Part shown: positions 1 to 64,000 of the stretch, in pieces | Layout of the letters: each line of letters opens with the position of its first letter | Numbering within the stretch: position 1 is the stretch's first letter | From: a virus | Taxonomy: Duplodnaviria > Heunggongvirae > Uroviricota > Caudoviricetes | Virus record (IMG/VR): IMGVR_UViG_3300045988_149282 | Coordinates: 1 to 64,000 of that record | Reading direction: 5' to 3' (one strand) | Length of the DNA: 64,000 nucleotides | Position numbers and translations under genes: made by a program | Notes under the pieces: generated by a model | Told to the model about the DNA's origin: nothing | Databases searched by the model: none | Seen by the model: only the letters and a program-made list of their open reading frames with translations

Positions 1-154
1 CCCCAACCAAAGCCAGCAATGCTGGCTTAATTTCATCTTTAGCCGCAGGGAAGAGCCTGCATATCGCTCATGCACCTGATCAATATGCTTTGTAGCCGTT
101 TTCTTACTGGTATTATTTACGCCATTAAGAAAATAAGTTGTTTACGGAGTTGTG

Positions 155-466
155 ATGAAAAAATCATTGGTTCTTGGTCTGGACAAAGACCAGAAGAGAA
201 AAGAGAAGCCTGCGCTGGTTGCTCAATTAACTTTGCTGGACATCGTTGCCAATGGAACCTCTATTCGTCTGTTCCGTGAAAGAGCGGTGTCTTTCGATAA
301 AAACACCTTTACTCGTTATGTAATGAATGTTCGTCGCCAGCGTGGAAAAGGCTGGATGGCATTTCAAAGAATGTGGCCGGAACATCAGCTCGAACTGGCT
401 TTGATGGAAGTTAACCGCGTTGCCCAGCAAGAAATTCAGAGAGCATCAGTGATGGCAATAGCCTGA
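155..466 (+). CDS. hypothetical protein (~103 aa)
   Basis: ORF track 152..466 (GTG); first ATG at 155 preceded by GGAG; hairpin plus T-run terminator follows at ~502-529. No recognisable motif. Confidence 0.5.
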   Translation: MKKSLVLGLDKDQKRKEKPALVAQLTLLDIVANGTSIRLFRERAVSFDKNTFTRYVMNVRRQRGKGWMAFQRMWPEHQLELALMEVNRVAQQEIQRASVMAIA

Positions 467-501
467 TAATGTGCAAGTGGTAATTAGTCGACAGTACGAC
501 A

Positions 502-529
502 GCCCCGCCATCCTTACGGGGCTTTTTTG
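502..529 (+). terminator. Rho-independent terminator (hairpin plus T-run)
   Basis: GCCCCG...CGGGGC stem followed by TTTTTTG, downstream of the 155..466 ORF. Confidence 0.6.
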
Positions 530-586
530 TATTGTAAGTACTTACCTATGGCGGTAGTATTACGACGCATTTACATGGAGGTAAAA

Positions 587-994
587 ATGAGTTTGACCAA
601 AGAAGATTTAGTATTTGACCTTTACTACGCATCCAGCACTGACGAAGAAGGCAATAAACTGGCCCAGCTGACCGTTCAGTTCCGTGATGCATCGGCTGTT
701 CCGCATGTGACTACCCAGCTGGCCCGCACAACTCTTAAGCGAGATCGCTCGAAGGTTTATGCCGTCGGCGAGCAATCCGTGAAAAATGGTTCAGACACTC
801 TGCTGGCCGCCATTGAAGCCTATTATCGAACAGACCCGAAGACCATTTTCGAAAACCTGATGGCCCAGGTTCAGGATATGATCGAGGGCAACCTTGGCGC
901 CAACAATACCTGGGTTGGTTCTTACGGCATCACCATTGTGTCTGGCGGCTCTCTGGAAGAGTATCTGCCTGAGTCCGTCTACAACGTCCAGTAA
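587..994 (+). CDS. hypothetical protein (~135 aa)
   Basis: ORF track 527..994; internal in-frame ATG at 587 has RBS GGAGGT ~6 nt upstream; starts just after the upstream terminator. Confidence 0.5.
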   Translation: MSLTKEDLVFDLYYASSTDEEGNKLAQLTVQFRDASAVPHVTTQLARTTLKRDRSKVYAVGEQSVKNGSDTLLAAIEAYYRTDPKTIFENLMAQVQDMIEGNLGANNTWVGSYGITIVSGGSLEEYLPESVYNVQ

Positions 995-1120
995 ACCAGC
1001 CAATGGCGCGTAACCCGCGCCATTTTCCCCAACCCGTAAACAAGTTGTTTTATGCCTCTCCTACGTTGCGATAATAACACCAACAAGAAAACAAGTTATT
1101 AACGCAGTGAGGAAACGCAC

Positions 1121-1402
1121 ATGACCGATTTCACCATCTCCCCGAAAGAAGAAAACGTATGGCTGGAATCCTGGCTTGACCTGTCGCCGGCCGAGCAGAA
1201 AGAAATGGATCACGTCGAACCGGACGAACAAACCAGCTCCCGCTTCTTCCATTATCAGGATAGCGTTTATGACATTGCCGATTTCATGCGCGATGACCGC
1301 TTCCCGGAATGGCACGCCGGCTATCCACTGAATGCCTTCGCTATGCTGATGATCCGCGTGACAGATTCAGGCGACGCCATCGACATCGGATTACTTCATT
1401 GA
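1121..1402 (+). CDS. hypothetical acidic small protein (93 aa)
   Basis: ORF with GAGGA RBS; preceded by the conserved AACAAGTTGTT-type motif (1037-1100). Confidence 0.5.
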   Translation: MTDFTISPKEENVWLESWLDLSPAEQKEMDHVEPDEQTSSRFFHYQDSVYDIADFMRDDRFPEWHAGYPLNAFAMLMIRVTDSGDAIDIGLLH

Positions 1403-1464
1403 GAGGGGAGGGCCACCGATGCTGGTGGCCATCAATTACCACCTGCTTTCCCGCAGGCTAAAAA

Positions 1465-1551
1465 CACCCACCTCTTACCGCCAGGCTACCGAAGCACCCA
1501 CCTGTTCCCGTCCGGCTACCGAAGCACCCACCTGTTCCCGTCCGGCTACCG
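1465..1551. repeat. tandem direct repeats, ~3 copies of a 30-bp unit (iteron-like)
   Basis: CACCCACCTGTTCCCGTCCGGCTACCGAAG repeated head-to-tail (two near-identical copies plus one diverged, and a more degenerate copy at ~1438-1464) in the intergenic region. Confidence 0.7.
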
Positions 1552-1637
1552 CAACTTTCCACTTTGACGCCTTATTCGTACAACGATAATTAACACCAAC
1601 AAGAAAACAATTTGTTATTTACGATAAGGAATTAATC

Positions 1638-2120
1638 ATGAATTTTATCGCTACTGTAAACGCACCCGCACATGGCAATATCGCTGTAACGTTCTCTGAC
1701 ATTGAAAAACGAGTACTTGGTGCATGGCGCGACAATGAGACGGTAGAACTGTCAGCACAAGAAAAATGCATTATTGCACGCGACATCATTGGCAATCGTC
1801 GTTACTCGCGGGTATTTGAGAAAGCGTATGTGGTAAATTCTGGATTCGGAACGTTCGTCTTTCCGGTGCGCTCCGGGCGATTCTGCCAGTCCAAGCTGAT
1901 TGAGTTCGCTACGCAGATTTCTGTCTGGATTAAAACTCAATCGTCGTTCAAATTTTCCGACGATGAAGCAGTATCGCAGGGGATGCGGATCGCCAACAAT
2001 GCAATTAAATGCAAAAACATTACGTATACCGCTGGCGTTGATACATGGAAACTGTTTTGCGCTAACTTTATGCTGAATGTATACGCAAGCAACCGCATCC
2101 ACATCCTTGATGGCGTGTAA
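1638..2120 (+). CDS. hypothetical protein (160 aa)
   Basis: ORF with AAGGA RBS; preceded by a second copy of the upstream motif block (1583-1616); hairpin terminator follows at ~2124-2152. Confidence 0.55.
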   Translation: MNFIATVNAPAHGNIAVTFSDIEKRVLGAWRDNETVELSAQEKCIIARDIIGNRRYSRVFEKAYVVNSGFGTFVFPVRSGRFCQSKLIEFATQISVWIKTQSSFKFSDDEAVSQGMRIANNAIKCKNITYTAGVDTWKLFCANFMLNVYASNRIHILDGV

Positions 2121-2123
2121 CTG

Positions 2124-2152
2124 AGAAGAGGGCCAGAAACGGCCCTTTCTCT
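2124..2152 (+). terminator. Rho-independent terminator (candidate)
   Basis: AGGGCC-AGAAAC-GGCCCT hairpin followed by TTCTC, after the 1638..2120 ORF. Confidence 0.5.
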
Positions 2153-2711
2153 ATAGCCACCAGCTGCCGCAGGGAAATTTTCAGAAACGGCGAGGAACGT
2201 ATTCATGAGCCGACGGGGAACGGCCAGGATTTTTTCGGGAAACGGCTGCATTTGCCTTTGTGTAGAAAAAACATCGGGAAGCTGGTGGAATCCAACCAGC
2301 GGTTGTCGGACAGGTGAGCGGGGAAAATTATGATGACTTTCGTCACCTGAGACATCCAGATTTCTTTCGTAGCATAATCACATACGTGATTAAGTGGTGT
2401 GATTATGTGAAAAATCACGCGCACATAATACACGAGCGGATACGGAACAAAACAAAATACCGATCCGCACCGACAAATAAGCGCGGATCACATAGCAAGA
2501 CTAAAAGCCAATGATTAACCATACTCTATAGCGCAATATAACGCGTTTTAAGCGCGTTAATGTGTTAAGTAATGGGCATGTACTGGTAAGGATATAAAAG
2601 CGCGTCTATGGCGTTATTTTGGCGCTTATTTTTATGTTGTTGGAGTGAGTTAAAGACAATAAAAACGCGCCATCATTGGCGCGTTATGGTAGGTGTATTG
2701 GAAACGAAAAA

Positions 2712-2730
2712 AGCGCCCATAGTGGGCGCT
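2712..2730. terminator. bidirectional hairpin terminator (AGCGCCCA-TAG-TGGGCGCT)
   Basis: Perfect 8-bp GC-rich stem flanked by an A-run upstream and T-run downstream; immediately 3' of the minus-strand gene ending at 2736. The same stem recurs at 3217-3237. Confidence 0.55.
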
Positions 2731-2735
2731 CGATT

Positions 2736-2966
2736 TTATTTGTGTAAACTGATTTTAAATCCCATTTCTACGAACGCTTTTAACATTAAAAATATATCAG
2801 CGTCGTTCACGTCTGCTTTTTTTCGCTCCTGGTCGCTCAATAAGTCAATTTTGCGCGTCGTTTCGTCTATAAACTCGACTGCGCGCCCAGCGTAACCAGC
2901 GATCCCAGCGATGCGATTAACATAATATTCATTATGGACGTTAACGCCAGCGATAAGAACAAACAT
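2736..2966 (-). CDS. hypothetical small protein (76 aa)
   Basis: Minus-strand ORF with AAGGAG RBS upstream of ATG at 2966; bidirectional hairpin terminator immediately downstream (2712-2730). Confidence 0.45.
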   Translation of the reverse strand: MFVLIAGVNVHNEYYVNRIAGIAGYAGRAVEFIDETTRKIDLLSDQERKKADVNDADIFLMLKAFVEMGFKISLHK

Positions 2967-2986
2967 GATTAAGCTCCTTAAAAAAA

Positions 2987-3190
2987 TTAAATAGAATTTT
3001 GAAGTTTTCCGATTAATACGCTTAAGCGTAAGTATTCACGTTTGCGCTTGCAATCTCGCTTGCTGTTAAGCAAATCAGAAAACGTAAAATTTAATTGGTC
3101 GCGTTGCGCGATCAAATCGTCGATTAATTCCAGTTTATAAGCGCGATAATTTGCGCGATATTCTGCGCGGATCTTGTCATAGCTGACCAT
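2987..3190 (-). CDS. hypothetical small basic protein (~67 aa)
   Basis: ORF track 2987..3235; internal ATG at 3190 has RBS AAAGGAGC; the longer start would overlap the hairpin at 3217-3237. Confidence 0.4.
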   Translation of the reverse strand: MVSYDKIRAEYRANYRAYKLELIDDLIAQRDQLNFTFSDLLNSKRDCKRKREYLRLSVLIGKLQNSI

Positions 3191-3238
3191 CTTTAAAGCT
3201 CCTTTAAAGCGCCCACAATGGGCGCTTGATTCCATTAA

Positions 3239-3889
3239 TTACGCTTTAAAAGCATCAGCTAAATAATTGTAGAAATCATTCTTGATAAAGCGATATTGCT
3301 GTGTACCAGCTTTTGCGCTTCCCATTCCTTTGACTTTCTCAACAAGCCCAAGACGTTCGCAAAGATTGATCAACTGGTTGGCTTGAGTATAGCCAGCGTC
3401 TAATTTAATTTCACACGCTTTTTTAGCTTCATTCATTAAATCGAAAACAGCACCATTGGTGAACGTGTCGATCTCGTCGTTAATCATATCGATTAAAGCG
3501 AATACACGAGATCCAGACATATCAGCGATGGAATAAACGCATTTGCCAGATTTAATTGATTTAACCAGATAAACCAGTTTTTCCAGAGAATAACTATTAG
3601 TCATTGCATCACGGAAAAATACTTCTGGCGCTTGTTTGCTTGCTTTAATTGCATAGTAGAAAACAGAGCATAATTTTTCGTCTTCTACTGCGTTTACGAC
3701 GTTGTTGATGAAGTAAGCAAGTTTCGTGGTCGCAGCTTGCATATTTGCTTTGTCTGCTTTGGTGTGCGTACCATTTTTATAATGTTCATTATATGTTTGA
3801 GTTGCCAGATCTGCTTTTTCGCGCAGTTCATCGGATACAATGGAAGCAGCTTCAACGATGGATTTTTTAGAAATGATAATGTTAGCCAT
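3239..3889 (-). CDS. hypothetical protein (216 aa), possible DNA-binding/regulatory protein
   Basis: Minus-strand ORF, AT-rich; weak HTH-like C-terminal segment; long AT-rich promoter-like region upstream (3890-4150). Confidence 0.5.
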   Translation of the reverse strand: MANIIISKKSIVEAASIVSDELREKADLATQTYNEHYKNGTHTKADKANMQAATTKLAYFINNVVNAVEDEKLCSVFYYAIKASKQAPEVFFRDAMTNSYSLEKLVYLVKSIKSGKCVYSIADMSGSRVFALIDMINDEIDTFTNGAVFDLMNEAKKACEIKLDAGYTQANQLINLCERLGLVEKVKGMGSAKAGTQQYRFIKNDFYNYLADAFKA

Positions 3890-4147
3890 GATGGATATCC
3901 TTACGAAAAATTAAAATGAATTTATTTTTTACTGTCGTTAGCTAGCTCGCTTTCGACGAGTTCAATTATCGATACGTGAAAAAAGATTGCAAGTATTTTT
4001 TTTAAATTTTCTGCAGGGATGAAAGTCCTAGAAATAAAAGCGAGATCGTCGAAGGTGTTCCCTAAATAAATAATCAATTCGGGCTTTTAACCTTATATAT
4101 TTATACAGAGTGGCATTGAATGAGTTTTAAATGAATGGCATGTAAAA

Positions 4148-4173
4148 TAATAACCGGGCTTAGCCGGTTATTA
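4148..4173 (-). terminator. hairpin terminator for the minus-strand operon
   Basis: TAACCGG...CCGGTTA inverted repeat immediately 3' of the gene ending at 4185. Confidence 0.5.
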
Positions 4174-4184
4174 CCCTTATAGAT

Positions 4185-4709
4185 TTAAAATGGAAGGATT
4201 CGTTCAACCCAATCGAAGAAAACAAGTATTTTTCTGCCGTCTTCTAACTTAAGAGTGACCTGGCAAGCATCAACGCCTCTTGACACCCCTTCAATTTCAC
4301 GACCGTCTGCCATGTAGACCCTTATAGATTGGTCGTTTTGATAAGCCTTGCGACATATCGCAAAAAAGTCACGGCGTGATGGCTGATTGTCAACATAGTC
4401 TGGATGTATTGTTAGCCTACCTTTGAACTCGCGAGCAATGCCATCGATTACACCTGATTCAATTGTGCTAATGCGCTCAAGTGGGAGTCTTATACGATTT
4501 TCTTTATCATATGGAAGCGGGCATAAATCTAGCTTATTGCGGGAAGGCATTGTCCCCTGAACGTACATGCAAAACACCTGACCGTCTTCAAGCGTGACTC
4601 TTACAGGAATGTTGTTCTTCCGCCAGAACATAAGTATGTTTTCAGCATGTTCGTAGTCTCGCGGCCAGACTTCAGCCGGTATGCCGTAGGTGATGTCCGA
4701 TGTTCTCAT
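4185..4709 (-). CDS. hypothetical cytoplasmic protein (174 aa)
   Basis: Minus-strand ORF; start overlaps the stop of the upstream gene (ATGA); hairpin terminator downstream at ~4148-4173. Confidence 0.55.
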   Translation of the reverse strand: MRTSDITYGIPAEVWPRDYEHAENILMFWRKNNIPVRVTLEDGQVFCMYVQGTMPSRNKLDLCPLPYDKENRIRLPLERISTIESGVIDGIAREFKGRLTIHPDYVDNQPSRRDFFAICRKAYQNDQSIRVYMADGREIEGVSRGVDACQVTLKLEDGRKILVFFDWVERILPF

Positions 4710-5299
4710 TCTGATACTCTTAGAGGTGTTTTCAGCAACCCAAATTTAAATTCTTTGTTACCAACGACAAAGAAGGGAACCTCAACATAGATTTTTTTAT
4801 CGACGGATTTAGAGTTCGCTGTTTTCTGTATGTCACGAACGATACGTTTTGAGGTATTTTCATCGATAAACAATACCTTTCCACTTGTATTCCCTTCAGC
4901 CTTGGCGTAAGTAACGATAGGCTCTTCATTGCCAACCCTAATGTTTACTTGGCAACCTGTTGTAGCCATTTCATCACAGTAAAGTGTGCCGTCTTGAACT
5001 TCCAAAACAATTCCAGATGGCTTCATGGCTTCGTCAGAGCTTACATTAACGTTTTCTGGTACAGCGGTCCCGTTAATTTGCAACCGTAATCTTTCTTTTC
5101 CTGCATTAAGTATTGTTTCTTCTGCGTTATCTGAGAATCTGAACCAGACTGGTTGAATCAGACCTCGTGATTCGTATTTTAGTACGTCTTCAGAAGTATA
5201 CATGCTGTACGTTTTTTGCATGTCGGAGACGATATCTGACAACGCATTTGCGGAAAATGACGAGAGGTATATACAAGCAAGAAGTAACGAACGTTTCAT
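4706..5299 (-). CDS. secreted/periplasmic protein with N-terminal signal peptide (197 aa)
   Basis: N-terminus MKRSLLLACIYLSSFSANA is a typical Sec signal peptide; translationally coupled to the 4185..4709 gene. Confidence 0.55.
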   Translation of the reverse strand: MKRSLLLACIYLSSFSANALSDIVSDMQKTYSMYTSEDVLKYESRGLIQPVWFRFSDNAEETILNAGKERLRLQINGTAVPENVNVSSDEAMKPSGIVLEVQDGTLYCDEMATTGCQVNIRVGNEEPIVTYAKAEGNTSGKVLFIDENTSKRIVRDIQKTANSKSVDKKIYVEVPFFVVGNKEFKFGLLKTPLRVSE

Positions 5300-5479
5300 T
5301 TTTATACAGCGATTATTGCAAAGTAGAATTATAAATATCCAATAGTCTCAAACGATAAGTTTTCAACTGTAAATAGCAGACTTGTTTCTCTAAAAGCTGT
5401 GCGGCAAAGGCGTTGTTGCCGCACTCTGTCTATTAGCTCTTCAAGTCTGGCAATTCTGAAATTGACTAAGAATCCAATA

Positions 5480-5758
5480 TTACGGCAGTTTGCTTAGAAT
5501 TTGCTCTAAATCTTCCTTTGTCATATTAGAGTTCTCATAGATGCGCATGATTTTCTCACGAGCCTTAGCAGAGACTCCAACGGCAGATGAAACTTTGTCA
5601 AATTCAGCCATTGTCATCGCTTCCAGAATGGTATTGATAACTTCAGCCTTAGACATTTTGATGTTTTTTTCTTTTAGTTTCATTTGAAACTTTCCAAGTT
5701 TGTCATTGGCCTTATCGGACAATGCCACCTGACAATAAGTTGTTTTCTTTTCGCTCAT
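5480..5758 (-). CDS. hypothetical small protein (92 aa)
   Basis: Minus-strand ORF starting 2 nt after the helicase stop; hairpin downstream at ~5397-5425. Confidence 0.5.
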   Translation of the reverse strand: MSEKKTTYCQVALSDKANDKLGKFQMKLKEKNIKMSKAEVINTILEAMTMAEFDKVSSAVGVSAKAREKIMRIYENSNMTKEDLEQILSKLP

Positions 5759-5760
5759 AA

Positions 5761-7320
5761 CTAATCTCGTTTCAGAACTCCAAAATCGAATGCGCCATCA
5801 ATAGGCAATACACCTTCTGCAAAGCCAGGTGTGGTGTCGATGATGTGTTTTCGCTCATAAGAGTGAGACAACAGGTATTTGTTGCTAATGTCAATGAAAT
5901 CAGTGATAAAACACACGTTTGCCTGATTCTTCTTGGCTCGTAAGCCACGACCGACACGCTGCCTCATTTCAACTTCTGCTTTCCCACCACCAGCCAGAAT
6001 GACCGCACCAACGCTTGGCACATCAACACCGACATCCAGAATAGTCGAGCCTATTAAAACATCTATTTCGCCAGACGCTAAACTGTTCAGCTTTGCTTGC
6101 CTTGTCGCCTGGTTTGATTCCCCATAGATGAAGTCAACTCTAAGGCCGGACTCCTTCATCATCTCCATCAGGATTTGCCCGTGGCGTTTAAGACGAACCA
6201 GAGTCATGCAATTGAGAGAATGTTGCTTATAGAGCAATGCTTCGCGCACAATGGCCTCGTTACGTCCCAAATTATACACGATCCCCAACTGATAAGCCTT
6301 TTGGTAGGCTGTGCTCATACCTACTCTAAAATTGAGGTGTTTGTTGGCAAGTTCGGCCTTGATTCTGGCCTCGTCTGGCTTGTAGGCAACTTTATGATAA
6401 AGGAAGTATGGTTTTGCCAGAATGCCTCTATCAATCAGGTACTTTTCCGTGACTTTTATTTCAATTCGCCCGGCCACTGCCATCAGGCGCATGTTGGCTT
6501 CCGTCGAATCCTTCATGAACGGCGTGGCTGTAAGCGCCAGACGATAGTCTGCGTTCACACATAATCTGGCGATGTCATAGAAATTAGAGCCTGAAGACTC
6601 ATGCGCCTCTTCCAGAATAAGAAGAGAGACACTTGAAAGGAAGCGTTTCACCAACTCCCGACGTTTGAGGTGGTAGCTTTTCTTATCTGGTGTTGCATCG
6701 CGTGGTGGTTCTTCGAGGAAACTTGCAAGAGTTTGAACTGTAGCGACGTTGATATGTCGTGATACCTGGAACTCACCCGAGCCAATTACTCCAACCTTTT
6801 GGTCCTTTAACCACGGTTCGCCATTTTCGGCGCGGTAGTCGATGGATCTCTGGAAGTTTTCGGCCATTTGAAACATCAGAACAGAGCGGGTTGTTAAAAA
6901 TAATGTCATTCGACCGATACGTGCAGTTGCTTTGCAGGCAACGTTAGATTTCCCGCCACCAGTAGCGATCTGCGCAATCATCATTCCCTCTCGAACCAGT
7001 GTTTCTACTGTCTGATCTTGGTACGCATAATCAGGGTTGTATGGAAATGGGTTAACCGCAGGATTTGGTTTACCCAGCGTCGGGGCTTTGTCTTTGCGGA
7101 TATGAACACATTTGATGCCCGCCTTGTTCAAATTAGCCGCCACGGGCTTGGCAAAGCCAGCAGGGAACGAGTTTTTGCTCCAGTTGAACATTGTGCTTGT
7201 GCCCTTCCAGTCGCCAGCCTCGACTTCGTAGCTCAACATTTGCTGCACCAGTTGCTTTACCTTGTCATCTGCGCCAGAAATAAGCGCATTTACTGCGTTA
7301 GATACAATCCGAACAGTCAT
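5761..7320 (-). CDS. superfamily-2 DNA/RNA helicase (DEAD/DEAH-box, ResIII-like)
   Basis: Walker A (ATGGGKS), DExH motif II (LILEEAHE), motif VI (QRVGRGLRA); RBS AAGGAAAGAGG before ATG at 7320. Confidence 0.85.
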   Translation of the reverse strand: MTVRIVSNAVNALISGADDKVKQLVQQMLSYEVEAGDWKGTSTMFNWSKNSFPAGFAKPVAANLNKAGIKCVHIRKDKAPTLGKPNPAVNPFPYNPDYAYQDQTVETLVREGMMIAQIATGGGKSNVACKATARIGRMTLFLTTRSVLMFQMAENFQRSIDYRAENGEPWLKDQKVGVIGSGEFQVSRHINVATVQTLASFLEEPPRDATPDKKSYHLKRRELVKRFLSSVSLLILEEAHESSGSNFYDIARLCVNADYRLALTATPFMKDSTEANMRLMAVAGRIEIKVTEKYLIDRGILAKPYFLYHKVAYKPDEARIKAELANKHLNFRVGMSTAYQKAYQLGIVYNLGRNEAIVREALLYKQHSLNCMTLVRLKRHGQILMEMMKESGLRVDFIYGESNQATRQAKLNSLASGEIDVLIGSTILDVGVDVPSVGAVILAGGGKAEVEMRQRVGRGLRAKKNQANVCFITDFIDISNKYLLSHSYERKHIIDTTPGFAEGVLPIDGAFDFGVLKRD

Positions 7321-7402
7321 AAACCTCTTTCCTTAGTGCCTTTTGTATGTTATTTGGCTATTATAATAAGTAAGTGATTACTTAGTGGATTGTAGCAATA
7401 AA

Positions 7403-8083
7403 ATGGACGTAAAAATCACGATTTTGCAGGTTGATGTTGCCAACCTTCGCCCGAATACCTGGAACACCAATTCGGTTGGTGCGCAGAATTTCGAAAAACT
7501 GAAAGGTTCTATCGAAAAATTGGGCTTTTTTAAGCCAATTTTGGCTCGTGAGCTTGAAGATGGATTTTTTGAAATCCTCGGCGGCGAACATCGCTGGCGT
7601 GCTGCTATTGAGCAAGGAATTTCAACGGTTCCTGTGCTTTCTGTGGGCAAAATTAGCGATGTCGTGGCAAAACAGATGTCACTGGTGGACAACGAGCGAT
7701 ACGGTGAAGACGACCAAATCGCATTGCAACGCTTCATTGAAGAAATTCAGTCAGAACTTGACTATCAACTGTCTGAAATCGCCCCGTATGACGACGAAAT
7801 CTCGATGGTTTTAGCAAAAGAGGCGGCAATCGACCTTGAAGCACTGGAGGCGTTGTCTCGTGGTAGTGATGAGCCTGTCGATACCGACAAACGAGAGAAA
7901 ACCGAACGTGTGGGTGCGGAACATCAGACCATGCGCTTCAAAGTAACTTTCGATGCGTCAGATCGTGTTGCAGAAACTATAAAAAACATCATCAAAGAGC
8001 AGGCTATTAACACCGGTAATGAAATGGAGAACGCTGGTGAGGCTCTGGTGTGGCTGGTCGACTACTACAAGGAGCGTATGTAA
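7403..8083 (+). CDS. ParB-like nuclease domain protein 1
   Basis: ParB/Srx N-terminal domain signature (...FEILGGEHRWRAAIEQGISTVPVL...); ORF track 7385 (GTG), first ATG at 7403. Confidence 0.75.
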   Translation: MDVKITILQVDVANLRPNTWNTNSVGAQNFEKLKGSIEKLGFFKPILARELEDGFFEILGGEHRWRAAIEQGISTVPVLSVGKISDVVAKQMSLVDNERYGEDDQIALQRFIEEIQSELDYQLSEIAPYDDEISMVLAKEAAIDLEALEALSRGSDEPVDTDKREKTERVGAEHQTMRFKVTFDASDRVAETIKNIIKEQAINTGNEMENAGEALVWLVDYYKERM

Positions 8084-8751
8084 TGACCAAAAAGTTTGAA
8101 ATCGTATATCGCGACCCGGCAGATCTTATTCCCTATGAGATGAATGCCAAAAAGCATGATGAACAGCAGATCAGAGATCTGGCCGCAGCCATTAAAAAGC
8201 GCGGATTTGACCAGCCAATTACGGTCGATAAGAACGACGTAATTATTACTGGCCACGGCCGCCGTGAGGCTGCAATTTTTGCTGGACTTGAGCGCGTACC
8301 GGTTATTGTTCGTGATGATCTGAGTGATGACGAGGTACGTGCAAAGCGCCTTGAAGATAACCGACTTGCCAGCATTGATTACGATGCAATTAAGCTACAG
8401 AAAGAGCTTGAGTCGCTTGTTCTGGACGATATCGAGGTTTTCGGCTTCGAAGAGCGTGAGTTGAATGTTCTCGTTGGCAGTATGACAGAAGAAATGGACA
8501 CCGACTCGCTAGTTATCGATCTTGGCGAAGAAACTAAACGACAGAAGGATGAACACACCGAGATCAGTCGTGAAGTTGCAGCGGAAGAAGTACGTGTTGT
8601 CGACGTATTGGGCTTTAAAACGCTTCCTGCTGGCTCTGCCATTGTTGTTGGTGATTTGCTTGCCCACATGGAAGAAATGACGGGAGAAAGCGGGGTAGAC
8701 GCATTTGTGGCATATGCGGAGAAGATCTCTTCCGGGGAGATGGCTGCATGA
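8083..8751 (+). CDS. ParB-like nuclease domain protein 2
   Basis: ParB box (VIITGHGRREAAIFAGLERVPVIV); start overlaps the upstream stop (TAATG) with AGGAG RBS; acidic C-terminal half. Confidence 0.75.
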   Translation: MTKKFEIVYRDPADLIPYEMNAKKHDEQQIRDLAAAIKKRGFDQPITVDKNDVIITGHGRREAAIFAGLERVPVIVRDDLSDDEVRAKRLEDNRLASIDYDAIKLQKELESLVLDDIEVFGFEERELNVLVGSMTEEMDTDSLVIDLGEETKRQKDEHTEISREVAAEEVRVVDVLGFKTLPAGSAIVVGDLLAHMEEMTGESGVDAFVAYAEKISSGEMAA

Positions 8752-9413
8752 GCAAATACATCATCAACGTATCGTTTCAGACACGCGTAAATAAAACCAC
8801 GCGCACGTTGGAAATCGCTGAGTCGTTCGGGCTTGGCCTGGACGAAAAAGAGTGGACGCTTTACGACAATCTGGAGCTGGAAGTGAAGCAGGGCGATGTG
8901 GTGTACATCACCGGCCAATCCGGTTCCGGCAAATCCGTTGTGCTGCGCGAGTTGCAACGACAGCTGAAGGATGAAGGGCTGTCTGTAGCCTCCATCGATG
9001 ATTTTACCTTCGATAATGAGGTTAACGTCATCGATCAGTTGGGCAAAACGACCAGCGATGCGCTTGGGTTGTTATCTATGGCTGGTCTGAACGATGCATA
9101 TCTGTTTGTTCGCAAGCCTTCTGAAATGTCAGACGGTCAGAAATATCGTCTCAAGATTGCCAAACTGATTGAGTCAGGCGCTAAAGTGTGGGCTGCTGAC
9201 GAGTTCGGTGCTGTTTTAGACCGTGTAACCGCTCAGGTTGTGGCATCTAACCTCCAGCGTGCCGCTCGAAAGGTTGGTGCGACGGTAATGGTGGCGACGA
9301 CTCACGAAGACCTGAAGAACGCGCTGCGCCCGGATATGCAGATCACCAAGCACTACAAAGAACGCGTGAAGGTGGAATATCACAATGGTAGTCATGATGA
9401 GGTCCATTCATGA
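8748..9413 (+). CDS. small ABC-type ATPase (P-loop NTPase)
   Basis: Walker A (GQSGSGKS), ABC-signature-like SDGQKYR, Walker B (VWAADEFGAVLD), H-loop-like TTHEDL; start overlaps upstream stop (ATGA). Confidence 0.65.
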   Translation: MSKYIINVSFQTRVNKTTRTLEIAESFGLGLDEKEWTLYDNLELEVKQGDVVYITGQSGSGKSVVLRELQRQLKDEGLSVASIDDFTFDNEVNVIDQLGKTTSDALGLLSMAGLNDAYLFVRKPSEMSDGQKYRLKIAKLIESGAKVWAADEFGAVLDRVTAQVVASNLQRAARKVGATVMVATTHEDLKNALRPDMQITKHYKERVKVEYHNGSHDEVHS

Positions 9414-10300
9414 CGGACATCATCATTAAACGCTACCGCCCTGAAGAGTTTCCGCGTCATCTGGACTTTCTGGAGCGAATGACTGTTACAAAGGGAACTG
9501 TAGAGGACTGGCACGCTCTTAAGTCGCTTCACTACAAAACAGACGGCAAACCTTTCGCGCCAACTTACTATCGCTGCGAACTTGATGACCGTCTGGTGGG
9601 CGTCGTGGTTATGGCTTACCCGAAACTACTGTTGGCACCTCGCCACCGCATGTTTCCTAAGTTGAAACCAACCACTAATACCACCGTGGCTAACCAGTAC
9701 TGGGGTCGGTACGTGAATAACAACTTTGCGGTGATCAGTCGCTCAGTTGTGGATACTCAGTATCGTGGCGTAGGCGTCTCTTATCGAATGATTAACCTGG
9801 TTAGCAGGATGCATGACCGGCCAATCATTGAGATCCAGTCATCGATGAGCAAATACAATCCCTTCGCCATGAAAGCAGGGTTCAAGTTCATCCGCCCTGA
9901 GCGACCGAAGAGCTATGAAAGTGCACTGCGTGTGTTCCAGCGCCATTTCCGTTCCGACCCGGGTGATAACGAGGCGATCGTCAAAGAGTTGTTCGCAATG
10001 AGCGAGTCTCGTCGTCGCCGTGCACTGCGTGATCTGGTGGCGGACTACCACAAGAACAGTTCCCTGGCAAAAGCTGGGCGGAATCGTGGCACGACGATTC
10101 AGGACATTGCCGACAGTCTGGTGGACGAGGCCAGCATTGTGAAGCTGCTCAAGGACATTCACAACCTGAGCTTTACGTCTCCGTTGTATGGTGTGTACCG
10201 AAACCCTGACTTTGGTCGTCGACTGCCTGACACGCTGCCACTGCTGGCATTCGACAAACAACCTTTGGATAAACCGTTAGAAATTGCTTTACCGGCATAA
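9410..10300 (+). CDS. hypothetical protein, possible GNAT-like acetyltransferase fold
   Basis: Translationally coupled (ATGA) to the ATPase; weak GNAT motif-A-like segment (QYRGVGVSYRMINLV). The fold assignment is tentative. Confidence 0.4.
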   Translation: MTDIIIKRYRPEEFPRHLDFLERMTVTKGTVEDWHALKSLHYKTDGKPFAPTYYRCELDDRLVGVVVMAYPKLLLAPRHRMFPKLKPTTNTTVANQYWGRYVNNNFAVISRSVVDTQYRGVGVSYRMINLVSRMHDRPIIEIQSSMSKYNPFAMKAGFKFIRPERPKSYESALRVFQRHFRSDPGDNEAIVKELFAMSESRRRRALRDLVADYHKNSSLAKAGRNRGTTIQDIADSLVDEASIVKLLKDIHNLSFTSPLYGVYRNPDFGRRLPDTLPLLAFDKQPLDKPLEIALPA

Positions 10301-10309
10301 GGATTTGCC

Positions 10310-10576
10310 ATGACGTTAACCGATAAACAAAAGGACATCATCAAAACGCTCAATCTCGGTTATGAGCGAGGTCATTTACTTGATCTGGACGAATTGCTTG
10401 AAGTTTTGCCGTACAAGACAACCAAGCAAAGTATCCAGTTCTCAATTCGCGCTCTGATAAAAAAGGGGCTGGTGGAGAAAGGGCATACGCGCCAACGCAG
10501 TGACAATCGCTATCACCGCCGAACTCTTGGGTTAACTACTTTAGGTCGAGCCAAAGCGAAGTTACTGGTGATGTAA
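10310..10576 (+). CDS. small basic protein, possible winged-helix DNA-binding protein (88 aa)
   Basis: ORF with AAGGA RBS; basic C-terminus; followed by the 55-bp palindrome at 10601-10655. Confidence 0.4.
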   Translation: MTLTDKQKDIIKTLNLGYERGHLLDLDELLEVLPYKTTKQSIQFSIRALIKKGLVEKGHTRQRSDNRYHRRTLGLTTLGRAKAKLLVM

Positions 10577-10600
10577 TCGGTCTGGGAGCTTATTTAAAGA

Positions 10601-10655
10601 CCTGCTTCTGTATATATAAATAATAAGTAACTTATTAAATATATACGGAAGCAGG
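10601..10655. repeat. 55-bp palindromic element, copy 1 (exact duplicate of 47001..47055)
   Basis: CCTGCTTCTGTATATATAAATAATAAGTAACTTATTAAATATATACGGAAGCAGG; near-perfect inverted repeat (one G-T position) centred on AATAAGTAACTTATT. Confidence 0.8.
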
Positions 10656-10690
10656 CTTCGTAAGACATGCCAGACCTAGTTAAACGCCCC

Positions 10691-10733
10691 AGAAAACAAG
10701 TTGGTTAGCAGAAGCAGTAAACAAGTTGTTTTA
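10691..10733 (+). promoter_or_regulatory. two copies of the conserved palindromic motif AGAAAACAAGTTGTT (candidate operator/promoter element)
   Basis: AGAAAACAAGTTGGTT (10691-10706) and TAAACAAGTTGTTTTA (10718-10733), ~40 nt upstream of the 10772 start; the same motif recurs at 1037-1052, 1087-1100, 1603-1616, 44991-45006, 47921-47936 and (degenerate) ~60528-60545. Confidence 0.5.
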
Positions 10734-10771
10734 GAGCGCATGGACGCGCTCTGTGTGTTTTAGAGGGATCT

Positions 10772-11404
10772 ATGACGGTCGAAAAAGACGAGGTAAAAAC
10801 TCGCCTGACACCAGCGGAGTGGGCCGAAGCTGAAGCCAAATGGACGTCAGGCGAATATACACTCTCAAAGCTGGAGGAAGAGTACGGCATTCGTCGTGAA
10901 ACACTCTCCAGACATTTCAAAAAGCGAGGATTAGAGAAAGGCGCGGACTCTGTTGGGAAGATGGTTCGTGAGTCTCTTAAATCTGACGCAGAGCTTCGCG
11001 CTAAAGCCCGTGCGGAAAAGATAGAAGAACGTCGTACACGTTATGACGGCTGGGCGTATGCGTTGGGGCAGATGGTGATGGTCGAAGTCACTACGGCCAA
11101 ACGTGAGAGTAAGCCTTTAGGGGCGATTGAGGATTCTCTCAAGAGCTTACAGAGAGCCAGTAATACCCTTGCAAAATGCTTTGAAGTTTCGTCCAAAGCA
11201 TTGGGCATGGATCATGCGGAAAATGACGAGGAAGAAATTCCGAACCTGGTATTTGGTGAGCTTACGCCTTCCCAGGTGGCGAAATTACGTCAGGAAGACG
11301 ACGAGCCTGAAATCATCGATGACGAATTGCTTGAGACGTTGGAAGAAGAAGCTCTAAGCGAATTTGATGCGACAGATGATGGAAGTGAAGGGGAGGACGA
11401 ATAA
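10772..11404 (+). CDS. terminase small subunit (candidate)
   Basis: Immediately upstream of and abutting the large terminase gene; HTH-like N-terminus and acidic C-terminal tail; positional inference. Confidence 0.55.
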   Translation: MTVEKDEVKTRLTPAEWAEAEAKWTSGEYTLSKLEEEYGIRRETLSRHFKKRGLEKGADSVGKMVRESLKSDAELRAKARAEKIEERRTRYDGWAYALGQMVMVEVTTAKRESKPLGAIEDSLKSLQRASNTLAKCFEVSSKALGMDHAENDEEEIPNLVFGELTPSQVAKLRQEDDEPEIIDDELLETLEEEALSEFDATDDGSEGEDE

Positions 11405-12660
11405 TGGCAATCCCGTCCTCGCTCAGTCTTGTGCAACTGCATTCTGGACAGATGAAAGTCTTCCAGTCTCCGCATCGATTTAAAGTTGTTTGTGCTGGTC
11501 GACGCTGGGGAAAATCCCGGTTGTCGATCTCCACTATTATTCGTGCGGCGGCAAAGGAAAAAAAGCAAAGGGTCTGGTATGTCGCTCCTACTTACCAGAT
11601 GGCTCGCCAGATTTTGTGGGACGATCTACAGGAAGTTCTGCCTCGTAAGTGGGTTAGGAAAAAGAACGACACCACGATGACAATCGTGTTGAAGAACGGT
11701 TCGGAGATCGCCCTCAAAGGTGCTGATAAGCCTGACACTCTGCGCGGCGTAGCGTTGCATTTTGTAGTGCTTGATGAATTTCAGGATATGAAGGCTGACA
11801 CCTGGTACAAGGTGTTACGACCTACTCTTTCATCGACACGCGGCGGTGCACTGATCATTGGTACGCCAAAAGGCTTCTCGGAATTTCACAAACTGTGGAC
11901 TATAGGCCAGAACGTAGAGCTGCAAAGAAAGGGACAGTGGAAGAGCTGGCAGTTTGTAACTGCCGATTCTCCGTTTGTGCCTACGGCGGAAATTGAAGCT
12001 GCTAAGAACGATATGGACCCCAAATCGTTCGCTCAGGAGTACCTGGCCAGCTTTGAGAACATGTCCGGGCGCGTTTACTACCCGTTCGATCGTAACGTGC
12101 ATGTAAAACCGCTTCAGTTCAACCCTCGGTTGCCTATATGGGTAGGGCAGGACTTCAACATTGACCCGATGTCTTCAGTAATTTTGCAACCTCAGCCAAA
12201 TGGTGAGCTATGGGCAATTGATGAATTGGTGCTCTTTTCCTCTAACACGGCAGAAGTTTGTGATGAGCTTGAGAGACGCTTCTGGCGCTGGAAATCACAG
12301 GTAACGGTATTTCCAGATCCGGCAGGTGCTTATCGCCAACATGCTCGTGGGGAGTCTGACGTAGACATATTCAAAGAGAAGGGATTCTTACGTGTCGATT
12401 ATTCGAAAAAGCACCCGCCAATTGCGGATCGTGTTAATGCTGTTAACCGAATGCTGATGTCCGCATCTGGAGATATCCGGCTGTATATCGATCCGAAGTG
12501 CAAGCATTTGATTGATTCACTGGAAAAAGTCATCTACAAGCCTGGAACACGAGATATGGATAAGACAGGTGGCATTGAGCATAGTGCAGACGCATTGGGC
12601 TATCCAGTACATCGTAGGTATCCAGTCAAAAACCGTGTTATTCTTGGTGGTTCTCGATAG
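11404..12660 (+). CDS. terminase large subunit
   Basis: Walker A-like CAGRRWGKS, Walker B-like VVLDEFQDM, C-terminal nuclease-like region; located before the portal gene. Confidence 0.85.
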   Translation: MAIPSSLSLVQLHSGQMKVFQSPHRFKVVCAGRRWGKSRLSISTIIRAAAKEKKQRVWYVAPTYQMARQILWDDLQEVLPRKWVRKKNDTTMTIVLKNGSEIALKGADKPDTLRGVALHFVVLDEFQDMKADTWYKVLRPTLSSTRGGALIIGTPKGFSEFHKLWTIGQNVELQRKGQWKSWQFVTADSPFVPTAEIEAAKNDMDPKSFAQEYLASFENMSGRVYYPFDRNVHVKPLQFNPRLPIWVGQDFNIDPMSSVILQPQPNGELWAIDELVLFSSNTAEVCDELERRFWRWKSQVTVFPDPAGAYRQHARGESDVDIFKEKGFLRVDYSKKHPPIADRVNAVNRMLMSASGDIRLYIDPKCKHLIDSLEKVIYKPGTRDMDKTGGIEHSADALGYPVHRRYPVKNRVILGGSR

Positions 12661-12686
12661 GTAAGTAGTTATCTAAGGTTATTCAA

Positions 12687-14261
12687 ATGGAATTGAACGA
12701 CAAACAAATTAAGGATCTGGTGGCGCGACGCCACCCGGAATACGAAAAGAAAAAAGAACATTGGGACTTCCTCGCCAGCACTTACGCTGGCGGGCGTGGT
12801 TGGTTTACAGACAATATCTTTCGTTACTTTAAAGAGGGAGATCAGGAGTTTAAGGAGCGAGTTGAACGTGCTTATCGCTTCAACCACACTCGTGAGGTGG
12901 TAAACCTCATCAACAAATATCTCTTTAAAGAAGACATTCATAGAAATATCGAAGAGGCACCAGAGCAGATCCGCAATTTCTGGAAACGTGCGACTCGCCA
13001 GAATGCCTCTATTGACTCATTTATGGCCGCTATTGATTTGCAGTCGTCTATTTACGGTCGCATATGGGTTGTTGTCGATAGCACGATGAGTGGTGATGTT
13101 GAGTCAGTAGCTGACGAGAAAAAGAAAGATGCTCGCGCCTACGCCTACTGGATTTCACCTCAGCAAATGCTGGATGTGGCATGGGACGACGACGGGAATA
13201 TGTTGTGGGCGTTAATTGTGGAAGTCGCTCGTGATGACGCAGATCCTTTTACTTCTACAGGTCAGGAATACCAACGTTATCGTCTGTGGACACAAAACGA
13301 GTGGTATCTGTTCCGTGAGGAAGTGAAGAAGGGCGCTGGTGGAGCAGGTCGCCGTCAGGCAAAAGTTATTTTAGAGGATAGCGGTGAGCATAATCTCGGC
13401 GTAGTTCCTGTGTTTCCTGTTGATTGTATTGGAGAAAGTGAATCACCGTATTTCAGCCCATCGTTGATCGATGATATCGCTTATCTTGATCGTGCGGTTG
13501 CAAACTATCTGTCAAACCTTGATGCCATTATTCAGGATCAGACATTTAGCCAGTTGGCTATACCGGTACAGTCGCTTTTACCTGGTGATGAAAACCACAC
13601 TAAAGTGCTTGAAATGGGCACAAAGCGAGTCTTCACCTACGATTCTGAAGGTGGAAACCAGCCGTTTTATCTGTCACCAGACCCGAAACAAGCTCAGATG
13701 ATCATCACTACGATTAAGACGGTGATTAACGAAATCTACCATTCAGTTGGTGTAGCTGGTGAGCGAACGAAGCAGGACAACGCACAGGGAATCGATAATT
13801 CATCTGGTGCCGCAAAAATGTATGACTTCCAGCGTGTAAATAGCTTGCTTGTCACAAAAGCAGAGCGTCTGGAAAGGGCTGAACGCCAAATCATGCTACT
13901 GGTTGCGAAATGGATGGGGGTAGATCTGGACGAAGACCACTCTTTAATTGCGTATCCAGAAAGTTTCGATATTCGTGGCCTTACTGATGAATTTTCTGTT
14001 GCCGAGAAACTGTCATTACTTCAGGCACCGGACTCTGTACGTCGTCACCAGATGGAAATGCTTATTGAGAAGATTTTCCCGAACATTACTGAGGCGATGA
14101 AAAAGGAATTTGATAAAGATCTCTTGAATTTTCCTCCAAAAAATGATCTAAATACCCTTGAAAATAAGTCAGTACTTACTTATGATCGTGGTGCAGCCCA
14201 AGAAAGCGGGCAAGATCAACCCCGAGGGAATGGGGACTCATCTACTCAAGAGAACGAGTGA
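12687..14261 (+). CDS. portal protein
   Basis: 524-aa ORF directly after the terminase with an acidic C-terminus; canonical position and size. Confidence 0.75.
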   Translation: MELNDKQIKDLVARRHPEYEKKKEHWDFLASTYAGGRGWFTDNIFRYFKEGDQEFKERVERAYRFNHTREVVNLINKYLFKEDIHRNIEEAPEQIRNFWKRATRQNASIDSFMAAIDLQSSIYGRIWVVVDSTMSGDVESVADEKKKDARAYAYWISPQQMLDVAWDDDGNMLWALIVEVARDDADPFTSTGQEYQRYRLWTQNEWYLFREEVKKGAGGAGRRQAKVILEDSGEHNLGVVPVFPVDCIGESESPYFSPSLIDDIAYLDRAVANYLSNLDAIIQDQTFSQLAIPVQSLLPGDENHTKVLEMGTKRVFTYDSEGGNQPFYLSPDPKQAQMIITTIKTVINEIYHSVGVAGERTKQDNAQGIDNSSGAAKMYDFQRVNSLLVTKAERLERAERQIMLLVAKWMGVDLDEDHSLIAYPESFDIRGLTDEFSVAEKLSLLQAPDSVRRHQMEMLIEKIFPNITEAMKKEFDKDLLNFPPKNDLNTLENKSVLTYDRGAAQESGQDQPRGNGDSSTQENE

Positions 14262-14282
14262 TAAGTAACAAAAGGAATTTTT

Positions 14283-15170
14283 ATGAATCTGTGGCAAATG
14301 CTTTTGGCCCGTCGTGGTCTGATGGATGTCGCTGAAGCGCATGAGCGTGGAGGCGCTGGCGGTGTAGCTGCTGATAATGAGCAGAGCACACAAGATCCTG
14401 ACAAACAGGGTGAACAAAAAGAGCAGCCGAAGGGCGATGACGAATACGCTGGCATGACTCAGGAAGAGTTACTGGCCGAACTTCGTAAAACCAAGAAAGC
14501 TGGTGCTGAACTGCTGAAGGAGAACATGAAGCGCAAAGAGAAAGAGCGCACATTGGCCGATCAGCTTGCTCAGTACGGTGATATCGACCCGGCGCGTGCT
14601 CGCCAGCTTTTAGAAGCTGAACAGGCCGCAGAAAATGCACGTCGTGAGGCGGAGCAAGCTGAACTGGAGCGTCGTGGTGAGTTCGATGCTGTTAAAAAAC
14701 AGATGATCGAAGCACACCAGGCAGAGCTGGCACAGCGTGACGAACGTTATACAGCACTGGAAAGTGAAAACGCATCACTGAAATCTCAATTAGTCGAGAT
14801 GACCGTGGGCGCTTCCTTCAGTAACTCTCTCTTCCTACGTGACAAAGTTCTGATGACCCCGGCAAAAGCCCGCGTGATCTACGGTTCTCATTTTGAAGTG
14901 GGTGAAGACGGTAGCGTAGTGGGTTATGACAAACCGGCAGGTCATAAAGAACGAGCTGTTCTGGTTGACGGTGAAGGTAAGCCGTTGCCGTTTGAATCCG
15001 CGATTGAACGCATTGTGCGGGCAGATCCGGAAGCTGACGCATTGATGCGTAGCGAAGCCAAGCAGGGTGTAGGCTCACATTCCAAATCGACCTACACAAT
15101 ATCCCAACCGAAGAACAAGTCGACTATGGATAAGTTAGCCTCCGGTCTGGGGAAAATTGGACTTAAGTAA
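14283..15170 (+). CDS. scaffolding protein (candidate)
   Basis: Highly charged, A/E/Q/R-rich predicted coiled coil between portal and capsid genes. Confidence 0.6.
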   Translation: MNLWQMLLARRGLMDVAEAHERGGAGGVAADNEQSTQDPDKQGEQKEQPKGDDEYAGMTQEELLAELRKTKKAGAELLKENMKRKEKERTLADQLAQYGDIDPARARQLLEAEQAAENARREAEQAELERRGEFDAVKKQMIEAHQAELAQRDERYTALESENASLKSQLVEMTVGASFSNSLFLRDKVLMTPAKARVIYGSHFEVGEDGSVVGYDKPAGHKERAVLVDGEGKPLPFESAIERIVRADPEADALMRSEAKQGVGSHSKSTYTISQPKNKSTMDKLASGLGKIGLK

Positions 15171-15195
15171 CATCTAAATCAAAGGGAATTGATAG

Positions 15196-16071
15196 ATGCC
15201 ATTACTGCGTGAAGAAGCTGAAAAGCTGTCTAACAACGAACTCGAACAGGGTGTGATCGAAACCATCATTGATCGCGATGACCTGTTTGCCATCCTGCCT
15301 TTTATGAAAATTAATTCAAAGGCATATCTGTACAACCGTGAAAAAACGCTGAGCGAAGCTACTTTCATTGATGTGAACGACACCATCACCGAAGGTGCAG
15401 CAACCTTCGAAGAGAAAGTTGCGAAGCTGCGCATTCTGGCTGGCGACGTTGACGTCGACAAATTCCTGGCTACCACTATGGCTGATACCAACAACCAGCT
15501 GGCTATCCAGGTTCGTCAGAAAGTCAAAGGTCTGGCTCGTGCCTTCCGTCGCAATCTGATTGTTGGCGACTCCACCACTAACAACAAAGCCTTCGACGGT
15601 ATTCCGAAGCTGATGCATGACGATCAGAAGATCGACATCTCCGGCGCATCCATGACTTTCTCTATGTTCGACGAACTGGTCGACGCAGTTAAAGATCTGG
15701 GCGCAGACTGCATCATGATGCGTTCTGAGCATCTTCGCGCATATCGTGCGCTGCTGCGAACTGTAAACGTAGGCCCGTCCGAAATCATGATGGAAAACTT
15801 CGGTCGACCAATGCTGTGCCATAACGGCGTTCCGTTTATCGTAAACGACTTCATTCCGACCGATGCTGGCAAAGCAAGCATCTACTGCCTGCATCTGTCA
15901 GAAGAGAACGGCGTTACTGGTCTGTATGGCGGCGACAACGCAGGTATCGTTGTTGAAAACATTGGTACTGTACAGAACAAAGACGCAGTACGTACCCGTG
16001 TGAAGTGGTACTGCTCTCTGGCGAATAAGCACGATAAGGCTATCGCTGCACTGACCAATGTAAAAATTTAA
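15196..16071 (+). CDS. major capsid protein (candidate, HK97-fold expected)
   Basis: Position after the scaffold gene; strong AAGGGAA RBS; followed by a strong hairpin plus T-run terminator (16105-16131), typical of highly expressed capsid genes. Confidence 0.65.
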   Translation: MPLLREEAEKLSNNELEQGVIETIIDRDDLFAILPFMKINSKAYLYNREKTLSEATFIDVNDTITEGAATFEEKVAKLRILAGDVDVDKFLATTMADTNNQLAIQVRQKVKGLARAFRRNLIVGDSTTNNKAFDGIPKLMHDDQKIDISGASMTFSMFDELVDAVKDLGADCIMMRSEHLRAYRALLRTVNVGPSEIMMENFGRPMLCHNGVPFIVNDFIPTDAGKASIYCLHLSEENGVTGLYGGDNAGIVVENIGTVQNKDAVRTRVKWYCSLANKHDKAIAALTNVKI

Positions 16072-16104
16072 TCAGTGTTGTAGATAAGTAATTATCTATG
16101 TTTA

Positions 16105-16131
16105 AGGGTGGGCTATACGCCCACCCTTTTT
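16105..16131 (+). terminator. Rho-independent terminator after the major capsid gene
   Basis: GGGTGGGC-TATAC-GCCCACCC hairpin followed by TTTTTG. Confidence 0.65.
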
Positions 16132-16144
16132 GTAGGAGCAAGAA

Positions 16145-17065
16145 ATGCCAGAACAAAAGATGAAGATTACGGAAGAGGCATTTTCGGATTTTACGGGGCA
16201 TATGTGCCGCGCCGGATTTACCAATTCTATCTCCGATGAACCTTTAACCGAGCGGCAACAAAGTCAGCTATCTGCTTGTTTGCAGGCGGTTCCCTTCTCC
16301 CAATCCGTAAACATAACTCCGGCTTCACCATCAGTTTTGGTTGGGAAAACTGTTCAACTTAGTGCAGATATTAGTATGGGTAAGAGTGCCAGTTCATTTA
16401 CCTGGAAGTCAGCCAATGATCAAATTGCAACCGTTAACGGCACTGGATTAGTAACTGGCGTAGCCCCAGGCAAAGTAAAAATTACTGCAACTGATCAGGA
16501 AACCCAGCTTTCCGCTTCAGTGGAAGTCACCGTAAATCCGGTAGCCGTTCAATCCGTAACGGTAACGCCAGAATCAACGTCTGTTGAGAAAGGGAAATCA
16601 GTCAGTCTGAAAGCGAATGTTCAGCCGTCAAATGCGACGAATAAGGCTGTTACCTGGTCTTCCAAAAATGAAGATAAGGCAACGGTAGACCAGAGCGGGA
16701 ACGTAACTGGTGTAGAAGTTGGCACTGCGACGATTGAGATCGTTTCCCAAGATGGTAGCAAAAAGGCAACTGCAACGGTGGAAGTAACTGCGCCTGTTGT
16801 GGCTGTTACAGGCGTCGAAATCGCCCCAAATAGCACAACCGTTGAGGCAAACAAAACTGTTCAGCTGACCGCAAATGTCGAGCCGGCAGGAGCCACAAAT
16901 AAAACCGTTACTTGGGAATCCAAAAATACCGAGTTTGCAACGGTGGACAGCGAAACCGGTGTTGTAACTGGTGTTGCGGCTGGCACTGCCACAATCGAGG
17001 TTACTACCCAAGATGGTAGCCACAAAGCGACAGCGACCGTAGAGGTCACTGCCGCACAGGAATAA
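16145..17065 (+). CDS. capsid decoration-type protein with three tandem bacterial Ig-like (Big_2) domains
   Basis: Three ~85-aa repeats of the Big_2 pattern (VTVTP...V.L.A.V.P..ATNK.VTW.S.N...ATVD..G.VTGV..GTATI). Confidence 0.7.
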   Translation: MPEQKMKITEEAFSDFTGHMCRAGFTNSISDEPLTERQQSQLSACLQAVPFSQSVNITPASPSVLVGKTVQLSADISMGKSASSFTWKSANDQIATVNGTGLVTGVAPGKVKITATDQETQLSASVEVTVNPVAVQSVTVTPESTSVEKGKSVSLKANVQPSNATNKAVTWSSKNEDKATVDQSGNVTGVEVGTATIEIVSQDGSKKATATVEVTAPVVAVTGVEIAPNSTTVEANKTVQLTANVEPAGATNKTVTWESKNTEFATVDSETGVVTGVAAGTATIEVTTQDGSHKATATVEVTAAQE

Positions 17066-17109
17066 CCGACATTGGGCGGCGAAAGCCGCCCAAGAGGAGA
17101 GAAAGCGTT

Positions 17110-17544
17110 ATGAAACCAGCAAAAATTGTTTTATTAGAACCGCAATTTTCCGGTTATTCGGGAATGCTGTGCGGCGTTCAGTTCGAGAACGGGGTGTCCG
17201 TAGCGGAGTTGCCTTTTATCGATCAGCAAAGGATTTGTGCCTCAATGCGAGCATCAACAGTCGAGGGCAAAAATGTTTCTCCGTCTGCCGCATACAGTGA
17301 TCGTGGCGAGTTGACCGCAGACCTGATTACCGAGCCAGCAGCACCTGGCATTGTGCCAATGAAACGTGGGACACCAGATGAACCGGCCAAACAGATCCAG
17401 ACTTTCACACGAGAAGAGTTGGAGTCAATTGCAGACAATGAAGGCATTGCCGGTCTACGTGTGATTGGTAATCAGGTTGGTGTCAAAGCGAAAGGAATTG
17501 TCGAGATGATTGAAGGCATCCTGAAAGCACAAGGCGGTGAGTAA
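17110..17544 (+). CDS. virion morphogenesis protein (head module, function unassigned)
   Basis: ORF in the head/connector gene block with RBS GAGGAGAG. Confidence 0.5.
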   Translation: MKPAKIVLLEPQFSGYSGMLCGVQFENGVSVAELPFIDQQRICASMRASTVEGKNVSPSAAYSDRGELTADLITEPAAPGIVPMKRGTPDEPAKQIQTFTREELESIADNEGIAGLRVIGNQVGVKAKGIVEMIEGILKAQGGE

Positions 17545-18377
17545 TGGCGCAGATCGACTCGTATCGTAGCGGTGAAGCTGTTTCCCTTTCATTTGCCTTC
17601 AACGTGCTGGATATCGAATCTGCTACCTACACAGTAAAGGACAGCACCGGGGCTATTCTCGTTGATGGCGAGCCGCTAGAAATTACCAGCGGTCAAATGT
17701 CGATTCCGGTTGTCGTGTCGGCTGAATATAACCAGCTCTCTGAGAAAGAGCGAGATCTGCGGTACGTCATTGTGAAGGCTGTTGCATCGGGTCTGACGCA
17801 TGAAGAGCGGCAAATGTATGTTCTGCTGAATAGTTTTGAACTGTCGATACCAGAACAGTCGTTTGCAACTGTCGCTGATGCTCAAATGCAGGCGATCGAT
17901 ATGCTGAATGGGGACACTTTGCTGTCGGATGGTGAAGGCTTAATGCGCAAGCGTCTCATTGAGGCTACCAGACGAATTAAAACTTTACCGTTCTCAATCC
18001 GCAAAATTCTACGTATCGACTTTGACCGATACGATCGCCCTCAAAATATGCTGAATGTGTATGACATTCCGTGGGGAGCAGATGGAGCGTACCGGCATGA
18101 TTTAGTCGATTGGGAAAAGATGACGCAGGAGAAGTTTGAAGAGTTCCCTGACTACTTCAAAGAAGCGTTGATGCTTGCCGTTGTCAACGAAGCGTGTGAG
18201 ATCGCAAATGGCAATGATGTAGCCGCAGCACGAGAGGATGGCATTTTGTCAGAGTCCATCGGTGAAACAACCAACATGTACCGTACCGGTAAAGCTGCAA
18301 ACGTGCATGTGGCTCGCAGTACCTGGCGCTTGCTGGTCAGTTACATCAACAACCGTATGATTGTTCGCCGTGCGTAA
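17544..18377 (+). CDS. virion morphogenesis protein (head-tail joining region, function unassigned)
   Basis: Start overlaps the upstream stop (TAATG); inside the structural block. Confidence 0.5.
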   Translation: MAQIDSYRSGEAVSLSFAFNVLDIESATYTVKDSTGAILVDGEPLEITSGQMSIPVVVSAEYNQLSEKERDLRYVIVKAVASGLTHEERQMYVLLNSFELSIPEQSFATVADAQMQAIDMLNGDTLLSDGEGLMRKRLIEATRRIKTLPFSIRKILRIDFDRYDRPQNMLNVYDIPWGADGAYRHDLVDWEKMTQEKFEEFPDYFKEALMLAVVNEACEIANGNDVAAAREDGILSESIGETTNMYRTGKAANVHVARSTWRLLVSYINNRMIVRRA

Positions 18378-18456
18378 CGCCAGTCGCATTATTTACTTTT
18401 GGTCGAAAGGGTTTTTGGCCAGTAATGAGAGCGACCGACAACAACAGGGAGAGAGC

Positions 18457-40200: not shown

Positions 40201-40456
40201 TCGTAACGGTTATATTGTTGAAATGACATTTAACGTTGGCGGTCAGGAGGCAACTCGCAGTTTCCCGATCAACCCGCGAATGAATATGGGCTCCTACTCG
40301 ATGGAGTTTCGTTTTGCAGCGGATATTCCAGGCAACTATGACAACGTCCCGTTCTTTGTAAGAGCACGTGGTCGGGATGCTACTTGGAACTACCAGTGTT
40401 ATGTAGAAAACATCACTGCCACTGCTTTCCGTACAAACAGCAACTCATTCAGCTAA
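28298..40456 (+). CDS. giant central tail fibre / host specificity protein (J-like, ~4052 aa) with internal coiled-coil plus CBM-like domain array
   Basis: N-terminal J-like region with an FN3-like segment; J-like C-terminal region; between them ~2400 aa of repeated coiled-coil segments each followed by a CBM4/9-like domain (start N-L-x-x-N-x-x-F-E, end Y-x-D-D-V-x-V-x-D-V-T-D). ORF track TTG 28292, first ATG 28298. Confidence 0.85.
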   Translation: MDQFKKKRLPLLIAGAGGKKSSGSSRTPVEADDTVNSRAMASILDLLGEGVVGGLINGAKSIFIDGVALENEDGSFNYSGVTWDFRDGSQDQSPMPGFDFVETPKAVNTQLKTTNAVTVAIDNDDADRVRVIMKFPSLRSIDKKTGDTNGTSVQFKFQLANGNGSFYDVIATGESSSDVKLTAKKTGVYYRSYEIQLPKPGRAYKVRVLRLSADSNDQYLFNDTWVDSIGEIVDTPMNYPNSVLVGLKVNSEQFGSSMPSRSYLIRGLKIRVPSNYDENTNTYNGVWDGTFKLLSSSNPAWILFDLLTNARYGLGKFVSESMIDLGQLYQIGRYCDEEVDDGFGGKEKRFAINTQITSRQDAYRLIQDIAGAFRGMVFWAGGMVNIMQDSPSDPVMLFTNANVKDGLFTYKGSARKDRPSVALITYNNKQDGYKQNVEYVEDQEAMARYGERKTEAVAFGCTSRGQAHRVGLWLLYTARMESDMITFTAGLDASFLMPGETVLIQNKYRAGKRNSGRIVSFTKNSITLDAPVSLKKSGSFIRIINQEGKIVERDINETGDNITKVTFKTALATAEQPVANGVWTITEPDLVPMRARVVAIAQGETPGSFDITVVQNNASKYQAIDNGAALVPENTTVLDPTYSKPSNLVISEGTYLSSPGNLSVKLMLAWEGKSPEYWVSWRRSDEGNVSNWQSARATEEQYEIVNVAENGRYDFQLYSVSFGGKKSEIITAVYQVKGTMTPPGAPTSLTAVGDYRNVVLNWVNPDSVDLAQINVYASKTNKLDTATLIAQAATTTFTHAGLGDNETWYYWIRAVNKRGMVGQPNSNLGTEATTRDVLSFLKDKITSSELGKELLDEIDSKATQEAVDNAIGEVQNSVNESIQQVENDLAQTSSEIKAQVDSVNQSLKEDIKTVNQTIVDNIDAVNQTINTNISNVNSQIEAAKQSIKDGDAALSQEIKNAQSSLTTSLSQTSKDLTAAIQKETNDRIADVNDAAKQAADQLLSAKNELKTSIDSLSEVVTSGDENLARQISQIAAGTGEQFDSLKIWYFDQDAEGWTEDDNGYTPMSVTSDGWLKANNPTSTCRSPNGLTIDAHAYRFIKMRIKKVGNPTWNAKMFWIGADETGWNAGRSVVINEPEYDDKGIAILTLHDLEWRDSTTIRRFRFDFTSGQDTDNYLLFDWIAVGRPTPGAGMAALQEEQQARANADTAEAQARSTLAAQIRGSSESGNLDDIRSGLIYQEKNARITADAAEASARESLQTEFNRNKASVAEELHTLSTEQASQASKITGLQTSLGQKADASAVQTISQKVEEQGNTLKSQGAALSTLDNRVGSVESGVSANSKAITGLQSTVTQQDKTLSSQSESITTLNNSLSDIQSDTDTAKSNPSNLLVNASFERDLAGWSAGNSVSNVIKASAPHSGSKILVCAAGTVQITQSVSVVEGRTYKLSSFVRCTTDAVISSPGNNKLRIGAATLLKEIPIRPENLPKDETWKEVSDTWKATLTGKVDVSIMSSLKTGSQYFDDVGFVDVTDALAIEANASATNALTSRVSSVEGTITSQGQQITSMQNSIKNKADASAVTNLANRVTAAENQISSQSQSITSLSNSLDNANADADASKAIIGNMLKNNSFERGFEGWEYVGWTLLEAQNPKSGKYIIQAGKLASGGDSGCNQTIELQAGKTYRIGAWVRKSADFAINNAGNNKISLRNADLTPIKDIPITGAGLSTNWALISGEYTPAKTASVVVSLRASVASGYMYLDDVFCVDVSNEKAIDATSNALSTLNSTVTQQGKDITSNSNSITSLSNQMVNGRQNMWVRSVYNVQLANNTTEPTFSDINGKAPISIDEVPDAAKLDFASAGSYVIAHYKAFVKVNADTTITMAPGSRVFDDTGAVYVNGVRVAFGNASWNTVSFDLKAGWSTVEFLVNQWTGQAYINLGFKLSEKVAQLNSALGMNALSNAISAVTSNVSTVGDRVTSTSQSVTDLRNSLEQTNANLANKADAQALSTLQNTVSKQGDTISSQGNSITNLNNTLTAARNSGDNLIPNYDFLQGATAWDIQYPAGVAFGNFGDGKAGVKLNRTTTTSPGIFSNNNKPLPLNGQRKYRVVVKAKGVSGAMNMLIRRQNKIGQTDSNYEDKNVTLTSEWQTITWETGLTASNADGQNFKLYAHPANAEIWVDTFKVFDITDEVKIKANSDALSTLSSTVTQQGDKITSQGNSITKLTNDLEAADANIAKKADQSAVTTLTGRVEKTESGLTAANSNITSLSSSLSQQSKRGANLLPDGTFESYAVGHNLSNNRVIVTTDDSHGGNKCIRVTRPNDYNANATDNSDNHIFSGFQVRDNAVFYMECWVKLDANSTAMAENTQISIGLSLQYQDNSWQWPAVTKAAKDLSTAQWTKVSGYLKSTKSGIKQAMVRISIPNVSSVKAGNSFLIDDLVITEVTDAYNAQSTADANANAISTLDSTVSQQGDQITSQGNSITKLTNDLATTNNNVSKKADQSALSVLSGRVDQTESGLSSANSSITALNSSVRAGNATSGDLISNPTFDPEFSQMGFTVVPSSSEGVPANCPYAYVARIAARDHHPNFAAIPATLGDVYEMSALVACGTGSADFNLYLGTATRPSGSVGAPLSSGGNRKASATWQRVTWRFKITQGIVDRGFFRPFLQINQSSPFGTVWYVTDWHLRNVTDSSKVQDSLDATAKAVDSLTSTVNQQGENISSIGTRTTNLENNLRTTNANVAQKADANALTALTNRVTQTEKDINSTSSSVTNLNNKVDAISVGGTNLIKNSGDMTGWSNVVSDTYRGNAVIGATVKAGSGYRDLREITLESPVDAGEYVYSFYAKGGVAGQIMTAFFYNPNTTTSIETSQGAKGNNSDGRAQFTLTTSWARYWVKWKQTPTTSTKRLILCRIESNTSKDQTVYINSPKFEVGNVVSDWNESPSDSASASAVDSLTTKVNQQGTSISSIGNRTTSLENGLSTAQNNIAKKADASALQDLRNTVTSQGDDLTAANSSITSLHASMNRRTVFTVTARGNGNSVTHGVFDESGKNLFTPGRSWALVTFAKHSDGSTVIATSKTYDVFGSANNGATMSADIEALASGTYVCVLTFDEPTGNRGKVLSALESLGGTSEVVNSLPYRGAYILLGRKGMKPGDGLELRAPTGGDGTAHISTSVEFVNGVMMGLGAAGGVMMKADANASAITTLQNTVKTQGDNIDSLSSSTTALENSLASSNASVDAASQIPGNLIVNPSFERGTEGYTGWSGIATVATLQVPHLGTKAAKLAAGGSAGVGQKISFKKDRSYKIGIWAKQDPNTTIQSTDNTKFRVADGTGLIASKVYGPFTSNWQEVSWTWKATKDVLADVQFTAFLSAGAMYFDDFYVVDVTDSVETQANSSAITKLDSRVTKTENDITSQGSQVTQLKNDLATTNTNVSKKADAAALTALTNRVTQNEKEIGTQSSQTTSLKNSLSTVQAMGSNPWFDGSLETYSENQQISGSRAVVVSSQKRSGTKSLRVSRGAGEGGNSDKTIGKWIALRENAVFRIELWAMMPADQSPSSGWSTLVGLQTQNAANNNNWPTAITINEAALGARGAWKKFTGTLRVAAGHTRGAFWVSTRGTTGTGTPGYDLYIDDVVVTDITDAKEAQDSANSNASALTSLTSRVTNVEGQVTSQASQLSSLTSQVNDASSKVDQMAQTITNNEKTQSSLNTSLQSQIDAQASANIKNQTELNNATTSMAAIKSTQQTQATTISALSQQQTNLTAQVGGQSAELQELKKTVVENGNVNSTWMVKMETNSNGKKYAAGIALGIDGKNLQSQFLVQTDRFGLINTSNGNTTTPFVIENGVAYINAAVIKDGSITNAKIGGEIRSDNFVNGSNGWRIGKDGSSQFNNAIFRGHIEARSGTFKGTLEAQNFIGDIAVARRYAGLSFRRNNTVQRDGRYQNRGYGMTIVLSCTLIYQVTGGNEDRNGYIVEMTFNVGGQEATRSFPINPRMNMGSYSMEFRFAADIPGNYDNVPFFVRARGRDATWNYQCYVENITATAFRTNSNSFS

Positions 40457-40512
40457 CATGGCGCCCCTTTGGGGCGCCCACTAAACCGTATTAACTCAAG
40501 GAAGAGTAAATT

Positions 40513-41952
40513 ATGGCAATGTATGAAGTTGGCACCATAACGGGTGCTGCAAACCAGGCAAAGGTTACAGGTATTTCCACTAAGTGGTCGGAGACCGCCC
40601 TGGGTATTCAAGAGGGTTCGATTCTTGTCATTTATCGCAATGGAAGTGCCGATCTGTATGCCATCAAATCCGTTAATAACGACACTCAACTGACCCTGAC
40701 GAGAAACATTACAACAGCTTTTTCTGGTGCGAAATATGGAATTATCACATCAGAAACAGCCAGCACATCGTCTTTTGCTAATCAACTCGCCAGTGCATTC
40801 ACTCTGTGGCGTAATGTTGTCCAGGGGTGGTCTACAGCACTAACAGGTAGTGGCAATATTACAATAACAGACCCTTTAACGGGTGTATCTGTGACTGTTC
40901 CAGCAATTTCAGGAATGGCGAAAGCGTCCGATCTCACAGCACTTAGCAACTCGCTGAAAGATGTAGCGAAGACTACAACGGCAAACACATGGACGCAGGC
41001 GCAGACGTGGAACGCAGCATCTACGTTTAAAAATAACCTTACGGTGAACGGCACTTTTACAGTAAATGGGAATTTCTACGGCAAGCAGCTTGCTGGAGGC
41101 CACATAGAGTTAACAGGGGCGACCCCTTATATCGACTTTCACCACGGCAACACCACAACAGACTACACACATCGAATTATTACTGAGAATGGGGCATTGG
41201 CTGTTTATCCGGGCTTACGCGTCCGTGGTGGATTGGGGATTTATGGTGTAGCTACGCAATACGGAGATCAGTACGGGCAGGGATTTATCACCCGTCTTAA
41301 CACAGATCCAGGTAACGTAGCTAACGGCACAATCATTGCCTCTCCACGCGTCACAACTAGGTTCAACACTCGCGGCAGTGACACAAATGTTGACGGCGGA
41401 CAGGGGGCCATGTGGTTTGAGGAGCAGGTGGGGACGAACCATAGGCTGGTATTCATGCTTGGTGGTTTCAGTCAGCCTGTCCAATATTGGCACCACTTGC
41501 CTGATGGGCGGATCTATAGTAGTTCTCGCGGCGATGTTGCATTTAACGGGACGTCCGACGAACGGTTGAAACATAGTATAGAACCGACTGACGGCCATTT
41601 GTCAGTCGATCGCATTCGTCAGCTTGAGCTGGTGACGTTCGTCTATAACGATGACGAGCAGGAACGAGTACGCCGCGGGATTATTGCGCAGCAGGCTCAG
41701 CTGGTCGACAAACAGTATGTTAAGCAGATTAACACATCGTATATTCTCAACGGTGAGAAAGTGGACGATGACCGTCTGCAACTCGATAATAACGTTATTC
41801 TAATGGATACATTGGCGGCGGTTAAAGTACTGATTCAGCGAGTTGAAGAACTTGAGAATAAACTTAACTCATCAGAAGGGAGCGACGCCATAAATACAAA
41901 CCAGAATACCTTCGATACAGGCGTGGCCATGAGAAGTGAGCAATCAAATTAA
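40513..41952 (+). CDS. side tail fibre protein with C-terminal intramolecular chaperone (peptidase S74-like) domain
   Basis: C-terminal motif NGTSDERLKHSIEP... matches the autoproteolytic chaperone domain of endosialidases and T5 L-shaped fibre; RBS AAGGAAGAG. Confidence 0.75.
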   Translation: MAMYEVGTITGAANQAKVTGISTKWSETALGIQEGSILVIYRNGSADLYAIKSVNNDTQLTLTRNITTAFSGAKYGIITSETASTSSFANQLASAFTLWRNVVQGWSTALTGSGNITITDPLTGVSVTVPAISGMAKASDLTALSNSLKDVAKTTTANTWTQAQTWNAASTFKNNLTVNGTFTVNGNFYGKQLAGGHIELTGATPYIDFHHGNTTTDYTHRIITENGALAVYPGLRVRGGLGIYGVATQYGDQYGQGFITRLNTDPGNVANGTIIASPRVTTRFNTRGSDTNVDGGQGAMWFEEQVGTNHRLVFMLGGFSQPVQYWHHLPDGRIYSSSRGDVAFNGTSDERLKHSIEPTDGHLSVDRIRQLELVTFVYNDDEQERVRRGIIAQQAQLVDKQYVKQINTSYILNGEKVDDDRLQLDNNVILMDTLAAVKVLIQRVEELENKLNSSEGSDAINTNQNTFDTGVAMRSEQSN

Positions 41953-42042
41953 TTCAATTCGTATGTAAGTGCTTACCTACAATTAGTTTCTAATTTATGA
42001 TATAAATCTGCCATCCGATTTGACTTATTCATGGAGGAAGAC

Positions 42043-42366
42043 ATGTCAAACGAGATGGCAGGCGTGACGCCAGAGCAGGTGGAGCGCATTGCCGCAATTG
42101 TTGCGCGAGAAGTCGTAGGAAAATTAAGTAAGGAGCTTCGCGATGATATTGGCCAGGAGGTCAACGATCAGCTGCGAACCTACTTTGGCGATATGACTCC
42201 GGCGCAACATAGCATTCAGCATTCCAACCTGGACAAACTTCTTAATCGGCTCGACACGATTTCAAGCGGGTTCTTTGGAGGCATTATTTCCAAGATTACC
42301 TCGTTCCTGATCACCGTGCTGCTTTTGGGTTTGGCCGCTTATGGCGTGAAAAATGGACTGCAATAA
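42043..42366 (+). CDS. holin-like small membrane protein (candidate)
   Basis: ~107 aa with one C-terminal TM segment (ISKITSFLITVLLLGLAAYGV); first gene of the apparent lysis cassette; ATG 42043 follows GGAGG. Confidence 0.4.
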   Translation: MSNEMAGVTPEQVERIAAIVAREVVGKLSKELRDDIGQEVNDQLRTYFGDMTPAQHSIQHSNLDKLLNRLDTISSGFFGGIISKITSFLITVLLLGLAAYGVKNGLQ

Positions 42367-42379
42367 CAGGAGAACAAGG

Positions 42380-43072
42380 ATGAGTACTCCAAGAGGCATT
42401 CGTAACAACAACCCTGGCAACCTGGATAAAGGGTCGCCGTGGCAAGGGTTAGTAAACAACCCGTCGGAACCGCGGTTCTGTACTTTTAAAGACCCCGTAT
42501 GGGGGATTCGAGCACTGACAGTAACGCTCATCACCTACCATGATAAGCGCCGTGCAAAAGATGGCTCCAGCATCGATACGATCCGCGAAGTCATCGAGCG
42601 TTGGGCGCCGCCACACGAAAACAACACCGCCGCCTATATCAATGAGGTTTCTAAAGCCGTTGGCGTGACGCCGGACATGATCATCGATCTGCATGACTAC
42701 AATACTATGCGGCCGCTGGTGGAGGCGATTATTCGTCATGAGAACGGTCGTGGCCCTTTGAAAACACTCAACAGCTGGTATTCGGCCGAAGTTATTGACG
42801 AAGGTATGCGTCGCGCCGGCGTCGTTAAACCGGTAACTGCAGTGAAAGCCGTACCTGTCACGAAAGAAACTGCAGGCGCAACGGTGACTGCAGGTATCGG
42901 TATTGCGCAGCTGGCGGACGTAATGCCGCAGATCTCCGTTGCGATGGATAAGGCCCAGGGACATATTACCAGCGGGGATACCGTTCGCATTATCTTCGGT
43001 ATTGCGACCATTGTTGTCGCCGGCTTTATTGCCTGGTCGCAAGTTCGTAAGCATCAGGCAGGAGTGGTGTAA
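42380..43072 (+). CDS. endolysin-like protein (candidate cell-wall hydrolase) with C-terminal transmembrane segment
   Basis: Position between holin-like gene and spanins; soluble N-terminal domain (IRNNNPGNL...HENGRG) plus C-terminal TM helix (IIFGIATIVVAGFIAWSQV). Catalytic family not identifiable by eye. Confidence 0.4.
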   Translation: MSTPRGIRNNNPGNLDKGSPWQGLVNNPSEPRFCTFKDPVWGIRALTVTLITYHDKRRAKDGSSIDTIREVIERWAPPHENNTAAYINEVSKAVGVTPDMIIDLHDYNTMRPLVEAIIRHENGRGPLKTLNSWYSAEVIDEGMRRAGVVKPVTAVKAVPVTKETAGATVTAGIGIAQLADVMPQISVAMDKAQGHITSGDTVRIIFGIATIVVAGFIAWSQVRKHQAGVV

Positions 43073-43074
43073 CC

Positions 43075-43326
43075 ATGAACGGCAGCCTGCTTTCAAAGGT
43101 CAAATCGACCATCATGACTTTGGCTGCCGTCTTCTCTGTGCTCGTTGGGGCGTACACCTGGGGTGGACGTGCTGCCCGGCGGGCCATGGAAGAAAAGGCG
43201 CAGAGAGAAACCAACAAACGGCTTCAAGGCACAGTGGATGTGAAAAATGAGACGATTAATGAAGTCAGGACTAAGGATGCTTCTGCCGTTCATCGCGAGC
43301 TTCGCGATAAGTGGATGCGTGATTAA
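43075..43326 (+). CDS. i-spanin (Rz-like)
   Basis: N-terminal TM helix followed by a charged coiled-coil periplasmic domain; contains the embedded o-spanin start. Confidence 0.6.
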   Translation: MNGSLLSKVKSTIMTLAAVFSVLVGAYTWGGRAARRAMEEKAQRETNKRLQGTVDVKNETINEVRTKDASAVHRELRDKWMRD

Positions 43327-43474
43327 ACCCCAGACCGTGGGCGTACAATTCTGCGATGGGGCTAACCCTATCTACATCAGCAAGGACGACGCCCTGACAG
43401 AAGAAACTGAGAGGGAAATCCTGATCCACAACACGCTGGGTGAGCGAATCTGTGATTGGGGGAAAGGTACATAA
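43247..43474 (+). CDS. o-spanin (Rz1-like outer-membrane lipoprotein), overlapped with i-spanin
   Basis: Signal peptide with lipobox (FAISGC), short mature protein; starts within the 3' end of the i-spanin gene in another frame. Confidence 0.6.
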   Translation: MRRLMKSGLRMLLPFIASFAISGCVIKPQTVGVQFCDGANPIYISKDDALTEETEREILIHNTLGERICDWGKGT

Positions 43475-43715
43475 GGAACTGACGTAAGATGCGCTTGCGT
43501 TGATGTGAGGCGCATCTGTTTCTTCTATCTGTAATCGAGTAAATGCCGTCATCCAAGTTCACCGAACTTGATTATTCTTCACCGAACTTCACTCAAGGTA
43601 ATCTTGAATCATCCTGCTTAATGATGTAGATTTAACCAACAGCTGACGATGTCGTCAGCCGTTAGACCTGAAAAGGTGCCGCAATGACACTTGTGTTAAC
43701 GGCTAAGGTGGATAT

Positions 43716-44135
43716 ATGCTAAATTATCATGACAATACGCGTTCTATGCAGACGATCCGCACCAATACTGCGGTTATCGACAGCTTTCCTATGCGTATTC
43801 ACAACAGTGAAGACGCAGTAGAAGTGCGACGTATGTTGTGCCGTGAATCAGCTAACCGCCAGCACTTCATCGTCACTTTTAAGAGCGATGTGGCGCGTGC
43901 CGAAAAGATCTCTAATTCTACGTCACTGGTTAAACCGTTGGCCGAGGTTGTCACTAACGGTAAACGAACCTCTTTTGTTTTAGATGTTGCTGAACAATAT
44001 CCTGACTTGAAGTGTTTAGATCGTGATATTTCTTCACGAATCAAACAAGTTGTAGAGTCTTTTATGAAGAAATTCTGTAAAATCGATGATATGGAACCAT
44101 CAACGGCACAGAATACTTCATGGCACCATCTCTAA
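43716..44135 (+). CDS. hypothetical protein (139 aa)
   Basis: ORF with AAGGTGG RBS after the hairpin-rich intergenic region 43480-43700. Confidence 0.5.
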   Translation: MLNYHDNTRSMQTIRTNTAVIDSFPMRIHNSEDAVEVRRMLCRESANRQHFIVTFKSDVARAEKISNSTSLVKPLAEVVTNGKRTSFVLDVAEQYPDLKCLDRDISSRIKQVVESFMKKFCKIDDMEPSTAQNTSWHHL

Positions 44136-44893
44136 TTGGTCAGGCGAACAGATTAATCCCTGAAATAGAAGACTACAGCAAGGTCTTGTCTGAAATGCCG
44201 AGAGCGACGAGAATTATCGCTCTCGGTGAGTTCTATTTTATCTCCCGAGGTTTCGATCTAATTCGATTTACCGAATACGAGCTTGTTGATTCGGCCTATG
44301 AACGCTGTATTGTTGGCGAGTGTCTTGAGTCATGTGATCCTGATTACCAAGAGCAGGAAGTTAAGCGACTCAAACGTGCTGGTTACACACCTCTTGAGAT
44401 AGGAGCAGAAATTGAATCCTACAAGTTGCATGTGGGGCAGCCAGTCCAAACAGTCTTCCGCGTGGCCTACTGCGAGTTTCCAATCAAGGATAAATCTGGA
44501 GTAAAAGTCAGCGCCAAGCAGATTAGAGGGGTTTTTACTCATGCTGATTATATGGGATTAGGCATCGCAAGTTTTGCTTACCTTTATCTCGTAGATAAGT
44601 ATCAGTACTTGGTTTGCGATACGTTACAGACGGTAAAAGGCGCAACTCTTTGGGCTGTGAGTATGCGCAAACATGGACTGGTCGAAATTTACGATACGAA
44701 GAACGAAAATTTTATAGAGGAATTGGGTGAGGATGCCTGTGGCGTAAGTGGTTTTATTCCGTGGGATATCGGTAAGTCTGACGGAGGCCAGATGCGAAGA
44801 CGTGAAGAGTGGGGGACTAATAAAATCAATCTCACCCCAGGTGCTTGTACTCATATAGTGAACATTCTGAGTAAACGATCTATGAATCAATAA
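44120..44893 (+). CDS. hypothetical protein (257 aa)
   Basis: ORF overlapping the upstream gene end; strong terminator follows (44893-44916). Confidence 0.5.
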   Translation: MAPSLIGQANRLIPEIEDYSKVLSEMPRATRIIALGEFYFISRGFDLIRFTEYELVDSAYERCIVGECLESCDPDYQEQEVKRLKRAGYTPLEIGAEIESYKLHVGQPVQTVFRVAYCEFPIKDKSGVKVSAKQIRGVFTHADYMGLGIASFAYLYLVDKYQYLVCDTLQTVKGATLWAVSMRKHGLVEIYDTKNENFIEELGEDACGVSGFIPWDIGKSDGGQMRRREEWGTNKINLTPGACTHIVNILSKRSMNQ

Positions 44894-44916
44894 ACCCGCT
44901 ACGGCGGGTTTTTTGT
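44893..44916 (+). terminator. Rho-independent terminator
   Basis: AACCCGC-TACG-GCGGGTT hairpin followed by a T-run at the end of the 44120..44893 ORF. Confidence 0.65.
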
Positions 44917-44990
44917 TATTAAGCCCACCTATGTACCTATCATTAAACCTTTACACCGCAGCCGTAGGCATTTAGGCTATATCACATATA

Positions 44991-45006
44991 AGAAAACAAG
45001 TTGTTT
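44991..45006 (+). promoter_or_regulatory. AGAAAACAAGTTGTTT motif upstream of parA
   Basis: Exact motif 36 nt upstream of the parA ATG; palindromic core AACAA-G-TTGTT. Confidence 0.5.
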
Positions 45007-45041
45007 CAGACGATAATTATATACGCAAAGGGAACTCTCCA

Positions 45042-45710
45042 ATGACCAAGATCTTTGTGGTTGGCGGCACAAAGGGCGGGCCTGGCAAATCCACCGTTGC
45101 CCAGCAAATTGCCGTTTGCCTGAAAGTCAAAAAGAAGAAGAAGGTTTATATTACCGATATAGATATTCAGCGCACGACAACGAGCTGGTGTGAAGACCGT
45201 CGACAGAACGAAGACCTTGAGCTGATTCCTTTTGCATACGTTCAGGATGACATCATTAAGCACCTAAAATCGCTTCAGGGTAGAGCTGAGTTTGTAGTGG
45301 TAGATGCTGGTGGCTTCGACTCCGAAATTCAGCGACAAGCGATGCTGATGGCTGACGTTATCATTATCCCGCTGCGTCCTAAGCGTCGTGATTTGAAATC
45401 TTTACGTGACATCGATCCTATTATCGACAATGTTCGCAATGTAAACGATAAAGTGAAGGTCCGCGCGGTCATGAACCAGTGCCCGGCTTTGCCATCACAA
45501 GTGTCTCGCATTCTGGCGGCTAAAGAGATTGTTGAGACGTTTGGCATCGAGTCTGCGCCAGTCAATCTATATAACCGCAACGTCTATGATGATGCGGAAG
45601 AGTCTGGTCGCTCTATCTTTGAAATGACCGGTAGCGAGCGCGACAAAAAGGCGGAAGCCGAGTTTGAAGAATTTGTAGATTATCTGTTGAGTCTGGAGGA
45701 AGAAGAATAA
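45042..45710 (+). CDS. parA: ParA/Soj-family partition ATPase
   Basis: Deviant Walker A (GGTKGGPGKST) typical of ParA/MinD; size ~222 aa suggests a type Ib ParA; conserved upstream motif AGAAAACAAGTTGTTT at 44991-45006. Confidence 0.85.
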   Translation: MTKIFVVGGTKGGPGKSTVAQQIAVCLKVKKKKKVYITDIDIQRTTTSWCEDRRQNEDLELIPFAYVQDDIIKHLKSLQGRAEFVVVDAGGFDSEIQRQAMLMADVIIIPLRPKRRDLKSLRDIDPIIDNVRNVNDKVKVRAVMNQCPALPSQVSRILAAKEIVETFGIESAPVNLYNRNVYDDAEESGRSIFEMTGSERDKKAEAEFEEFVDYLLSLEEEE

Positions 45711-46069
45711 TGTCCATGAAAATGGGTGACCTAGCAAAGCGCAAAGAGCCTGATGCACCGGCTAAGAACACAACTCCTTTGCGCCAACCAGTCAGACCAC
45801 AGGGACGCCCGACTCGTGGCAAAGAGAAAATTAAAAGCCGCACAATGTCACTGGAGGACGAATACTTCGAACTGCTGGAGATGATGAAGTTCATCCCTCG
45901 CTTCGAGAAGTTCACTCGTTCTGACGTGATTCGAGCAGCCATTTTCCATCTGGCAGAGAAGTCACCGCAGGAAATCGAGGACATCGTGAAATTGAATGAG
46001 GCGATCACCGCTGCCGATGTCACGATGCGTACCGATGAAATCAAACGAGAGTTGATGAAGAAAGGTTAA
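45710..46069 (+). CDS. partition partner protein (candidate centromere-binding protein, ParG/RHH-like)
   Basis: Start overlaps parA stop (TAATG); basic disordered N-terminus with structured C-terminal region, as expected for a small ParA partner. Confidence 0.5.
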   Translation: MSMKMGDLAKRKEPDAPAKNTTPLRQPVRPQGRPTRGKEKIKSRTMSLEDEYFELLEMMKFIPRFEKFTRSDVIRAAIFHLAEKSPQEIEDIVKLNEAITAADVTMRTDEIKRELMKKG

Positions 46070-46073
46070 AAAT

Positions 46074-46104
46074 CATGCATTGGCGCGTACATTGCGCCAA
46101 TGCA
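46074..46104. terminator. bidirectional terminator between convergent genes
   Basis: 12-bp perfect inverted repeat ATGCATTGGCGC / GCGCCAATGCAT with 7-nt loop between the partition operon (+) and the GIY-YIG gene (-). Confidence 0.6.
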
Positions 46105-46121
46105 TAACTACAGTGTCAGCT

Positions 46122-46889
46122 TTATGCCGCGCTAACACTATGTTCAGTCCTAACCACCCCAACCTTCACAAAAGGGCTACCGTAGCTTGGTGGCTTCTTG
46201 ATTAATTTGCCTACATACAGTTTTCTAATATGCTCATCGGCTATTCTGCCAACAAATTCATAACGTTTTGTGTCGGGGCCAAGAGCTATATCCCTTGTAA
46301 AGTACTGCTGAGAACCGGCTTTGACCCAGCATTCAATCTGATAAACTTCCATTATCAGCCCACCATATGTAGCGTAGGCATATTTGAGATTCTCGTCTCT
46401 TGGAACCTTTGCCCATACGCCACGCGTAGCTTCATATAATGCCAGAGCGGACATTCCTGACTTGTAGGTGCTGTTTAGCAGGAAGGCAAGACCGGCGTGC
46501 TCAGGAGCAATTTCAGTTTCCTCTTGCAGCACTAAGTGATGGTAGGCGTCCAGTGATATTCTGCCCATCATGGAACCACTTCCTCGTACCTTATTCGTAA
46601 GCTCTCCGACCCCCATAAGGTCGATGCATGTCGCCTCAACAAGTTTGGCTGTGGTTTCATCCATACCATGACGAAGTATATCTATGCCTAATTTTTTATT
46701 AGCCAAAAGTTCTTTGATCCGCATGGATTTGGGAGAGTCATCGGGATACTTGATGTGATCGAGACAACGAGTCGATTTGCCTTTTCCTATGTAAAACGGT
46801 CTTTTCATCTTGTCTTCTGTATCATAGAGACAGTAAACATAGTATTTAGCCTTATCCAATGATCTCGCGTATACCGATAAATCGTCCAT
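46122..46889 (-). CDS. GIY-YIG family nuclease (homing-endonuclease-like)
   Basis: N-terminal GIY-YIG-type motif (YYVYCLYD ... RPFYIGKGK ... R ... H); convergent with the partition operon and separated by a 12-bp-stem bidirectional terminator. Confidence 0.55.
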   Translation of the reverse strand: MDDLSVYARSLDKAKYYVYCLYDTEDKMKRPFYIGKGKSTRCLDHIKYPDDSPKSMRIKELLANKKLGIDILRHGMDETTAKLVEATCIDLMGVGELTNKVRGSGSMMGRISLDAYHHLVLQEETEIAPEHAGLAFLLNSTYKSGMSALALYEATRGVWAKVPRDENLKYAYATYGGLIMEVYQIECWVKAGSQQYFTRDIALGPDTKRYEFVGRIADEHIRKLYVGKLIKKPPSYGSPFVKVGVVRTEHSVSAA

Positions 46890-47000
46890 TATTGCATCTC
46901 TTTGCTACTGACTAATGCGTTCTATTTTACACATAAGTTTTTAATCAATTTAACAGGCTCAAAGTGTAGAGCTTCTGGGCGTCTAAGACGACAAGTTATG

Positions 47001-47055
47001 CCTGCTTCTGTATATATAAATAATAAGTAACTTATTAAATATATACGGAAGCAGG
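47001..47055. repeat. 55-bp palindromic element, copy 2 (exact duplicate of 10601..10655)
   Basis: Identical 55-mer located between the GIY-YIG gene and the replication module. Confidence 0.8.
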
Positions 47056-47171
47056 TCTTTTAAAAGACACCACCAGAACAACTCCCTTCCGTTTCCACTT
47101 CCAAAAACTGCCACCAGTCGCTATCATCCGCTCATTGTGATAAGTAAGTAACTACCTACCAGGTGAGCCAC

Positions 47172-47912
47172 ATGAGCCAAATCTTTTTCGATACCATCGA
47201 CAACGACCAGTACGACTTCATGACAGAGTGGAATACCGCTGTTATGGACAAGTGGGTCGCTGAAAACATTGGTTTGTCGCGCTGTAAAGACGAGGCTGAA
47301 CTCTTCGAGACGAAGTGGTTTGATTACCGCGACATGCATCCTCTCATGGCCACCTGTCTTTTTACGGAGGCATACAAACGTCAGTACTCAAATATCATGC
47401 TGACGCACGGTCGCGAACACTTTGAAACAGCTCCGTTCACCACCGGGTTAAAACGCCTGCCTTATCAGGAGTTGTCGACTGCCAATAAAACGTCGCTATG
47501 GAAAGCACGCCAGTTTGCGGATCGCTATTGCTGCTCATACGACTACTTTATCTCCACCGTTCTTTCCGCAGCTGCACGACGGCTGTGGGACAAGCTGCCG
47601 CGCCCACAGCATTTATGGCAGCCAGAACTGATTGAGATATTTGAAGAGAAATTAGCCAGACGCGCAACAACCCGTCTGGATGACTCTCTGGTTAGCTTTA
47701 AGCATATGGGAGACATGCAGTTCAACCCGATTCAGGAAAGCTATTTTGAGTGGATTCTGGAGCGTTTGCGCACCATCCCTCGCAGCAAGCGCATACGCGC
47801 AATTTTCTCCGCTATCTGGCTAATGGAAATCGTTCCAGAGCGCCTTATTTCCGCCCACTTTCCAGAAGAACTGGAAGAAGCACGGCGGTTTATTGATCCC
47901 CTATCTAATTAA
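47172..47912 (+). CDS. hypothetical protein (~246 aa), replication-module associated
   Basis: ORF track 47163 (GTG), first ATG 47172; immediately upstream of the DnaB-like helicase. Confidence 0.5.
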   Translation: MSQIFFDTIDNDQYDFMTEWNTAVMDKWVAENIGLSRCKDEAELFETKWFDYRDMHPLMATCLFTEAYKRQYSNIMLTHGREHFETAPFTTGLKRLPYQELSTANKTSLWKARQFADRYCCSYDYFISTVLSAAARRLWDKLPRPQHLWQPELIEIFEEKLARRATTRLDDSLVSFKHMGDMQFNPIQESYFEWILERLRTIPRSKRIRAIFSAIWLMEIVPERLISAHFPEELEEARRFIDPLSN

Positions 47913-47920
47913 CTAATACT

Positions 47921-47936
47921 AGAAAACAATTTGTTT
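47921..47936 (+). promoter_or_regulatory. AGAAAACAATTTGTTT motif upstream of the DnaB-like helicase gene
   Basis: Motif variant 20 nt upstream of the helicase ATG. Confidence 0.5.
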
Positions 47937-47955
47937 AAAAAACAAAGGAAAGCAC

Positions 47956-49296
47956 ATGACCGAACTTTGCCATACAGGACGCGGGCTGTCCGAAGAGTTT
48001 GATGAAGATTTCCAGAACAGACTGACGGCATATTTTTGTCGTGATCACGAGTTTCTTACTCGTGCGGGAGATCTGGTTGTGCCTAGCCAGTTTGCCAATG
48101 CGGCCAATGCCATATTGGTTAATATGGTTTCGGGCTATTACCGTATGTACAAGAGCGCGCCCTCTTCATCTGCAATTCTGGATATGCTTAAGCGTGCGAA
48201 ACGCGATAAGACTATCCGTGAGGAACTATTCGCCGATGTTGTTGCTGCGTTTAAGCGCATTCTTGCAGAAAAATTGTCCGATACCTCGTACATGGTTGAC
48301 CAGGTATCAACCTTCGCAAAAAGTGTAGCGTTTGATGATGCTCTGATTAAGGCTGCTGAACTGAAAGAGAAAGGCGACTTTCAGGGGGCGATGGCAATCA
48401 TGGCCAAGGTTCAGCAGATTGGATCGAACGAAGCGACCGGAATCTATGACTACTACACCTCCGCAAGTGAGCGATTGAAAGCGCGTGAATATGAGGCTTC
48501 AGAGGAGTATGTACCAAACAGTATTACAACTGGACTCCCTCTTCTCGATAGGTTGCTGTACCAAAAAGGCTGGGCAAAGCGCGAAATGGTGCTCTTCATG
48601 GGGTTCGCTAAATCCGGTAAATCGACCGCAATGGGTGAGTTTTCCATAAACGCAACGCTTGCTGGCTACAATGTTCTGTATCTCTCGCTGGAGGTTCACA
48701 CCACCATTTTATCCGACCGTTTTGATGCAAGATTGTCGGAGACAGAAATGTCCAAGCTGGTGGAACGGCGCGATGAGGTTCATCGTAAGTTGGCAGAGTT
48801 GGGAGCCACGAAGGGGATTGGTAGTTTGTGGGTGGTTGAGCGTCCGTCAGGAAGTATGTCACCGGCAGATCTGGACCGTATGCTTAACAGCATGAAAGCC
48901 AACGGCATGGTGCCTGACATGGTTGTTGTCGACTACGCAGATTTGATGCGTGCCAGTTATGACCTTCGTGATGATCGCGCCAACATTCGTAGCATCTACA
49001 CCGATTTACGTGCTCTTTATGACAAGCATAACGTTGCTGGGATCACGGCATCGCAGACAAACCGTGAAGGTGGCGCGTCAGAAGTTGCCACAATGATGCA
49101 CGCTGCCGACAACATCGAAAAAGTACGTATTGCTGACCTGGTAATAACGATCAACAAAACCGAAGAAGAAGAAGCGAAAGGAGAGGCTCGTCTCTACTTT
49201 GCCGGTTCACGTAACCAGCAGGGAGGGATCAGCATTCGCGTTAAACAAAACCTCGAACAAATGCGCTTCATTGAGCGAATCTTAGACGTTACCTAA
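47956..49296 (+). CDS. replicative DNA helicase (DnaB-like, RecA-fold C-terminal domain)
   Basis: DnaB C-terminal motifs (SITTGLPLLDRLL), Walker A (GFAKSGKST), Walker B (VVVDYADLM), ITASQTNREG; RBS AAAGGAAAG. Confidence 0.85.
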   Translation: MTELCHTGRGLSEEFDEDFQNRLTAYFCRDHEFLTRAGDLVVPSQFANAANAILVNMVSGYYRMYKSAPSSSAILDMLKRAKRDKTIREELFADVVAAFKRILAEKLSDTSYMVDQVSTFAKSVAFDDALIKAAELKEKGDFQGAMAIMAKVQQIGSNEATGIYDYYTSASERLKAREYEASEEYVPNSITTGLPLLDRLLYQKGWAKREMVLFMGFAKSGKSTAMGEFSINATLAGYNVLYLSLEVHTTILSDRFDARLSETEMSKLVERRDEVHRKLAELGATKGIGSLWVVERPSGSMSPADLDRMLNSMKANGMVPDMVVVDYADLMRASYDLRDDRANIRSIYTDLRALYDKHNVAGITASQTNREGGASEVATMMHAADNIEKVRIADLVITINKTEEEEAKGEARLYFAGSRNQQGGISIRVKQNLEQMRFIERILDVT

Positions 49297-49377
49297 AAAA
49301 TAAGCGTGGAGAACACCTCCACGCTTGATTCATTGGTGAAACAACTTTTCTTTTGCCAAACCACAAAAGAAAAACAC

Positions 49378-50559
49378 ATGAACCTTTATATTATATCAAC
49401 ATTTAGGTTGGTCACAATATTGCCTGTTAAAAGTGGAATTATCGTGAGCGAGCTGAAAGAGCTAATTACCGAATTAGATTTTGAACAATGGTTGGATACT
49501 GAAGGTATCGTTTATCGACGTGGAGGCGTGAGTACTCGCGGTCGTGAAGTGAATATCAAGGAGTGTCCGGTATGCGGCAGCTCCAACTGGAAGGTATATT
49601 TCAATCTGACCAGTGGCGTCGGTAAATGCTTCGCTGGTGATCATCCCGAAGAGATTCAGTTCAATAAGCTGGTCTTCCTCAAGCACTACAGCGGCAAATC
49701 ACGACGACAGTTCGAGGAATATGTGCAGAACGCCCTTCTTTCCCAGGGGTGGGCACCAAAGAAAGAAGAGCTAGTGCTTGCAAGCACAGTCGAGTTAGAG
49801 GAGCCAGTTGCACTCCCTCGTCATTACGAGCTTCCTATAGATGGCCGTCTTCCAGACTATCTGGTTGAACGAAACATATCGCCTGAAATGGCAAAGTATT
49901 TTGACCTACGATACTGCGTCGAAGGCAAGCACGCCTATGTAGATCCGTATACAGATCAGGTTAAAGGACAGATATTCGATATGCGAATACTGATACCGGT
50001 TTACGATCTGGATGGGGTAATGAAGACATTTCAGGGACGAGACATTACCGGTACAGCAGAACGCCGCTACCTCTTTCCTATGCAACTTCCAGCTTCAGGT
50101 AAGTTTCTCTACAACGGCCATAATGCAGTCGGCAAACAGACTGTAGTTGTCTGTGAGGGGGCGTTCGATGTTATGGGGGTTAAACGAGCTATTTTTGACG
50201 AAGAAACATTACGTGATTACGTGGAACCAATAGGAACGTTCGGGATGCATCTATCTGGTAACACCACTCAGGATGCAGAAGATCAGTTAGGCGCGTTCCT
50301 GACGCTCAAGGCGCGTGGGTTACGTAATGTGATCATGATGTGGGATAGTGAAAAGCAAGCTATACGCAACACGATGGCCGCAGCCAGGCGACTGACCAGT
50401 ATTGGTCTTAATGTCAAAGTGGCGTGTTTGGGCGAGGAAGGACTCGACCCGGGCGATGCAACGCCAGAGCAAATCATCAAAGCCTATTATCGGGCAAAAC
50501 CGTATACCAAACAGTTGGAGTTGCAAAGCAAGGTTTTGGGCATTAAGGCTCTATCATAA
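49378..50559 (+). CDS. DNA primase (DnaG-like: zinc ribbon plus TOPRIM)
   Basis: Zn-ribbon (CPVCGSSNW...KCF) and TOPRIM-like motifs (VVVCEGAFDVMGV, MWDSEKQA). Start uncertain (ATG 49378 or GTG 49444); the track start 49306 lies inside a hairpin. Confidence 0.75.
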   Translation: MNLYIISTFRLVTILPVKSGIIVSELKELITELDFEQWLDTEGIVYRRGGVSTRGREVNIKECPVCGSSNWKVYFNLTSGVGKCFAGDHPEEIQFNKLVFLKHYSGKSRRQFEEYVQNALLSQGWAPKKEELVLASTVELEEPVALPRHYELPIDGRLPDYLVERNISPEMAKYFDLRYCVEGKHAYVDPYTDQVKGQIFDMRILIPVYDLDGVMKTFQGRDITGTAERRYLFPMQLPASGKFLYNGHNAVGKQTVVVCEGAFDVMGVKRAIFDEETLRDYVEPIGTFGMHLSGNTTQDAEDQLGAFLTLKARGLRNVIMMWDSEKQAIRNTMAAARRLTSIGLNVKVACLGEEGLDPGDATPEQIIKAYYRAKPYTKQLELQSKVLGIKALS

Positions 50560-50634
50560 CAATCACCTTTAAAATAAGTAGATGATTACTTATCTTTCTG
50601 TGAGAATACTTTCATCTGTTAGCTAGGAGTTGGT

Positions 50635-51417
50635 ATGAAAGACGAAATTCAGAAATTAGCCTGCGACATCATTGATAAAACTGGTTTAGAAATCAGCGAG
50701 AGCAATCGGCTAGACATCATTGAAAAAGCCGTAAAAACAGCAATGGATCATATCGCCACTCGTTTGGTCGAGATCCCGCTACCGGGGCTACCTTATCTGA
50801 AGGTTAAGTTACACGTATGGGGTGAACCTTCTTGTGCACGGCGTTCTGCATTAGTTGTTTTTATTAGCAAAGAAAACCCGATCAGTCTTAAAGTGCAGGT
50901 TGGGGCATGGATGGATGGCAAAGTGATCTACACAAATACCGTTTTTTGTGCGTCAAATGACAGTATTATTGAAGAGGCTATTCAAGAATCACTTCTAACT
51001 ATGCATAGCTTATTTTTGCTGGAAGACAAGCAAAACTACGAAGAGTACTTACGGTCGATAAAAGGTGAGAGAACATTGTCACTTAAAGCCGATTTCGTTA
51101 CCCCGACAAACCTGTTGGAAGTCTTGCTTAATAAAGGGGCTAATGATGCCGTAAATGTAATCAGAGAGAGTGAGTATGCGTCTCTTTGCGACATGTGCAA
51201 AAGCCAGTTGGATCTGGTGCATATCGTTATTGATGCTGGGAAGGCATGTGATGGCGTAATGGCGGAGTTTGCTGGGAAGATGGTCAGGATTGCTAACGAA
51301 TTACCGATGATAGAGCAAGAGGCTAAATCATACGCCACCAATCATGTCACAGAGCTTCTTGTCCCCTATCGCTTAGAAAGCGATCAGCGCAAGATGATTA
51401 GCTGGGGAAGTTGGTAA
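50635..51417 (+). CDS. hypothetical protein (260 aa)
   Basis: ORF with GGAG RBS, preceded by the TAAGTA-type hairpin motif at 50574-50593. Confidence 0.5.
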   Translation: MKDEIQKLACDIIDKTGLEISESNRLDIIEKAVKTAMDHIATRLVEIPLPGLPYLKVKLHVWGEPSCARRSALVVFISKENPISLKVQVGAWMDGKVIYTNTVFCASNDSIIEEAIQESLLTMHSLFLLEDKQNYEEYLRSIKGERTLSLKADFVTPTNLLEVLLNKGANDAVNVIRESEYASLCDMCKSQLDLVHIVIDAGKACDGVMAEFAGKMVRIANELPMIEQEAKSYATNHVTELLVPYRLESDQRKMISWGSW

Positions 51418-51472
51418 TCTCTCCGCGCGTCGTTTTTTACGCAAATAACGATAGGTAAGTACAAGATTATTT

Positions 51473-51955
51473 ATGGCGGTAGTTGTGAAAGCTGATTTGT
51501 CAAAAATCCCCTCTATTTCAGGAAATAATGGTTATTCACTTCGTTGTGAGGAAGTAAAGATAAACGGTGAGTCGGCATATTGCAGCTACTCCGTTTGCCA
51601 GCACACCATTCTTGCCTTCAAAGAAAACCGTCTTCCTCGAACTTCATTCCAGTCGTGCGCAACCGCTATCAAAGCAGGCAAATGCAAGGCGTTAAAAATG
51701 ATGGTTGAAGAGATTCGTAAAGGAGAATCTCTGTATTTCGAAGATATGACCGCGCTCATTAAGGAGGTTGAAGAACGGAATAAACAAGCCAGAACTTTAA
51801 AACGAAAACGTGACAGTGTAACGATTAATAGCATGGTTAAGAAGAGCGCCACATCACAAACAGCGATCACTGACGTGTATGCGGCGTTGCTTGAAGAAAC
51901 AACAAAAGAAACACATGAGCAAATCGATCAACATATGGAGGCAAAACAACAATGA
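51473..51955 (+). CDS. hypothetical Cys-containing protein (160 aa)
   Basis: ORF preceded by the GATAGGTAAGTA motif (51450-51465); overlaps the ligase start. Confidence 0.5.
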   Translation: MAVVVKADLSKIPSISGNNGYSLRCEEVKINGESAYCSYSVCQHTILAFKENRLPRTSFQSCATAIKAGKCKALKMMVEEIRKGESLYFEDMTALIKEVEERNKQARTLKRKRDSVTINSMVKKSATSQTAITDVYAALLEETTKETHEQIDQHMEAKQQ

Positions 51956-53274
51956 AAAAGTTGATCGCACTTAAGCATAAGCTGGACGAAATGAAAGCTA
52001 TGGGAACCAATGCAAAAAAAGAGGCATTGGCCAACATGGATGACTTTGAACAAAGCATGGTTTCATTGATGCTCAACCCTTTCATCCGTTTTGGGGTAAA
52101 GAAATACAAAGTGGCAAAGCCGCTTAGTGAGTCCGTCCCAAGTGACGAAAAAGCCATTGATGTACTGAATAAGCTGGCCTCTCGCGAGCTGACGGGGAAC
52201 GCAGCAATAGCAGCTGTTGAGTCTATCGTGGCGTCAATGTGCGCCGATGGGCAGGACGTGTTCCGTCGTTTCCTCTTAAAAGACCCGAAAGCAGGTGTTG
52301 GGATTAGCCTATGCAACAAGGTTTTTGAAAATCCCATTCCGAAATTCGAGGTGCAGCTGGCGTCACCGTATAAAGAAAAAGGCGACAAATACCCCTTCAA
52401 GCCAAATCCTAAAGCAAAATGGCCGATGATTGGCAGTCTTAAGCTCGATGGTTTGCTAGTAATTTGCGAGGTTATTGTTGACGAGGAAGAGGTTAACTTC
52501 CTTTCTCGTACTGGTAATCCAATCACGTCTCTCGATCACCTAAAGCCAGCAATGCTCGAATTAGGCAAACTTTCAGGCCACAAACACATCTTCTTCGATG
52601 GTGAAGGAACAGCCGGTTCATTTAACCAGTCCGTATCTGCATTGCGCAAAAAGAACGTGCAGGCAATTGGCGCTATTTATCATGTTTTCGACTTCTTCCT
52701 ACCGGAATGGCGAGCACAGGCTAAATCCAAAGAGTATGCAAAGACAGGTATGAAGCTGAAAGAGCGCCTGGCTATTCTCGTGGCGTTGTTCAAAAACGAT
52801 CGCAGTGAAGGCTACACACAAGACATTCACCTGCATCCGTTCTATATCATCCATAGCCACGAAGACCTCATCGAACGCTTCATGAAACGCCTGGACGATA
52901 ACGAAGAAGGGGAGATGGGTAAAGATCCGAACTCTGTTTACGAGTTTAAACGCACCCGCAGCTGGTGGAAGTTAAAAGACGAAGATTCAGAAGATGGTGA
53001 AATTATCGATTTTGAGCCGGGCGATCCGGACTCTGGTTTTGCCAACACGCTTGGAAAAATTGTTATTCGTCTTGAAAACGGCGTCATCGTGCGTGCGAGC
53101 GGCATTAAGCATAAATATCTGGACGAGATCTGGAACAACAAAGAGAAGTACCGTGGTCGTATTGTTGAGGTTCATTGTCACGAGAAAACACCGGATGGCA
53201 GCTTACGCCACCCACGACTGAAATGGCCGCGTTGCTTACGCGATACAGAAGATCGAATCGGAGATAAAGAATGA
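51952..53274 (+). CDS. ATP-dependent DNA ligase (candidate)
   Basis: Nucleotidyltransferase motif I KxDG (SLKLDGLLV), FFDGEG, motif V-like WWKLK; RBS GGAGG. Confidence 0.7.
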   Translation: MKKLIALKHKLDEMKAMGTNAKKEALANMDDFEQSMVSLMLNPFIRFGVKKYKVAKPLSESVPSDEKAIDVLNKLASRELTGNAAIAAVESIVASMCADGQDVFRRFLLKDPKAGVGISLCNKVFENPIPKFEVQLASPYKEKGDKYPFKPNPKAKWPMIGSLKLDGLLVICEVIVDEEEVNFLSRTGNPITSLDHLKPAMLELGKLSGHKHIFFDGEGTAGSFNQSVSALRKKNVQAIGAIYHVFDFFLPEWRAQAKSKEYAKTGMKLKERLAILVALFKNDRSEGYTQDIHLHPFYIIHSHEDLIERFMKRLDDNEEGEMGKDPNSVYEFKRTRSWWKLKDEDSEDGEIIDFEPGDPDSGFANTLGKIVIRLENGVIVRASGIKHKYLDEIWNNKEKYRGRIVEVHCHEKTPDGSLRHPRLKWPRCLRDTEDRIGDKE

Positions 53275-53450
53275 TGCTCGGCTGGATGATTGCATTTTTA
53301 GCAGTTGGTTTTTTCATCGGTATTGTGGTGATGTCCAGTTGCATTAATGACTACATTAAAAACGGTGTTATAGAAAGACGCGGTCGTATTTATCGCATTG
53401 TAGAAATAACCAACACCCTGAAGGAGATTAAGGATGATCGTATTAAGTAA
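53271..53450 (+). CDS. small membrane protein (59 aa), paralogue family member
   Basis: Below the ORF-track size cutoff; ATG overlaps the ligase stop; N-terminal TM helix then basic tail (RRGRIYRIVE). Confidence 0.4.
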   Translation: MMLGWMIAFLAVGFFIGIVVMSSCINDYIKNGVIERRGRIYRIVEITNTLKEIKDDRIK

Positions 53451-53649
53451 ACGGGAGAAGGAAACGCTTCATGAAATCAGTAAGTGGCCGGAGTTCCCTG
53501 AGTACTGGAAGCCTAAAACGCGAGCTAAGTTAGAGCGTTTAGGGTTGGTTGCAAACGTTTCTGAAACGAAGTGTTCGGCCAACTACCAGTTAACTGATAA
53601 AGGGAAAGTATTGCTACAGCAATTAGTAGAATCAGGAGTGTTAAAATGA
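53434..53649 (+). CDS. hypothetical small protein (71 aa)
   Basis: ORF with GGAG RBS. Confidence 0.4.
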   Translation: MIVLSKREKETLHEISKWPEFPEYWKPKTRAKLERLGLVANVSETKCSANYQLTDKGKVLLQQLVESGVLK

Positions 53650-53798
53650 TTCCATACATCTCATTAGCTTTTATGGGTGGCTTCCTTATCGGCTTCGGCA
53701 TCTGTCGTGATTTAATTAAGCAGGAACTTAAAACCAAAACACTGTGCATCGGAAAGCGTGTGTATCGGGTAGTTCATGAAACAAAGGTTAAAAAATGA
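53646..53798 (+). CDS. small membrane protein (~50 aa), paralogue family member
   Basis: Not in the ORF track (short); ATG overlaps the upstream stop; TM helix plus basic tail (GKRVYRVVHE) resembling 53271..53450. Confidence 0.35.
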   Translation: MIPYISLAFMGGFLIGFGICRDLIKQELKTKTLCIGKRVYRVVHETKVKK

Positions 53799-54085
53799 GC
53801 AATTTAACTTCTTGGGACTGGTGGTTGGCCACCTATTTCTTAGCGGCCGGAGTCGCATTCGCCTTTTACGTAGGTCAGTTAGTCGTAAAACTGTTGCTGA
53901 TTAAATTTGCTAGTCATAAACGTATCGATGATGGTCTGTGGCGTCTTGGCACCCTGGTGGAAACTCGCTACGGGCAACTTAAGGAGAACGAAACCATTAC
54001 TATCCAGGCGAAACGATTCACTGCCACCATCACAAGAACACCTAGTCGTAGAGTGGCCTTGATCAAAAAAGTCACAACCGAATAA
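53795..54085 (+). CDS. small membrane protein (96 aa), paralogue family member
   Basis: N-terminal TM helix (WWLATYFLAAGVAFAFYVG) followed by a basic region; third member of the apparent family. Confidence 0.45.
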   Translation: MSNLTSWDWWLATYFLAAGVAFAFYVGQLVVKLLLIKFASHKRIDDGLWRLGTLVETRYGQLKENETITIQAKRFTATITRTPSRRVALIKKVTTE

Positions 54086-54094
54086 AAACATCAT

Positions 54095-54116
54095 GATAAG
54101 TATTTACTTACTTATC
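54095..54116 (+). promoter_or_regulatory. TAAGTA-type hairpin motif (GATAAGTATTTACTTACTTATC) at the head of the tRNA/ncRNA region
   Basis: Inverted repeat GATAAGTA / TACTTATC followed by a T-rich tract, at the start of the ~780-bp noncoding stretch preceding the tRNAs. Confidence 0.4.
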
Positions 54117-54863
54117 TTTTATGTATAAGATGACTTTGTTTTCGTTGAGACGCGACTGTTTGAACTTAAATACAAGTGCAAACGAAGAAGTCTATCTGGC
54201 AGTAGCCTAATAAGCCAAACACCAGCGAGGTCAGTTTCCAGCCTCGTTACCGAAATGGGACACACTGAGCGAGTGTGATTGCAGAACGCAGGAGGGAACA
54301 TTCATGTTCCCTCCGATGAAGTAACAGAATGGGCGGTTGGTATATTTTCAACTCCATATGACTCCCGGATTCTTAGCCTCTGACCGCCCATCCTGTTACG
54401 TCATTTTGTTCAATTATGTCGTTTATACTGGGTTAAAAAGCGGCGACGTAGCCCGGCTGGTATGGTTAGCCAGCACACAACGTTGAGGCCATTACATTTT
54501 TATCAATTCTAAGGTTCTATTCACAGAGATACCGGCGAGCGTTGATATGTAACATGTTGGGCAAACATTCAATCGGAGTAGTGGCCTCAACGTTGTGAAG
54601 ACAGGATTGTTGTGTAGGTTTAACCACTGTTGCCATTGGTGCCTGTTTTCACAACAAATGATTCCATACATCACATTGTATAAATTACAAAGTAGGTGCT
54701 GTCCTCAGAAACATCATCTACTTAAAGATTTTGCCTTCTACTATTGAGCGAAGTCGAAAGCGTCTGGCACTAACGAAAAGTGCAAGTAGCGGTGCGTTTC
54801 CTGGCAGAAACTAAACCGTCGCGATTGGCACTGTTGAGTAATAAATACTGGCAGTGCTGAATT

Positions 54864-54938
54864 GATGGTGTAGCTCAGCGGTAGAGCAGTTGGCTGTTAA
54901 CCAACTGGTCGGTGGTTCGAATCCACCCACCATCGCCA
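54864..54938 (+). tRNA. tRNA-Asn (anticodon GTT)
   Basis: Hand-folded cloverleaf: 7-bp acceptor GATGGTG/CACCATC, D-arm GCTC/GAGC, anticodon loop CTGTTAA, T-loop TTCGAAT, encoded CCA. Confidence 0.8.
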
Positions 54939-54943
54939 ATTTA

Positions 54944-55030
54944 GGGGAGTTAGTCCGTAGAGGTAGCGGTGTAGACTGTAAATCTACTGTCATGGCGACT
55001 CGGGTGGTTCGACTCCATCACTCCCCACCA
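54944..55030 (+). tRNA. tRNA-Tyr (anticodon GTA), class II with long variable arm
   Basis: Acceptor GGGGAGT/ACTCCCC, anticodon stem GTAGA/TCTAC with loop CTGTAAA, long variable arm, T-loop TTCGACT, encoded CCA. Confidence 0.75.
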
Positions 55031-55034
55031 AATT

Positions 55035-55110
55035 GCCGGTTTAGCTCAGTTGGTAGAGCGCCTGCCTTGTAAGCAGGATGTCAGCGGTTCGAGTCCGTTA
55101 ACCGGCACCA
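55035..55110 (+). tRNA. tRNA-Thr (anticodon TGT)
   Basis: Acceptor GCCGGTT/AACCGGC, D-arm TAGCTCAGTTGGTAGAGC, anticodon loop CTTGTAA, T-loop TTCGAGT, encoded CCA. Confidence 0.8.
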
Positions 55111-55404
55111 ACATAATATTGAGAACATTGGCGTAACGGGTTCATATCCCAATTTATGAATATAATGTTGCGTTGCAGCGTGACAACCAGTGTTCTCAAC
55201 ATTGTGGTGAATGCACAGGCTGATGTGCGACGTAGAAGCAAGCGGATGAACTGCCTGAAGGCCGCTAACGTAGGCAATGCCGGAGATCAGCACCGGCCAT
55301 CACAATTTGGCTCTCTTGCAACAGCATAACGCTGAAATACGTCCAACCTGGTGCGGTCTGATCACCCGCCGTTAGCTCCACGAAACGGAGCACACAACAC
55401 AATT

Positions 55405-55491
55405 GGAGAGTAGGGAGCATGGTGCTCAAGCGGTCTTGAAAACCGTCCCATTGTGCAAACGATGATGGTTCGATTCCATTACTCTCCGCCA
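55405..55491 (+). tRNA. tRNA-Ser (anticodon TGA), class II (candidate)
   Basis: Acceptor GGAGAGT/ACTCTCC, anticodon stem GCGGT/ACCGT with loop CTTGAAA, long variable region, T-loop TTCGATT, CCA. D-arm atypical, hence lower confidence. Confidence 0.6.
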
Positions 55492-55628
55492 GACACAGCG
55501 TTGAGCGGTTTGGCCTTTTAATCAACCAGATTAAGACTCCGCTAACATAAACCAGACCGCTCAACGCTGTGATAGACAATTACGGCAGACGTTCTTAACC
55601 ATAGCTTGCTAACATCCTAGCAACACTT

Positions 55629-55657
55629 TTTTCAGCGCAAAATTCAAAGGGGCTTCG
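55629..55657. repeat. 29-bp direct repeat, left copy, flanking the lipoprotein cassette
   Basis: TTTTCAGCGCAAAATTCAAAGGGGCTTCG; 27/29 identical to 56550..56578. Confidence 0.65.
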
Positions 55658-55669
55658 GCCCCTTTTTTG
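55647..55669 (+). terminator. Rho-independent terminator after the tRNA cluster
   Basis: AAGGGGC-TTCG-GCCCCTT hairpin followed by TTTTTT; also forms the left copy of the 29-bp direct repeat flanking the lipoprotein gene. Confidence 0.65.
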
Positions 55670-55784
55670 ATTTGTTGACACTTAGTTATATTCACGTATC
55701 GTTTTATCGCTTTGATCCGAGGCAGCGTTAGACTGCCTTCATGTTCCTGATTAGATCGCAGCAGTTAAACATGGAGACAAATTA

Positions 55785-56339
55785 ATGAAGAAGTGCCATC
55801 TCAATATTTTCGCATCTCTAATAATTGCGTTAACACTAACAGGGTGTAACGAATCTGAAATAGATGAATTAACGTTAATAGGCAAAGATAAAAGTGAACT
55901 TGAACAAAATTATAAAGCCCAATTCAAGAAGCTAACACAAAATGTTGAAGTGTTTATTCTTCAAGATAAAAATAGTCCGACTGAAAAAGAACCGCATACG
56001 AATGGCAACCTGATCGACGGAAAAGTCGAAATGTCATTAACCAGTAATGTTGGTAAGTATACATTCATCCAGATAAGTGAAATGCTGACAAAGGAGTACG
56101 GAAAACCCGTTGCTACAAAAGATCGTGTTTTTAACAGAGAAGCAGTATCTGGCATGGACTGTATTGAAACTAAAACTTGTGGAGCTGGTAAATATTATGA
56201 AATCTTTCGAGGGAAGGATAGATTGATTATGGTGTCAAACGGTGCCGGTCTTTTACACGAAAAGGAAGGTGTAACACTACTCACCATCACCGATAAACAA
56301 TTTAAATTTTCTCGTTTAGAAGAAGATAAAATAAAATAA
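55785..56339 (+). CDS. lipoprotein (184 aa), accessory/moron gene
   Basis: Signal peptide plus lipobox (LTLTGC); AT-rich, K-rich coding sequence unlike the surrounding genome; flanked by 29-bp direct repeats. Confidence 0.65.
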   Translation: MKKCHLNIFASLIIALTLTGCNESEIDELTLIGKDKSELEQNYKAQFKKLTQNVEVFILQDKNSPTEKEPHTNGNLIDGKVEMSLTSNVGKYTFIQISEMLTKEYGKPVATKDRVFNREAVSGMDCIETKTCGAGKYYEIFRGKDRLIMVSNGAGLLHEKEGVTLLTITDKQFKFSRLEEDKIK

Positions 56340-56549
56340 TGACAGGGGCGTATACGCCCCTATCTAAAATTTGACATTAAACATATATTGCATCTGGTAT
56401 CAGCAATTTTTGTGCGCTATGTAAGTCCTTACCTGCAATCAGTCTCATAAATATCGGATTTTACGTAGCGTACCATCGTTACAGCAAGCATCAAATTATT
56501 CACTGACATTTATGCGCTGAAAACAGCGTTACTTACCGTAAAATAACAA

Positions 56550-56578
56550 TTTTCAGCGCAAAATTTAAAGAGGCTTCG
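56550..56578. repeat. 29-bp direct repeat, right copy, flanking the lipoprotein cassette
   Basis: TTTTCAGCGCAAAATTTAAAGAGGCTTCG; degenerate copy of the terminator-containing left repeat. Confidence 0.65.
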
Positions 56579-56590
56579 AATCTGCACAAC

Positions 56591-57919
56591 CTATTGTGCG
56601 TACTCGCCCAATTTTAATGTTTCACGCTTATATTCATCAACTATCTCACATGATTTAATATAGATATGGCACAATAGGTTATCACTATCATCATTATCGT
56701 TTATTGCCATAAGTGCCAACTTTTTCTCATATTCATCGATCGCATCACTCAACTGATCACCTGTAATTACATCTGACTCACTCGAGAAATATAACTGCCC
56801 AAGATTTACCGCATTTTTTCCAGTTTTTCTTTGCTCTATGTAATTTTTAATCATATCCTTCACATCCTTTTCACTACTCAGTATTTCACTTTCGAAATGG
56901 ACATGCTCTGAAATCGACGCGACTCTGCAACCGATCAAACGATGAATATAGTCATCAATAGACGTAACACTATCATTAGCTTTTTTTAGTGCTTCATCAA
57001 AAATGCTCTTTACCTCATTTGGCAAATTTTTAAAATAATCATCAATTAAACCAGATAATGGTGTTTGGTAGTTCATTAATACCGATGAAGCAACTTGCGG
57101 ACGACGAGCCACCCAGATTTCTTTGACTTCAACTTGAGAATAATATTCCTTAATCACGTTCCAAAAGTATTTTAACATCTTGGTTTTAAATATTTTATCA
57201 AATCTATCCTTTATAAATAGCTCTACTTCAGGCATGCTTGAATAAGCATCATCAAAGAATATTTCATCTTTGAAAAAATCATATTTATTTAATAAAGCAT
57301 ACAGTTTTTTTGAATCCAGCGGTTCACGAGAATCGATGTCCAATCCAAAAACTGCAATAACCAACTTCATTTGCGGTGGTATTTTTCCACTCAATTGAAT
57401 AATATATTCCATTTTTTCATCAAAACAATTTCCATCTATGTAAAATCGGTTATCTACATAGACTAATATATTGGTAATATGTTTTATGTACTGAATAACC
57501 TCATGCTTTCTTACCAATGGATAAAAAAACGAATGCATTTCATTTTTATTAAATTGTTTTTTTGTCTGTTCAATGATTGGTATGACATTATTGTACAACT
57601 CATCATGCTGATTTAATAAAGTGTCAAACCATTCTTTGAAAGAATTTTTTCTCATCTCAATCAATGAATCGGTAGTTATCCTAACGGCCTCCAGTGCTGC
57701 CTTTGCACTTTTTCTTGCTTCATAGGCGTTCCACGCTGTTGCACAAAAAGCCGCTGTCGTTATAAAACTACTCAATACAGCAATTTGGTCTGTAACCTTC
57801 CAATCTTGAAATGGCTCAAGTAGTAAACCTAAAAACAAAATTATTATGGAAAACATTAGAATTGCAACAGAAATAAAAACAGGCATGTATGCTCTCGTAC
57901 TTACCATTGTTAGTTGCAT
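56591..57919 (-). CDS. membrane-anchored protein (442 aa; two N-terminal TM helices plus large cytoplasmic domain), accessory gene
   Basis: AT-rich minus-strand ORF; TM helices VFISVAILMFSIIILFLGLLL and IAVLSSFITTAAFCATAW; GATAGGTAAGTA-type motif on the minus strand upstream (57981-58002). Confidence 0.6.
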   Translation of the reverse strand: MQLTMVSTRAYMPVFISVAILMFSIIILFLGLLLEPFQDWKVTDQIAVLSSFITTAAFCATAWNAYEARKSAKAALEAVRITTDSLIEMRKNSFKEWFDTLLNQHDELYNNVIPIIEQTKKQFNKNEMHSFFYPLVRKHEVIQYIKHITNILVYVDNRFYIDGNCFDEKMEYIIQLSGKIPPQMKLVIAVFGLDIDSREPLDSKKLYALLNKYDFFKDEIFFDDAYSSMPEVELFIKDRFDKIFKTKMLKYFWNVIKEYYSQVEVKEIWVARRPQVASSVLMNYQTPLSGLIDDYFKNLPNEVKSIFDEALKKANDSVTSIDDYIHRLIGCRVASISEHVHFESEILSSEKDVKDMIKNYIEQRKTGKNAVNLGQLYFSSESDVITGDQLSDAIDEYEKKLALMAINDNDDSDNLLCHIYIKSCEIVDEYKRETLKLGEYAQ

Positions 57920-58058
57920 TAAATATTAACTAAATTAAGTTGTGATTAACAGGCAAGTTTACGATGTATTGCAGACATTAAATAGGTTTTTACTTACCTA
58001 TCTTTTATAGTAATATTTATTTTCTGGTTAAGTAACACATAATTATTATGAGGTAAAC

Positions 58059-58304
58059 ATGACTATCGTTATCTACGGACGAGATAACTGCTCATATTGC
58101 AAACGTGCGGTCGAGCTGGCGAAACAACTAAAGGGACACGGCTATGGTGATTATGAGTACATCGACATCACCACTGCCGGTATCGATAAGGAAAAACTTA
58201 GCGAAATTGTTGGCAAACCGGTAGAGACTATCCCCCAGGTACTGATCGATGGCCAACCGATTGGCGGATACACAGAACTGGCTGCATACGTCACCACTCT
58301 CTAA
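58059..58304 (+). CDS. glutaredoxin (NrdH/Grx-like thioredoxin fold)
   Basis: 81-aa protein with CSYC active site near the N-terminus and glutaredoxin-like TIPQVLIDGQPIGG motif; hairpin plus T-run terminator follows. Confidence 0.8.
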   Translation: MTIVIYGRDNCSYCKRAVELAKQLKGHGYGDYEYIDITTAGIDKEKLSEIVGKPVETIPQVLIDGQPIGGYTELAAYVTTL

Positions 58305-58309
58305 TTTTA

Positions 58310-58333
58310 ACGGCTCACAGGAGCCGTTTTTGT
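58310..58333 (+). terminator. Rho-independent terminator after the glutaredoxin gene
   Basis: ACGGCTC-ACAGG-AGCCGT hairpin followed by TTTTTG. Confidence 0.6.
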
Positions 58334-58514
58334 TCCCACCAAACTCACGCTTGGTTCCCTTAAAATTCAAAAAACAACGGCTAAATGATTCCATACCTAC
58401 TATGTATGGAATCATTACTGAAAATGAGTTACTTTTACTCTTGATCCTATAAGAATCTATGCCTAATATACTGTTTACTTATACAGTGAATCGGCGTAAC
58501 TCGGTGATTGTCAT

Positions 58515-59618
58515 ATGAAAAATAGCTTTGACAGAGCACGCGCTGCGGAGAACACCTCAAAAGAGGCGATTGAGTATCTCGAAAGAGCATCTCAAATGCA
58601 GGCCGTTATGATCTCGCAGGTCAGCAATGACATGAGATTCTCGGACGCATTCATGTTATTCACTCGCTTATCTCTGCTGATAACAAGACGTCGGCCAGAG
58701 ATCGCTGTTCATTGTATTTTGATACATGTTTTGCCGCACATTGCCGATGTAAAAGTAAGTGACATTAATAGGTTCATGGTGAACCAACTGGTCAACCCAC
58801 TAATACTGGATGGCAAAATTGTTATGGGCCGCCGCGTTTTCTCTCTGATGAAGCAGTTCCTTAGCTGGTGCGCCTTCCAGGGGATGATAGACGTGTCACC
58901 GTTAAACGATATGTCACTAAACAAAGTTGCCGGTGGCGCAAAGCCTACACCTCGCGAGCGGAAGCTGACCGACGCAGAGGTATGGGTGTTCTGGAATATA
59001 TGGGACTACTTCAATGTGTGCGCTGGTACAAAATGGGCGGCCAGGCTGTGTCTTGTATCCGCAAGACGACCTGACGAAGTACTGCGGGCTAAAAAAAGTG
59101 AGTTCAATCTTAAGCGTGGGGTTTGGAATCAAGGCAAGAGGAACAAATCTGCCCGTGAGCATTCTCTGCCTTTAAGCTCATTAATGCGCACTTGTATTGA
59201 AGAGTTGTTCGAATATGGTAAAGACAGCCAGTGGCTCGTGCCTTCGAATAAAAAAATCGGGAAAGACCTTCCTATGTCTAAAGTGGCAATAGCCCAGGCA
59301 TTACGTCGTATTCTGGAACGACCAGAACTGATGGAGCTTGAGCCATTTACACCCCGAGATTTGCGCCGTACTGCGCGTAGTTACTTCCCAGCATTAGGCA
59401 TAAGCCAGGAGGTATCACGTAAAATCATGAACCACAGTCTTGAGGGGATAGATCGGGTCTACGACCGGCACGATTATATGGACGAGATGCGAGACGCCTT
59501 AGAAAGTTTCTCGACGTACATCGCATCAATCGTAGAGCAACCGGATTTAGACGAAATTGACCACAAATTTAAGGGAGATCGTCTATCAACAGAGCTTATT
59601 CGTGTAAATTTTTCATAG
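58515..59618 (+). CDS. tyrosine recombinase (phage integrase family)
   Basis: Catalytic-domain motifs: ARLCLVSARRPDEV (box I Arg), FTPRDLRRTARSY (H/RxxR region), RVYDRHDY (putative catalytic Tyr). N-terminal start uncertain. Confidence 0.75.
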   Translation: MKNSFDRARAAENTSKEAIEYLERASQMQAVMISQVSNDMRFSDAFMLFTRLSLLITRRRPEIAVHCILIHVLPHIADVKVSDINRFMVNQLVNPLILDGKIVMGRRVFSLMKQFLSWCAFQGMIDVSPLNDMSLNKVAGGAKPTPRERKLTDAEVWVFWNIWDYFNVCAGTKWAARLCLVSARRPDEVLRAKKSEFNLKRGVWNQGKRNKSAREHSLPLSSLMRTCIEELFEYGKDSQWLVPSNKKIGKDLPMSKVAIAQALRRILERPELMELEPFTPRDLRRTARSYFPALGISQEVSRKIMNHSLEGIDRVYDRHDYMDEMRDALESFSTYIASIVEQPDLDEIDHKFKGDRLSTELIRVNFS

Positions 59619-59999
59619 AGACTTTATGGCCTCAACAACCTTTTGTGATGCGCCTTTCTCTTTACCGAATCGCTCGTTATATGCAGCAAGAACCTGTTTT
59701 TCGTCCTCGTTAAGAGGAGCAGTGCCTTCTTTGTATAAAAATGCTGCGAGTTCGGGTTGGCGTTCTTCCAGCACCATCATCATAAGACGACTTGGCTCAA
59801 TGCCCAGTGCCAGCGCCAGCGGACGAACCTTATCGATAGGCAAAGGAATTTTGCCGCTTTTAATTAAAGAAAGGTTGTTGGCGTTTTTATACCCAATTGT
59901 TTTGGCTATCTGGGCCTGGCTCATAGGTGAGGATTCAATCAACCCTGCGATAAAAGCAGCATAGCGACTTTCTATAAATTCAATCTTGTTGTCAGACAT
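59613..59999 (-). CDS. XRE-family helix-turn-helix transcriptional regulator
   Basis: HTH_XRE-like segment (SQAQIAKTIGYKNANNLSLIKSGK); convergent with, and overlapping by a few nt, the recombinase gene end. Confidence 0.7.
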   Translation of the reverse strand: MSDNKIEFIESRYAAFIAGLIESSPMSQAQIAKTIGYKNANNLSLIKSGKIPLPIDKVRPLALALGIEPSRLMMMVLEERQPELAAFLYKEGTAPLNEDEKQVLAAYNERFGKEKGASQKVVEAIKSL

Positions 60000-60249
60000 T
60001 GTTACAACCTTTGCGCGTTCAATTCTCTCTGGTAAGTGCTTACCGATATTACATCAAAGGTTAGGGTTGTAAAGCTATTATCATTTTTTCGATAGGCACT
60101 TAAAAGACCGGTTAAAGGCCATTGCACGGAGAAAAATTGGCCCAAAACAGGTAAGAAAATTAACTTGCATATGATATGAATGTATTCAGTATTGATATAA
60201 ATTTTAGTAGTATTCCTTACCATAGTATAAGTTAGAATGGATTGATTGA

Positions 60250-60462
60250 ATGAACACCACTATTTCCAGCCTAATCGCTCTTGAGATCGGACACGTACAG
60301 AAATTAGCTGATGAGTGTGTAGCTGACATCCTCACCGATCTACCGAATGAGCAGATTCAGGTTGGTGTGAATGACACAACTGGCTTTATATTCGAACTTA
60401 ACAACAAACGCTTCACGCTTCTCAATATCGGCTCCGGGTCTTTAGCCGTCAGAATCTGTTAA
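60250..60462 (+). CDS. hypothetical small protein (70 aa)
   Basis: ORF only; weak support. Confidence 0.3.
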   Translation: MNTTISSLIALEIGHVQKLADECVADILTDLPNEQIQVGVNDTTGFIFELNNKRFTLLNIGSGSLAVRIC

Positions 60463-60560
60463 CCCCTCTTCTCCCTGCGCGAATGGCTTAGTTCCCTGTT
60501 CGCGCAGTGCTACATTAAACACACTAGTAAATAATTTGTTTTCATAACAAAGGATTAGCC

Positions 60561-62669
60561 ATGTCTAAAAAACGTTCCATCAAAGAGGTTCAGGACTTCC
60601 GTGACAGTGTAAAACGAGTAGTCGCTCTCCTTTCAGGTAAAAACATCCCTGTTGCAGAACGAGGGGACGACGCTTATGTACGCTATAACGATGATGGAGA
60701 GCCAATTCTCGTAAACATCCCATCAATCCCGGATAACGCAACACCGGCATTGATGAATGCTGTGCGCGGATTTCTCGATCATGAGGTTGCTCACATTTTG
60801 TTTACCGATATTCGTGTGTCCAACAAAATGAGAGAAAAAGGACGCGTTCCTTCCTGGTCGCTATGGAATGCCTTAGAAGACGTGTTCATCGAGCGAAAAA
60901 TGGGTCAGGTCTTTAACGGAACAAGACGTAATCTGATGGCAACTCAGCGCCTTATAATCGAAAAAGTCTTTAAACCAAAGGCTTCAGAGGCTATTGCTTA
61001 TTGTGGCAAAGATCAGCGCGCGCTTTTTCTAAACTTCTTTCTCTGTCCGGTTGTAAGAGCCTGGGATGGCCAAGCACCGTTCGTAGATTTCATGGATGAA
61101 TACTGGCCTGTCATTGAGAAACCAATTTCATTATTAAAAGAACATGGTATCGATGTGGCCGTGCGTAACATGTCTTGCACCGAGGATTGTGTAAAGGTGG
61201 CTGCGACCATAGCTAAGATCCTCAAAGACACTGAAAGTGAAAGCAAAGGTAAGGAGTCAGCTCCGGGAAAAACTTCCGATCCTTCAGACGCTGACCAGAC
61301 GGATGCCTCTGGAGAAAACAATGAAGACAACGAAGATCATGAGACACCCTCATCGTTAGATAATCACAAATCTATCGAATCAGAATCACATAGTAAGCAC
61401 AAACATGATAATAACGACAGCGATGATTCAGATAATTCTGAATCATCAGAAACAATATTCGATGATACAGAAAATGATAAAGAGGTATCAGATTCTGATG
61501 CTTCTGATAACGCGGCGTCAGAATCATTAACCGCTGACCACGAAAAAAGAAAAACGACAGAAGACGGCTCTTCAGATATCCCAACTCCGTCAAAAATGAG
61601 TCTGGAAGAGGCTTTAGAGGAGCTGGATAGCATAGAAGATGAAGTCGGAGGCATGACAGAAGATGCTCTATCCGAAACGATTAAAAGCGAGTTAACAGAA
61701 AGCTCGAAAAGCGAATACAGGCCATACAATCGCTCATACGACTTCATCGGCTCGATTGATCAGGCAGAAGCCCATATCAAACGGCTTATTAAAACATTCT
61801 CCGATATTGATTTGGGAGGATATCCAATCAGCCGCTATCGCATCGTTCCTGAAGGCAACCAGCTCTTCGACAAATATATTGAAAAGCATCTTTCGTCAGG
61901 TGTTTCGTCGACGCTGGCAAAAGACCTGGAGCGAGCAATAGCAAGCAGAAACAGAGTTCAGTTTATACCGGGCCAGCGTCGGGGGCGCATTCATGGTTCT
62001 AGTATCTACAGATTAGCAATGAATGATGCTCGCGTGTTTCGTAAAAAAGAAGAATCTAAAGCCGTTAACGCCTGTGTTCAACAAGTGATTGATTTATCAG
62101 GTTCAATGAGTGGTATAACGATTAAACTGGCTCTTGCAAGTGCATATACCATCGCCGATGCCCTTGATCGAATAAATGTTCCCAACATTATCACCGGCTT
62201 CACTACATTTGGTAGTCATATGGCGGCAGGAGAACTTAAGGCTGTCAAGTATGAGTTCTCTCGCTTTGAATCTTTAATGCTACCTATCATCAAAAATTGG
62301 AATGAAAAGGTAAATTCTCGCGAAGTTCGCTCACGTATGGGGTGCGTAGGCTACACATTCCCACTTCTTAATAACGTGGATGGTGAAAGCATAGCCAGCC
62401 TTGCATCGTTATTTTCCGGTCGCTTGGAGGACAGGAAGATCATGCTTGTTCTGAGTGATGGCGCGCCGTGGGCTGTTGGGAGAGGTTTTGACGCTCATTT
62501 GCGTTCAGTTGCGAAGCAAATTGAAACGCAGACTGATATTGATTTGATGGCAATTGGCATCATGACTGACGCACCGGAGAGATTTTACTCAAATCATGCC
62601 CTGGTAACGAGCGTTGATAGTCTTGGTTCATCTGTAGTTACTGAACTATCTCGTATCATTTTAAAGTGA
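60561..62669 (+). CDS. von Willebrand factor A (vWA) domain protein, CobT-like, with long acidic Ser/Asp/Glu-rich linker
   Basis: C-terminal vWA MIDAS motif (VIDLSGSMSG), N-terminal HEVAH segment, central ~150-aa acidic low-complexity region; paired with the downstream AAA+ gene. Confidence 0.7.
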   Translation: MSKKRSIKEVQDFRDSVKRVVALLSGKNIPVAERGDDAYVRYNDDGEPILVNIPSIPDNATPALMNAVRGFLDHEVAHILFTDIRVSNKMREKGRVPSWSLWNALEDVFIERKMGQVFNGTRRNLMATQRLIIEKVFKPKASEAIAYCGKDQRALFLNFFLCPVVRAWDGQAPFVDFMDEYWPVIEKPISLLKEHGIDVAVRNMSCTEDCVKVAATIAKILKDTESESKGKESAPGKTSDPSDADQTDASGENNEDNEDHETPSSLDNHKSIESESHSKHKHDNNDSDDSDNSESSETIFDDTENDKEVSDSDASDNAASESLTADHEKRKTTEDGSSDIPTPSKMSLEEALEELDSIEDEVGGMTEDALSETIKSELTESSKSEYRPYNRSYDFIGSIDQAEAHIKRLIKTFSDIDLGGYPISRYRIVPEGNQLFDKYIEKHLSSGVSSTLAKDLERAIASRNRVQFIPGQRRGRIHGSSIYRLAMNDARVFRKKEESKAVNACVQQVIDLSGSMSGITIKLALASAYTIADALDRINVPNIITGFTTFGSHMAAGELKAVKYEFSRFESLMLPIIKNWNEKVNSREVRSRMGCVGYTFPLLNNVDGESIASLASLFSGRLEDRKIMLVLSDGAPWAVGRGFDAHLRSVAKQIETQTDIDLMAIGIMTDAPERFYSNHALVTSVDSLGSSVVTELSRIILK

Positions 62670-62764
62670 ACAAAACAGCCTTAATGATAAGTTACTACTT
62701 ACGATAGATGATGATATATTTATATAAGAAGTTGAACGCTCATTAGAGAACAAAGGAAAAACGC

Positions 62765-64000: not shown

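Follow-up and report, generated by a model that had tools for sequence, protein, structure and literature searches.

The 64,000-nucleotide stretch analysed here (the window) belongs to an SSU5-like phage-plasmid and carries, directly downstream of its tail-fibre genes, a lysis cassette of four closely packed genes (42043-43474; Table 1) whose endolysin bears a membrane module at its C terminus. We judge it rather probable that this SSU5-type cassette acts through X, the protein encoded at the holin position, as trigger, through release of the membrane-tethered endolysin, and through spanins that complete the process. All four open reading frames lie where the original prediction had placed a lysis cassette, and its call is supported by the identification of an enzyme and of both spanins. 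Chance reading frames were ruled out by PHROG matches with E values of 6e-68 (X), 6e-87 (endolysin) and 2e-24 and 5e-24 (the two spanins). The cassette is 99.9% identical to that of the Escherichia coli plasmid pECAZ155_2 and 97% identical to those of Klebsiella SSU5-like phages. At least 80% of the cassette DNA is carried by 436 plasmid records, and full-length homologues of the endolysin are encoded in at least 748. The late/lysis transcription unit probably ends at the hairpin that follows the last gene.

Table 1 Features of the lysis cassette and its 3′ flank, in window coordinates
Feature	Position	Strand	Basis
X, holin-position protein, 107 aa	42043..42366	+	ORF and RBS, phrog_5093 match, family alignments
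Endolysin gene, 230 aa plus stop	42380-43072	+	ORF, phrog_873 match
Endolysin catalytic domain, residues 1-153, Enc34-type (PHA02564)	42380..42838	+	phmmer, Foldseek, AF2, PHROG
Membrane module at the endolysin C terminus, residues 159-230 and stop codon	42854..43072	+	hydropathy, AF2, conservation
i-spanin, 83 aa, N-terminal TM	43075..43326	+	phrog_1026, blastp, hydropathy
o-spanin, 75-aa lipoprotein precursor	43247..43474	+	phrog_1275, blastp, lipobox
Terminator-like hairpin and T-run, 22 nt past the o-spanin stop	43496..43524	+	consensus scan only

The product of the second gene is, by sequence and by analogy, the predicted muralytic enzyme of the cassette, and the identity, fold and catalytic residues of its catalytic domain are established here. 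Residues 2-153 match PDB 7Q47 at E=3.6e-56 (phmmer), and a Foldseek search returned 7q47_B at E=1.5e-15, with a TMt of 0.83 and 60% identity. The domain is a lysozyme-like glycosidase with an all-helical fold of the Enc34 type (PHA02564), and the AF2 model reaches a pLDDT of 86-96 across residues 40-150. W75 (in ERWAPP), Y86 and E121 (in RHENG) are invariant among 44 aligned homologues and correspond to Enc34 Trp79, Tyr95 and Glu131 (7Q47 alignment and PMC8943055); the motif IRNNNPGNL occupies residues 7-15. The protein also matches phrog_873, annotated as ‘endolysin’, at 5.6e-87, and is 54% identical to Chi gp38 and JS26 gp47 over its full length, including the membrane module (coverage 98-100%). 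The N-terminal domain therefore has the peptidoglycan-hydrolase fold for which the original prediction had asked. The reading frame itself was correctly delimited, although its product has 230 residues plus a stop codon rather than 231 residues.

We also looked for a canonical endolysin elsewhere in the element. Judged by the PGAP product names of the complete 112,917-bp twin plasmid, no other muralytic enzyme is annotated there, save a C40 family peptidase among the tail genes, whose neighbours are the genes for tail assembly and for minor tail protein L. With a hydrolase fold in place and no other annotated endolysin in the twin element, the proposal that the second gene might not encode the muralytic enzyme was rejected. 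It could nevertheless be argued that the protein is a virion-associated or injection-stage murein hydrolase, or some other membrane protein, with lysis brought about by something else. The same catalytic domain does occur inside internal virion, tape-measure and head proteins and an ‘injection transglycosylase’ (PHROG), tblastn matches include Kayfunavirus gp16-like proteins and an epsilon15 head protein, PDB 9vvp Gp29 is a further match, and the NCBI CDD label for the domain is ‘virion protein’. However, the gene is small, stands alone and has the holin-position gene on one side and the spanins on the other, full-length homologues lyse cells from within (PMC7143992), a C-terminal membrane anchor is ill-suited to a virion component, and the twin element offers only the tail-region peptidase in its stead. 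We regard a virion role as scarcely credible.

Beyond the catalytic domain, a conserved PVTKET linker opens the C-terminal module of the endolysin; an Ala/Gly/Thr-rich segment comes next, then an amphipathic helix, a loop, a transmembrane (TM) helix and a basic tail, RKHQAGVV. Hydropathy places a strong TM segment, IIFGIATIVVAGFIAWSQV, at residues 204-222 and a weaker hydrophobic or amphipathic helix ahead of it, at about residues 170-192; the helices of the AF2 model span residues 176-192 (amphipathic) and 199-226 (TM, nt 42974-43057). The charge flanking the TM segment is +2.3 after it and -0.9 before it, and the basic tail would fit a cytoplasmic C terminus. Eight residues of the module (P159, T161, A167, G174, A188, S198, G207 and Q221) are invariant among the homologues. 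Conservation of the module is as high as that of the enzyme domain, which argues that it has a specific function.

The N terminus, in turn, holds nothing that resembles an export signal. No 19-residue window exceeds a Kyte-Doolittle value of 1.2 before residue 170, and Sec, SAR and Tat signals were each dismissed on finding no hydrophobic segment there. An alternative start at 42353 was likewise set aside: it adds only MDCNNRRTR, has no ribosome-binding site, and its arginine pair is followed by no hydrophobic region. Hydropathy thus agrees with the predicted arrangement of an endolysin that has no N-terminal signal or SAR sequence and ends in a hydrophobic helix. The weakly hydrophobic, Gly/Ala-rich N-terminal signal-anchor domain that defines SAR endolysins is absent, and the protein instead has the features of the Enc34 type, namely a linker that leads to a two-helix membrane domain at the C terminus, and an N terminus free of any signal or SAR sequence.

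The module aligns over its full length with Chi gp38 and JS26 gp47. In addition, a profile HMM of the module matches the C terminus of LysAP, the GH24 endolysin of Acidovorax phage AP1, with 22.2 bits over 70 residues from the PVT motif onward, a score that none of 2,000 composition-preserving shuffles reached. This apparent kinship with a GH24 endolysin, read from sequence comparison, is new here. A tblastn search with the module found 167 phage records, and those listed are Chi-like or SSU5-like, with no third catalytic partner; the same search with the AP1 module found AP1 alone.

Both spanins could be assigned. The i-spanin has an N-terminal TM segment and a short charged periplasmic helix, ends in KWMRD, matches phrog_1026 (‘Rz-like spanin’) at 1.7e-24 and finds JS26 gp46 (1.7e-9) and Chi gp39 (2.6e-6) by blastp. 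The o-spanin has an ISGC lipobox (Cys24), matches phrog_1275 (‘Rz-like spanin’) at 5.2e-24 and shows 49% identity to Chi gp40 (E=9e-18); a published grouping places the SSU5 o-spanin in the same family as that of Chi (PMC6139136). The o-spanin gene shares 80 nt with the 3′ end of the i-spanin gene and continues for a further 148 nt, so the architecture is ‘overlapped’ rather than ‘embedded’. The predicted order of four genes therefore holds, but not the description of the o-spanin as embedded in the i-spanin gene. Overlapped genes, different frames and membership of the Chi family together mark the pair as a two-component spanin. These genes are poorly served by current annotation: among the listed plasmid records, the RefSeq product name of the enzyme is ‘hypothetical protein’ or ‘membrane protein’, and in the twin plasmid the o-spanin is left uncalled.

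The first gene encodes X. Its start at 42043 has a GGAGG Shine-Dalgarno sequence, and an upstream ATG at 42031 has none. Residues 1-75 of X are charged and helical, and its sole hydrophobic stretch lies at about residues 77-102 (nt 42271-42348), followed by a tail of five residues, which confirms the predicted layout of a hydrophilic N terminus of about 80 residues and a single C-terminal TM segment. The AF2 model consists of two long helices with low confidence (pLDDT 60), and charge bias leaves the topology ambiguous. Within the family, G49, H56 and H60 form an invariant G..H...H motif, FGDMTPAQHSIQH. The PHROG match of X (6e-68) is phrog_5093, a family of unknown function; Pfam and NCBIfam gave no match, and no described holin family is among its matches.

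Its place in the cassette suggests that X is a holin: it is a small membrane protein with at least one TM domain, and its gene adjoins that of the endolysin. X is without the charged hydrophilic C-terminal domain typical of holins, its charge being N-terminal, and this counts against a holin-like trigger. Homology to the proteins at the same position in other phages was considered and rejected, as blastp against Chi gp37 and JS26 gp48 gave E values of about 1 and the AP1 protein HolAP is unrelated; a weak relationship (E=3e-5) links Chi gp37 with JS26 gp48 but neither of them with X. A dual-start (holin/antiholin) motif was also discarded, Met5 being unconserved in the family and the ATG at 42031 lacking a Shine-Dalgarno sequence. 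By tblastn, X was found in SSU5-like phages only, and the same was true of GenBank phage records searched with distant members of the family. New here is that X is unrelated to the Chi-type ‘holin’ and is part of a family marked by the invariant G..H...H motif and a C-terminal TM segment.

The X family extends beyond SSU5-like elements. A metagenome scan returned one locus, and further distant members lie on metagenomic contigs of about 110 kb (L008-L018). In 10 of 11 distant loci, the X homologue is immediately upstream of a soluble endolysin of the Peptidase_M15_3 or Amidase_2 type, without any hydrophobic segment, and both genes sit just past tail-fibre genes. Six of the loci have called genes, and in each of these the two reading frames either adjoin or share 1-4 nt. 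Three endolysin types (Enc34-type, M15_3 and Amidase_2) are thus found directly downstream of X-family members, and the family is tied to lysis cassettes across all three. In every contig that reaches far enough, the endolysin gene is followed by one for a small protein with hydrophobic segments; in six of seven alignable loci this protein belongs to one conserved 2-TM family, and a long i-spanin-like protein comes after it. The distant loci resemble the SSU5 type in having an X-family gene first, in their position past the tail fibres and in the order X, endolysin and, further on, spanin, whereas the SSU5 type differs in its TM-bearing endolysin, its short Chi-type spanins and its lack of the small 2-TM protein. 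This 2-TM protein looks at least as holin-like as X, an observation that counts against X as trigger.

The same loci bear on whether X has anything to do with lysis. As a membrane protein encoded between tail-fibre and lysis genes, it might instead be a tail-fibre accessory, a superinfection-exclusion protein or a moron-type protein: tail-fibre or tail-fibre-assembly genes always precede it, it matches no holin family, and in one locus (L007) no endolysin adjoins the X homologue. Yet X stays with the endolysin across three unrelated families, with the close gene spacing described above, and a PADLOC scan of X and the endolysin returned no match to a defence system. Even at L007, two small proteins with hydrophobic stretches follow the X homologue, one of them with a weak, sub-threshold match to Holin_LLH (E=0.025). 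A role unrelated to lysis is, in our view, very unlikely.

In the reading we favour, the endolysin would build up tethered to the inner membrane by its C-terminal module and would be harmless meanwhile. X, with its one C-terminal TM helix, is probably a holin-like timer or trigger that would permeabilise or depolarise the membrane at a programmed time. The tethered endolysin would then be freed or re-oriented and would attack the murein, and the i-spanin/o-spanin pair would fuse the inner and outer membranes, such that the outer membrane is disrupted last. We infer the tether-and-release step, the role of X as trigger and the topologies of X and the endolysin; a literature search found no functional study of an SSU5-type lysis gene. 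As the original prediction had said, neither membrane topology is canonical, and the different mode of release or activation that it suggested is consistent with experiments reported for homologues (M4Lys, PMC7143992; Enc34 ORF39, PMC8943055).

M4Lys, a Chi-like homologue, lyses E. coli by itself, with the TM domain required and with azide merely delaying lysis; truncated M4Lys degrades peptidoglycan, and the TM domain alone is bacteriostatic (PMC7143992). The BSPM4 protein at the holin position is non-toxic and dispensable, slightly delays lysis and does not release M4Lys that lacks the TM domain (PMC7143992). Because this partner is harmless and dispensable, the partner in such cassettes may regulate lysis rather than form holes. 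For Enc34, toxicity was observed with full-length ORF39 and muralytic activity with ORF39deltaC (PMC8943055). In the analogous cassette of phage AP1, the one-TMD partner binds the TMD-endolysin and speeds lysis (PMC8879335), which speaks for X as trigger. The azide results for M4Lys and AP1 differ (PMC7143992 and PMC8879335). No known route exports a 195-residue N-terminal domain via a C-terminal anchor (discussed in PMC8943055), so a picture in which the enzyme is tethered outside and then released has a missing step.

Such results can also be read to mean that the endolysin is self-sufficient, which we regard as possible though doubtful. The C-terminal module would then be a built-in holin-like or self-export device that harms the membrane and carries the enzyme to the wall, and X, rather than forming holes, would be an antiholin-type brake or timing regulator that, where endolysins are soluble, regulates the 2-TM protein. 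Lysis by M4Lys alone, its bacteriostatic TM domain, its harmless and slightly delaying one-TMD neighbour (PMC7143992) and the toxicity of full-length ORF39 (PMC8943055) all speak for this view, as do the missing holin hallmarks of X and the fact that an extra small membrane protein occurs with the soluble endolysins, SSU5-type cassettes having none. However, lysis by M4Lys may be an over-expression artefact, SAR endolysins likewise lysing without a holin (PMC8943055), and the one-TMD partner of AP1 speeds lysis rather than delaying it (PMC8879335). Nor does the module show homology to the 2-TM protein, of which it was considered and rejected as a fused copy (hhalign probability 0.14%). Moreover, holin-endolysin pairs usually begin with the holin gene, as in the P2 order Y-K-lysA-lysB-lysC.

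Two broader readings, taken jointly, strike us as rather unlikely. X could be the first representative of a new class of holins or lysis timers, with a C-terminal TM segment and a G..H...H motif, that serves both soluble (M15, amidase) and tethered endolysins, and the C-terminal module may be a portable device that carries a folded N-terminal muralytic domain across the inner membrane, or through a lesion in it, without signal peptide or holin. The presence of the module on two unrelated catalytic domains (Enc34-type, and GH24 in AP1) fits the idea of a portable device.

The unusual form of the endolysin is itself already published, in Siskin (2019), M4Lys (2020) and Enc34 (2022), with an analogous case in AP1 (2022), and C-terminally anchored endolysins are a recognised exception to the holin-endolysin and SAR-pinholin schemes. 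Among the closest characterised proteins is Enc34 ORF39 (PDB 7Q47; Cernooka et al. 2022, PMC8943055), which shares the catalytic family, the Glu/Tyr/Trp residues, the two-helix C-terminal membrane domain and a place between a holin-position gene and overlapped spanins. The host elements differ (a phage-plasmid of about 110 kb here, a Chi-related siphovirus of about 60 kb for Enc34), as do the upstream partners, X belonging to a different family and carrying its TM segment at the opposite end. For this architecture, a distribution that ‘appears to be limited’ to Chivirus and related phages was reported (PMC8943055), whereas at least 748 plasmid records carry it here. Full-length homologues include M4Lys of Salmonella phage BSPM4 and other Chi-like proteins called ‘lysis protein A’ (Bai et al. 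2020, PMC7143992; Siskin, PMC6498227), with Chi gp38 about 54% identical to the present enzyme; the linker, amphipathic helix, TM segment and basic tail of the SSU5-type endolysin are conserved in these proteins. Their partner in BSPM4, Chi and Siskin (ORF_37/gp37, ‘class IV’ in Siskin) has an N-terminal TM segment and a charged C-terminal part of about 70 residues, of which X is a non-homologous mirror image.

A second point of comparison is the HolAP-LysAP ‘C-terminal SAR endolysin-pinholin’ system of Acidovorax phage AP1 (Zhang et al. 2022, PMC8879335), which resembles the present cassette in its matching C-terminal module, needed in LysAP for membrane localisation and lysis (PMC8879335), and in its one-TMD partner. 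The AP1 catalytic domain is GH24 and unrelated to the Enc34 type, and HolAP is unrelated to X. The SAR endolysin and pinholin of phage 21 (R21/S21), together with P1 Lyz, provide a working analogy in which a tethered, inactive enzyme is freed on depolarisation. SAR endolysins lyse without a holin on over-expression, a likeness to the anchored endolysins, but the SAR anchor is N-terminal and exported by Sec, whereas the SSU5-type anchor is C-terminal and the N terminus has no hydrophobic segment. The C-terminally anchored endolysin is standard in SSU5-type phage-plasmids and not confined to Chi-like phages. Such phage-plasmids occur commonly in clinical Klebsiella, E. coli, Enterobacter and Salmonella, and resistance genes are often found on them. 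With X accompanying a tethered endolysin in one lineage and soluble endolysins plus a small membrane protein in another, comparison of the two could help to tell apart what the trigger, the hole-former and the anchor each do.

The window comes from an SSU5-type phage-plasmid. Over the 1.7 kb that surrounds its lysis cassette, identity is 99.9% with the E. coli plasmids pECAZ155_2 (NZ_CP019002.1, hereafter the twin plasmid) and NZ_CP019283.1; with hundreds of plasmids from Klebsiella, and with Klebsiella phages including pJN2-26, it is about 97%. The cassette consists of four closely packed genes, directly 3' of the tail-tip fibre ORF and then the tail fibre: X (a protein in the holin position), the endolysin, the i-spanin and the o-spanin. 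That it is a lysis module whose last two genes encode spanins is firmly supported, and in the record of SSU5 itself they are already labelled 'putative holin/endolysin/Rz1'. The original prediction described the cassette correctly in all but two details: the endolysin has 230 residues rather than 231, and the o-spanin gene, said to be embedded in the i-spanin gene, instead overlaps it, sharing 80 nt and extending 148 nt beyond.

Features of the cassette, its surroundings and related loci
Feature	Location	Strand	Remarks
Tail-tip fibre ORF	28292-40456	+	4054 aa, single ORF
Tail fibre	40513-41952	+	479 aa; C-terminal Peptidase_S74 intramolecular chaperone domain (E=2e-11; SDERLKHSIEP motif)
X	42043-42366	+	107 aa; GGAGG RBS
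Endolysin	42380-43072	+	230 aa
i-spanin	43075-43326	+	83 aa
o-spanin	43247-43474	+	75 aa; lipobox ISGC
Terminator-like hairpin	43496-43524		after o-spanin
TTCACCGAACTT	43558-43569 and 43578-43589		two exact copies, 20 nt apart
Hairpin	43638-43663		12-nt arms AACAGCTGACGA / TCGTCAGCCGTT
ParA-like ATPase gene	45042-45710		
Four tRNA genes	54864-55491	+	Asn-GTT, Tyr-GTA, Thr-TGT, Ser-TGA
PVTKET motif	endolysin P159, T161		almost invariant
Ala/Gly/Thr-rich stretch	endolysin, after PVTKET		
First helix	endolysin ~176-192		weakly hydrophobic or amphipathic, muH 0.38
Loop	endolysin, between the helices		invariant S198
Second helix	endolysin 199-226		28 residues; contains strong TM
Basic tail	endolysin C-terminal end		after TM helix
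2-TM family members	L008 4255-4473; L009 4300-4557; L011 4303-4545; L013 4246-4518; L016 1661-1912; L017 3023-3268		loci of distant X relatives

Several features of the element and its annotation are worth recording. The unusually large tail protein immediately 5' of the tail fibre is named 'phage tail tip fiber protein' by RefSeq in the twin plasmid. The o-spanin falls in annotation gaps (window 43247-43474; retrieved loci L001, 5420-5563, and L004): PGAP left it uncalled in NZ_CP019002.1, and the 'Rz1' CDS of pJN2-26 starts at a GTG right after the lipobox Cys and so lacks the signal peptide. Among the plasmid records listed, RefSeq calls the endolysin a 'hypothetical protein' or 'membrane protein'. 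The 240 nt that separate the cassette from the next gene contain the TTCACCGAACTT copies and the nearby hairpin, which could form a regulatory or partition-related site; two genes of no assigned function and the ParA-like ATPase gene lie downstream. Three of the four tRNAs are annotated by RefSeq in the twin plasmid, which lacks the tRNA-Tyr call.

The endolysin had no Pfam or NCBIfam match above threshold. It matched phrog_873 ('endolysin', 5.6e-87) in PHROGs, and a sequence search of solved structures aligned residues 2-153 with the catalytic domain of the phage Enc34 endolysin (PDB 7Q47, E-value 3.6e-56). The same structure was the sole significant Foldseek match of its AlphaFold model (pLDDT 86-96 over residues 40-150; TM-score 0.83, 60% identity). 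The Enc34 domain is muralytic, has an all-helical fold like the lysozyme alpha-lobe and works through Glu131, with Tyr95 and Trp79 close by (Cernooka et al., PMC8943055); the equivalent E121, Y86 and W75 are invariant in our 44-homologue alignment. Chi gp38, iEPS5 'lysis protein A' and the Serratia phage JS26 endolysin share about 54% identity over 98-100% of the endolysin's length, their homology thus including the C-terminal region. No second gene is annotated as a peptidoglycan hydrolase in the complete 112,917-bp twin plasmid, where the sole other candidate is a C40 family peptidase amid tail genes. An N-terminal domain without a hydrolase fold, or a canonical endolysin elsewhere in the complete genome, would have refuted the original prediction; given the 7Q47 match and the twin plasmid annotation, we found neither. 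That the 230-aa protein is the cassette's only endolysin, and of a published kind, is firmly supported. Matches to residues 1-146 (PHROG, phage tblastn and PDB) place the catalytic domain in several other settings, where the membrane module is absent. In Mu-like Pseudomonas phages (DMS3, JBD) and certain E. coli siphophages it makes up a short 'endolysin' by itself; it also forms part of internal virion proteins in Kayfunavirus-type podophages, of PDB 9vvp Gp29, where it is N-terminal, of an epsilon15 gene product annotated 'head protein', and of PHROG families labelled tape measure protein.

The C-terminal membrane module is conserved about as strongly as the enzyme domain, which argues that it does more than anchor the protein. 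Across 42 homologues the mean net charge is +2.3 on the tail after the TM and -0.9 on the 15 residues before it, so that by the positive-inside rule the C terminus is predicted to be cytoplasmic; with one span the whole enzyme may then lie outside, whereas with two spans forming a hairpin it may lie inside. Such a module was first flagged in this family in Siskin (PMC6498227) and has been dissected in M4Lys of phage BSPM4, which at full length suffices alone for E. coli lysis, azide merely delaying it; removal of the TMD, or of the last 13 residues alone, abolishes lysis, the TMD alone is bacteriostatic, and the truncated enzyme degrades peptidoglycan to N-acetylglucosaminidase-type products (PMC7143992). 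A 'C-terminal SAR endolysin', LysAP, has been described from Acidovorax phage AP1; it needs its C-terminal module for membrane localisation and lysis (PMC8879335), and its catalytic domain is GH24, with no similarity to ours. We built an HMM from the C-terminal modules of Enc34-type endolysins; it matched LysAP (L019 1129-1812) over 70 C-terminal residues (156-225), starting at LysAP's own PVT motif, at 22.2 bits, a score reached by 0 of 2000 shuffles that kept composition separately for soluble, TM and tail segments (mean 1.2, maximum 12.2). This suggests a transferable module, probably carried by at least two unrelated catalytic domains; no third catalytic partner was found in GenBank phage records.

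X had no Pfam, NCBIfam or PADLOC match, and its sole PHROG match was phrog_5093 ('unknown function'). Among GenBank phage records X is confined to 12 SSU5-like records, yet a profile search of 1.84 billion representatives recovered 56 related clusters. Full-length members, mostly about 100-140 aa, have a charged helical N-terminal part and a C-terminal TM. The roughly 85-aa N-terminal part of X is acidic (mean net charge -3.4); the short C-tail carries +0.9, the charges flanking the TM differ little, and charge bias favours neither orientation of X. G49, H56 and H60 (FGDMxPxQHxxQH) are invariant across the family, and a low-confidence AlphaFold model has two long helices meeting at this motif, about 20 residues before the TM; the HxxxH spacing on one helix face could serve metal or partner binding.

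We recovered the genomic context of 11 distant X members. In 10, a soluble endolysin without a hydrophobic segment lies immediately 3' of X and is either Peptidase_M15_3 or M15-like (L008, L011/L012, L013 (weak), L014, L015, L016, L017 and L018) or Amidase_2 (L009/L010). In six loci, those where genes had been called, the X and endolysin ORFs adjoin or share 1-4 nt, and the pair comes just after tail-fibre genes. Given this adjacency, X is, judged by gene context, a lysis-cassette gene travelling with three unrelated endolysin families. In the eleventh locus, L007, the genes after X encode two small proteins that contain hydrophobic stretches, and one of these has a weak, sub-threshold Holin_LLH match (E=0.025). 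Tail fibres 5' of X in L008 and L018 also end in a Peptidase_S74 domain. Seven of the contigs with a soluble endolysin continue beyond it, next encoding a small protein that has hydrophobic segments and then a long i-spanin-like protein. Six of these small proteins are members of a single conserved 2-TM family (72-90 aa; RPYLT...AW.V...KDYI.A..P.NA.I..WF.E), always between endolysin and i-spanin-like gene, without a Pfam match and with only weak phrog_6637 matches; they are candidates for a holin or pinholin. The enterobacterial SSU5 lineage appears to have kept X while swapping a soluble endolysin, a small membrane protein and a long spanin for the Chi-type set of TMD-endolysin and short i-/o-spanins. 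Consistent with this exchange, a spanin survey grouped the SSU5 o-spanin in the Chi family, listing the i-spanin as a singleton (PMC6139136); by blastp the i-spanin is weakly similar to those of JS26 and Chi.

By analogy with SAR-endolysin/pinholin systems and the AP1 model, we consider it likely that the C-terminal module keeps the endolysin at the inner membrane until X permeabilises or depolarises that membrane, whereupon the enzyme becomes effective. In the main alternative, which is less likely, the membrane lesion or the export would come from the module, and X would act as a brake or timer instead of making holes. The AP1 partner HolAP, a one-TMD protein that binds LysAP in a two-hybrid assay, speeds up lysis (PMC8879335), and this acceleration speaks against the alternative, which draws on M4Lys over-expression, on the BSPM4 partner, which was harmless and slightly delayed lysis, and on the additional holin-like protein that X relatives own and SSU5-type cassettes lack; however, over-expressed SAR endolysins behave like M4Lys (PMC8943055), and the 2-TM protein shows no homology to the module.

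The C-terminal anchor singled out as odd in the original prediction is already in the literature (2019-2022), and Enc34-type enzymes were earlier described as limited to Chivirus and relatives. Four points were not found in the literature searched: that SSU5-type phage-plasmids carry this architecture as their standard endolysin (at least 748 PLSDB records; 1475 protein clusters at E<=1e-10); that X belongs to a separate and broader family associated with several endolysin types; that X relatives encode a separate small membrane protein 3' of soluble endolysins, absent from the SSU5-type cassette, whose endolysin brings its own membrane module; and that this module is probably common to two unrelated catalytic domains. 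Together they supply a compact construct set for testing mechanism. X itself has no homology to the Chi, JS26 or AP1 partner proteins, whose N-terminal TM followed by a charged part of about 70 aa is the mirror image of its layout.

What the first reader, a model, noticed from the sequence alone, without database searches (positions are those of the whole stretch)
45042..46069. ParA-type partition module inside a tailed-phage genome (plasmid-prophage signature)
A small ParA with the deviant Walker A (KGGPGKST) is followed, with overlapping stop/start, by a 119-aa basic protein resembling the partner of type Ib partition systems, and is preceded by the conserved AGAAAACAAGTTGTTT motif. With the phage-encoded helicase, primase, ligase and a tyrosine recombinase, this suggests the element can persist as a low-copy plasmid (as SSU5/pHCM2-type or P1/N15-type plasmid-prophages do) rather than only by integration. 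Membership of that group is inference from gene content alone.
Basis: partly seen in the sequence, partly recalled or inferred. Interest (0 to 1): 0.6.

Follow-up and report, generated by a model that had tools for sequence, protein, structure and literature searches.

The report
Partition genes of an SSU5-type phage-plasmid

Summary
A 222-aa ParA (deviant Walker A KGGPGKST) at 45042-45710 overlaps by one base a 119-aa protein at 45710-46069, and AGAAAACAAGTTGTTT lies at 44991-45006.

The locus is 99.7% identical to E. coli plasmid pSLy3, 98-99.6% to three E. coli phage records and 86.5% to Salmonella phage SSU5. In 5,426 complete E. coli genomes, all 301 copies lie on plasmids and none on a chromosome. 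The plasmid-prophage reading is therefore supported, and it is already in the literature (SSU5 supergroup, pSLy3 group).

ParA's nearest solved relative is ParF of TP228, a type Ib partition ATPase.

The partner belongs to a tiny family (18 clusters among 1.84 billion proteins). It always sits directly after such a ParA. It has a basic disordered N-terminal half with an invariant tip, and a core that looks like a ribbon-helix-helix, which is not proven.

The motif is not par-specific. It is a 13-bp palindrome at about +5 of many promoters, and pMT1, which lacks this cassette, keeps it. The 55-bp palindromes and 30-bp repeats are not centromere candidates either.

The centromere is unidentified. 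The best guess is the highly conserved 107-bp leader.

The parts
44892..44911 (+). Intrinsic terminator of the upstream gene (44120..44893). It isolates the par operon from read-through.
   Evidence: The terminator scan finds a stem AAACCCGC-TACG-GCGGGTTT followed by a T run. It is conserved in SSU5, L005, L006 and L007, and absent where the upstream neighbour differs.
44935..45041 (+). Highly conserved 107-bp par leader: the left edge of the mobile cassette, the promoter, and the best candidate for operator and centromere.
   Evidence: Alignments from hundreds of plasmids with different upstream genes begin at query position 35-37, which is about 44935. From about 44935 to 45006 only 3 of about 72 bases differ from pJN2-26, which is about 80% identical over the whole query.
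44950..44978 (+). Putative sigma-70 promoter: TTTACA (44950-44955), a 17-nt spacer, then TAGGCT (44973-44978). A second TAGGC box lies 8 bp upstream at 44965-44969.
   Evidence: A -35-like hexamer (TTTACA, TTGTCA or TTGTTT), a 17-nt spacer and an invariant TAGGCT are kept in all SSU5-supergroup lineages sampled. TTTACA-N17-TAGGCT is also kept in L011 (read by eye), and L012 has TTTACA-N17-TAGTAT. The site is below the strict consensus scanner's threshold (8 of 12). The promoter assignment is inference.
44994..45006 (.). A 13-bp palindrome AAACAAGTTGTTT (core AAACA-N3-TGTTT) at about +5 to +20 of the par promoter. It is one copy of a dispersed regulatory element of the phage backbone.
   Evidence: There are about 11 intergenic sites in the window, each 8-11 nt after a TAnnnT hexamer and 20-50 nt before an ATG. 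SSU5 has 20 sites per 100 kb. pMT1 has 6 sites against 0.2 expected, although it lacks this ParA and partner.
45042..45710 (+). parA: a small ParF-like (type Ib) Walker-type partition ATPase of 222 aa.
   Evidence: Pfam hits MipZ, AAA_31, CbiA and ParA. PHROG 164 'ParA-like partition protein' scores E=4e-51. The best PDB matches are ParF of TP228, 4dzz and 5u1g, at E=1e-10. Walker A KGGxGKS, DxDxQ, DAGG and an RPKRRD stretch are invariant down to 40% identity.
45710..46069 (+). Partner gene (119 aa): the proposed centromere-binding and ParA-activating adaptor. Residues 1-47 form a basic disordered tail with an invariant MGDLAK tip. Residues 41-84 form the putative ribbon-helix-helix. Two further helices follow.
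   Evidence: Its family, PHROG 5111, has no known function. There are only 18 cluster representatives among 1.84 billion proteins. In all 10 lineages measured it lies within -8 to +10 nt of a 221-229 aa ParA. The AF2 models are described. The RHH hints are sub-threshold.
46071..46109 (.). Hairpin (ATGCATTGGCGC-N7-GCGCCAATGCAT) between the convergent par operon and the GIY-YIG gene. It is probably a terminator and lies outside the conserved cassette.
   Evidence: The palindrome scan finds it only in the window and in PhiR41_1. Alignments to Cyrano, SSU5 and the Klebsiella elements stop at about 46062-46070.

Best explanation
The region 44935-46069 is the plasmid-partition cassette of an SSU5-supergroup (pSLy3-group) phage-plasmid. 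It is a type Ib-like system.

Shown here:
- The element is carried as a circular plasmid of about 110 kb and not integrated.
- ParA is an intact small ParF-like Walker ATPase.
- The 119-aa gene is co-inherited with ParA and is probably translationally coupled to it.

Inferred:
- The partner dimerises through a ribbon-helix-helix-like core (about residues 41-84) and binds DNA in the conserved leader. That site would serve both as the operator that autoregulates the operon and as the centromere.
- The partner's disordered basic tail presents the conserved N-terminal MGDLAK(R/K) peptide to ATP-bound, nucleoid-associated ParA dimers.
- This stimulates ATP hydrolysis, so sister plasmids move apart on the ParA gradient, as with ParF/ParG of TP228.

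The AAACAAsTTGTTT palindrome just downstream of the par promoter places the operon under a backbone-wide phage regulator. It is not the par-specific site.
For: Lifestyle:
- All 301 places lie on plasmids of 264 complete E. coli genomes, and none on a chromosome.
- There are 737-774 PLSDB plasmids across Klebsiella, Escherichia, Enterobacter, Salmonella and other genera.
- The closest record is pSLy3, which is circular. Relatives 98-99.6% identical are deposited as phages.
- The SSU5 supergroup and pSLy3 group are described as phage-plasmids in PMC7969092 and PMC12977533.

ParA:
- ParF is the nearest solved structure.
- The catalytic motifs are invariant.
- At 222 aa the protein has only the Walker fold, which matches the small class of 200-230 residues described in PMC5393062.

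Partner:
- Synteny and tight junctions hold in every lineage down to 26% identity.
- Partner identity falls together with ParA identity, and faster. PMC3074162 says type Ib centromere-binding proteins are extremely divergent.
- Residues 1-47 are predicted disordered and have pI 11.4.
- The MGDLAK tip and I41, R44, S47, E49, R70, D72 and R75 are conserved.
- Pfam RHH_1 aligns to exactly the proposed strand and two helices in P0027 (E=0.005, 17.1 bits against a 20.5 cut-off). The NCBIfam aCcr1 family gives E=2e-4; that aCcr1 is an RHH family is from my own knowledge.

Cassette:
- The leader plus the two genes move as one unit with fixed ends among different neighbours.
Against: - No repeat array of the kind that defines known type Ib centromeres was found in the leader. 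There are only two TAGGC boxes and one palindrome.
- NCBIfam's ParA_partition equivalog cut-off is not reached (115.7 against 180 bits).
- No experiment on this locus was found in the searchable library.
- The element also encodes two ParB_N-domain proteins elsewhere.
Confidence: 0.75

Rival explanations
1. ParA's true centromere-binding partner is one or both of the ParB_N-domain proteins encoded 37 kb away (7385..8083 and 8050..8751; the first corresponds to SSU5_125, annotated 'ParB-like partition protein'). The 119-aa protein would then be only a transcriptional regulator or accessory factor.
For: - Both proteins hit Pfam ParB_N (E=3e-13 and 1.5e-8).
- The first resembles Spo0J, ParB and Noc structures (E=3e-9).
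- SSU5_125 is annotated as a partition protein.
- 'parB' is used as an SSU5 marker gene in 10.1101/2025.09.12.675607.
Against: - Both proteins start almost directly in the ParB_N domain. They have no N-terminal extension of the kind that carries the ParA-activating peptide in canonical ParBs.
- No HTH family match was found.
- They sit in a block with an ABC-type ATPase and a DEAD-box helicase next to the terminase genes.
- pMT1 keeps that block at 88% identity, although it has no homologue of this ParA and uses a large type Ia ParA with its own ParB.
- The 119-aa gene never separates from this ParA.
Confidence: 0.08
2. The dispersed 13-bp palindromes (AAACAA-S-TTGTTT) are the partner's binding sites. 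The partner would then be both centromere-binding protein and global regulator, and the centromere would be multi-copy and scattered, as with the N15 sop sites, KorB/OB of RK2 or omega of pSM19035.
For: - A palindrome lies in the par leader of every SSU5-supergroup lineage sampled.
- The half-sites are 8 bp apart centre to centre. From my own knowledge this is compatible with two adjacent RHH dimers.
- There is precedent for partition genes acting on phage gene expression in N15 (the paper's title is cited in PMC11652158). That N15 has dispersed centromere sites is from my own knowledge.
Against: - pMT1 lacks ParA and the partner, yet keeps 6 palindromes against 0.2 expected, including at the terminase and CobT-like promoters.
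- The par leaders of L011, L014 and L015 have no palindrome, although the partner's putative DNA-reading strand is conserved there.
- The fixed position just after a -10-like hexamer points to transcriptional control.
Confidence: 0.1
3. The ParA/partner pair does not segregate the plasmid. It would serve a phage-cycle function instead, such as positioning replication or packaging, or excluding competitors. Stable inheritance would then rest on copy number, toxin-antitoxin modules and multimer resolution.
For: - Several relatives carry GNAT/KacT-type toxin-antitoxin pairs next to the cassette.
- No classical centromere array was found.
- PGAP often names the ATPase 'MipZ'.
Against: - ParA's closest characterised relative is a plasmid partition ATPase.
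- The cassette is found in 737-774 plasmids of this supergroup across many genera.
- In pMT1 it is absent, and a P1-type partition system is present instead, which suggests functional equivalence.
- These elements are large plasmids described in the literature as low-copy, for which random segregation is insufficient (10.1101/2025.09.12.675607; established knowledge).
Confidence: 0.05

Closest known systems
pSLy3 / SSU5 / pHCM2 phage-plasmids (SSU5 supergroup; Pfeifer et al. 2021, PMC7969092)
   Same: The window is the same element type. The par locus is 99.7% identical to pSLy3 and 86.5% to SSU5. The synteny is the same: lysis genes, parA, partner, DnaB-like helicase, primase, ligase. All copies are extrachromosomal.
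   Different: Differences are only local mosaicism. A GIY-YIG gene with its 55-bp palindrome lies downstream of the cassette here and in PhiR41_1, where SSU5 and Cyrano carry other genes.
ParF-ParG-parH of plasmid TP228 (type Ib partition)
   Same: Both have a small Walker-only ParA; ParF is the nearest solved structure here. In both, a small partner is encoded immediately downstream, with a disordered N-terminal tail followed by a putative RHH. The expected centromere or operator lies upstream (PMC5393062, PMC3130281).
   Different: ParA is only about 23% identical to ParF. The partner shows no detectable homology to ParG, is longer (119 against 76 aa) and has two extra C-terminal helices. 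No array of tetramer boxes like parH is present upstream.
pCXC100 ParB and omega of pSM19035 (other type Ib RHH centromere-binding proteins)
   Same: These show that type Ib centromere-binding proteins can lack recognisable sequence motifs yet be RHH dimers with flexible N-terminal domains (PMC3074162). Omega also doubles as a regulator (my own knowledge).
   Different: Those proteins bind 7-10 tandem 7- or 9-bp repeats. No such array exists here, and the RHH fold is unproven here.
P1 parABS and pMT1 parABS (type Ia), and N15 sopABC
   Same: All share the biological role of segregating a plasmid prophage. pMT1 belongs to the same supergroup and carries a type Ia system in place of this cassette.
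   Different: Type Ia ParA proteins are about 400 aa with an N-terminal HTH, and they pair with a ParB-family HTH protein. None of these features is present in this cassette.

Membership tests
SSU5-supergroup / pSLy3-group phage-plasmid | High nucleotide and gene-repertoire similarity to reference members (pSLy3, SSU5, pHCM2) | tested here: met
   The par locus is 99.7% identical to pSLy3 (NZ_CP015915.1) and 86.5% to SSU5. The 24-kb stretch 40000-64000 is 95% covered at 98.7% identity by an E. coli plasmid of 112 kb. The formal wGRR or tyPPing assignment was not run.
SSU5-supergroup / pSLy3-group phage-plasmid | Maintained extrachromosomally as a plasmid | tested here: met
   There are 301 places on plasmids and none on chromosomes in 5,426 complete E. 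coli genomes. The plasmid records inspected are all circular: pSLy3, four other SSU5-type plasmids and pMT1.
SSU5-supergroup / pSLy3-group phage-plasmid | Complete tailed-phage gene set, and recovery as virions | tested here: met
   Relatives 98-99.6% identical at this locus are deposited as phages (PhiR41_1, CMS-2020a, Cyrano). Tail, lysis and terminase genes are syntenic. Virion production by this particular element cannot be tested here. One pSLy3-type strain (166F4) was reported as not packaged (PMC12977533).
Type Ib (ParF-like) partition ATPase | Small size (about 200-230 aa): Walker fold only, no N-terminal HTH domain | tested here: met
   The protein is 222 aa, and the Walker A motif starts at residue 8.
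Type Ib (ParF-like) partition ATPase | Deviant Walker A with signature lysine, plus Walker A' and Walker B | tested here: met
   KGGPGKST, DIDIQ and VVDAGG are invariant in 10 lineages down to 40% identity.
Type Ib (ParF-like) partition ATPase | Significant sequence similarity to characterised members | tested here: met
   ParF of TP228 (4dzz, 5u1g) scores E=1.2e-10 over residues 9-199.
Type Ib (ParF-like) partition ATPase | Reaches the NCBIfam NF041546 ParA_partition equivalog cut-off | tested here: not met
   It scores 115.7 bits against a cut-off of 180. It is a divergent subfamily, not an equivalog of the curated set.
Type Ib (ParF-like) partition ATPase | ATP-dependent dimerisation, nucleoid binding, and partner-stimulated ATPase | not testable with these tools
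   These are biochemical properties.
Type Ib RHH centromere-binding protein (ParG / omega / pCXC100 ParB type) | Encoded immediately downstream of parA in the same operon | tested here: met
   The junction runs from -8 to +10 nt in all 10 lineages examined.
Type Ib RHH centromere-binding protein (ParG / omega / pCXC100 ParB type) | Flexible N-terminal tail that contacts ParA | tested here: inconclusive
   Residues 1-47 have pLDDT of about 40-55 and no secondary structure. They have pI 11.4. The [ML]G[DG]L[AG]K tip is conserved. The interaction itself was not tested.
Type Ib RHH centromere-binding protein (ParG / omega / pCXC100 ParB type) | Dimeric ribbon-helix-helix DNA-binding fold | tested here: inconclusive
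Type Ib RHH centromere-binding protein (ParG / omega / pCXC100 ParB type) | Sequence homology to ParG | tested here: not met
   hhalign of the family profile against ParG (sequence verified as 1p94) gives probability 0.1. PDB profile and sequence searches give no hit below E=0.4.
Type Ib RHH centromere-binding protein (ParG / omega / pCXC100 ParB type) | [quoted passage not shown] | tested here: inconclusive
   The upstream leader is highly conserved. It contains only two TAGGC boxes 8 bp apart and one 13-bp palindrome, with no array. No embedded element showed up in a synonymous-site scan.
ParABS with ParB-CTPase (type Ia / chromosomal) | Partner carries a ParB_N (CTPase) domain plus an HTH domain, with an N-terminal ParA-activating peptide | tested here: not met
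   The adjacent partner has no ParB_N or HTH match. The two distant ParB_N proteins lack an N-terminal extension, and pMT1 retains them without this ParA.

The most novel reading that the evidence does not exclude
The 119-aa partner founds an undescribed family of type Ib centromere-binding adaptors, restricted to this lineage. It would work without a classical repeat-array centromere, for example through one or two boxes embedded in the par promoter (TAGGC-N3-TAGGC). Its DNA-binding fold is not recognisable by current sequence or structure searches.
Probability: 0.25. Interest if true: 0.45.

Novelty: already known. Interest (0 to 1): 0.22.

Why it matters
SSU5-type phage-plasmids are common in clinical Enterobacteriaceae. 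The par locus was found in 264 of 5,426 complete E. coli genomes, and these elements can carry resistance genes (PMC9600943).

Their stable inheritance is assumed to rest on this ParA, but the cassette has not been dissected in anything I could find. The partner is annotated 'hypothetical', or mis-annotated as a RelE/ParE toxin in phage Cyrano. In SSU5 it is called too short.

Recognising it as the probable centromere-binding adaptor, and delimiting the mobile cassette to 44935-46069, gives a compact fragment for stability, incompatibility and curing experiments.

As a discovery the finding is ordinary. It re-identifies a known plasmid-prophage family from its gene content.

Tried and rejected
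1. 55-bp palindrome (47001-47055; second copy at 10601-10655) as parS: rejected. It occurs only in the window and PhiR41_1, together with the GIY-YIG gene. It is absent from Cyrano, SSU5, pJN2-26 and all divergent loci.

2. 30-bp repeats (1465-1551) as parS: not supported. They are 43 kb from the cassette. The unit is single-copy at two sites in SSU5 and single-copy in pMT1, which lacks the cassette.

3. AGAAAACAAGTTGTTT as a par-specific site: rejected.

5. Sequence and profile searches of the partner against the PDB and hhalign against ParG gave no match.

6. A deep profile search for distant partner relatives (1.84 billion representatives) returned only 18 clusters. No known family was reached.

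7. A synonymous-site conservation scan for a centromere hidden inside parA or the partner gave no credible signal. The apparent peak at 45866-45913 is an artefact of amino-acid-divergent columns.

8. The strict sigma-70 scanner found no promoter in the leader. The TTTACA-N17-TAGGCT assignment rests on phylogenetic conservation only.

9. CCTA/TAGG boxes with 8-bp periodicity as a parH-like array: only the box inside the -10 is conserved in the divergent lineages, so this was not pursued.

10. The Cyrano annotation 'RelE/ParE putative toxin' for the partner has no support in Pfam, NCBIfam or PHROGs.
Full report
**1. Observation**

- ORF 45042..45710 (+) encodes 222 aa beginning MTKIFVVGGTKGGPGKST. 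This is a deviant Walker A box with the signature lysine.
- ORF 45710..46069 (+) encodes 119 aa. Its ATG shares one base with the ParA stop (TAATG), and a GGAGG lies 10 nt upstream.
- The 119-aa protein has pI 9.56. The charge is confined to residues 1-47 (pI 11.4); the rest is acidic.
- AGAAAACAAGTTGTTT lies at 44991-45006. With up to 3 mismatches it gives 18 strand-matches in the window, against 1.02 expected.

**2. What the element is**

- The 1.2-kb locus is 98-99.6% identical to Escherichia phages PhiR41_1, CMS-2020a and Cyrano, and 86.5% to Salmonella phage SSU5.
- It matches 737-774 PLSDB plasmids from Klebsiella, Escherichia, Enterobacter, Salmonella, Citrobacter and Cronobacter. Almost all are non-mobilizable and about 105-125 kb.
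- The best hit, at 99.7%, is pSLy3 itself, a circular 114-kb plasmid. pSLy3 names one of the four groups of the SSU5 supergroup of phage-plasmids (PMC7969092; PMC12977533).
- In 5,426 complete E. coli genomes the locus occurs in 264 genomes at 301 places. All are on plasmids and none on a chromosome.

It is also already known.

**3. ParA**

- Pfam, PHROGs and NCBIfam all place it among ParA/MinD-type ATPases.
- The nearest solved structures are ParF of TP228 (4dzz, 5u1g; E=1.2e-10), at about 23% identity.
- It has no N-terminal HTH domain, so it belongs to the small, Walker-only class (PMC5393062).
- It does not reach NCBIfam's equivalog cut-off (115.7 against 180 bits), so it is a divergent subfamily.
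- Walker A, A' and B, and a distinctive RPKRRD stretch, are invariant in ten lineages down to 40% identity.

**4. The partner**

- It has no Pfam family and belongs to PHROG 5111, of unknown function.
- The family is tiny. The word-indexed search found 25 proteins, and an exhaustive profile search of 1.84 billion representatives found 18 clusters.
- Every member whose context I could read lies directly after a 221-229 aa ParA, in SSU5-like synteny between the lysis genes and the DnaB-like helicase. Junctions run from -8 to +10 nt, even at 26-31% identity.
- Partner identity falls together with ParA identity, but faster. PMC3074162 notes that type Ib centromere-binding proteins are extremely divergent.
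- Conserved features are the N-terminal [ML]G[DG]L[AG]K tip, a basic PQGRPTRGK stretch, and I41, R44, S47, E49, R70, D72, R75 and L81.
- Two AF2 models agree on a disordered region 1-47 and helices at 48-59, 70-82, 86-97 and 101-118.
- The segment SRTMSLEDEY...FTRSDVIRAAI has the pattern of a ribbon-helix-helix. Pfam RHH_1 aligns to exactly that segment in P0027 (E=0.005, below threshold). NCBIfam aCcr1 gives E=2e-4, also below its cut-off.
- Structure searches found nothing, and there is no detectable homology to ParG.

I therefore treat the RHH as probable (about 0.55) and not shown. The layout is the one described for ParG, where Gly16 and Arg19 of the tail contact ParF (PMC5393062): a disordered ParA-contacting tail, then a small dimeric DNA-binding domain. 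Cyrano's annotation 'RelE/ParE toxin' has no support. The SSU5 annotation starts the gene too late.

**5. The motif**

- AAACAA-S-TTGTTT is a 13-bp palindrome. Its roughly 11 intergenic copies in the window each lie 8-11 nt after a TAnnnT hexamer and 20-50 nt before a start codon.
- These positions include the promoters of the helicase gene, the terminase operon and the CobT-like gene. The motif therefore sits at about +5 of many promoters.
- SSU5 has 20 copies per 100 kb.
- The decisive test is pMT1 of Yersinia pestis. It shares the phage backbone but has no homologue of this ParA or partner, and carries a type Ia ParA/ParB pair instead. It still has 6 copies, against 0.2 expected, at orthologous promoters.
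- Conversely, the par leaders of L011, L014 and L015 lack the palindrome, although the partner's putative DNA-reading strand is conserved there.

The motif is therefore a backbone-wide regulatory site bound by something other than the partner.

**6. The rival partner**

- SSU5_125 is annotated 'ParB-like partition protein'.
- The window has two tandem ParB_N-domain genes (7385..8083 and 8050..8751), followed by an ABC-type ATPase. A DEAD-box helicase gene lies divergently upstream, and the terminase operon lies downstream.
- Both proteins begin almost at the ParB_N domain, with no N-terminal peptide and no HTH match.
- pMT1 keeps the block at 88% identity without this ParA.

I consider them part of the phage backbone and unlikely partners for this ParA (about 0.08).

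**7. The centromere**

- Alignments from hundreds of plasmids with different neighbours start at about 44935 and end at about 46065. Examples of neighbours are the KacT/GNAT toxin-antitoxin pairs in Cyrano, E. fergusonii and Cronobacter.
- The cassette therefore moves as leader plus two genes, and any linked cis site should lie inside it.
- The 107-bp leader is more conserved than the coding sequence. Only 3 of about 72 bases differ from pJN2-26, which is about 80% identical over the whole query.
- It holds a conserved -35-like hexamer, a 17-nt spacer and an invariant TAGGCT. A second TAGGC lies 8 bp upstream, or 8 bp downstream in L007. The palindrome follows.
- There is no repeat array like parH (PMC3130281) or the nine repeats of pCXC100 (PMC3074162).
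- A synonymous-site scan found no hidden element in the genes.

The centromere remains unidentified. The leader is the best guess (about 0.4).

**8. Verdict**

The window is a pSLy3-type SSU5-supergroup phage-plasmid, and the flagged genes are its partition cassette.

What is not in the literature I could search:
- the assignment of the 119-aa protein as the type Ib adaptor;
- the delimitation of the mobile cassette;
- the demonstration that the nearby motif is not par-specific.

These are modest additions. Interest is low (0.22).

Noticed in passing
window 131, 1038, 1089, 1605, 4220, 5733, 10694, 10719, 44994, 47924, 60529 (13-bp sites): The palindrome AAACAA-S-TTGTTT is dispersed at about +5 of many promoters: early genes, helicase, terminase operon and the CobT-like gene. 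SSU5 has 20 copies per 100 kb, and pMT1 keeps 6. This looks like the operator set of an unidentified global regulator of the SSU5 backbone, comparable in layout to the P1 C1 operators or the KorB OB sites.
   Followed up: partly
window 7385-10300: Two tandem ParB_N-domain genes (7385..8083 and 8050..8751), an ABC-type ATPase (8748..9413) and a 296-aa ORF lie between a divergent DEAD-box helicase gene (5761..7320, minus strand) and the terminase operon. pMT1 keeps the block at 88% identity. Its function is unknown. It could act in packaging or regulation, and could conceivably be the palindrome-binding factor.
   Followed up: partly
window 10601-10655 and 47001-47055: A 55-bp AT-rich palindrome with GC clamps (CCTGCTTC...GAAGCAGG) occurs in two copies. 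The copy at 47001 accompanies the GIY-YIG (LEM-3-like) gene at 46122..46889 (minus strand). That gene is an insertion relative to SSU5 and Cyrano, so the pair may be a homing-endonuclease-type mobile cassette.
   Followed up: partly
window 7359, 12658, 14164, 16081, 26118, 47139, 50573, 51447, 54094, 57979: A second dispersed palindrome family of the form (G)ATAAGTA-N(3-5)-TACTTAT(C), distinct from the first. Several copies lie just before genes (for example 47139 before ORF 47163 and 51447 before ORF 51473). It may be a second class of promoter or operator.
   Followed up: no
window 1465-1551: A 30-bp unit (CACCCACCTGTTCCCGTCCGGCTACCGAAG) is repeated 2.9 times in tandem. It lies just upstream of a promoter-plus-palindrome site and inside a dubious 56-aa ORF. 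The unit is single-copy at two sites in SSU5 and once in pMT1. Its role is unknown.
   Followed up: partly
window 4188-4709 (- strand): This ORF is a full-length match to Pfam Flag1_repress (FljA, repressor of phase-1 flagellin; E=5e-81). SSU5 and pMT1 annotate the equivalent gene as a transcriptional repressor or regulator. It is an unexpected cargo or regulatory gene for a phage-plasmid.
   Followed up: no
L002 (Cyrano) 4991-5825; L021 1-777; L022 1-711: In several relatives a GNAT/KacT-type toxin with a DUF1778 antitoxin lies immediately upstream of the par cassette, where the window has two ORFs of unknown function (43716..44893). Maintenance modules therefore cluster at this position.
   Followed up: no
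SSU5 record 31231-31521 (L009 3850-4140); NZ_CP027864.1 (L019 2383-2607): The partner gene is annotated too short in SSU5 (96 aa) and in a Klebsiella plasmid (74 aa). It is labelled 'RelE/ParE putative toxin' in phage Cyrano. The full-length ORF abutting parA is conserved in all three.
   Followed up: yes
window 58515-59618: A tyrosine recombinase (Phage_integrase, E=3e-10) lies in a variable region. pMT1 has a site-specific integrase at a comparable place. Because no chromosomal copies of the element were seen, multimer resolution is a more likely role than integration. This is inference.
   Followed up: no

Follow-up and report, generated by a model that had tools for sequence, protein, structure and literature searches.

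Results

Gene order around the locus

The window, that is the whole stretch of 64,000 nucleotides analysed here (positions 1 to 64,000 of the Caudoviricetes record IMGVR_UViG_3300045988_149282), was assigned to the SSU5-like phage-plasmids, since the region showed an identity of 98-99% to two Escherichia phages, PhiR41_1 and CMS-2020a, and of about 82% to SSU5, a Salmonella phage. We focused on a minus-strand gene coding for a predicted nuclease, which occupies a cargo slot between the following genes.

43716-44893: small variable segment between the lysis genes and parA
45042-45710, plus strand: parA, a MipZ/ParA-type ATPase by Pfam match
45710-46069, plus strand: parB-position gene of 119 aa, so called from its position next to parA; conserved, left border of the slot
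46122-46889, minus strand: nuclease ORF of 255 aa with an ATG start; its homologues begin at the same methionine
47163-47912, plus strand: ORF of 249 aa, the first of the replication block, conserved to the right of the slot

The gene order to the left of the nuclease gene is giant tail protein, lysis genes, variable segment, parA and parB-position gene, and the replication block on the other side consists of the 249-aa ORF, a DnaB-like helicase, a primase and an ATP-dependent ligase. The Pfam search returned no match for the 119-aa parB-position gene itself and no family match for the 249-aa ORF. The first-pass annotation had placed the nuclease gene between the partition operon and the replication module, and this gene order agrees with it. 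It had also described the gene as the only one on the minus strand in the 40-53 kb region; the nuclease ORF is indeed the sole credible minus-strand gene there, since the remaining minus-strand ORFs overlap plus-strand ORFs of greater length, and several of the latter are backed by Pfam matches.

The nuclease gene lies in an exchangeable cassette

The limits of the cargo were drawn from homology breaks, the alleles of the slot, GC content and E. coli plasmids, and gave the following features.

46070-47000: exchangeable cargo cassette of 931 bp
46068-46105, minus strand: intrinsic terminator of the nuclease gene, its T-run overlapping the stop codon of the parB-position gene
46890-47000, minus strand: cassette-specific upstream region of 111 bp with a presumed promoter (TAAAAT, a -10-like hexamer) and ribosome binding site (AAGAG), from reading of the sequence

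The cassette has a GC content of 43.6%, compared to 47-49% in the flanks. Homology with Cyrano, SSU5 and pJN2-26 (Klebsiella) ended exactly on the parB-position gene's stop codon (46067-46069) and resumed on the right where a 55-bp palindrome begins (46991-47001). Between this stop codon and the palindrome, at least eight alternative contents were found in the relatives: the GIY-YIG cassette, a minus-strand gene of 352 aa, another of 225 aa, a DUF2971 gene, a two-gene set, the three-gene set of SSU5, a fragmented KAP-family NTPase gene and a near-empty slot of 30 bp. The DUF2971 allele matched the PADLOC candidate PDC-S31 (E 1e-41) and the KAP NTPase allele the PADLOC candidate PDC-S49; known or candidate defence families were found in three of the at least eight alleles, the remaining alleles giving no such match. 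The 30 bp kept by the empty allele match the right end of the SSU5-type cassette, and this allele therefore looks like a deletion and not like a virgin site.

At the left end of the cassette, the hairpin at 46075-46105 forms a perfect stem of 12 bp closed by a loop of 7 nt, with a folding energy of -25.1 kcal/mol (z -4.9, 0 of 200 shuffles as good). The 12-bp-stem hairpin reported previously at 46074-46104 is thus real and was placed one base off. Read on the minus strand, it precedes GAUUUUUAA, which makes a canonical terminator. On the plus strand, AACUACAG comes next and contains no U-run; because of this missing U-run, the description of the hairpin as a bidirectional terminator is only half supported, for the minus strand. 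Some plasmids carry this hairpin with its loop inverted. Where another non-empty allele does not open directly with a gene, the parB-position gene's stop codon is followed at once by a different hairpin belonging to that allele, and the left hairpin therefore travels with the cargo; in the SSU5-type cassette, the coding sequence follows directly after this stop codon with no hairpin first. Since the consensus scan found no promoter at threshold, the promoter in the upstream region can only be presumed. The same scan called neither the left hairpin nor the palindrome as a terminator, and our terminator calls rest on folding and on reading of the flanks.

The palindrome belongs to the backbone and has a second copy near the terminase gene

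The right border of the slot is formed by one of two identical palindromes.

47001-47062, plus strand: palindrome copy 2 followed by TCTTTT, right slot border, terminator-like on the plus strand from folding and conservation
10601-10655, plus strand: palindrome copy 1, identical over 55 bp and in the same orientation as copy 2, 36.4 kb away
11404-12660: terminase large subunit

The 55-bp palindrome noted earlier at 47001-47055 is real, and it is an imperfect one, with outer arms of 17 nt at 94% and inner arms of 16 nt at 88% (-30.2 kcal/mol, z -8.5). It was found whichever cargo the slot holds, and in the empty allele too, and we therefore rejected the idea that it is a scar of the cassette's insertion or belongs to its target site. 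The view of the nuclease gene as bracketed by hairpin and palindrome is accordingly true to the letter, but the hairpin is part of the variable cassette and the palindrome part of the conserved backbone. The run following the palindrome reads TCTTTT, TCTTTTT and TTTTTTT in E. coli, SSU5 and pJN2-26, respectively, and in pJN2-26 both arms have changed together, to CCTGTTTC...GAAACAGG, in a compensatory manner. From the T-run and this compensatory change, the palindrome looks like a selected hairpin or dyad; on the plus strand it looks like a terminator that would insulate the replication block.

Copy 1, also located in PhiR41_1, lies about 120 bp upstream of a gene pair ending in the terminase large subunit. 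The linear, virion-derived records of SSU5 and Cyrano are both cut inside this copy, 9-10 nt to the right of its centre. This cut could correspond to the packaging cleavage site or to a convention of assembly or orientation; our search of the literature on cohesive ends or a cos site of SSU5 gave nothing usable. A telomere site of the protelomerase type was considered as well and is unsupported, the plasmid records checked for topology being annotated as circular.

Both domains of the nuclease are homologous to CMoRE

CMoRE, a type IV restriction enzyme made of a single component, degrades DNA containing 5-hydroxymethylcytosine (5hmC) or its glucosylated form (5ghmC) and protects E. coli against T2, T4 and T6; its C-terminal domain binds 5hmC and its GIY-YIG domain has a third tyrosine, GIYxY-YIG (PMC12923530). 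The two-domain layout of CMoRE, with an N-terminal GIY-YIG domain and a C-terminal sensing domain, was found in the window nuclease.

46578-46856, minus strand: GIY-YIG domain with the motif Y17-x-Y19...Y33-I-G (GIYxY-YIG), R41, E85 and N99
46161-46511, minus strand: C-terminal domain spanning roughly aa 127-243, with homology to the CMoRE modification-sensing domain

The assignment to the GIY-YIG nucleases made in the first-pass annotation was confirmed by a match to Pfam PF22945 (LEM-3-like, E 5.5e-7) and by the intact GIYxY-YIG motif. The protein also matched the PADLOC PD-T4-3 model PDLC04031 with an E value of 1.3e-23, residues 11-231 aligning with profile positions 11-238 of 256 (228 positions). 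When the PDB sequences were searched with phmmer, only CMoRE/PD-T4-3 entries matched (9U7U, 9U7Z, 9U75 and 9U8D, E 2e-15), and the alignment ran end to end, from aa 12-230 of the nuclease against 17-243 of the CMoRE chain, with about 30% identity. The C-terminal 134 residues alone again matched only CMoRE (E 2.7e-4), and the homology therefore extends over the non-catalytic domain. In the same way, a profile of 39 homologues compared to CMoRE with hhalign gave 99.3%, with an E value of 5e-20 and 33% identity over 208 columns. Residues Y17, Y19, Y33, R41, E85 and N99 are invariant in the 39 homologues; they align with residues that are essential in CMoRE, Y17-V-Y19 and Y33 with its Y17, Y19 and Y31 and the others with its catalytic residues.

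Searches of the other collections gave little. There was no match in NCBIfam, the only PHROGs match was to the unnamed family phrog_5356, which has no function assigned in PHROGs, and the RefSeq name of the gene is 'LEM-3-like GIY-YIG domain-containing protein' or 'hypothetical'. A C-terminal DNA-binding domain had been expected; Pfam at E values up to 1 showed no NUMOD, IENR1, zinc finger or HTH module in the nuclease, and the C-terminal half matches the CMoRE sensing domain instead. The nuclease is the sole gene of the cassette, with no methyltransferase or partner gene beside it.

CMoRE depends on tetrameric assembly for its function, and the window nuclease was modelled as a monomer. Superposition of this predicted model on the CMoRE crystal structure was poor (global TM 0.37), which we attribute to a differing placement of the two domains across what would be a flexible linker. 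As a lead from the same kind of modelling, the C-terminal domain seems to resemble PUA-like readers, at odds with the statement of the CMoRE authors, who reported no structural homologue for that domain (PMC12923530).

The nuclease lacks the acidic loop of CMoRE

CMoRE is autoinhibited by an acidic loop with four consecutive acidic residues, which its authors treat as a hallmark of the family, present in 'most', not all, members (PMC12923530). This autoinhibitory loop is absent from the window nuclease. The loop at that place, YPDDSPKS, is shorter by 5 residues, and nowhere in the protein do more than 2 acidic residues stand in a row. Among the 39 subfamily members, 4 have a four-residue acidic run at this place.

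The nuclease might then be of the same family with another target, this loop-less subfamily sensing a modification other than 5hmC or glucosyl-5hmC, for instance a Mom-type adenine or some other hypermodified base, or being regulated in another way for want of the acidic lid. An identity of about 30% to CMoRE and the missing loop are in line with this, and a Capnocytophaga homologue, PD-T4-3Capno, 48% identical to PD-T4-3, has a relaxed specificity, cutting both T4 and Mu DNA; it leaves unmodified T4-GT7 DNA uncut (PMC12366544). The contact of CMoRE with 5hmC is made by a main-chain atom in a poorly conserved linker region, and the specificity is therefore not predictable from sequence. However, every member characterised so far hits T-even-type cytosine modifications, and no particular alternative is indicated by the sequence. 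At about 30% identity the specificity could differ from that of the characterised enzymes, but we regard a wholly different target or regulation as unlikely.

Distribution and exchange of the cassette

The backbone segment was present in 264 of 5,426 complete E. coli genomes (about 5%), and the cassette in 106 of these 264 (about 40%), all 106 copies being on plasmids with at least 98% identity. Among the plasmids of PLSDB, the backbone is shared by 731, and 124 contain the query over its whole length. The gene is missing from about 60% of the E. coli backbones; SSU5, Cyrano and the Klebsiella relatives lack it as well, and the palindrome is retained in all of these. The comparison of related genomes for presence or absence of the gene, which had been proposed, thus shows a polymorphic gene and not a conserved core one.

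Two plasmids match the window at only 80-90% identity in parA, the 249-aa ORF and dnaB; their nuclease ORF is 99.2% identical and the upstream region 97.3%, and the cassette has therefore moved recently between diverged backbones. The identity of the flank climbs toward the cassette, from 85% in parA to 96% in the 3' half of the parB-position gene. That the gene is accessory and horizontally exchanged is well founded on its absence at this junction from many relatives and on these near-identical copies in diverged backbones. No disruption was seen in four alleles of the nuclease, which differ by 3-4 synonymous and 1-2 non-synonymous changes (pN/pS about 0.1, from small numbers). We found also a remnant bounded by insertion sequences in a 141-kb plasmid, consisting of the parB-position gene, an intact nuclease gene and the palindrome. 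Chromosomal homologues with 73-76% identity stand alone among housekeeping genes in Providencia (mutS region), Salmonella (guaA) and Shewanella (metH).

A 2025 preprint in which DefenseFinder was applied to phage-plasmids records PD-T4-3 for elements of the SSU5 group, both from E. coli and from Shigella (S. sonnei), and its supplementary table lists PD-T4-3 at least 44 times, without coordinates; this is very probably the same gene as the window nuclease.

The organisation of the locus had been taken as typical of the insertion of a free-standing GIY-YIG homing endonuclease, which would cut phage-plasmids without the gene, be copied in by repair and exclude nearby markers. The protein does have a GIY-YIG catalytic domain, its distant homologues in jumbo phages are annotated as homing nucleases, its presence is sporadic at one junction between conserved genes, and one empty-slot allele is known; co-conversion would moreover leave the pattern of 99% cassette identity in diverged backbones (80-85% identical) with flank identity rising toward it. 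This gradient is, however, equally explained by ordinary homologous recombination in the flanks, and the empty allele, with its SSU5-type remnant of 30 bp, is deletion-like. The slot of most cassette-free relatives holds other cargo, so that there is no common uninterrupted target. With its CMoRE-type C-terminal half in place of any homing module, its lone chromosomal relatives, a multi-allelic slot and a palindrome that belongs to the backbone, the gene departs from the homing type, and we hold a homing endonuclease for very improbable. A housekeeping nuclease of the element, of the UvrC, Slx1 or LEM-3-like kind and aiding replication, recombination or palindrome processing, is hardly credible, because most relatives are without the gene while keeping the palindrome; its LEM-3-like Pfam match, the presence of UvrC and Slx1 among the structural neighbours of its model and its place beside the replication block and the long palindrome would suit such a role, but homologues occur in chromosomes without any such element and the closest solved relative is a restriction enzyme.

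Discussion

A putative anti-phage cargo gene

Both domains are homologous to those of CMoRE, the catalytic motif is conserved, and the gene stands alone in a cassette that has been exchanged horizontally. On these grounds we consider it probable that the nuclease belongs to the PD-T4-3/CMoRE family of anti-phage type IV restriction enzymes and serves as exchangeable defence cargo of an SSU5-like phage-plasmid. In the plasmid state, and presumably in lysogeny, the gene would be transcribed from its own promoter, against the direction of the par and replication operons, and transcription would end at its own hairpin and T-run. The C-terminal domain is predicted to sense hypermodified bases in incoming phage DNA; these may be the 5-hydroxymethyl- and glucosyl-hydroxymethyl-cytosine of T-even phages, which the solved relatives recognise. 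The N-terminal GIY-YIG domain would then cleave the modified DNA, and the DNA of the host and of the phage-plasmid, which would not carry the modification, would be spared. With its own DNA unmodified, such a system would need no methyltransferase partner.

The part of the first-pass annotation that saw in the gene a role in conflict with other phages is plausible on these grounds, through the homology to PD-T4-3/CMoRE. In a native E. coli isolate, only two defence systems have been described as active, and PD-T4-3, which acts on Tevenvirinae, is one of them. By analogy, SSU5-like elements with the predicted nuclease probably give their hosts resistance to T-even-type phages, and such resistance from phage-plasmids would be of relevance for phage therapy and ecology. 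The gene is better annotated as a defence gene than as a homing endonuclease or a hypothetical protein. The finding is an ordinary one: the defence family is already known, the gene is a divergent representative of it, and its position as cargo is typical. It will hardly surprise specialists, as defence cargo is common on temperate elements and PD-T4-3 has already been surveyed in SSU5 phage-plasmids.

A more speculative reading, to which we give little credence as a whole, combines two proposals: the nuclease would represent a distinct branch of CMoRE with no acidic loop and with a divergent PUA-like sensor (ASCH/EVE/YTH-type), and breaks at the palindrome would drive the exchange of the cassette. 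If the first were true, this branch might respond to other phage DNA modifications, or to a wider range of them, or might escape self-cleavage by another route. If the second were true, the position of the slot against a palindrome identical to a probable packaging-cleavage site might account for the spread of the cassette between diverged phage-plasmids.

Comparison with known systems

As exchangeable defence cargo, the cassette recalls the P2/P4 defence hotspots of temperate phages and satellites, in which fixed borders enclose interchangeable cargo with its own promoter and terminator, often in the opposite orientation. The SSU5-like slot differs from these in its position between the partition and replication modules of a phage-plasmid, and its matches to defence families are limited to three of at least eight alleles. 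At the level of titles and abstracts, the literature held nothing specific on a defence hotspot in SSU5 elements.

Compared to the T4 Seg proteins and I-TevI, which are free-standing GIY-YIG homing endonucleases, the window nuclease has no homing-type DNA-binding module; its C-terminal domain is the homologue of a modified-base sensor, and its family is mainly chromosomal in bacteria. The type IV enzymes that join a nuclease to a PUA-like reader (VcaM4I, the McrBC N-domain, EVE/ASCH/YTH-type readers) use HNH or PD-(D/E)xK domains, whereas the window nuclease uses GIY-YIG, and the likeness in fold of its putative sensor to these readers is weak and comes from a predicted model.

PD-T4-3Capno (Rodriguez-Rodriguez et al. 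2025, PMC12366544) is comparable by its description as a divergent family member. It is still a modification-dependent nuclease, which shows that function is kept at low identity; a feature of its own is that it cuts both glucosyl-hmC (T4) and Mom-modified (Mu) DNA. The closest counterpart is CMoRE / PD-T4-3 itself, of E. coli origin (APEC O1 as well as O157:H7; PDB 9U7U and 9U75; Liu et al., Nat Commun 2026, PMC12923530), also a single-gene system of about 250 aa, with an N-terminal GIYxY-YIG domain carrying the catalytic Arg and Glu, a homologous C-terminal sensing domain and an alignment from end to end. The window nuclease differs from it by an identity of about 30%, by its location on a phage-plasmid and by a loop between helix 2 and helix 3 that is 5 residues shorter and without the four consecutive acidic residues. 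The loop-less subfamily thereby offers a natural test of the autoinhibition mechanism proposed for CMoRE, and might yield enzymes specific for other modifications.

Two copies of the 55-bp palindrome

We found that the 55-bp palindrome is present twice in the window, at 10601-10655 (copy 1) and 47001-47055 (copy 2), the two being identical at 55 of 55 positions, in the same orientation and 36.4 kb apart. This spacing is not fixed, with about 36.4 kb in the window versus about 29.5 kb in the related phage PhiR41_1. The terminase genes lie directly 3' of copy 1, and the linear GenBank records of the related phages SSU5 and Cyrano are each opened within this copy, 9-10 nt off its centre. Copy 1 may be a packaging (cos-like) cleavage site. 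The identical copy 2 precedes the replication genes and, read on the plus strand, looks like a terminator; a T-run directly follows it in the E. coli, Salmonella and Klebsiella relatives (window 47001-47062; 4620-4690 and 8070-8135 in the relative loci L003 and L004, respectively). In the Klebsiella relative pJN2-26, the two arms of copy 2 are changed jointly (CCTGTTTC...GAAACAGG), and from this sequence covariation the dyad symmetry looks to be under selection.

Alleles of the nuclease slot

The slot carrying the nuclease gene was nearly empty in a single allele, NZ_CP113488.1 (L005, 971-1000), where 30 bp are left (…TCTGGCAGCTTCAATCAGAA), a match to the right-hand end of the cassette in SSU5/pJN2-26. 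This remnant suggests that a DUF2971-type content was ancestral and that the remaining alleles arose by replacement or deletion. A phage-plasmid fragment was also found between IS elements in the 141-kb plasmid NZ_CP062888.1 (L023), which also carries a CFA/III pilus regulator:

NZ_CP062888.1, 19155-20706: parB-position gene, nuclease gene (intact), palindrome, beginning of the 249-aa ORF

In the cassette hairpin, the 7-nt loop (46087-46093) reads GTACATT in the window versus AATGTAC in the E. coli ET220 plasmids (L027, ~3680-3690), the stem being the same in both despite the loop inversion; the inversion amounts to flipping a perfect palindrome.

A second variable slot upstream of parA

A second variable slot, at 43716-44893, is flanked by the lysis genes on one side and parA on the other. 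It contains two genes in the window (139 and 257 aa; GC 43.6%), for which a family match was sought and none was found. Cyrano and several E. coli plasmids have instead a toxin of the GNAT/KacT type paired with a DUF1778 antitoxin, and pJN2-26 a minus-strand gene of 185 aa.

Repeated sequences in the window

Seven copies of a 30-nt motif ending in AAGAAAACAAGTTGTT were located at 113, 1020, 1071, 1587, 44976, 47906 and 60511, including copies directly 5' of parA and the DnaB-like gene; 10690-10735, downstream of palindrome copy 1, holds a related motif. This repeat probably serves as a promoter or operator of the phage. Three tandem AAGCACCCACCTGTTCCCGTCCGGCTACCG-like repeats of 30 nt, at 1462-1551, could be iteron-like or coding repeats. 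At the protein level, a single 4,054-aa ORF (28292-40456; tail or host-specificity protein) exhibits numerous repeated coiled-coil-like segments.

Homologues of the nuclease in jumbo phages

Two-domain homologues of the nuclease, aligning across 88% of the protein at 28% identity, occur in jumbo phages (~275 kb) of Serratia and Pectobacterium (MK994515, Serratia phage Moabite; MF285618; ON375847; and others). Existing annotations call them GIY-YIG nucleases or homing nucleases; they may be type IV-like nucleases acting against competitors with modified DNA.

What the first reader, a model, noticed from the sequence alone, without database searches (positions are those of the whole stretch)
54323..55570. 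tRNA locus embedded in four long-range inverted repeats (candidate structured RNAs)
Four tRNAs (Asn-GTT, Tyr-GTA, Thr-TGT, Ser-TGA) sit in a ~1.4-kb region with no protein-coding potential. It contains unusually long inverted repeats: 54323-54397 (15-bp arms AACAGAATGGGCGGT / ACCGCCCATCCTGTT around 45 nt), 54476-54597 (16-bp arms CACAACGTTGAGGCCA / TGGCCTCAACGTTGTG around ~90 nt), 55117-55204 (~9-bp arms TTGAGAACA / TGTTCTCAA), and 55495-55570 directly after tRNA-Ser (19-bp arms ACAGCGTTGAGCGGTTTGG / CCAGACCGCTCAACGCTGT). Two arms share the ACA-N-CGTTGAG core. They are too long and too widely spaced to be ordinary terminators and do not fold as tRNAs. They may be stable small RNAs, processing elements for the tRNA precursor, or recombination sites near the recombinase gene.
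Basis: seen in the sequence. Interest (0 to 1): 0.6.

Follow-up and report, generated by a model that had tools for sequence, protein, structure and literature searches.

The report
Conserved RNA hairpins punctuating a phage tRNA operon
The four inverted repeats are real, evolutionarily conserved RNA hairpins that sit between the tRNAs and other small structured RNAs (including an unannotated tmRNA-like "tag" module) of a non-coding operon shared by P1-like and SSU5-like phage-plasmids and many other enterobacterial phages, and they most likely act as processing or folding punctuation of one long precursor RNA.

Summary
ARAGORN finds the four tRNAs, and the four inverted repeats are the four best of only eight in the 64-kb window.

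They are RNA helices on the + strand. Homologous hairpins in other phages keep pairing through compensatory changes (13 of 19 stem pairs). Wobbles are G·U on + in 16 cells against 3 on −. Arms are 83–96% identical among relatives, loops 49–61% with indels.

No Rfam family, tRNA finder, terminator scan or host attB match explains them.

They belong to a ~1.5-kb non-coding operon, from an inferred promoter at ~54103 to a terminator at 55646–55669. It opens with an unannotated tmRNA-like messenger module: GCA resume codon, tag ANEEVYLAVA, stops, a covarying pseudoknot, but no tRNA-like domain. I1 follows that module. The foot of I4 can instead close a tRNA-shaped cloverleaf (55201–55306) with kissing loops.

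The cassette occurs, in mosaic form, in P1, D6, SSU5, pHCM2, pMT1, HK620, Felixounaviruses and several siphoviruses.

Best reading (inferred, ~0.5): processing and folding punctuation of a polycistronic precursor. Main rival: stable protein-binding tRNA/Y-RNA-like RNAs. A DNA recombination-site role is not supported.

The parts
54103..54131 (+). Inferred sigma-70 promoter of the non-coding operon: -35 TTTACT (54103-54108), 17-nt spacer, -10 TAAGAT (54126-54131).
   Evidence: The positions are conserved in 9 SSU5-like replicons; the -35 block GTATTTACTTA is invariant and the -10 reads TAAGAT or TATGAT. The equivalent position in siphoviruses and wV8 carries TTGACA-N17-TAGATT or TAGTAA. It matches only 8 of 12 consensus positions, so the simple scan did not flag it. 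The promoter is inferred, not shown.
54138..54290 (+). tmRNA-like messenger module. It comprises a structured 5' leader (54138-54177), a resume-like GCA followed by a 10-codon tag ANEEVYLAVA and two stop codons (54178-54213), an H-type pseudoknot (54226-54259), and hairpins at 54260-54277 and 54280-54290. No tRNA-like domain was found.
   Evidence: Translation is. The same 10-codon frame plus stop is kept in 117 of 118 IMG/VR contigs, with 11 tag variants, and in P1, wV8, HK620 and siphoviruses. There is no conserved start codon, and in SSU5 a stop lies 5 codons upstream (my reading of the sequences). Pseudoknot stems covary. Mean pairwise identity is 0.94-0.97 in the leader and pseudoknot region. 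tmRNA models hit only below threshold, and ARAGORN finds no tmRNA.
54291..54314 (+). Hairpin H0: GGAGGGAACAT / ATGTTCCCTCC.
   Evidence: Perfect 11-bp inverted repeat. The stem sequence is replaced by compensatory changes in SSU5-like relatives (columns 165-198).
54316..54404 (+). I1: long hairpin with 22-26 bp arms and a 37-45-nt loop, directly following the tag module.
   Evidence: z -5.7. Pairing is kept in 7 relatives, with G-C, A-U and G·U exchanges. D6 and P1 carry homologues with different distal stems. A long-hairpin 5' arm was recognised at a fixed distance after the tag in about half of the 50 representative loci: +113/+121 in most, +145 to +158 in SSU5-like replicons. Arms are 0.94-0.96 identical; the loop is 0.49.
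54456..54474 (+). Small conserved hairpin: GCTGG-tatggtta-GCCAGC.
   Evidence: RNAalifold pairs at columns 340-358, with one compensatory G-C to A-U change.
54476..54597 (+). I2: long hairpin with a 20-22 bp stem and an 82-nt loop. Foot CACAAC...GTTGTG.
   Evidence: z -6.7. Four stem pairs carry double changes among SSU5-like replicons (columns 372-379 with 465-472). Arms are 0.83-0.90 identical; the loop is 0.61 with indels.
54592..54655 (+). I6: 14-bp hairpin. Its 5' arm (GTTGTG...) overlaps the last 6 nt of the I2 3' arm, so this pairing competes with the I2 foot.
   Evidence: z -3.3. The Klebsiella relatives pKPHS1 and Koxy16 carry a compensated version, GTTGTGGTCACGG / CCGTGGCCACAAC.
54864..55110 (+). 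tRNA-Asn(gtt) 54864-54938, tRNA-Tyr(gta) 54944-55030, tRNA-Thr(tgt) 55035-55110.
   Evidence: ARAGORN; Rfam at 75.5, 41.6 and 74.9 bits.
55109..55209 (+). I4: long hairpin with 23-nt arms. It starts within the CCA end of tRNA-Thr, and its loop holds a T-loop-like GGGTTCATATCCC (55138-55150).
   Evidence: z -4.8. Homologues in P1, D6 and Ro157c2YLVW have better-paired arms, CACTACAACGTTGAGAACACTGG / CCAGTGTTCTCAACGTTGTGGTG. In CP053388 the same slot holds a different, compensated hairpin.
55201..55306 (+). tRNA-shaped cloverleaf module. It has a 9-bp closing helix (AUUGUGGUG 55201-55209 with CAUCACAAU 55298-55306), arm Pb (55213-55228, loop GGCUGA), a variable arm, and arm Pc (55279-55297, loop AGAUCAGCA). 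The Pb and Pc loops can kiss (GCUGA with UCAGC). Its 5' strand is the foot of the I4 3' arm.
   Evidence: There are 22 distinct variants in the loci. On alignment A4, 97.9% of cells pair, 8 pairs carry double changes, and 0 of 500 shuffles reach that. The kissing pair reads G-C 17, A-U 3, G·U 2, with no mismatch. The minimum-free-energy fold of the isolated segment gives the cloverleaf, but its z-score is only -1.2.
55374..55404 (+). Hairpin AGCTCC-ACGAAA-CGGAGC followed by the leader ACACAACACAATT just upstream of tRNA-Ser. CACCACAAC-like leaders precede tRNAs in relatives.
   Evidence: Sequence; fold. Leaders ...CACCACAAC-N4-6-tRNA are seen in CP053388, CP054387, pIS4-A and Carvaje.
55405..55491 (+). 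tRNA-Ser(tga) with an unusual architecture: an 8-bp acceptor stem and a 4-bp T stem.
   Evidence: ARAGORN. It is not found by the general tRNA model at gathering score and scores 44.8 bits on the tRNA-Sec model. The D6 record notes 'AA not called by tRNAscan-SE'.
55494..55571 (+). I3: 20-bp hairpin with a 38-nt loop, 2 nt after tRNA-Ser. It is the last structured element before the terminators.
   Evidence: z -9.8. Enterobacter and pHCM2 homologues placed after tRNA-Asn carry two compensated pairs, ACAGCGCTGAACGG / CCGTTCAGCGCTGT.
55604..55669 (+). Two terminator-like hairpins with T runs (55604-55632 and 55646-55669), marking the end of the operon.
   Evidence: The scan flags 55646-55665. The first hairpin is read from the sequence.

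Best explanation
The four inverted repeats are the stems of four members of one family of long RNA hairpins (19-26 bp). They are encoded on the + strand and co-transcribed with the tRNAs as part of a ~1.5-kb non-coding operon, running from an inferred promoter at ~54103-54131 to the terminators at 55604-55669.

The operon is a chain of small structured RNAs in this order: a tmRNA-like tag module, I1, small hairpins, I2/I6, three tRNAs, I4, a tRNA-shaped cloverleaf, tRNA-Ser, and I3.

Mechanism I commit to (inferred, not shown): the hairpins are punctuation. Each roughly two-turn duplex isolates neighbouring RNAs so that they fold independently. Each also serves as an entry site for a double-strand-specific endonuclease (an RNase III-type cut, as at phage T7 intercistronic sites). 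That cut would separate the modules, free the tRNA 3' ends that are buried in the feet of I4 and I3, and leave stable terminal hairpins that protect the released RNAs.

The conserved 9-nt foot (CACCACAAC / GUUGUGGUG) can pair in two ways. It can pair within the hairpin, or it can pair with the next copy downstream, where it forms the acceptor-like stem of the cloverleaf. Hairpin formation or cleavage and folding of the neighbouring module are therefore coupled.

What is shown: the structures exist, are conserved as RNA on the + strand, and belong to this cassette. What is inferred: co-transcription, cleavage, and the enzyme involved.
For: 1. The repeats are real and non-random: z -4.8 to -9.8, and they are 4 of only 8 long inverted repeats in 64 kb.
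2. RNA-level selection is seen among orthologues aligned by their flanks: I1, I2, H0 and I6 keep pairing through double changes.
3. Across 14 family members, 97.4% of stem cells pair, 13 of 19 pairs carry double changes, 0 of 500 shuffles reach that, and slid controls give 29-55%.
4. Strand: G·U occurs in 16 cells on the + strand, against 3 cells that would be G·U on the - strand. This is the strand of the tRNAs.
5. The stems, not the loops, are under constraint: arms are 0.83-0.96 identical and loops 0.49-0.61 with indels. In siphoviruses and HK620 nearly identical stems enclose unrelated loops of 46-72 nt.
6. Position: the hairpins lie exactly between functional units. I4 starts inside the CCA of tRNA-Thr, I3 starts 2 nt after tRNA-Ser, and I1 directly follows the tag module. 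A long-hairpin arm was recognised at a fixed offset after the tag in about half of the 50 representative loci.
7. Stem length is consistently about two helical turns, the size class of RNase III substrates. That size criterion is from established knowledge, not tested here.
8. Within the stretch the scan flags only one terminator, at the far end.
9. The foot also pairs downstream to close a covarying cloverleaf.
10. Modules are exchanged between unrelated phages with breakpoints at tRNA ends and hairpin feet. This is consistent with autonomous, separately folding units.
Against: - There are no transcript or cleavage data. A look at Y. pestis RNA-seq tables found no sRNA reported at the homologous pMT1 locus.
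- The loops are long (38-82 nt). Some carry conserved sub-hairpins or T-arm-like motifs: I4 55138-55150, the sub-hairpin in the I2 loop, and full T-arms in P1, Carvaje and swi2. A pure cleavage signal would not need these.
- The sequence of the foot is conserved, not just its pairing. That suggests a sequence-specific partner, which RNase III is not known to require.
- E. coli tRNA operons are normally matured by RNase E, RNase P and exonucleases, without RNase III.
- The promoter in the window matches the consensus poorly (8 of 12).
- The members used for the family-wide covariation count (A3) were chosen because they are inverted repeats, so the percentage paired there is partly circular. 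The orthologue alignments (A1, A2) are not.
Confidence: 0.5

Rival explanations
1. The hairpins are themselves stable small RNAs. Each would be a long stem with a conserved, protein-binding foot carrying a variable or tRNA-like head, in the manner of bacterial Y RNAs (YrlA) or other tRNA mimics. They would act as decoys or tethers for a host or phage protein, for example a tRNA-targeting defence nuclease, a tRNA-modifying enzyme, RNase P or a Ro-like protein.
For: - The foot sequence ACAAC/GUUGU (+CACC/GGUG) is conserved across otherwise different stems. Type-B members have a conserved bulged A after 5 bp (my reading of the sequences).
- Several relatives carry a canonical T-arm, and in P1 and L129 also a D-like arm with GG, in the head.
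- The I4 loop has a T-loop-like hairpin that is also found in a second P1 hairpin.
- Precedent: YrlA RNAs are long-stem RNAs with a tRNA-like domain, are found in phages, and are cut by RNase P (PMC4201824).
- The accompanying tRNAs (Asn, Tyr, and His in one relative) are of the kind targeted by anticodon nucleases. This last point is my own knowledge.
Against: - The Rfam YrlA model does not hit any hairpin.
- The heads are not conserved. Loops are 49-61% identical with indels among close relatives, and unrelated between phages that share the stem.
- The distance between T-arm and stem varies from 1 to 3 nt, with up to 3 extra bp, so there is no fixed tRNA-like geometry.
- The four hairpins of this window have no T- plus D-arm pair.
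- No Ro60/TROVE gene was found among the ten neighbouring ORFs scanned.
Confidence: 0.25
2. The hairpins are evolutionary debris: decayed tRNA genes or duplicated spacer modules of a recombining tRNA cassette. On this view the inverted repeats persist only because of recent duplication or gene conversion of the CACCACAAC/GTTGTGGTG boundary sequences, with no function of their own.
For: - The cassette is strongly mosaic, and modules are gained and lost between close relatives. For example, Cyrano lacks tRNA-Tyr, I4 and the cloverleaf.
- Some heads look like tRNA remnants, and KpV2811 keeps only the 3' half of a tRNA-Met.
- pMT1 retains a leader truncated by the caf locus.
Against: - Compensatory double substitutions maintain pairing in several independent lineages.
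- The G·U bias falls on the transcribed strand.
- Arms are far more conserved than loops.
- The same architecture is kept in phage groups whose annotated neighbouring genes are unrelated: P1-like, SSU5-like, lambdoid, Felixounavirus and siphoviruses.
Confidence: 0.1
3. The repeats act at the DNA level. They could be recombination or att sites for the nearby integrase, miniature inverted-repeat transposable elements, or single-strand DNA hairpins used for priming or replication next to the primase and ligase genes.
For: - Terminal-inverted-repeat appearance.
- A tyrosine-recombinase gene lies 3 kb away (58515-59618), and primase and ligase genes lie upstream.
- Mosaic breakpoints coincide with the hairpin feet.
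- A true MITE-like insertion does exist in the leader of one K. oxytoca relative.
Against: - The motif is not dispersed. Exact copies occur only in this locus of the window.
- There is no chromosomal attB-like identity. 812 of 827 E. coli matches are on plasmids, and the only short chromosomal hit shown is a CRISPR spacer.
- The family also occurs where no integrase is annotated in the stretches fetched.
- Selection is on pairing, with one-strand G·U bias and co-orientation with the tRNAs.
- I did not see target-site duplications when reading the sequences; I did not search for them systematically.
Confidence: 0.07

Closest known systems
Intercistronic RNase III processing hairpins of phage T7/T3 early and late transcripts (R0.3, R1.1 and others), and the RNase III stems flanking rRNAs in rrn operons
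   Same: They are roughly two-turn double-stranded stems placed between functional units of a polycistronic phage transcript. Several sites in one genome share sequence features. After cleavage a terminal hairpin can stabilise the product.
   Different: Cleavage was not tested here. T7 sites have small loops and an internal loop, whereas these have 38-82-nt loops, some with sub-structures. These separate tRNAs and non-coding RNAs rather than mRNAs. Their feet have a conserved sequence with an alternative downstream partner.
YrlA / bacterial Y RNAs (Rfam RF02553; PMC4201824)
   Same: Both are long stems topped by a tRNA-like head; T- and D-like arms are present in some relatives of this family. 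Both occur in phage genomes, and there is precedent for RNase P cleavage within such a stem.
   Different: The YrlA covariance model does not match. The heads are not conserved, and the four window hairpins lack a T/D pair. The GNCGAAN0-1G motif is not conserved. No Ro60 gene was seen nearby. The elements are internal to an operon rather than being RNAs defined by their own 5' and 3' ends.
tmRNA (ssrA), including two-piece/permuted tmRNAs (RF00023, RF01850, RF04321)
   Same: The module upstream of I1 has an A-rich linker, a GCA resume-like codon and a 10-codon tag ending in hydrophobic residues. The tag is in register with (A)ANDENYALAA, with N3, acidic residue 4 and aromatic residue 7 kept. 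The stop codons lie in a hairpin, and H-type pseudoknots follow.
   Different: No tRNA-like domain was found: there is no acceptor stem with G3·U70, no CCA end and no P2 helix. All tmRNA models score far below their gathering scores, and ARAGORN finds nothing. The module is about 150 nt and is embedded in a tRNA operon. Tagging activity is untested.
Stable RNAs 'species 1 and 2' (rnaC, rnaD) in the phage T4 tRNA gene cluster, and RNase P-processed C4 antisense RNA of P1/P7 (from my own knowledge, not checked here)
   Same: Both are small structured non-tRNA RNAs co-transcribed and co-processed with phage tRNAs or by tRNA-processing enzymes. For the T4 RNAs the function has long been unknown.
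   Different: No sequence or model similarity was tested or seen. The Rfam scans returned no such family in this region.

Membership tests
tRNA (RF00005 / ARAGORN) | A cloverleaf with 7-bp acceptor, D, anticodon and T arms, detected by tRNA covariance models. | tested here: not met
   Neither ARAGORN nor Rfam at E<=10 or E<=1 reports anything at I1-I4. Only the four annotated tRNAs are found.
Intrinsic (Rho-independent) terminator | A short G+C-rich stem with a small loop, followed by a U-tract. | tested here: not met
   The scan flags only 55646-55665. I1-I4 have 38-82-nt loops and no T run.
RNase III processing hairpin | A double-stranded stem of about two helical turns (~20 bp). | tested here: met
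   Arms are 20-23 nt at 83-95% complementarity. Homologues have 19-27-nt arms.
RNase III processing hairpin | Located between functional units of one transcript. | tested here: inconclusive
   The positions fit: I4 and I3 abut tRNA 3' ends and I1 follows the tag module. Within the stretch the scan flags only one terminator, at the far end. A single transcript is inferred, not shown.
RNase III processing hairpin | Staggered cleavage by RNase III in vivo or in vitro. | not testable with these tools
   No transcript-end data are available.
YrlA / Y RNA (RF02553) | A match to the family covariance model. | tested here: not met
   There is no hit on any hairpin. The only YrlA hit (25.6 bits, gathering score 69) spans two real tRNAs in P1 and D6.
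YrlA / Y RNA (RF02553) | A tRNA-like domain with T and D arms in the head of a long stem. | tested here: not met
   Absent in I1-I3. I4 has only a T-loop-like hairpin. It is present in some relatives: P1 L005 2105-2193, L129, Carvaje and swi2.
YrlA / Y RNA (RF02553) | Encoded next to a Ro60 (TROVE) gene. | tested here: inconclusive
   No TROVE domain was found in the ten flanking ORFs scanned. The rest of the genome was not scanned.
tmRNA (for the module upstream of I1) | A resume codon plus a short tag reading frame ending in a hydrophobic degron, without a start codon. | tested here: met
   GCA...ANEEVYLAVA** at 54178-54213. The frame and stop are kept in 117 of 118 contigs, with Y/F at position 6 encoded by TAT, TAC, TTC or TTT. 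No conserved start codon is present (my reading).
tmRNA (for the module upstream of I1) | Pseudoknots flanking the tag. | tested here: met
   An H-type pseudoknot lies after the tag, and both stems covary. A second pseudoknot is seen in siphovirus, lambdoid and Felixounavirus versions (my reading of the sequences).
tmRNA (for the module upstream of I1) | A tRNA-like domain: acceptor stem with G3·U70, T-arm and 3' CCA formed by the RNA ends. | tested here: not met
   None is present in the window. The one candidate, in wV8, is a degenerate tRNA-Arg(tct). T-arm-bearing hairpin heads lack G3·U70, CCA and a fixed geometry.
tmRNA (for the module upstream of I1) | A score at or above the Rfam gathering threshold, or detection by ARAGORN. 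| tested here: not met
   The best scores are 17.3 bits for beta_tmRNA in the window (gathering score 84) and 29.2 bits for tmRNA_permuted in wV8 (gathering score 47). ARAGORN finds nothing.
MITE / transposable element with terminal inverted repeats | Dispersed copies in varied genomic contexts. | tested here: not met
   Exact motif copies occur only in the tRNA locus of the window. In other replicons the elements always lie in the same tRNA cassette.
Phage attachment / tyrosine-recombinase site | A core identical to a host chromosomal attB. | tested here: not met
   Megablast of 54130-55680 against 5,426 E. coli genomes gives 812 of 827 places on plasmids. The short chromosomal match shown is a CRISPR spacer. 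Short cores under 28 nt would be missed by this search.

The most novel reading that the evidence does not exclude
The hairpins may be parts of a previously undescribed, horizontally mobile phage RNA cassette that manipulates translation. It would combine three things: a tmRNA-like messenger module that lacks its own tRNA-like domain, tRNA-shaped cloverleaves with kissing loops, and genuine tRNAs.

In the boldest version the tag (…Y/F-L-A-V-A) is really added to proteins. This would happen through a split or processed acceptor piece derived from the hairpin/tRNA-like modules, or by co-opting host SmpB-tmRNA. That would give phages such as P1, SSU5, HK620 and the Felix O1 relatives their own trans-translation system with an altered degron.
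Probability: 0.2. Interest if true: 0.9.

Novelty: new variant of a known kind. Interest (0 to 1): 0.7.

Why it matters
If the reading is right, a well-studied set of phages and phage-plasmids carries an unannotated family of structured RNAs next to their tRNA genes. The set includes P1, D6, SSU5, pHCM2 of S. Typhi, pMT1 of Y. pestis, HK620 and Felix O1 relatives.

- **Prevalence.** Parts of this window's locus match in 778 of 5,426 complete E. coli genomes, and 150 of them hold at least 80% of it. RefSeq annotates only the tRNAs there.
- **Phage tRNA biology.** The hairpins would show how phage tRNA arrays are built and matured: as chains of autonomously folding modules separated by conserved duplex punctuation. 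That bears on the long-standing question of what phage tRNA clusters and their accompanying stable RNAs are for.
- **Trans-translation.** The associated tmRNA-like tag module, conserved as a reading frame but lacking a tRNA-like domain, makes a concrete question testable: do phages tamper with trans-translation or with ssrA-tag proteolysis?
- **Annotation.** The result flags probable mis-annotated ORFs over these RNAs (for example plp and upl in P1). It also supplies motifs from which covariance models could be built.

Tried and rejected
1. Known RNA families. Rfam at gathering and permissive thresholds, on the window and on 12 related loci, gave only tRNAs and sub-threshold tmRNA-like hits.
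2. YrlA / Y RNA. The architecture is similar, but the model does not hit and the heads are not conserved.
3. A tRNA-like domain for the tag module. The wV8 candidate with G3·U70 and ACCA is a degenerate tRNA-Arg(tct), because sister phages have the intact tRNA at the same place. T-arm-bearing hairpin heads have no G3·U70, no CCA and variable geometry. Nothing else is present in the window.
4. The tag as an ordinary small ORF. Only this window has an upstream in-frame ATG, and it lies inside the -10 element. SSU5 has an in-frame stop 5 codons upstream and no start codon, and indels occur just upstream of GCA.
5. attB or recombination site. There is no chromosomal identity, and no integrase is annotated beside the family in several other phages.
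6. MITE. The motif is not dispersed.
7. Expression evidence. The Y. pestis RNA-seq tables list two pMT1 sRNAs, but both map elsewhere. This was a dead end.
8. Literature. The tag peptides and phage tmRNA-like elements were not found in the paper library. One search was badly specified and uninformative.
9. My ad-hoc hairpin scanner gave many false positives at relaxed thresholds, so I did not use it for counts.
10. A first clustering script timed out.


Full report
**Observation**

The sequence at 54100-55700 contains four tRNAs on the + strand. ARAGORN places them at:
- Asn(gtt) 54864-54938
- Tyr(gta) 54944-55030
- Thr(tgt) 55035-55110
- Ser(tga) 55405-55491

Rfam confirms three at gathering score.

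The four inverted repeats are present and longer than first reported:

| Repeat | Arms | Arm length | Complementarity |
|---|---|---|---|
| I1 | 54316-54337 / 54383-54404 | 22 nt | 91% |
| I2 | 54476-54495 / 54578-54597 | 20 nt | 95% |
| I4 | 55109-55131 / 55187-55209 | 23 nt | 83% |
| I3 | 55494-55513 / 55552-55571 | 20 nt | 95% |

Each folds far better than dinucleotide shuffles, with z from -4.8 to -9.8 and 0 of 200 shuffles as stable. In the whole 64-kb window only eight inverted repeats have arms of at least 17 nt within 130 nt. These four are the best of them. I2, I3 and the 3' arm of I4 share the foot CACA[AG]CGTTGAG / CTCAACG[TC]TGTG, which is exact nowhere else in the window.

**What the replicon is**

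The window is an SSU5-like phage-plasmid. The locus is 95-99% identical to Escherichia phages CMS-2020a and Cyrano. Upstream lie primase and ligase genes. A tyrosine recombinase gene lies 3 kb downstream.

The left part of the locus (54096-54608) is about 80% identical in SSU5, pHCM2 of S. Typhi, pMT1 of Y. pestis, and Enterobacter and Klebsiella plasmids. The part after tRNA-Thr is about 84% identical to the P1, P7 and D6 ban-operon leader. Relatives differ by whole modules. Cyrano, for example, lacks tRNA-Tyr, I4 and the following 200 nt. CP053388 has a different hairpin in the I4 slot, and CP054387 has an extra module before tRNA-Ser.

**The repeats are RNA helices on the + strand**

- *Orthologues aligned by their flanks.* In an alignment of seven SSU5-like leaders, RNAalifold recovers I1, I2, the small hairpins H0 (54291-54314) and 54456-54474, and part of I6 (54592-54655). 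Compensatory double changes support the pairing, for example I2 columns 372/472 (G-C 4, A-U 3) and 373/471 (C-G 3, U-G 3, U-A 1). The compensated I6 arms of the Klebsiella relatives are visible in alignment A1.
- *Homologues elsewhere.* Homologous hairpins in P1, D6, Ro157c2YLVW, CP053388 and K. oxytoca have different distal stems on the same foot.
- *Family-wide count.* An arms-only alignment of 14 distinct members gives 97.4% paired cells and 13 of 19 pairs with changes on both sides. None of 500 shuffles reaches that, and slid registers pair at 29-55%. Members of that alignment were picked as inverted repeats, so its percentage paired is partly circular. The orthologue alignment is not.
- *Strand.* Non-Watson-Crick cells are G·U on the + strand in 16 cases. 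Only 3 would be G·U on the - strand. The + strand is the strand of the tRNAs.
- *Arms versus loops.* Arms are 0.83-0.96 identical among the seven relatives. Loops are 0.49-0.61 identical and full of indels. In siphoviruses and HK620, nearly identical stems enclose unrelated loops of 46-72 nt.

**What they are not**

- Rfam at permissive thresholds gives no family for any hairpin, in the window or in twelve related loci.
- They are not tRNAs and not terminators.
- The YrlA model does not match. The YrlA paper ties that family to a Ro60 gene and a tRNA-like head (PMC4201824). The four hairpins here have no such head.
- A DNA-level role is unlikely. The motif is not dispersed. The region has no chromosomal attB-like match in 5,426 E. 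coli genomes, where 812 of 827 matching places are on plasmids. The family also occurs in stretches where no integrase is annotated.

**The larger unit**

Directly after the stop of the upstream ORF lies a conserved promoter-like site: -35 TTTACT at 54103-54108, 17 nt, -10 TAAGAT at 54126-54131. It matches only 8 of 12 consensus positions, and the simple scan did not flag it. Siphoviruses and wV8 have TTGACA-N17-TAGATT or TAGTAA at the equivalent place. The scan flags only one terminator in the stretch, at 55646-55665. A second terminator-like hairpin at 55604-55632 is read from the sequence.

**A tmRNA-like messenger module**

The RNA starts with a module that looks like the messenger part of tmRNA. 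At 54178-54213 the sequence reads GCA AAC GAA GAA GTC TAT CTG GCA GTA GCC TAA TAA, which translates to ANEEVYLAVA**. The E. coli ssrA tag is ANDENYALAA**.

The same 10-codon frame plus stop is present in other replicons:

| Replicon(s) | Tag |
|---|---|
| SSU5, pHCM2 | ANEDTYLAVA |
| pBL12 | ANEDAYLAVA |
| Klebsiella plasmids | ANDNQYLAVA |
| P1, D6 | ANDDLMMVAA |
| wV8 | ANDNVFLAVA |
| HK620 and four siphoviruses | ANEEMYLAVA |

A pattern scan of IMG/VR returned at least 118 contigs. In 117 of them the frame and stop are intact, with 11 tag variants. Position 6 is always Y or F, and both synonymous codons of each are used.

There is no conserved start codon. In SSU5 an in-frame stop lies five codons upstream, and 1-2-nt indels occur just before the GCA.

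After the tag comes an H-type pseudoknot in which both stems covary:
- Stem 1: TGAGG/CCTCA, CAAGG/CCTTG, CGAGG/CCTCG, CAGGG/CCCTG.
- Stem 2: CCGA/TCGG, CCAA/TTGG, CCAG/CUGG.

This leader-plus-pseudoknot region is the most conserved part of the locus, at 0.94-0.97 mean pairwise identity.

tmRNA models hit the region in every lineage, but far below threshold, and ARAGORN finds no tmRNA. I could not find a tRNA-like domain. The one candidate, in wV8, is a decayed tRNA-Arg. T-arm-bearing hairpin heads in relatives lack G3·U70, CCA and a fixed geometry. The feature is not annotated in the curated P1 record or in RefSeq E. coli genomes. I found no mention of it in the paper library.

**How the hairpins relate to the modules**

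A long-hairpin 5' arm was recognised at a fixed distance after the tag start in about half of the 50 representative loci. The offset is +113 or +121 in siphovirus and lambdoid versions, and +145 to +158 in SSU5-like replicons, where the hairpin is I1. In many lambdoid and siphovirus versions another hairpin precedes the tag module.

The 3' foot of the hairpins (GUUGUGGUG) also has a partner downstream (CACCACAAC). Between the two lie two small hairpins:
- Pb: 5 bp, loop GRCUGA.
- Pc: 5 bp, loop AGAUCAGYR.

Twenty-two distinct variants of this unit exist in the fetched loci. On their alignment the closing helix, Pb, Pc and a Pb-Pc loop-loop helix pair in 97.9% of cells. Eight pairs carry double changes, and 0 of 500 shuffles reach that. 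The variable kissing position reads G-C 17, A-U 3, G·U 2, with no mismatch. The search pattern fixed the loops but not the stems or the closing helix.

The window's copy is 55201-55306, and its 5' strand is the foot of I4. Likewise the last 6 nt of I2 are the first 6 nt of I6. The feet therefore take part in mutually exclusive pairings with the neighbouring module.

CACCACAAC-like leaders also sit a few nucleotides upstream of several real tRNAs. The 5' arms of I4 and I3 begin within, or 2 nt after, the CCA ends of tRNA-Thr and tRNA-Ser.

**Interpretation**

Shown:
- A family of long RNA hairpins on the + strand is under selection for pairing.
- The hairpins are positioned between a tmRNA-like module, tRNA-shaped cloverleaves and tRNAs.
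- The cassette moves as a mosaic among otherwise unrelated enterobacterial phages.

Inferred: the function. I favour punctuation, at about 0.5. The roughly two-turn stems would insulate neighbouring modules during folding. They would also be cut by a double-strand-specific nuclease of the RNase III type, releasing the modules and exposing the tRNA 3' ends. This is analogous to T7 intercistronic sites and rrn processing stems.

The arguments for this reading are that the stems rather than the loops are constrained, that stem length is constant, that the hairpins sit exactly at module boundaries, and that their feet are coupled to neighbouring helices.

The arguments against are the long loops with occasional conserved sub-structures or T-arms, the sequence-conserved foot (with a bulged A in one subtype), and the fact that E. 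coli tRNA maturation does not normally need RNase III. These points keep alive the main rival, at about 0.25: stable Y-RNA-like or tRNA-mimic RNAs that bind a protein. Debris (0.1) and DNA-level roles (0.07) fit the covariation and strand bias poorly.

**Novelty and limits**

I found the hairpin family, the cloverleaf and the tag module in no Rfam model, no genome annotation that I inspected and no paper in the library. That absence is limited to those sources. No expression data were available. The Y. pestis RNA-seq tables I checked list pMT1 sRNAs only elsewhere on the plasmid. All functional statements therefore rest on comparative sequence analysis.

Noticed in passing
window 54138-54290 (tag 54178-54213): An unannotated tmRNA-like messenger module: GCA resume-like codon, tag ANEEVYLAVA, two stops, and a covarying pseudoknot. 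The reading frame is conserved in P1, SSU5, pHCM2, HK620, Felixounaviruses, several siphoviruses and at least 118 IMG/VR contigs. No tRNA-like domain was found, so how or whether it is translated is unexplained.
   Followed up: yes
window 55201-55306: A tRNA-shaped cloverleaf with a 9-bp closing helix, two 5-bp arms whose loops can kiss (GCUGA/UCAGC), and a variable arm. It is supported by covariation in 22 variants and overlaps the 3' foot of I4.
   Followed up: yes
window 55405-55491: The 'tRNA-Ser(UGA)' is atypical, with an 8-bp acceptor stem and a 4-bp T stem. The general tRNA model misses it at gathering score, and it scores 44.8 bits on the tRNA-Sec model (gathering score 47). It resembles allo-tRNA/tRNA-Sec-like architecture but carries a serine anticodon.
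   Followed up: partly
window 54464-54496: A 33-nt stretch spanning the 5' arm of I2 is 100% identical to sequence annotated as CRISPR in the chromosome of E. coli NZ_LR778147.1 (hit H171). A host spacer apparently targets this locus.
   Followed up: no
L013 (K. oxytoca plasmid NZ_CP064109), alignment A1 columns 196-457: A 257-bp insertion with long terminal inverted repeats (GGGGTCGGTTTGGGAAACGG... / ...CCGATCTCCAAACTCACCCC) interrupts the conserved leader between the pseudoknot region and H0. It looks like a MITE.
   Followed up: no
L005 (phage P1 NC_005856) 2075-2644: The P1 genes plp and upl are annotated on the - strand directly over the + strand hairpins and the cloverleaf homologues, and they overlap tRNA-Thr. 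The covarying RNA structures suggest these ORFs may be spurious. CYRAN_40 in phage Cyrano likewise overlaps two tRNAs.
   Followed up: partly
L014 (Y. pestis pMT, NZ_CP006760) 1205-1718: pMT1 keeps the promoter, tag module, I1 and I2. The cassette is cut off right after I2, next to caf1R of the F1 capsule locus, so the tRNA part is lost.
   Followed up: partly
L005 (P1) 1394-1495 and 1500-1760: In P1 the tag module (ANDDLMMVAA) begins immediately after the terminator of the annotated 'dicF-like region' in the C1-controlled ban operon leader. The ban leader therefore carries at least two small-RNA-like units before the tRNAs.
   Followed up: no
window 57528-57637: Another long but poor inverted repeat (27-nt arms, 70% complementary) lies inside the 442-aa ORF on the - strand (56591-57919), which has no Pfam match. 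A weak mir-140 hit there is presumably chance.
   Followed up: no
window 53795-54085 and homologues: The 96-aa ORF just upstream of the operon is annotated 'C-type natriuretic protein' in SSU5 and some plasmids. It has no Pfam match here, and the name is probably an annotation artefact.
   Followed up: no

Follow-up and report, generated by a model that had tools for sequence, protein, structure and literature searches.

A lipoprotein gene and a putative AbiC-like gene, probably stacked by recombination, in the cargo slot of an SSU5/pHCM2-type phage-plasmid

The 64,000-nt stretch of viral DNA analysed here (IMG/VR record IMGVR_UViG_3300045988_149282, positions 1 to 64,000, referred to below as the window) is an SSU5/pHCM2-type phage-plasmid of E. 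coli. The matches to the region under study are approximately 105-115 kb in length and are mostly non-mobilizable E. coli plasmids, together with the phages Cyrano and CMS-2020a. Genes for a DNA ligase, an integrase and CobT/CobS-like proteins flank the region. Within it, four tRNA genes (Asn, Tyr, Thr and Ser) lie immediately upstream of an island containing two convergent genes, one for a lipoprotein precursor and one for a membrane-anchored protein, and an Rfam scan of 53500-58600 returned nothing but the tRNAs. The tRNA-Ser(UGA) gene is 97-99% identical in relatives. The features of the locus are listed in Table 1, together with the contents of the same position in related elements.

Table 1. 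Features of the locus in the window, and alternative contents of the cargo slot in related elements.
Feature	Position (nt)	Strand	Basis or remarks
tRNA-Ser(UGA)	55405-55491	+	ARAGORN; last of the Asn-Tyr-Thr-Ser cluster, conserved left border of the cargo slot
Repeat copy 1 and intact intrinsic terminator of the tRNA operon	55629-55669	+	Hairpin 55646-55665 plus T-run; the backbone ends here and the cargo follows
Sigma-70-like promoter of the lipoprotein unit	55675-55702	+	TTGACA, 16 nt, TATCGT; 10/12 match; prediction only
Lipoprotein precursor gene, 184 aa	55785-56339	+	ORF; lipobox L-T-G-C, Cys21, Asn at +2
GC-rich hairpin (GGGGCGTATACGCCCC core) between the convergent genes	56341-56364		-15.0 kcal/mol, z -4.7
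Spacer	56365-56549		Found only in plasmids with the same arrangement
Repeat copy 2	56550-56578	+	5' half of the same terminator; 2 substitutions, about 15 nt gone (3' arm and T-run)
AbiC/AbiP-family (putAbiC-like) membrane-anchored protein, 431 aa	56591-57886	-	ORF extends to 57919 (442 aa)
Divergent intergenic region, AbiC-like gene/glutaredoxin gene	57887-58058		Very AT-rich
GrxA-type glutaredoxin gene	58059-58304	+	Pfam PF00462, E 6.5e-11; conserved right border of the cargo slot
Slot content: lipoprotein, 262 aa, PhoH remnant			Type A E. coli plasmids
Slot content: AbiC-like gene alone			
Slot content: Gp49			
Slot content: 302-aa gene		-	
Slot content: 242 aa, lipoprotein, 263 aa, PhoH, Gp49			pHCM2

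A preliminary description, made by inspection of the sequence, had called this an AT-rich accessory island beside tRNAs in a phage-like element, and the base composition agrees. The GC content of the island (55670-58047) is 33.6%, compared with 47.4% for the window; the lipoprotein gene has 35.0% and the 442-aa reading frame 32.8%, and the neighbouring glutaredoxin and integrase genes have 46.8-48.0%. GC at third codon positions is about 0.30 in the island genes, against about 0.50. The island is the lowest-GC 2.4-kb stretch of the window, about 3.4 standard deviations under the mean. The lysine richness claimed alongside was found to be modest, at 12.0% and 8.6% in the two genes compared with 6.0-10.9% in their neighbours. 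In the intergenic region before the glutaredoxin gene, GC falls to 23.7% (57920-58058), and an operator-like motif of 27 nt is located at 57982-58008.

The lipoprotein gene is bracketed by two 29-bp sequences in direct orientation, TTTTCAGCGCAAAATTCAAAGGGGCTTCG at 55629-55657 and TTTTCAGCGCAAAATTTAAAGAGGCTTCG at 56550-56578, which are identical at 27 of 29 positions. This repeat, reported in the preliminary description, was confirmed: the two copies are the only matches in the whole window at up to 3 mismatches, and no match was obtained in 100 dinucleotide-preserving shuffles. In-register identity ends sharply at the coordinates given, and the flanks are unrelated. Copy 1 had been described as an intact terminator hairpin and copy 2 as degenerate, and both descriptions are correct. 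The hairpin of copy 1 has a folding energy of -14.1 kcal/mol and is followed by TTTTTTG; its sequence suggests that it could terminate transcription in both directions. Copy 2, with its 3' arm and T-run absent, is unable to fold in this way. Copy 2 occupies the site of the single terminator in relatives lacking the lipoprotein gene. It is separated by 12 nt from the minus-strand stop codon; in pMB5646_2 the corresponding distance from the single terminator is 14 nt. Relatives each have the terminator once, and their variable cargo begins directly past its T-run, ie in an alignment of seven sequences identity is complete through the T-run and is lost right after it. The more distant blastn alignments, in 37 plasmids, start exactly at 56550 and run into the minus-strand gene.

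The hairpin between the convergent genes has its T-run on the minus-strand side, and is therefore likely to be the terminator of the minus-strand transcript, acting also as a stop for the lipoprotein transcript. The spacer that follows carries a partial inverted copy of the left end of the repeat (56510-56533), which pairs with copy 2. Its open reading frames are short (20-26 aa), and folding predicts nothing beyond a hairpin and the terminator. When the source of the 210 bp from the lipoprotein stop codon to copy 2 (56340-56549) was sought, blastn against E. coli genomes returned only five identical plasmids, and scanning GTDB genomes and JGI metagenomes for exact patterns gave no match.

The lipoprotein precursor begins with MKK and a hydrophobic stretch leading to L-T-G-C21, as expected of a lipoprotein signal peptide. 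Across 13 homologues there is no variation at L18, T19, G20, C21 and N22, and Cys126 and Cys132 are two further invariant cysteines. From the Asn at +2 of the lipobox, sorting to the outer membrane is predicted. The family is closed and almost entirely confined to SSU5/pHCM2-type plasmids, and a second, profile-based search for distant relatives gave the same closed set of 17 clusters. The protein is 61-85% identical across genera and, on this pattern of sequence conservation, its gene resembles a stable accessory gene rather than one engaged in an arms race. No match was found in Pfam, in PADLOC or, by profile search, among PDB sequences, and an NCBIfam scan gave nothing meaningful. The AlphaFold model (pLDDT 48.7) was unusable for structure search. 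Type A plasmids keep an equivalent promoter, aligned as TTGACT...TATGGT. One contig (L012) has a lipoprotein gene whose 5' half is of type A and whose 3' half is of the window type, a hybrid that is, as judged from these sequences, a product of ongoing homologous recombination at the locus. The gene named plp in P1, annotated as a putative lipoprotein and lying next to the tRNAs of that phage, was considered as a relative and rejected, being an antisense ORF over tRNA-Thr and the inter-tRNA spacer which by position has nothing to do with the lipoprotein gene. Genes of the same length (184 aa) in contig L019 and in Cyrano were also rejected, the product of the first being unrelated by BLASTP and that of the second belonging to a different PHROG family.

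The lipoprotein unit has the anatomy of a phage moron, a concept defined for lambdoid phages by Hendrix and colleagues. It comprises a single gene with its own predicted promoter and a terminator-like hairpin, its composition is foreign to the window, and it is present or absent in genomes that are otherwise collinear. To this extent the earlier reading of the segment as a repeat-bracketed moron was sustained. The repeats do not delimit a self-contained mobile cassette; they are two copies of the terminator behind tRNA-Ser. A flanking repeat is foreign to the moron concept, and here it would have arisen from the stacking of two modules behind one backbone terminator.

The lipoprotein had also been proposed to be a receptor-blocking superinfection-exclusion factor of the type of Llp (T5) and Cor (phi80, N15, HK022), which are likewise lipoproteins encoded by a phage or prophage. 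Some known phage lipoproteins block FhuA, and by analogy a lipoprotein that is predicted to sit in the outer membrane, and whose gene has its own promoter and belongs to the accessory region of a temperate element, might act similarly. However, the likeness does not extend past the signal peptide: the match to the Cor family (PHROG 1119) has an E value of 0.041 and covers residues 1-50, and the mature protein of 164 aa is about twice as long as that of Llp or Cor. Within the family the sequence is well conserved, not diversified; neither the database searches nor the structure model described above lends the proposal any help; and SSU5 is reported to use the LPS core, not a protein, as its receptor. 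An exclusion factor of this kind is in our view doubtful, and a receptor-blocking role, drawn from analogy, would be pure conjecture. We think it slightly less probable still that the 184-aa lipoprotein founds a new outer-membrane class of exclusion or envelope-modifying proteins, with no kinship to Llp/Cor and found almost exclusively on SSU5/pHCM2-type plasmids. In that case the terminator would be a landing pad at which this barrier is stacked on an AbiC/P-type abortive-infection protein of the inner membrane, itself from an unrecognised, hypervariable defence family carried by over 100 plasmids of enterobacteria.

Translation of the minus-strand gene probably begins at Met12 of the longer reading frame, at 57886. 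This codon has a GAGAG Shine-Dalgarno sequence 5 nt upstream, all homologues begin MP(V/I)L, and RefSeq annotates a protein of 431 aa. In the AlphaFold model (pLDDT 73.6), two N-terminal hydrophobic helices (11-33 and 43-67) precede a cytoplasmic domain of approximately 370 aa that is helical throughout; a structure search with the model gave no informative neighbour. Residues 13-34 have a mean Kyte-Doolittle hydropathy of 2.83 and residues 45-63 one of 1.37, with later segments at 1.12 or below. The second helix is thus only moderately hydrophobic but a probable membrane helix, and it is followed by a sequence rich in lysine and arginine. An N-terminal membrane anchor joined to a helical extramembrane domain is the plan of the AbiC/AbiP group.

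Direct scans with the 431-aa protein found no match to PF16872, the putAbiC family that includes AbiC and AbiP, at E <= 0.1 in Pfam (gathering score 22 bits), none to the AbiC/AbiP defence models of PADLOC, and nothing meaningful in NCBIfam. A sister allele from the same locus (P0008) scores 22.0 bits against PF16872, exactly at the cut-off. A profile search with the window subfamily gave 86 representatives, and among 60 relatives from profile searching, 47 match PF16872, 8 match PADLOC AbiC (best E 1.3e-6) and 5 match AbiP. When the window subfamily was aligned by hhalign with 45 distant relatives (41 of them PF16872-positive), the probability was 100% and E 2.5e-42 over 405 columns, with the PF16872 domain mapping to residues 142-217. 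By these profile comparisons its homology to putAbiC proteins extends from end to end, which lends backing to the earlier suggestion that a protein with two membrane helices could be an abortive-infection effector. The window subfamily keeps the H of LL(E/N)QH, Y144 and the FF motif of the putAbiC core. The S of SPYMR, an R, the N of AVN and the H of FFEH, which do not vary in putAbiC-positive relatives, are replaced, so its biochemical activity may differ. Compared with the distant alleles P0006-P0010, residues 45-110 are 55-70% identical and residues 111-442 only 24-27%, a divergence that contrasts with the 90-98% identity of the flanking DNA. The gene is found in 138 PLSDB plasmids. With tblastn, neither this protein nor the lipoprotein had a match in 50,697 phage records. 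Small PHROG families of unknown function match both proteins. A homologue in the accessory region of another plasmid adjoins a faint Abi_2 match and genes of the PLD family and DUF2726.

AbiC and AbiP are smaller than 431 aa. To judge from sequence and model, the window protein is like AbiC (pTN20) and AbiP of Lactococcus in being the product of a single plasmid-borne gene, anchored in the membrane and with a helical extramembrane domain. AbiC has two N-terminal membrane helices and AbiP one, compared with the two predicted here; in AbiC the second is followed by a K/R-rich sequence (PMC13064643). It is unlike them in coming from an enterobacterial phage-plasmid, in the lack of a direct model match and in the replacement of several core residues. 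AbiC lowers production of the major capsid protein and AbiP binds RNA and disturbs the switch from early to late expression, and the mechanisms of both in Lactococcus are only partly known (PMC13064643).

These differences could be taken to mean that the 431-aa protein is not anti-phage but serves the biology of the plasmid, as a membrane anchor or in lysis or maintenance, its likeness to AbiC/AbiP being one of shared ancestry only. Such a reading is favoured by the replaced core residues, by the lack of a direct match to defence models and by the assignment of the family's function in Lactococcus only. On the other hand the gene is dispensable, and many sister plasmids have unrelated cargo in its place. 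It is also AT-rich with strongly different alleles at one locus, which is the usual signature of defence cargo, and there is the company of its homologue beside the Abi_2, PLD-family and DUF2726 genes. We regard a function in plasmid biology as unlikely, and favour an anti-phage role for the AbiC-like protein.

The locus was found in 336 of 5,426 complete E. coli genomes. It contains a slot, a fixed position between conserved backbone genes, which extends from the terminator of the tRNA operon to the glutaredoxin gene and holds interchangeable, mostly AT-rich cargo that differs among related plasmids (Table 1). Such a position, with anti-phage genes among its cargo, is known from a different element family; the one here has a tRNA-operon terminator as its left border. 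Most of this cargo is without recognised defence annotation. Homology of the relatives resumes at the glutaredoxin gene or within the 5' end of the AbiC-like gene. The lipoprotein gene is absent from the AbiC-only, Cyrano and CMS-2020a arrangements, and occurs together with the AbiC-like gene in only 5 of the 5,426 genomes, all with the arrangement of the window; the two genes are usually alternative occupants of the slot. The plasmid pHCM2 of Salmonella Typhi CT18 and the phage SSU5 belong to the same family of elements and share the locus. In pHCM2 the lipoprotein gene is 66% identical, with the tRNA region on one side and the phoH, gp49 and grxA genes on the other; unlike the window, pHCM2 lacks both an AbiC-like gene and a second copy of the terminator, and extra genes flank its lipoprotein gene. 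Comparison of related genomes at the repeat boundaries, as had been recommended, revealed plasmids that lack the lipoprotein segment, with the boundary exactly at the repeats. In AbiC-only plasmids the span from tRNA-Ser to glutaredoxin is 939 bp shorter, which is the sum of a 921-bp insert and a 33-bp difference in allele length, less the 15-bp deletion in the terminator.

A direct repeat that brackets a compositionally foreign gene beside tRNAs, a single repeat copy in plasmids without that gene and a tyrosine recombinase gene 2 kb away might together suggest a small mobile lipoprotein cassette, site-specific for the tRNA-Ser terminator, with the repeats as att-like sites or target-site duplications. 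We consider this very improbable. The ORFs of the 921-bp segment include no recombinase or transposase gene. The right-hand copy is confined to the window arrangement, and is missing from type A plasmids, pHCM2 and a Citrobacter plasmid, in which the lipoprotein gene is preceded by the only terminator copy and followed on the right by other genes. Copy 2 is joined to the AbiC-like gene just as in AbiC-only plasmids, the right end of the repeat lies inside the hairpin loop and is followed by a deletion, and the spacer was seen nowhere else in the E. coli genomes, GTDB or JGI metagenomes. A length of 29 bp is far above that of known target duplications of transposable elements. Insertion of a group II intron or IS at the terminator was rejected because the segment has neither the coding capacity nor the ends of such an element.

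The rarity of the combined arrangement, and the attachment of each terminator copy to its module, argue that the 29-bp repeat is a scar of backbone sequence left by recombination, not a recombination site, att site or target duplication. Our preferred reading, to which we assign a probability of roughly 0.7, is that two alternative cargo modules were stacked by recombination, and that the AbiC-like protein has an anti-phage role and the lipoprotein a role in the envelope. The anatomy of the locus, the homologies, the composition and the pattern of presence and absence were observed here; the direction and mechanism of recombination, the expression of the genes and the functions of both are what we infer. 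One occupant would be the forward unit of promoter, lipoprotein gene and hairpin, and the other the reverse AbiC/AbiP-family gene, with its 3' end abutting the terminator. A single recombination event could have placed the lipoprotein unit ahead of an AbiC-like module, whose terminator copy either came with it or was retained. The left side of this event could have been homologous and the junction at about 56549/56550 illegitimate, and the outcome would be the order terminator, lipoprotein, spacer, truncated terminator, AbiC-like gene. Copy 2 would have lost its 3' arm and T-run afterwards, or arrived without them. Stacking of this sort is fairly ordinary modular evolution.

In a plasmid-carrying cell the lipoprotein gene would be expressed from its own promoter, and the product would go to the outer membrane and alter some property of the envelope. 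The AbiC-like protein would be a single-gene anti-phage protein of the resident plasmid. Its conserved module of two membrane helices, with the juxtamembrane helix, may act as anchor or effector, and recognition of a component of the superinfecting phage, with a block of late development, would fall to the strongly diversified helical domain in the cytoplasm, as do AbiC and AbiP in Lactococcus.

Phage-plasmids of the SSU5/pHCM2 type occur commonly in E. coli, Shigella, Salmonella Typhi and Klebsiella, and most reports describe them as cryptic. In a recent survey several of their clades had few or no recognised defence systems (bioRxiv 10.1101/2025.09.12.675607). The present analysis locates a cargo slot behind their tRNA cluster, with a recurrent occupant that appears to be a diverged AbiC/AbiP-family protein, one which the standard Pfam and PADLOC models miss in the window. 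The repeat serves as a worked example of how backbone sequence becomes duplicated when two modules are stacked, so that the result mimics a mobile cassette. If the AbiC-like protein is active, these plasmids would protect their host cells against other phages, and the series of alleles at one locus, in which the membrane module is conserved and the cytoplasmic domain varies, would be useful for studying how proteins of the AbiC/P type sense phage.

The region round the lipoprotein gene and its minus-strand neighbour was matched by E. coli plasmids of about 105-115 kb, nearly all of them non-mobilizable, and by the phage records Cyrano and CMS-2020a. The surrounding genes encode DNA ligase, four tRNAs, glutaredoxin, a tyrosine recombinase, a repressor-like HTH protein and CobT/CobS-like proteins; this is the gene complement of SSU5/pHCM2 phage-plasmids. 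The same locus is present in pHCM2 of S. Typhi CT18. A survey of 5,426 complete E. coli genomes found it in 336, nearly always plasmid-borne.

The AT-rich island described initially was borne out by measurement. Positions 55670-58047 have a GC content of 33.6%, compared to 47.4% for the window, and no stretch of equal size in the window is lower; GC3 is about 0.30 here and about 0.50 for neighbouring genes. A second low-GC stretch (38-41%) lies near the window start, at 3001-6000. The direct repeats reported to flank the lipoprotein gene are also real. The two copies are identical at 27 of 29 positions, are the sole such pair in the window, and had no counterpart in 100 shuffled sequences. The identity is sharply bounded, starting at 55629/56550 and stopping at 55657/56578. 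Only copy 1 has an intact terminator hairpin.

Both copies were aligned with five relatives. Conserved backbone extends from tRNA-Ser through the terminator T-run, which ends at about 55669; the plasmid types part directly 3' of the T-run. The relatives become homologous again at the glutaredoxin gene, or inside the first 300 nt or so of the minus-strand gene, so that the terminator forms the left boundary of a cargo slot. When 56340-57650 was used as the query of a sensitive DNA search, 37 plasmids gave alignments whose first position is exactly 56550, where copy 2 starts, and which run on into the minus-strand gene. The presence/absence comparison of relatives at the repeat boundaries, proposed initially, came out positive. 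The distance to the stop codon is 14 nt for the single terminator of those 37 plasmids and 12 nt for copy 2 in the window. The span from tRNA-Ser to glutaredoxin is 939 bp shorter in type B plasmids (E. coli plasmids with the AbiC-like minus-strand gene only) than in the window, ie the 921-bp repeat period plus a 33 bp difference in allele length, less the approximately 15 nt absent from copy 2.

The preliminary description took the repeats to bracket a mobile cassette. No recombinase is encoded between the copies, and no right-hand repeat accompanies the lipoprotein gene in the other contexts examined; the pair is instead a scar of recombination, made of backbone terminator sequence. The most economical explanation is the joining of two alternative cargo modules in one slot. 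One junction would have been illegitimate, just upstream of a terminator that arrived, or remained, with the AbiC-like module, and the backbone terminator would have been duplicated as a by-product. About 185 bp of the inter-repeat segment was seen nowhere else in the collections searched. A mosaic lipoprotein allele, in a Logan contig from SRR29183797 with the same arrangement of lipoprotein and AbiC-like genes as the window, equals type A (E. coli plasmids with the lipoprotein gene in the slot) to about codon 97 and the window thereafter. The allele is direct evidence for exchange by homologous recombination within the lipoprotein gene, a process that is clearly active at the locus.

Features of the cargo slots and their surroundings. 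Positions are those of the window unless a related locus (L number) is given.
Feature	Position	Strand	Remarks
27-nt motif	54096-54122		after ORF ending 54085
27-nt motif	57982-58008		divergent AbiC-like/glutaredoxin intergenic region
Long hairpin	54476-54597		5' of tRNA-Asn
Long hairpin	55109-55209		directly 3' of tRNA-Thr
Long hairpin	55494-55571		directly 3' of tRNA-Ser
P1-like stretch	55005-55393		tRNA-Thr region and spacer before tRNA-Ser; P1, L009 2501-3108
Repeat copy 1	55629-55657		intact hairpin and T-run
Promoter, sigma-70-like (predicted)	55675-55702		between repeat copies
Lipoprotein gene	55785-56339		between repeat copies
GC-rich hairpin	56341-56364		between repeat copies
Repeat copy 2	56550-56578		without 3' arm and T-run; no fold
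13-mer AATGATTCCATAC	53645-53657	+	
13-mer AATGATTCCATAC	54657-54669	+	
13-mer AATGATTCCATAC	58384-58396	+	in palindrome
13-mer AATGATTCCATAC	58404-58416	-	in palindrome
Palindrome	58384-58416		two 13-mer copies
Second slot, window	58305-58383		empty
Second slot, relatives	L002 5190-6290; L005 7714-8742; L011 5901-6929; L001 4313-4867		
302-aa gene, CMS-2020a	L002 3801-4709	-	
Mosaic lipoprotein allele	L012 4876-5820		

The slot is variously occupied. Type A plasmids carry the lipoprotein gene (75% identical), a 262-aa gene and a PhoH remnant; type B plasmids carry the minus-strand homologue alone. In Enterobacter and Klebsiella plasmids that homologue is followed by PhoH, Gp49 and glutaredoxin, Cyrano has Gp49, and pHCM2 and a Citrobacter plasmid have a longer array which includes the lipoprotein. 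CMS-2020a carries an unrelated 302-aa gene in the same slot and orientation as the AbiC-like gene. Its product has no match in Pfam or PADLOC, and is a further candidate for single-gene defence cargo. The lipoprotein gene was detectable at the DNA level in 44 complete E. coli genomes, and the AbiC-like gene, of the window class or the 55% class, in 45. Matches of at least 99% identity were to the same five plasmids, and no others, in both searches; beyond those five, the mutual exclusivity of the two genes is that seen at the loci inspected.

The glutaredoxin terminator and a palindrome, situated about 100 bp 5' of the integrase gene, enclose a second cargo slot. Homology with several relatives returns exactly at the palindrome, which is therefore the right border of this second variable region. 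In CMS-2020a and other plasmids the slot holds a 202-aa protein and a YafO-family toxin, and in Cyrano and pHCM2 an unrelated 184-aa or 163-aa gene on the minus strand. The palindrome has 12-nt arms and a spacer of about 9 nt, resembles a lox/dif-type core, and may be an integrase resolution site or an operator. The four copies of its 13-mer, all within 5 kb, are free of mismatches. The three long hairpins of the tRNA-cluster region have related arms, CACA(A/G)CGTTGAG..., a motif with 6 matches compared to 0.7 expected; they could have a role in processing or make up a small family of palindromic repeats. The P1-like stretch shares about 84% identity with phage P1, in which it is overlain by two annotated antisense ORFs, plp ('putative lipoprotein') and upl. 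That unrelated phage-plasmids conserve the sequence suggests that its function is non-coding, and raises doubts about both ORFs.

The lipoprotein precursor begins MKK, followed by a hydrophobic core and an invariant L-T-G-C-N. Asparagine at +2 implies Lol-dependent outer-membrane sorting in E. coli, and outer-membrane sorting is therefore predicted. Two cysteines are invariant as well, which suggests that they form a disulfide. When 5.8 billion proteins were searched, by single sequence and by profile, the family proved closed, with 17 clusters, all at least 61% identical. The protein occurs in 108 PLSDB plasmids from Escherichia, Salmonella (including pHCM2), Citrobacter, Enterobacter, Shigella and Cronobacter. 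There were no relatives in Pfam, PADLOC or PDB, and the AlphaFold model was unusable. The proposed analogy to Llp/Cor was not supported, as the sole match to the Cor exclusion PHROG is the signal peptide. The lipoprotein is likely to act at the surface of the plasmid-carrying cell, and a function as an exclusion factor is possible.

The minus-strand gene probably starts at Met12 (57886), giving 431 aa. Direct Pfam and PADLOC scans with the 431/442-aa protein were empty, and fold searches were uninformative. A word-indexed search yielded no more than ten clusters, which are 29-56% identical and exclusively enterobacterial; an exhaustive profile search returned 86 representatives. Among the 60 that were full-length, 47 match PF16872, 'putative phage abortive infection protein' (putAbiC), 8 the PADLOC AbiC model and 5 the AbiP model. 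When the window subfamily was compared, profile against profile, with 45 distant relatives (41 PF16872-positive), the probability was 100% and E = 2.5e-42 over 405 columns, and the sister allele P0008 scores exactly at the Pfam cut-off. This remote homology lends real support to the earlier guess of abortive infection. Two hydrophobic helices at the N-terminus of the protein are followed by a K/R-rich stretch and an all-helical domain. This arrangement fits AbiC, described as a two-TM protein and grouped with the single-TM AbiP; AbiC lowers the major capsid protein, while AbiP binds RNA and disturbs the early-to-late transcription switch, both by mechanisms only partly known (PMC13064643). Several residues invariant in putAbiC-positive relatives are, however, replaced in the window subfamily.

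The motif ATA(A/G)GTxTTTACTTAC(T/C)TATCTTTTAT, which has an internal inverted repeat, occurs twice, with no copies expected by chance, and looks like an operator or promoter element. Compared to the more distant alleles at the locus (P0006-P0010), residues 45-110 of the AbiC-like protein are 55-70% identical and residues 111-442 only 24-27%; the DNA flanking those alleles is 90-98% identical. An anti-phage sensor-effector protein would be expected to look like this: a membrane module that is conserved, a cytoplasmic domain that is diversified, and a gene that lies in AT-rich, dispensable cargo. The locus is a moron-type cargo slot with a diverged AbiC/P-family protein, both of known kinds.
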